Shown in pieces: positions 1-12,564 of a stretch of 12,564 bases of DNA. This stretch comes from Bugula neritina. Its lineage: Eukaryota > Animalia > Bryozoa. Position 1 is the stretch's first letter. Each line of letters opens with the position of its first letter. The stretch spans positions 1-12,564 of the forward strand of contig CAXIUT010000215.1 in NCBI GenBank assembly GCA_964035545.1, given 5' to 3'. The notes under the pieces were generated by a model, which did no database searches, had not been told where the DNA came from, and saw only the letters and a list, made by a program, of their open reading frames with translations. The position numbers and the translations under genes were made by a program.

Positions 1-87
1 CCCAACCCCAACCCCAACCCCAACCCCAACCCCAACCCCAACCCCAACCCCAACCCCAACCCCAACCCCAACCCCAACCCCAACCCC
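1..87 (-). repeat. Left telomere, (CCCCAA)n
   Basis: Perfect CCCCAA tandem array starting 5'-CCCAA; this is the Tetrahymena-type ciliate G4T2 repeat. Confidence 0.98.
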
Positions 88-340
88 TATTTATATGAAT
101 AATTTATATCTTAATATCTTCAAGAAAAATATCATTTATAAAGAAATTAAAGGAAATATGACATTTTTGATTTTTTTGACTTTTATAAGGATATTTTATA
201 ATCATGAATTATTAATTGATTCTTAATTTTTTATTTTAATAAAGTTTATAATATCTTTAAGATTTTTAATCATCATTAATTCACATAATAAAAAATCTTT
301 ATAATTTTTAGATAATAATAAAAGGTATCAGAGAGATATT

Positions 341-3300
341 TCAATCAAAATTTTTAATCATAGATCTGTTATTTTATCCTAAATCTAAATATTTTTCTTA
401 ATCTAAATTCATAGCACTACTATTAACTCTGGGTCTCTTTCTTTCTTCATAGAGAACAGTATCTCGATTACCTAACTTAGCATATTTCTTCTGCAAATAT
501 TCCAATTTATTTTGTACAAGATATTTTCTTCTTTCCTCCAAAAAGAAAAAAATCATTATTGTTATTATACAAGTTAATGCCAGTACAAGATAAACTACAA
601 TAACTGTGAAGAAAACTGAGTAAGTCTCTTCATCTCTTAGAAGGATTATTACTCCGATGAGAAAGGCTGTTGCGAATGGACAGATTGTAGTCAAAGTATT
701 TCTGAAAGTGATTGCAAATGAGTATGGAACTTCTAGATCGTAGTTATTTAGTACTTTGTAAGTATTCTATTCCATGTAGTTATCGCTATTTAATCTGTTA
801 ATATCGACAAAGAATCGGTCTGAGTGCAACATGAAAAACTACCAGAGAGTAAATCCCATTGAAACTAAGACTAGAATGGCAATAACTATCTAATTAGCTA
901 AAGAAATGAAACAGATAATTAGTGTTGCTGTGATTCTCCAGATGAAGAAGGGACTGAGGTACTTAGTTTATTTCCAGATAGAATAGCGACGAGCAATAAG
1001 AGCTGCTACAAAGCAAATTGCAAAGATAAAAATGATAAACATGCCGAATTGAGTGGCTTTGTAGTTAGCAACTATGTAGAGGAAGGAACTCCAGAAAGAG
1101 TGAAGGATTTTGACTTACATGATATCGATTGATAGTCTTACCATAAAATCTAGACGACTTTATTTGAGACCTATAAGGAAACGACTGACAAGATAAATAA
1201 TCAACATAAAAACAGCAAAGAAGATGATGGATCCCATAAGTCTAACGAAATCCATGTCTGGAGTATGTAAGAAGTAGCTGGCAAAGGTGTTTTGGGTATC
1301 TGATTTAGCAAGTTGTGCGTATAAGTTGGGAATGAAATCAAGGTTGCAGTATGAGCAACCTATCAGGAAGTAGAACGAGCGCTAGCCGACTGGAAAAGCT
1401 GAATAGATGAGTACTCCAAGTATTTGTACTATTCTAAAGACTTCTATCGTAAGTTAATAAACTCCTTTGATTTGTAGCAGAAAGAGGAAGACAGCTACTC
1501 CTAGGAAACCTGCCATGATGAGATGATAGTAGTTTCTAACTGAGTAAGTATAGTATTATTTCATGAGTTCTGGATGTTGGTTGATTTAAAACACTGTGGT
1601 GTAGTTGTTGTATCTGATTCCTTGTGAACTGTAGATAGTGGCTAAGAAAACGATTTGGAAGGATTTGTGGTAATCTAGTGAAGTTGGTAAATTAGTGGTA
1701 TAAGTGATTCGGTAGTTGGAGTATTTGAGGTTGCGAATCAAGAGAGTGGTGTTGGCTAGAGATCTTATTCCTTAGAATTAGTTTAGTTGTGAGTCTTTGT
1801 ATAAAATTTGCACTTAAGAATAACTATTGTATTTCATCCAGGTTTAACTAGTTGCATTCAGTCCATCTTGTGCCAAAATTGTATATTAAAGCAACTTGCC
1901 ATGACTGAGTACATGTACTTACTCCAATTTGAGTGAATACTAGTAGTTGGTGTTCGATAGATGAATGCAGGATCGGTTATCGAAGTTGGCTTAGTGCATT
2001 GAAGGACATATACTGATACAAGCTCCCCAGTAACTATAAGTGTAAATATCGCACATCTAGCATGCTCTTGTTAAATTATTCCAAGAGTATCCATCAGGAC
2101 ATGAAGCATAGCATCGGTTGTGGAAAAGATAGCGAGGTGAATTGGTGAAGCAGGCAGTGCAGTTAGTGGCTTATCCTTTGCAACTACTACATGATACATC
2201 ACAGAGATAGCATTATTGGTTGAAAGTGTTACTGTATTATCCATCAGGACATTTAGTTAGACAGATAGTGGTTCCATTAGCAAGGTAAAAACCTGGATTG
2301 CAGACAGTGCAAAAGTAGTTGGTAGTTGATGTGCTGAAACATCTAAGACACTGGAAAGCACAAGTATAACAGAAAATTGTGGTATTACCTCCTGAATTAT
2401 ATTAGTAGTGTCCATCGAGAGGACAGTGGCAGACGTGGTCGGTCATGTTGGCCCAGTAGTTACTCGGGCATGGAGAGGTGACGCAAGTATTATTGAAAAG
2501 AAATGACTAATTTCGACCTGAGGTGTAACATCTACTGCATCTGGTAGAACTGCTGCACTACATGCATAGACTGTTGCAGGTAACACAGTAGGTTTGATAG
2601 AATGCGGTGTAACCTGGCCATGTGGCTCCCGGTACTTATCCAATCAGATGGGTTGTGTAACTTAAGAAAGTTGCTTGTGGACAGGTGTTATAGCAAAGTC
2701 GATCTTAGTAGTTGAGGCTATATCCTCCTGAACATGACATGCATTTAGTGGCTGATGAGCAAGAGCTGCAGCCAGTTGGGCAGCGACTGACAAAGACGAT
2801 CATATCTCTGATTTCTATATATCTATTACCGCAGCAATTGACACTTTAACCTGCTAGTCCACAATTACAGCCCAAACTTGGAACTCCAAATCCTGTACAA
2901 GTTGCACCACAACAACAACTAAAGCAAAGACCGCATCCACCTCCTCCACACACATCTCCACAACTACAATCTCCAGTATCACAATCAGTATTCTATGGGA
3001 GACTCTCATTGATACTTCTCCATTTGACTGTTACATTTGGGTTGTAATGAGTAATTTTAGAACTGGTTACCACATCATAGCAACTCAGATACGAGAGAGT
3101 ACTTTGGTCGTATGTTTAGGTGTGTTCGTCTAGAGAGTAGGCTAAGGGGTAGTAGTTCTGGAGATTATCATTTTAGAAGAGGAAGATTCCGAATCTTATT
3201 CTTATTGCGTAGTGGGCAGCTAGCCCAGTGACGATGTGCATCATGTTGTTTTGAAGAGATGCTGCAGTGTTTCTTGGAGTTACGAGTGCTGAGTAGTATC

Positions 3301-3634
3301 CAAGGCGATGGACTTGAGCACCTGCAAGTAATGCAGTATCTCCATTGTTATAATTATAGTAGGCATGTTCTTATTCTGACTAGAAGAGATGAGGCACACA
3401 GTAATCAGTATCAGCTAGTGTGAAGAGTAGCGGATCACAAGATGTACAACCTCCGTTATCGGTTTGTCCTGCTGAACATTAACTTGTCAAACTGAAAGAA
3501 TTGATGCTGTAGCCGCAATAGGCAGTGCAAGGAGTAATGACTGAACATGTAGTTGCATAATCATTGGGAGCACTGAGTGTAGAAAAGACTAAAAGTGTTA
3601 AGATGATAAGATAGACAGTGTGGTTCTCTGGCAT
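341..3634 (-). CDS. Cys-rich (furin-like/growth-factor-receptor repeat) multi-pass membrane surface protein, 1097 aa
   Basis: One frame from ATG (3634) to TGA (341), 1098 codons, with TAA/TAG read as sense. N-terminal signal peptide (VYLIILTLLVFSTLS). Many CxxCxxC...CxxC...CPDGY repeats at about 1970-2790. About 8-10 hydrophobic segments at about 540-1530. Track ORF 398-694 is its C-terminal part. Confidence 0.9.
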
Positions 3635-3758
3635 GACTATGTTAATATAATTAGATTGGGAATTATCATCAATATTTCATGGTTTATGGATTTGAAATGA
3701 TCATATTTAAATAGAGTTTTATCAGTTTAAATTGAGTATTGGATTGTTTTGATTATCT
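3635..3758. promoter_or_regulatory. Putative bidirectional promoter spacer (124 bp)
   Basis: AT-rich gap between two divergent ATGs; inferred from position only. Confidence 0.5.
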
Positions 3759-5024
3759 ATGAATAAGTTATAATAAATAGGTAATATCTGTGGGTATAAG
3801 GTGTTTTTCTATCTTGATAAAACATCTCTAGAACTACATTACTATCAATAGTAGCATTCTGAGTTGAGATATAAAGCTGTTTTTCAAAAGAAATTGGTTG
3901 GTTCTACTAATCCAGAAGCTGCTCGTCAAGTTTTATAAGTTTTTGCTAAATCTTTTAAAAAGTTTGTAGATTATATCAAATCTTATTCCTAAGATCAACA
4001 GAGAGTATCAATAGGTAATCAGGGTGACTTCTATGTTATCCATTTTACAACTAAAATAAGAACAGCTAAGGCAAAGGCTATTTAATTCTAAGGTTAACAA
4101 TATATAACTAAAAGCGAACAAAAGGAGGATAAGGTGATCAAGAATTAGGTTCTCGATATCAGATAATAAAATAAATTATTGAAATAAATTGTAATGAAAC
4201 TTGAATATCAAGTCGAGCAGCAAGCCTATGAAATAAAATAATTAAAGAAAAACATCCTATTCAGCCAGAAAGAATATTTAGGAGATATCAAAGCTGATAG
4301 CAAAATGTTACCAATGTAAAATATGACTGTTAGATAGCATATAACAATGAAGCAATTGCAGTAGAATATAAGTACTATGAAGGATCAGATCAAGGGGTTG
4401 ATTCAGTGTGTTGGTCGTTAGAAATATAAGTTACCTGAAATGGCTAAGTATATTGGATAGGAAGATACTTTTTAAAGTTTGTAGAAATATGGAATAAGAC
4501 ATTATGTTATCATCGATACGAATAATATATATTTTGATGAGCATTTTAGAGCATAAGGCAATGTTCTAACTAAAATAGGAGTGTATAAATCTGTTCAGGT
4601 TCTTGGTCGTGATCCTTTTCCTTCTGATGGTCGTTATTTCTTTTCTTTGTTTATGAATAATATCACTGCTTCGATCTTTTCTGTTGGAATAATCAATCAA
4701 AATAGACGAAATTACTTAACGAGCTATGATAATCAGGATTGTATTGCTTTTTACGGTAGAAATGGTACGGTTTGGTAGAAGACAATTGAAAGAGGCGGAG
4801 GGGCAACTATTCCCAATGGGGTTGAGGTGAGGGTAGTAGTTGATTTTTTGAAGAAGATGGTCAAGTGGTATGAGAACGGAAGGGAGATAGGTTCGACGAT
4901 GATAGGGGAGCATTTGTTGAAGAAGAGACTTGTGCCTTATATTCAGATGAGTTATGTTGGTGATCAGGTTACTTTTAATGAAAGAGAGAGGCGGGTATAG
5001 AAATATAAGAAAGGGGTAAGTTGA
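3759..5024 (+). CDS. Coiled-coil protein with C-terminal SPRY/B30.2-like domain, 421 aa
   Basis: Single frame of 422 codons ending in TGA. Heptad-rich middle (IREENKLLKEIVMKLEYQVEQQAYEIKELKK). SPRY-like motifs GRYFFSL, FSVGII, VRVVVDFLKKMVKWYENG and LVPYIQM. Includes track ORF 4581-4778. Confidence 0.8.
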
Positions 5025-5137
5025 TATTTATAGTTGCTACTGATAAAATTATACTATTCAATATATATATAAGTTATTTTTACTAGTATAAAAGGCGGTT
5101 CAAATCGATAAGTAAATTTGAAATCGATAATAAAAAT

Positions 5138-6571
5138 ATGTCTTCAGCACAACAAAAAACTCAGGCAAGTCACCCGAACTTCGTCAAGTTATAGTAGGAA
5201 TTTATCCATGATTCTAACTAGTAGGTTGCTCGTCCTCCTGACCCTTAGATGGAGTAGCTACAGATGCTTTGTGAAAAGGAAAGTCGAAAGTTATAAAAGC
5301 AGGCTTATTTAGCTGCACTGGCTTAAGAGAAATAAAAGGAATAGAATAAGTAGAAGAAGGAGAAGAAGGATTGGACTCCTCTAAAAAATAAGAATAAGCA
5401 AGAAGTGAAGCTCTAGTCTATGGATTTCTCATAATCTATCTATGATCCTGATAGTTAGTAAGAATTGGAGTAATCTGAAATCGATTTGGGTGAGGATTCT
5501 TTTGAAGTTAGTGATAAGCTGGATTCTTAGATAATTAAAAATGTGAACAGTTTGATTAAAACCTTCTAGATAGAGTTAAAGCATCCTGAAACTAGACCTA
5601 AGAAAGTGCAAGAAATAGCACAGGTTTTGAATATTAGCCAAAATGCTGTTACTGATAAGATTAATAGCTATTTCAGAAGTAAAAGAAATAGTTCTTTCCA
5701 AGAATATAGGGAATCGAAGGATTATAGCAGAAACTAGCAAACGATATACAAGAAGACAGAGATGTTTGATGATGCGATTCGTAAGGTTTTGAAGAGTACT
5801 CCCTATGCTTGTATTAACGACCTTCGTAAATAGATATTAAAGAAACTTAATTTGGATTTGGCTAAGTAGACTTTGATAAGAAGACTTAAAAATTTGAACT
5901 ACAGCTATACTAAATTTGCCATAACCAAAAGTTTTAAAAATGATTAGAAATCGATTCAATTGAGACAGGCGTTTTTGAAATTATATCGATAGATATCTGA
6001 AAAGAGTCGTTATGTGTTATTTTATGGAACTGTGCATATGGCTTTGGATGAATGTCGGGGCAGTATGTGGATGAAAACAAAATAAAACGGGCAAATTGAA
6101 CATGCTCTCTCTTCTAGAGATATGGTGAGTATATCTTTGATTTTGGCACCTGATAGAATAGAATACTACAAAATCGATCATGGATTCTACAATTAGAACA
6201 CATTTATCTAAACAATAAAACAGTGGTTGGCTTTGCGTAGGTAGCGAACTTTCCCGAACAATCGCAAGAACCATCCCTATCTCTGTCTGTAAAGCAATTT
6301 GATTCATTATCAGAAAGGTTATCTGAATAATGAGGTTTAGGCTGAGTTGATAGATAACGATATAACAGCTGTTCCATTTCCAATAAATTCATCTGCGATG
6401 AATCCTGCTGAGATGTTGTTCCATCAGATCAAGTATGTGACTCGATCTCGGTTGAAGTTGATCAATATTGAGTAGATGTGTGAGGGGATAAGGAGTGTGG
6501 TGAAGGGAAATATCGATTTGGAGGACATTCGATTTGCTTATAATAAAATTTAAGATTTTGTTGGAATTTGA
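5138..6571 (+). CDS. IS630/Tc1/mariner-family transposase-derived protein, probably catalytically inactive, 477 aa
   Basis: Intact 478-codon frame. HTH KVQEIAQVLNISQNAVTDKINSY. Second HTH PYACINDLRKEILKKLNLDLAKETLIRRLKNLNYSYTK. Linker NDEKSIQLRQAF. C-terminal PFPINSSAMNPAEMLFHQIK matches the P-x-Y-S-P-x-L-N-P-I-E-x-x-W-x-x-x-K motif. No terminal inverted repeats seen. Confidence 0.8.
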
Positions 6572-6614
6572 GTGATTTTGGTTTTATTTTGATAATATTA
6601 ATGATATTATGTTA

Positions 6615-6689
6615 GGGGTTGGGGTTGGGGTTGGGGTTGGGGTTGGGGTTGGGGTTGGGGTTGGGGTTGGGGTTGGGGTTGGGGTTGGG
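6615..6689 (+). repeat. Internal telomeric tract, (GGGGTT)n
   Basis: Perfect 75-bp G4T2 array ending TTGGG, followed directly by unique sequence. Confidence 0.97.
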
Positions 6690-6713
6690 AAAGTAAGAAG
6701 AACACAGATAAAA

Positions 6714-7373
6714 TCAGTTATAGAATCCATCTAAATCATCTAGGCTTTTTTATCCTTTCATCGATGGAAATCTAATATCCATATTCCATTATTTCTCTTC
6801 TCCGACTTTGATACTTTAAACTTTCTACAAATCTTCATCATCTTCTTCTTCTTTCTCTTCAGCTACATCTTTATTTTAGCAGCCTTAACATTTACAACCT
6901 TAACTGCAACCAACTCCAGCGTTAAAGCATTAACAATATCTTTTCAGACAATGACTTTTTTTACAATTACATCTCTTCTATGACAACTTGCACGCTCTGG
7001 TACCTCCTTCTTTGATTCCTTGTTTGGCGTTTTGTATAACTTATTCGAATCCTACCATATTTTTGCAATTACAGCATGCGCAGTCGTCTCCGCACATTTT
7101 ACCTTGTGAAAAACATTCACAGTACATTTTGAGGCAGTTTGTTTTTTTGCACGTGCATCCGATTTTACGTTTTTTTGCTGAATTTGCTGCTGTATTAGCG
7201 AAGGAGATTCTTTATGCGAGGGAGTCTTATTGTACTAGGTCGAGGTTGTCGAGAGACGGAGGGGAGGGGAGGAGGTTATTGGTGTTGATGAGCTGCATGC
7301 TGAGGTTTCTATCAGGTAGTTTATCTAGAGACGGTAGGTTGAAGAACGATATTTTAGGGTTTGGGTCTGACAT
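6714..7373 (-). CDS. Tesmin/TSO1/LIN54-like CRC (CXC) domain protein, 219 aa
   Basis: 220 codons. Two CXC repeats, GCTCKKTNCLKMYCECFSQGKMCGDDCACCNCKN and CNCKKSHCLKRYC[TAA]CFNAGVGCSEGCKCEGCEN, followed by an acidic tail. Confidence 0.93.
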
Positions 7374-7577
7374 TGTAATAAAATTATATATGAACCTGTG
7401 TGATGCGTTTTATGTTCATTTAGGTAAGATATCAACTATGTTTAATTGATTTGATAAAAATTAAAGAAAAAATGTCTGTATTGATTTATAATAACTGGGT
7501 ATTAGCCACTACTTTTGTACAATTTAAGAATTCTTAAAGTTTTTTACTGATAAGATACTTAGATAACTCTAGAACGA

Positions 7578-7942
7578 TCATTCTTCAATAAGTGTATTGA
7601 TCCAGCTGACGCTGTTGGGTTAGGGTGATTCTCTTCTTTATAGTTGTTCTTCCCAAGGTTATTGACTGACCATTAGCAATACGAAGTTGGGGAAGGTGGT
7701 GGTATCATCTTTTGGTGTTGTGATATGGTCTGTTTGTAGTTGTGTTTGGTAGTTGTCGAGGAATTCTGTTTGGTAGAGAGTGAGGTAGGCGTTGTACTAC
7801 TTGGTTTGTAGATGGCAGCGGTTGCCTGGATAGGAAGAGGAGTACAGACAGTTCTGAAGGAGTAGTTATGGTTGTGGCAGAGTAGACATATCCAGTCGTC
7901 GTATTTAGGGGTGGTCCTAGTAGGGGTTTTCTTGTCGGGCAT
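7578..7942 (-). CDS. RanBP2-type zinc finger protein, 114 aa, one intron (7826-7845)
   Basis: Removing GTACTCCTCTTCCTATCCAG restores DWICLLCHNHNYSFRTVCNRC (W-x-C-x2-C-x3-N-x6-C-x2-C). The spliced length is 345 nt and ends in TGA. Confidence 0.88.
7826..7845 (-). other. 20-nt spliceosomal intron
   Basis: GTA...CAG; removal restores the zinc finger. Confidence 0.9.
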
Positions 7943-8110
7943 CAAATAAAATTATTATTTTGATTGGGATAGACAAATCTATCACCAACAGTTACTATCA
8001 ATATAAACCAGTCGTACACTTTTATTCCTAGTTTTTTTAAATCATTTCTTTAAATAACTATTCTTTATCTTTTTAATTTTTTTATCAATTATTTAAATAA
8101 GGTATGATGA

Positions 8111-9111
8111 TCAATGTTTCTTATTTTTTGTAAACTTGGTTCCTATTATGTAGTCCCATATTGGATTACTAACTCCAAAACCTGCTTCTTCACCTCCGAA
8201 GTGATGTTGGTTGTGATATTGCTGCAGTCTGTGGAAGAGCCCGCCTTTGTTATTTGAAGTATCGATGTGATGGAGGGAGTAGTGAGTTAGATCATAGGAT
8301 AGATAGCCCAAGTAGAAAGGAATACCCAAAAGAGCAAAGTAGGCTGGATCTTTGATAGGTATTAGAGGAACTAGGATAGGAACCAAAATTAAATTTTAGA
8401 TTATGAAGAGAACTGGTGGATGCACTAAACGATCGCTGGGTTAATTGATAATTACGGATCATTTGGTAGCATATGGTGAATTCCATGGAGGGCGTAGTGG
8501 AAATAACGGGCAAGTCTGTTATCAGGGAGCCATTTTTATGAGTGGAAGACGAAGCGGTGGAGGAGATATTCCATGAGAGTCCAGGTGAGGTATCCTGTTA
8601 GAAAGGTGAGCACTGCGTAGAAGGGATCGACATGTGACCATGATTCTACTCTATATATCAAGTAGGCCATGATCATGATTGGAACAACTAGGACATGAAA
8701 CCACTTGATGTGGGAGAAGGCTTCGAAGAAGTCAGTTTCGAACATGCGAGGTGTTGGGGTGAAGAGCCAGTGTGGTGAGTCAATTATTTTGAGGTAGTTT
8801 TAGTGATCAAGATTCCAGATTTGAGGCATAAGAGGTTGATCAGGAGAGATTGTTCTGCTGATTTACTTTTTGTATGATCCGATAATCATGGAATTGGCCA
8901 TAGTTAGGGAAAGAGGTTGATGGAATTTCATTTATTCATCGATTGTTTTGAGATTTTTGTGTTTGAGCATAACTCCTCCTCCAGGGTGATGTGATTGGAA
9001 AGATGAGATGTCGAGTATATAGTCATCAAAGATTACGAGAGTCTTTTATTTTTCTTTGGAGTAGTCTACAACTTCTTGATAGTTTTTGAATTTGATGTTG
9101 AGTTCGGTCAT
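8111..9111 (-). CDS. FA2H: Cytochrome b5-fused fatty acid/sphingolipid alpha-hydroxylase (FA2H/Scs7 family), copy A, 326 aa, one intron (8436-8455)
   Basis: b5 motif HHPGG. His boxes EYLLHRFVFH, HGIHH, YDLTHYSLHH and HNQHHF, then GFGVS..WD..IGT. 1001 nt minus a 20-nt intron gives 327 codons. Confidence 0.93.
8436..8455 (-). other. 20-nt spliceosomal intron
   Basis: GTAATTATCAATTAACCCAG; removal restores HHMLPNDPDRLV. Confidence 0.92.
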
Positions 9112-9259
9112 TCAACTTTTATTTTAATTATTTATACTATAGATGTCAGATAAATATCGATTTAACCTAACAATTCTAATTGATTTTTAGTTATTCTTCT
9201 AGATAATTGTATTAAATAGTTATTCTTAAAAACCGTTTTATTATTATGAAACAGAAAAA

Positions 9260-10260
9260 TCAATGCATCTTATTTTTTGTAAATTTAGTTCCAATTACAT
9301 AATCCCATATAGGACTGCTCACTCCGAATCCAGCTTCTTAGCCTCCGAAGTGATGTTGGTTGTGGTATTGTTGAAATTTATGGAAAAATCCATTTTTATT
9401 TTTTGATGTATCGATATGATGGAGAAAGTAGTGAGTGAAATCATATGAGATATATCCAAAGAAGAAAGCGATGAAAAAGAGGGCAAAATAAGCTGGATCT
9501 TTGATGGGAACTATTTGAATGATAATAGGAGATAAGACGAGGACAACTCCCATGGAGAAAGCAGGTGGGAATAATAAACGATCGCTGGGTTAATGGATAA
9601 TTACGGATCGTTTGGTATCATGTGATGGATTCCATGAAAGAGGTAGTGGAAGTAACGGGCTACTCGATTGTTTGGTAACTTTTTTTAGGAATGGAAGATG
9701 AAGCGGTGTAGAAGATATTCTAAGAGTGTCCAGAATAAATATCCTAAGATAGTGGTTAGTATGGCTAGTAAAGGGTTGACATGAGTCCAGGAATCGACTC
9801 TATAGTATAAGATAGCCATAAGGATGCAAGGAAAGGGTACGATATGGTACAATTTGACAGAAGTAAATGCTTCAAAGAAGTTCGAATCGAACATGCGAGG
9901 GGAAGCAGTGAAGAGCCAGTGTGGGGAATTAATAACTGTGAGGTAATCTTAGTGGTTAAGGTTCCAGATTTGGGGTAGGAGAGGTTGGTTAGGAGAGATT
10001 ATTCTACTGATTTAGTTTTTATAGGATCCGATAGTCATGGAATTGGCCATATTTAGGGAAAGAGGTTGGTGGAATTTCATTTATTCGTCAATAGTTTAGA
10101 GATTTTTGTGTTTGAGTAAAACTCCTCCTCCAGGGTGATGTGATTGGAAAGAGGTGACATCAAGAATGTTATCATCGAAGATAACAAGAGTCTTTTATTT
10201 TTATTTGGAGTAGTCTACAACTTCTTGGTAGTTTTTGAATTTGATGTTGAGTTCGGTCAT
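9260..10260 (-). CDS. FA2H: Cytochrome b5-fused fatty acid/sphingolipid alpha-hydroxylase (FA2H/Scs7 family), copy B, 326 aa, one intron (9585-9604)
   Basis: Colinear tandem paralog of copy A, offset 1149 bp, with the same length, intron position, HPGG motif and four His boxes. Confidence 0.93.
9585..9604 (-). other. 20-nt spliceosomal intron
   Basis: GTAATTATCCATTAACCCAG, at the same position as in the paralog. Confidence 0.92.
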
Positions 10261-10482
10261 TCAACTTTTATGGGATTATTATCTTAAAAATATGACATCA
10301 GGTTAAATTATCGATCTTAGGAAGTTAAAAATGATTTACTTTAAGTTGAAGTAATGAGAATAAATATTTCAGAAGTTGATTATTTTATCATAAAATAATC
10401 TAATAAAAATCGATGGTTATTTATACTTTATATGATTGAATGGTAGATCTTGTTTTGAATTGAACCTATTGTTATAATTTTA
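10261..10482. promoter_or_regulatory. Putative bidirectional promoter spacer (222 bp)
   Basis: AT-rich gap between divergent FA2H-B and the C2H2 gene, with ATCGAT at 10310 and 10409. Confidence 0.5.
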
Positions 10483-11183
10483 ATGAGTGAGGAGGATAGT
10501 GGAATTAACCCTGAACCTGCTATTAGAACTAAAGAGTAAGCTTAGAGAAAATTTGGTTGTCCTTGTGGCAAGTGGTATCTCTCCTATCCAGCTCTCTTTA
10601 CACACGTCAAGCAAAAGCACGAAGGAAAAGTACTTTATCCTAACTTAGCCTCCTGGAGCCCTAATCAAACCGAAAACTGACAAAGCTAGAGGTAGACCTA
10701 GACTGCCAATCAATGTATATACTATTTTATACTAAGAACGCTTAGTAAGATGTTTCGATAGCTCATTACGATTGCGTTTAGTAGTTGTAGAAGGCGATTA
10801 TGAGTAAATAGGTGGAATATGAGGGATAATTTGAGTATAGTGAGGGAAATGAGAGTTGTCAGGACATGGCAAGTCAATTTTTGAGGATAATGGGTGGGAC
10901 GGCAGAGTAGAAGAAAATTTTATCATGTTTTATGAACTATATCAGATTCTTTGTGAAAAAGAAATATGAGGATTCTTATTGGGAGACACATAAACCTGTG
11001 GACATCATTGATATATCGAACTAGATAGTCAGGGAATTGGAACATCATCGAGAACTATTTCCGATGGATAAGGAGTTGTTGATTGATTTGTTGTATGTGT
11101 TGTTCAGATGGATGTATAAGAACAAGTGGACTGATCATAAGTTGGTTCGAAGGAGTTCTGAGGGTGAGGGTAGCAAGGGGTGA
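10483..11183 (+). CDS. C2H2-type zinc finger plus AT-hook protein, 219 aa, introns 10630-10648 and 10715-10736
   Basis: CPCGKWYLSYPALFTHVKQKH resembles the ciliate CGCGKxYLSYPALYTHxKxKH family. AT-hook RGRPR. Exons of 147+66+447 nt give 220 codons ending in TGA. Confidence 0.85.
10630..10648 (+). other. 19-nt spliceosomal intron
   Basis: GTACTTTATCCTAACTTAG; removal joins the zinc finger to the AT-hook in frame. Confidence 0.8.
10715..10736 (+). other. 22-nt spliceosomal intron
   Basis: GTATATACTATTTTATACTAAG; removal restores the frame into the 149-codon last exon. Confidence 0.75.
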
Positions 11184-11270
11184 TATTTCATAGTTGGTCT
11201 TTTTGAATCATTCATATTGATAGTTGATTTATTTTAATCAATATTATGTTGTATTATTTGAATAATAACA

Positions 11271-11899
11271 ATGTAGTTGGATCGACAGGAAGGCGACAAG
11301 GGGAAATAGAAATTTATCAAACTGATGTTGAATTTGACTCAGTACAATATACTAGATACAGGTTGATAATAGAGGACTCATCGCATCAGCGAACAATTTA
11401 TGAATGTTTGAATTCTCAATAGATAAAAAGTTTATTTGAGAGCATTCATGATGAAGATTCTTAGATACGGATGACGGCTATTCGATTTGTTTGTCTTTTG
11501 TTGGCAAATAATGCTAAAATAATTGAGTTGATGGGTGTGCTGGAGGGAAGTGAACATGCTTCTGGATTAAGAAAAGTATGATCATGGTTATGTAAGTATG
11601 TGGTGGGAGGTCTGGATTACTATAAATTATCTTTTGGCGATCTCAAGCGTAACTTTTCTATAAAATAGACAGAAGTAGTATTGGCAATGAGTTCACTCAA
11701 ATATCAACAGGGAAGTCTCGCTTGGGCTATCAATCTCAAAAACTTTAAAATCAGTTATTATGGAACAAACAAAGGATAACTGAGTGAATCATTTCAGTAT
11801 GATCCTAATAGTAATTTGGTGGGTATATTCGTCAAAGGAGGTGAGGTGTAGGAGGCAGATCGCAAGGATGGGAGACGATACAAGATAAGCAAGAAGTGA
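11271..11899 (+). CDS. Hypothetical protein with an ARM/HEAT-like helical segment, 195 aa, introns 11342-11361 and 11576-11596
   Basis: Exons of 71+214+303 nt give 196 codons. Both GTA...AG mini-introns are needed to avoid TGA. SLFESIHDEDSEIRMTAIRFVCLLL is HEAT-like. Confidence 0.68.
11342..11361 (+). other. 20-nt spliceosomal intron
   Basis: GTACAATATACTAGATACAG; the unspliced frame hits TGA immediately afterwards. Confidence 0.7.
11576..11596 (+). other. 21-nt (3n) spliceosomal intron with in-frame TGA
   Basis: GTATGATCATGGTTATGTAAG. Confidence 0.68.
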
Positions 11900-11963
11900 A
11901 AATTGATCGTTATTGATAGATCGTTATGGATCATAGATAGTAAATAATAGATTGTATTTGAAT

Positions 11964-12377
11964 ATGAGTAAAATGGTGGGTAAGAAGGGAACTTTCTTTG
12001 ATAAATGTTAGTAAATAAGAAAAACCAATCGCAGACATGTGTCTTCCATTTATACTTAATTTACTCATCTTCGTTTCTCTTAAATTTACAAACAGTATGA
12101 AGGCAATATGGCTCGGAGCAAGTAAATGAATTAAGTTATTGAGAAGGAAAGAGCGCAGTTGGTATCTTTTGGGTGTATGGCGAATTATGAGTAGCTATAG
12201 CGGTGTCATAAGACGGAGGAGAGGAAGGAGAGGTTTAGAAATTTGATGGGTTTTGCTCAAGATTTAGCAGAGGAAAAGGCAATAAAGAAGGTATCGATAT
12301 TGAATACGATTGGAGATGTTCAGAGGATGAAAGTTTTTCATAAAAAATTACTTGATTCAGTTGCTACAGTCGAATGA
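11964..12377 (+). CDS. Hypothetical charged helical protein, 137 aa
   Basis: 138-codon frame from ATG to TGA, flanked by AT-rich spacers; no recognisable domain. Confidence 0.65.
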
Positions 12378-12453
12378 TAACTATTGTGATATGTATATCA
12401 GCTGAATTAAAAAACTATTTAACTCTTGCTAATTTCAGTTAAATCTTCAAATA

Positions 12454-12564
12454 GGGGTTGGGGTTGGGGTTGGGGTTGGGGTTGGGGTTGGGGTTGGGGT
12501 TGGGGTTGGGGTTGGGGTTGGGGTTGGGGTTGGGGTTGGGGTTGGGGTTGGGGTTGGGGTTGGG
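12454..12564 (+). repeat. Right telomere, (GGGGTT)n
   Basis: Perfect G4T2 array to the end of the sequence, terminating TTGGG. Confidence 0.98.

Follow-up and report, generated by a model that had tools for sequence, protein, structure and literature searches.

The window analysed here, a 12,564-nt stretch of contig CAXIUT010000215.1, contains at positions 5138-6571 a host gene that we attribute, with a probability of roughly 80%, to a domesticated Tc1-family transposase whose product is probably a non-catalytic DNA-binding protein. The gene lies on a 6.7-kb ciliate somatic chromosome (1-6689) with a G4T2 telomere. It offers a well-documented example, from the peritrichs, of a Tc1-derived gene that has orthologues in synteny and is strongly selected. 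In the ciliates studied, domesticated transposases run programmed genome rearrangement, those of Paramecium and Tetrahymena being derived from PiggyBac. Additional genes of transposase origin, with roles yet to be assigned, occur in all somatic genomes examined from ciliates (PMC9942806). A recount of the open reading frame agreed with the initial annotation, which had described 477 amino acids at these coordinates without an internal TGA. Its codons include 31 in-frame TAA or TAG (10 and 21, respectively), and the sole TGA is the terminal stop. The gene, its parts and its flanks are as follows.

5138..6571, + strand: whole gene; 477 sense codons plus TGA, with TAA/TAG as Glu; Tc1-derived, probably non-catalytic
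5025..5137, + strand: 5' intergenic region of 113 bp, with two AAATCGATAA copies at 5101-5110 and 5120-5129
5138..5566, + strand: N-terminal acidic extension, residues 1-143; outside the Tc1 fold, present in all four orthologues, 13% invariant
5567..5734, + strand: first helix-turn-helix (HTH), PAI-like, residues ~144-199; poorly conserved, 7% invariant columns
5735..5923, + strand: second HTH, RED-like and of HTH_Tnp_Tc3_2 type, residues 200-262; most conserved block, 78% invariant across four species
5993..6121, + strand: strand beta1 and clamp-loop equivalent, residues 286-328; G297 inside, 49% invariant
6290..6292, + strand: second catalytic position, codon 385; TAA read as Glu in LCL-E-SNLIH, profile column D 0.83
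6410..6412, + strand: third catalytic position, E425 of NPAE; start of the helix after beta5 in the model, Asp in orthologue L243
6572..6689, + strand: 3' flank and telomere; 43 bp (6572-6614), then (GGGGTT)x12.5 (6615-6689)

Genetic code, Tc1 homology and predicted fold

TAA and TAG both encode Glu in the genome that carries this gene, which corresponds to NCBI table 30, the peritrich nuclear code. Three allelic changes interconvert TAA/TAG and GAA/GAG (TAG270 to GAG in the gene itself, TAA115 to GAA and GAG155 to TAG in a neighbour gene), and they sit among changes that are otherwise almost purely synonymous. Window TAA/TAG codons align to GAR-encoded Glu in invariant orthologue blocks such as LAKETLIRR, KENG and IEGNLIH. 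Against an HMMER profile built from 40 Tc1 sequences, the top residue of the profile column was Glu at 7 of the 12 aligned TAA/TAG sites, and the protein scored 36.0 bits with these codons read as Glu versus 33.4 bits as Gln and 25.9 bits as X. Among ciliates, reading TAA/TAG as Glu points to peritrichs. As a by-product, the analysis thus yields direct allelic and orthologue evidence, in ordinary genes, for TAA and TAG as Glu.

With TAA/TAG entered as Glu, the window protein is homologous to Tc1 transposases. Its HMMER score compares with at most 7.2 bits among 500 shuffles, and hhalign against the Tc1 profile gave P 1.9e-11 over 307 columns at ~16% identity, with a score of 80.7 versus a shuffle mean of 15.2 (sd 2.9, maximum 27.5). 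Entered alone, the DNA-binding part (residues 144-285) aligned to profile columns 21-145 (P 1.3e-7) and the DDE part reached P 9.5e-6. Stop-free pieces aligned colinearly to the Tc1 reference A1 (P 3.2e-5 and P 1.5e-5); the piece covering residues 145-199 fell on A1 columns 28-52 (P 1.5e-5). Together with the alignment of residues 144-285, this identifies a bipartite paired-like HTH, and the profile columns of the HTH region also match Tc3, Sleeping Beauty PAI/RED and Pax structures. The reference set is genuinely Tc1/mariner: it finds SB100X at E 3.6e-86 together with Mos1, SETMAR and Tc3, and its members carry Pfam HTH_Tnp_Tc3_2 and DDE_3. A profile of the four-species family gave P 6.7e-14 against the Tc1 profile versus 7e-6 against bacterial IS630, and the window protein alone gave P 1.8e-4 against a trimmed bacterial IS630 profile in hhalign (score 31.7, shuffle mean 12.9, sd 2.2). 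Judged by these profile comparisons, the window protein has its nearer relatives in eukaryotic Tc1 and its more distant ones in bacterial IS630; the IS630/Tc1-type origin proposed initially is matched by both profiles, more weakly by the bacterial one.

Profiles were needed, since phmmer with the single ORF against 240 fetched loci gave no significant match. Each stop-free window piece holds at most 8.4 bits of family signal. On these pieces Pfam returned no DDE_3 match and weak generic HTH matches alone. The ESM Atlas pointed to DDE_3/IS630 for residues 402-445 (score 0.95), gave no match for residues 317-352 and returned generic TFIIB-repeat fragments alone for the HTH piece. The beta1 piece by itself (residues 286-315) had no hhalign match to A1, a word-index homologue search with a 44-residue piece produced zero candidates, and a metagenome scan with a 55-residue piece found zero relatives. 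An untrimmed bacterial IS630 profile did not place the ORF at 5138-6571 above shuffles in hmmsearch. Among the orthologues, the best Pfam match of the 169-residue stop-free core of L241 was DDE_3 (E 1.6e-4, 22.0 bits, gathering cut-off 28.6), and that of a stop-free piece of L243 was HTH_Tnp_Tc3_2 (E 1.7e-3, 19.0 bits, cut-off 31.5). Membership in the Tc1-like group (Pfam DDE_3 PF13358 with HTH_Tnp_Tc3_2 PF01498) is reflected in a significant profile match to a DDE_3-type domain.

The Tc1 profile match spans both HTHs and the DDE domain, the same modules that had been recognised by eye in the initial annotation, and ESNLIH and NPAE are recognisable as DNxxxH-type and NPxE motifs. Residues 1-143 have no match to the Tc1 profile. 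With TAA/TAG as Glu they comprise 30 E, 10 D, 19 K and 2 R, for a net charge of about -19, in keeping with the charged, acidic extension of ~150 amino acids described earlier. Within residues 286-328, VHMALDECRGSMWMK is invariant across the four species. The catalytic core at residues 329-400, with 25% invariant columns, ranks with the less conserved parts. Conservation thus centres on a single HTH and the clamp loop, not on the catalytic core, and this pattern makes the protein a concrete candidate for a DNA-recognition or scaffold factor.

An RNase H-like/DDE fold, on which the initial annotation had made its reading depend, was found in an AlphaFold2 model of the 169-residue core of orthologue L241, taken in place of the window protein (pLDDT 71.7, pTM 0.66, with the beta1-beta2 hairpin below pLDDT 50). 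The model has the RNase H-like order beta1-beta2-beta3-alpha-beta4-alpha-beta5-alpha, and the best 11 Foldseek matches in the PDB were all Tc1/mariner catalytic domains, led by SETMAR, Mos1 and Sleeping Beauty. Because Tc1 homologues were part of the alignment from which the model was built, the structural match and the sequence evidence overlap to some extent. In the model, the equivalent of the first catalytic position is a Gly in the middle of beta1, the second position ends beta4, and the third starts the helix after beta5. An Asp-Glu pair (D304/E305) lies beyond the end of beta1.

Locus, orthologues and selection

The TGA of the upstream gene ends at 5024, 113 bp before the ORF. No inverted repeat pairs 5025-5137 with 6572-6614, so the gene has no terminal inverted repeats (TIRs). 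It adjoins a host gene on one side and the telomere on the other, with no combination of TIRs and TA duplication around it. Contig depth over the gene equals that over the neighbour genes, and its TAA/TAG usage resembles theirs. These observations uphold the earlier description of a somatic gene with flanks of 113 bp and 43 bp and no TIRs. Its neighbours encode an SPRY protein and a Cys-rich membrane protein, and none of them is an excisase or small-RNA-pathway gene. The gene was found in no run of RNA reads. The AAATCGATAA motif of the 5' flank was looked for upstream of the orthologues and not found conserved there, and ATCGAT was ruled out as a conserved regulatory or binding motif because the orthologue loci lack it.

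An exhaustive HMMER search of 1.84 billion representative proteins returned three full-length orthologues alone (L241, L242 and L243), all from other ciliates in which TAA/TAG likewise stand for Glu. Pairwise identities among the three, and between each of them and the window protein, are 43-60%. In L243, the Cys-rich membrane gene, the SPRY gene and the Tc1-like gene follow in the order and orientation of window positions 344-6568, and L241 conserves the SPRY gene and the Tc1-like gene as in the window. The flanking SPRY gene (L241 and L243) and Cys-rich membrane gene (L243) show similar divergence, at 44-52%. A single syntenic locus is seen for the gene in the window, L241 and L243; the L242 sequence is too short to include neighbour genes. 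The telomere, 43 bp away in the window, had been noted as a feature of the gene; its proximity is not a kept trait, since another gene precedes the telomere in L243.

Between species, synonymous sites are saturated (pS 0.75-0.95) versus pN of 0.26-0.42, and the orthologues keep invariant blocks of 15-50 residues despite this saturation. A comparison inside the species gave six substitutions between haplotype X1 and the window ORF, all six synonymous (P 7e-5 to 6e-4 under neutrality). Both X1 and X2 also carry an in-frame 12-nt insertion after 5382, within the N-terminal extension. The X2 contig has 28 differences from the window over 5350-6612. Contigs from runs X1 and X2 extend over the end of the compared stretch at 6572-6689. 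Runs X3 and X4 were considered as divergent orthologues and ruled out, being near-identical low-coverage fragments of the same species.

Syntenic orthologues and purifying selection are thus both present, and domestication of a Tc1-type transposase gene, kept in place in at least three related ciliates, is well supported. The claim of domestication had come with proposals to search for orthologues and to estimate dN/dS; the search gave three full-length orthologues, two of them with the same neighbours, and the protein is conserved across saturated synonymous sites, a pattern of purifying selection.

Catalytic positions and probable function

The catalytic triad is degenerate. HMMER reproduced the manual placement of the initial annotation, with G297 (GGA 6026-6028, in VLFYGT, 14 residues before W311), Glu385 and E425 on profile columns D (0.66), D (0.83) and E (0.81); 39 residues separate codons 385 and 425. 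For the first and third positions, hhalign and MAFFT agree with HMMER. For the second, the bacterial IS630 profile in hhalign sets Glu385 on Asp, whereas with the Tc1 profiles hhalign moves the match one residue on, to S386; the MAFFT alignment is wrong in this region. All four proteins, that of the window and its three orthologues, have Gly at the first position, so that no member of the family has an acidic triad (D, D, E or D) in full. The second is Glu in all four, encoded by GAR in L241 and L242 and by a TAA/TAG codon in L243, and the third is Glu in two orthologues and Asp in one (L243).

LDE at 6044-6052 (codons 303-305), invariant in four species, had been offered as an alternative first acidic site. 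Aligned to Sleeping Beauty numbering, it falls just after beta1 at the start of the clamp loop, which begins six residues after D153 in Sleeping Beauty, and so away from the catalytic position. The idea of an overlooked 21-nt intron, whose removal would convert VLFYGTVHMALDE to VLFYDE, was rejected: the segment has no GT..AG ends, W311 is already at +14 in the ungapped alignment, and the seven residues concerned are kept in all four orthologues.

Acidic residues are kept at two of the three catalytic positions in the four species, and an invariant Asp-Glu follows seven residues after the Gly.

Given Gly at the first position, Glu at the second and Glu or Asp at the third in all orthologues, the protein most likely no longer cuts DNA, as judged from alignment and secondary-structure placement. 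We propose that the gene goes back to a Tc1-family transposase of the IS630-Tc1-mariner superfamily, with a bipartite, paired-like HTH ahead of an RNase H-like DDE domain. Its fixation, at one place on a chromosome, would date to a common ancestor of several ciliates with TAA/TAG as Glu, with peritrichs indicated. Purifying selection has kept it since, acting most strongly on the second HTH and the clamp-loop-equivalent segment. The clamp loop of Tc1/mariner transposases mediates subunit contacts in Mos1 and Sleeping Beauty. By inference, the likeliest mechanism is that of a sequence-specific DNA-binding protein that would oligomerise, perhaps as a dimer, via its dead catalytic domain, with the lineage-specific acidic N-terminal extension serving as a putative effector or interaction arm.

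One tentative refinement of this domesticated, DNA-binding reading, already put forward in the initial annotation, is that the protein takes part in programmed DNA elimination or in the fragmentation of chromosomes as a partner or guide without catalytic activity. Its HTHs might then recognise other cis-signals or the Tc1-like termini of sequences due for elimination, and the protein might recruit or regulate the real excisase, in the way that PiggyMac-like proteins serve PiggyMac in Paramecium. The conserved DNA-binding and clamp-loop blocks would suit such a scaffold or guide, and in Blepharisma the expression of all six somatic DDE_3 genes, among them one whose triad is incomplete, rises strongly while the new macronucleus develops. 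Set against this are the neighbours, an SPRY and a Cys-rich membrane protein gene with no excisase or small-RNA-pathway gene nearby, and the fact that domesticated Tc1/mariner/pogo proteins elsewhere, such as CENP-B, SETMAR and the Pax paired domain, have roles unrelated to DNA elimination. A still more specific version, which we consider rather doubtful, is that of a dead Tc1-derived peritrich protein, fixed long ago, whose almost invariant RED-like HTH would read Tc1-type germline ends or breakage signals and whose clamp loop would recruit an excisase. If true, it would be a Tc1-lineage counterpart of the PiggyMac-like partners, in a group whose DNA-elimination machinery is undescribed.

It is improbable that the protein is instead an active nuclease or recombinase with a non-canonical site, formed by Glu385 and E425 with D304, E305 or a residue of a partner subunit. 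Such a site could draw on the acidic second and third positions of the four species, with their charge-preserving Glu/Asp exchange, and on the invariant LDE. It would have to accommodate a first position that is Gly in every member and lies mid-beta1 in the model, and an Asp-Glu pair located past beta1, where the Sleeping Beauty clamp loop starts. The E279D change inactivates Sleeping Beauty, yet the orthologues vary between Glu and Asp at the third position, and core residues 329-400 are among the less conserved parts of the protein. A decaying transposon remnant that escaped elimination from the somatic genome, intact by chance or through recent insertion, might be entertained in a genome where TGA as the sole stop lets long open frames arise easily, but is refuted in practice by the orthologues, selection and synteny: conserved neighbours and invariant 15-50-residue blocks persist across saturated synonymous sites, every X1 substitution is synonymous, there are no TIRs, and TAA/TAG usage is host-like.

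Comparison with known systems

The domesticated, probably non-catalytic protein shares its domain order with Sleeping Beauty SB100X (PDB 5cr4; D153, D244, E279) and Tc3 (PDB 1u78): a PAI-like HTH, a RED-like HTH, a linker and an RNase H-like core with the clamp loop between beta1 and beta2. It differs from them in having Gly for the first Asp and Glu for the second, and in the spacing from the second to the third position, which is 39 residues instead of 34. It also has no glycine-rich strip and no TIRs, is seen at a single syntenic locus and bears the extra acidic N-terminus.

SETMAR was the best structural match to the L241 core model (E 3.1e-5, TM 0.57). SETMAR, or Metnase, is a domesticated Hsmar1 mariner transposase (PDB 3k9j) of the same superfamily. 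Like the window gene it has become a host gene whose triad is altered, and DNA binding, predicted for the window protein, has been retained. Its first Asp is still in place, and part of the nuclease activity persists. It is of mariner type (DDD to DDN) and fused to a SET domain, whereas the window gene, of Tc1 type, is without the first Asp and is joined to no other enzymatic domain.

Among ciliate proteins, the PiggyMac-like PgmL1-5 of Paramecium are likewise domesticated, catalytically incomplete transposases, and they have been experimentally shown to act as partners of the active excisase (PMC6143343). They belong to the PiggyBac superfamily, in contrast to the Tc1/mariner affiliation of the window gene. 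Oxytricha TBE and Euplotes Tec elements are also ciliate DDE transposases of Tc1/IS630 type that have been discussed in relation to genome rearrangement; as described, they are germline-limited and high-copy with terminal repeats, whereas the window gene is somatic and is seen once, at a locus that is conserved.

The closest parallels are the DDE_3 genes of Blepharisma stoltei (PMC9942806; bioRxiv 10.1101/2021.12.14.471607), which are likewise somatic and of IS630/Tc1 type, have no flanking terminal repeats and have been read as domesticated. Five of the six keep the full DDE triad and one does not, and developmental up-regulation is established for these genes (PMC9942806). Unlike them, the peritrich family has no first Asp in any member and carries the 143-residue acidic N-terminal extension. 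The Blepharisma genes were reported to be closer to bacterial IS630, in contrast to the peritrich family, for which the match to eukaryotic Tc1 is the stronger one. With precedents in Blepharisma, SETMAR and CENP-B, this type of gene is already known, and the finding is solid rather than surprising.

A telomere-bounded locus, its relatives and its genetic code

The window is 12,564 nt long. Telomeric tracts at positions 1-87 and 6615-6689 bound the gene under study, and therefore window 1-6689 is a complete telomere-to-telomere molecule of 6.7 kb. The features are as follows.

1-87: (CCCAAC)x14.5 repeat tract
341-3676, minus strand: gene for a Cys-rich protein with a multi-pass membrane C-terminus, 1,111 codons
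3753-5024, plus strand: gene for a protein with a C-terminal SPRY-like domain, 423 codons, weak Pfam matches
5138-6571, plus strand: Tc1-derived ORF, 477 sense codons, stop TGA
6615-6689: internal (GGGGTT)x12.5 tract, single orientation
12454-12564: (GGGGTT)x18.5 tract

The coordinates of the ORF in the initial annotation were all correct, as were the lengths of its flanks (113 bp and 43 bp). Its remark that terminal inverted repeats are missing was borne out, with no inverted repeat found pairing the two flanks. The ORF contains 31 in-frame TAA or TAG codons (10 TAA, 21 TAG), and TGA occurs nowhere else in frame.

A word-index search and a metagenome scan for relatives found none. Exhaustive HMMER comparison of residues 402-445 with 1.84 billion representative proteins returned three fragments (E 3.5e-7 to 1.1e-4). 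The three contigs from which these fragments come carry orthologues of the ORF.

L241: Logan assembly of run SRR31257600
L242: ENA metagenome ERZ724527
L243: NCBI assembly GCA_020049755.1, with a contig end of GGGGTT repeats

Each holds a full-length frame with TGA as sole stop and in-frame TAA/TAG codons. Identity is 43-49% between these frames and the window protein and 49-60% among the three. Contig GC ranges from 33% to 55%, so the three come from different organisms.

Contigs of four public runs were aligned on window 650-6612. Two runs with the same organism label, X1 and X2, represent a haplotype slightly different from the window. Of the differences between X1 and the window, listed completely for 3000-6612, six lie within the ORF and fifteen within the gene before it (3753-5024). 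When classified by codon with TAA and TAG read as Glu, 19 of these 21 are synonymous. Three of the 19 swap TAA/TAG with GAA/GAG: codon 270 of the ORF (TAG to GAG) and, in the neighbouring gene, codons 115 (TAA to GAA) and 155 (GAG to TAG). No difference exchanges TAA/TAG with the Gln codons CAA/CAG. A stronger test of the code than these allelic differences comes from aligning the orthologues: window TAA/TAG codons fall opposite GAR-encoded Glu in invariant blocks such as LAK-E-TLIRRLKNL, K-E-NG and I-E-xNLIH. Of the 12 TAA/TAG codons that align to the Tc1 profile, 7 also fall in columns where Glu is the commonest residue, and the HMMER score against that profile drops from 36.0 bits with Glu to 33.4 (Gln) and 25.9 (X). 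Allelic swaps, orthologous Glu residues and profile scores together therefore imply that TAA and TAG both encode Glu here. This matches NCBI table 30, the nuclear code of peritrichs.

Contigs of both X1 and X2 also lead from position 5692 of the ORF through 14 extra letters (AAATTTAATAACTA) back to position 4161 of the SPRY gene, and X2 has a further joint from 5692 to 5675. Possible sources of the 5692-4161 joint are a chance overlap of A-rich sequence, a paralogous locus and a germline arrangement.

Tc1 ancestry, fold and catalytic positions

Pfam gave only weak generic HTH matches on the stop-free pieces of the window protein, and in the ESM Atlas residues 402-445 fell among DDE_3/IS630 fragments (57/60 matches; score 0.95). 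We used two reference sets of 120 loci each, metagenomic Tc1 loci collected by the motif WPxxSPDLNPIExxW and bacterial IS630 loci collected by PYSPELNPIE. The Tc1 set proved genuine: Pfam finds HTH_Tnp_Tc3_2 and DDE_3 in its members, and a 24-sequence Tc1 alignment matches Sleeping Beauty SB100X (5cr4) at E 3.6e-86, as well as Mos1, SETMAR, Tc3 and Pax paired domains.

The initial annotation had called the protein an IS630/Tc1 transposase, and profile comparison gave a significant Tc1 match. With TAA/TAG read through, the ORF scored 36.0 bits against a 40-sequence Tc1 profile in HMMER, while the highest of 500 shuffles reached 7.2. In hhalign it matched over 307 columns (probability 97%, P 1.9e-11, score 80.5), compared with a mean of 15.2 for 60 shuffles (sd 2.9, maximum 27.5) and 16.9 for the reversed sequence. 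The DNA-binding part (144-285; P 1.3e-7) and the DDE part (286-477; P 9.5e-6) were each significant separately. Within them, residues 145-199 aligned to the first HTH of the Tc1 alignment (P 1.5e-5) and 402-445 to its WPxxSPDLNPIExxW columns (P 3.2e-5), and residues 1-143 had no match to the profile. The match to the bacterial IS630 profile was weaker than to Tc1 but real (P 1.8e-4, score 31.7; shuffle mean 12.9, sd 2.2). The gene thus encodes a homologue of Tc1-type transposases at full length, preceded by an extra N-terminal extension, and its Tc1 ancestry is shown.

A 169-residue stop-free stretch of L241 spans the whole catalytic core, with DDE_3 as its top Pfam match (E 1.6e-4, 22 bits; cut-off 28.6). 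An AlphaFold2 model of this stretch, which represents the orthologue rather than the window protein and whose input alignment combined orthologue pieces with Tc1 references, had mean pLDDT 71.7 and pTM 0.66, with elements in canonical RNase H-like order. The best 11 Foldseek matches of the model in the PDB were all Tc1/mariner catalytic domains, namely those of SETMAR 3k9j (E 3.1e-5, TM 0.57), Mos1 and Sleeping Beauty 5cr4, followed by retroviral integrases and RNase H. The modelled structure thus shows an RNase H-like fold, in line with the DDE-type fold recognised from the sequence. The beta1-to-beta3 segments of L241 (1887-2066) and L242 (813-1010) also have sub-threshold Pfam matches to DUF613 (PF04764; E 0.053 and 0.0014).

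The degenerate triad proposed in the initial annotation (Gly, TAA-encoded Glu, Glu) was reproduced by HMMER profile alignment, at the same coordinates. HMMER, hhalign with either profile, and MAFFT agree in aligning G297 (GGA, 6026-6028) to the first Asp and T298 to the Glu after it, with W311 at the conserved Trp 14 residues after the first position. HMMER and hhalign against bacterial IS630 place Glu385 (TAA, 6290-6292) on the second Asp and H390 on the invariant His five residues on; hhalign against Tc1 profiles is displaced by one residue, so that S386 occupies the Asp column, and the MAFFT alignment is wrong in this region. The canonical second Asp is absent under either alignment. N422, P423 and E425 (6410-6412) fall on the N-P-x-E motif, and 39 residues instead of 34 separate the second and third positions because of a five-residue insertion after H390. 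The catalytic columns correspond to Sleeping Beauty D153, D244 and E279 (residue numbers: PMC4820933).

In all three orthologues the first position is occupied by Gly and the second by Glu, the latter encoded by GAR in L241 and L242 and by TAA/TAG in L243. The third is Glu in L241 and L242, and L243 reads NPAD. A Gly/Glu/Glu-or-Asp triad is thus common to four species. In the L241 model, the Gly (residue 12 of the piece) lies in mid-beta1 (residues 8-17), the second-position Glu (residue 109) ends beta4, and NPAE starts the helix after beta5. An invariant Asp-Glu pair lies just beyond the end of beta1, in a low-confidence segment. The clamp loop of Sleeping Beauty (159-190), which mediates subunit-subunit contacts, is inserted between beta1 and beta2 and begins six residues after D153 (PMC4820933). 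By this numbering, LDECRGSMWMK, whose LDE (6044-6052) had been noted as an alternative first acidic site, is the first arm of the loop.

Synteny, selection and domestication

L243 carries three genes in the order and orientation of window 344-6568, with identities to the window of 44% for the Cys-rich membrane protein, 50% for the SPRY-domain protein and 47% for the Tc1-like gene. L241 carries the SPRY gene (52% identity to the window's) and the Tc1-like gene. The Tc1-like gene has thus stayed at one locus since the species split, changing about as fast as the genes beside it. Its closeness to a telomere is not conserved, as a Rer1-like gene lies between orthologue and telomere in L243.

Window 6690-12564 has no synteny with the sequence downstream of the L243 orthologue (the Rer1-like gene, then telomere; L243 4250-4968). 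Given this and the tract at 6615-6689, 1-6689 and 6690-12564 look like either two molecules joined in assembly or an alternative fragmentation form. The latter part includes two tandem paralogous genes on the minus strand (7942-9111 and 9260-10260) with a cytochrome-b5 HPGG motif and fatty-acid-hydroxylase His boxes, whose frame shifts suggest very short introns.

Between species, pN was 0.26-0.42 against a saturated pS of 0.75-0.95. Within the ORF, 6/6 X1 differences are synonymous; with synonymous sites making up about 20% of the total, this has a probability of 7e-5 under neutrality (6e-4 transition-weighted). The sole indel of X1 in the ORF, present in X2 too, an in-frame 12-nt insertion (AAAAAATAAATC) at 5382 in the Lys/Asn-rich low-complexity N-terminal extension, is a length polymorphism of a low-complexity coding stretch. 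Invariant columns are distributed unevenly, and VHMALDECRGSMWMK is identical across all four proteins.

Invariant columns among the four proteins, by region of the window protein
Second HTH, 200-262: 78%
Beta1 and clamp-loop segment, 286-328: 49%
C-terminal part, 401-477: 38%
Catalytic core, 329-400: 25%
N-terminal extension, 1-143: 13%
First HTH, 144-199: 7%

Purifying selection is strong and concentrated on the second HTH and the clamp-loop segment. Synteny, selection and the absence of terminal repeats together show that the Tc1-like gene is domesticated, as the initial annotation had suggested.

Just 5' of the ATG, L241 (985-1052) and L243 (2765-2836) have in common a long conserved stretch, AAAATAAGCATACTTATATA.ATAGCGGGTAA ... 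CTAGCTTATAATTC.AAAA, with a loose counterpart in the window (TATAAAAGGCGGTTCAA); it is a candidate promoter or 5'-UTR element. ATCGAT is enriched at 5101-6517, which holds 7 of the window's 17 copies and where 7/31 CG dinucleotides lie inside it, versus 10/185 elsewhere. Two copies of AAATCGATAA occur just 5' of the ORF's ATG. ATCGAT sits in differing reading frames, and none of the loci of the three orthologues has it, which makes it specific to the window species.

Possible function and known systems

The protein probably no longer catalyses transposition, because it lacks the first Asp, has Glu or Asp at the third position depending on the species, and is only moderately conserved in its core. 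In Sleeping Beauty, E279D is inactivating (PMC4820933). The protein is predicted to bind DNA through its HTH domains and to contact itself or a partner through the probably dead catalytic domain. By analogy with Blepharisma, in which all six somatic DDE_3 genes are induced while the new macronucleus develops (PMC9942806), DNA elimination or fragmentation would be a plausible process for it to serve. We found no pointer to such a role in the neighbouring genes or the rest of the locus, and the search of RNA runs did not find the gene.

Somatic DDE_3 genes lacking repeats have already been described in ciliates (PMC9942806). Our literature search found no paper on this Tc1-derived gene family or on peritrich transposase-derived genes. 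Domesticated Tc1/mariner/pogo genes are well known outside ciliates, SETMAR and CENP-B among them; the Tc1-derived gene described here combines unusually good synteny support with a distinctive conservation pattern that makes it testable.
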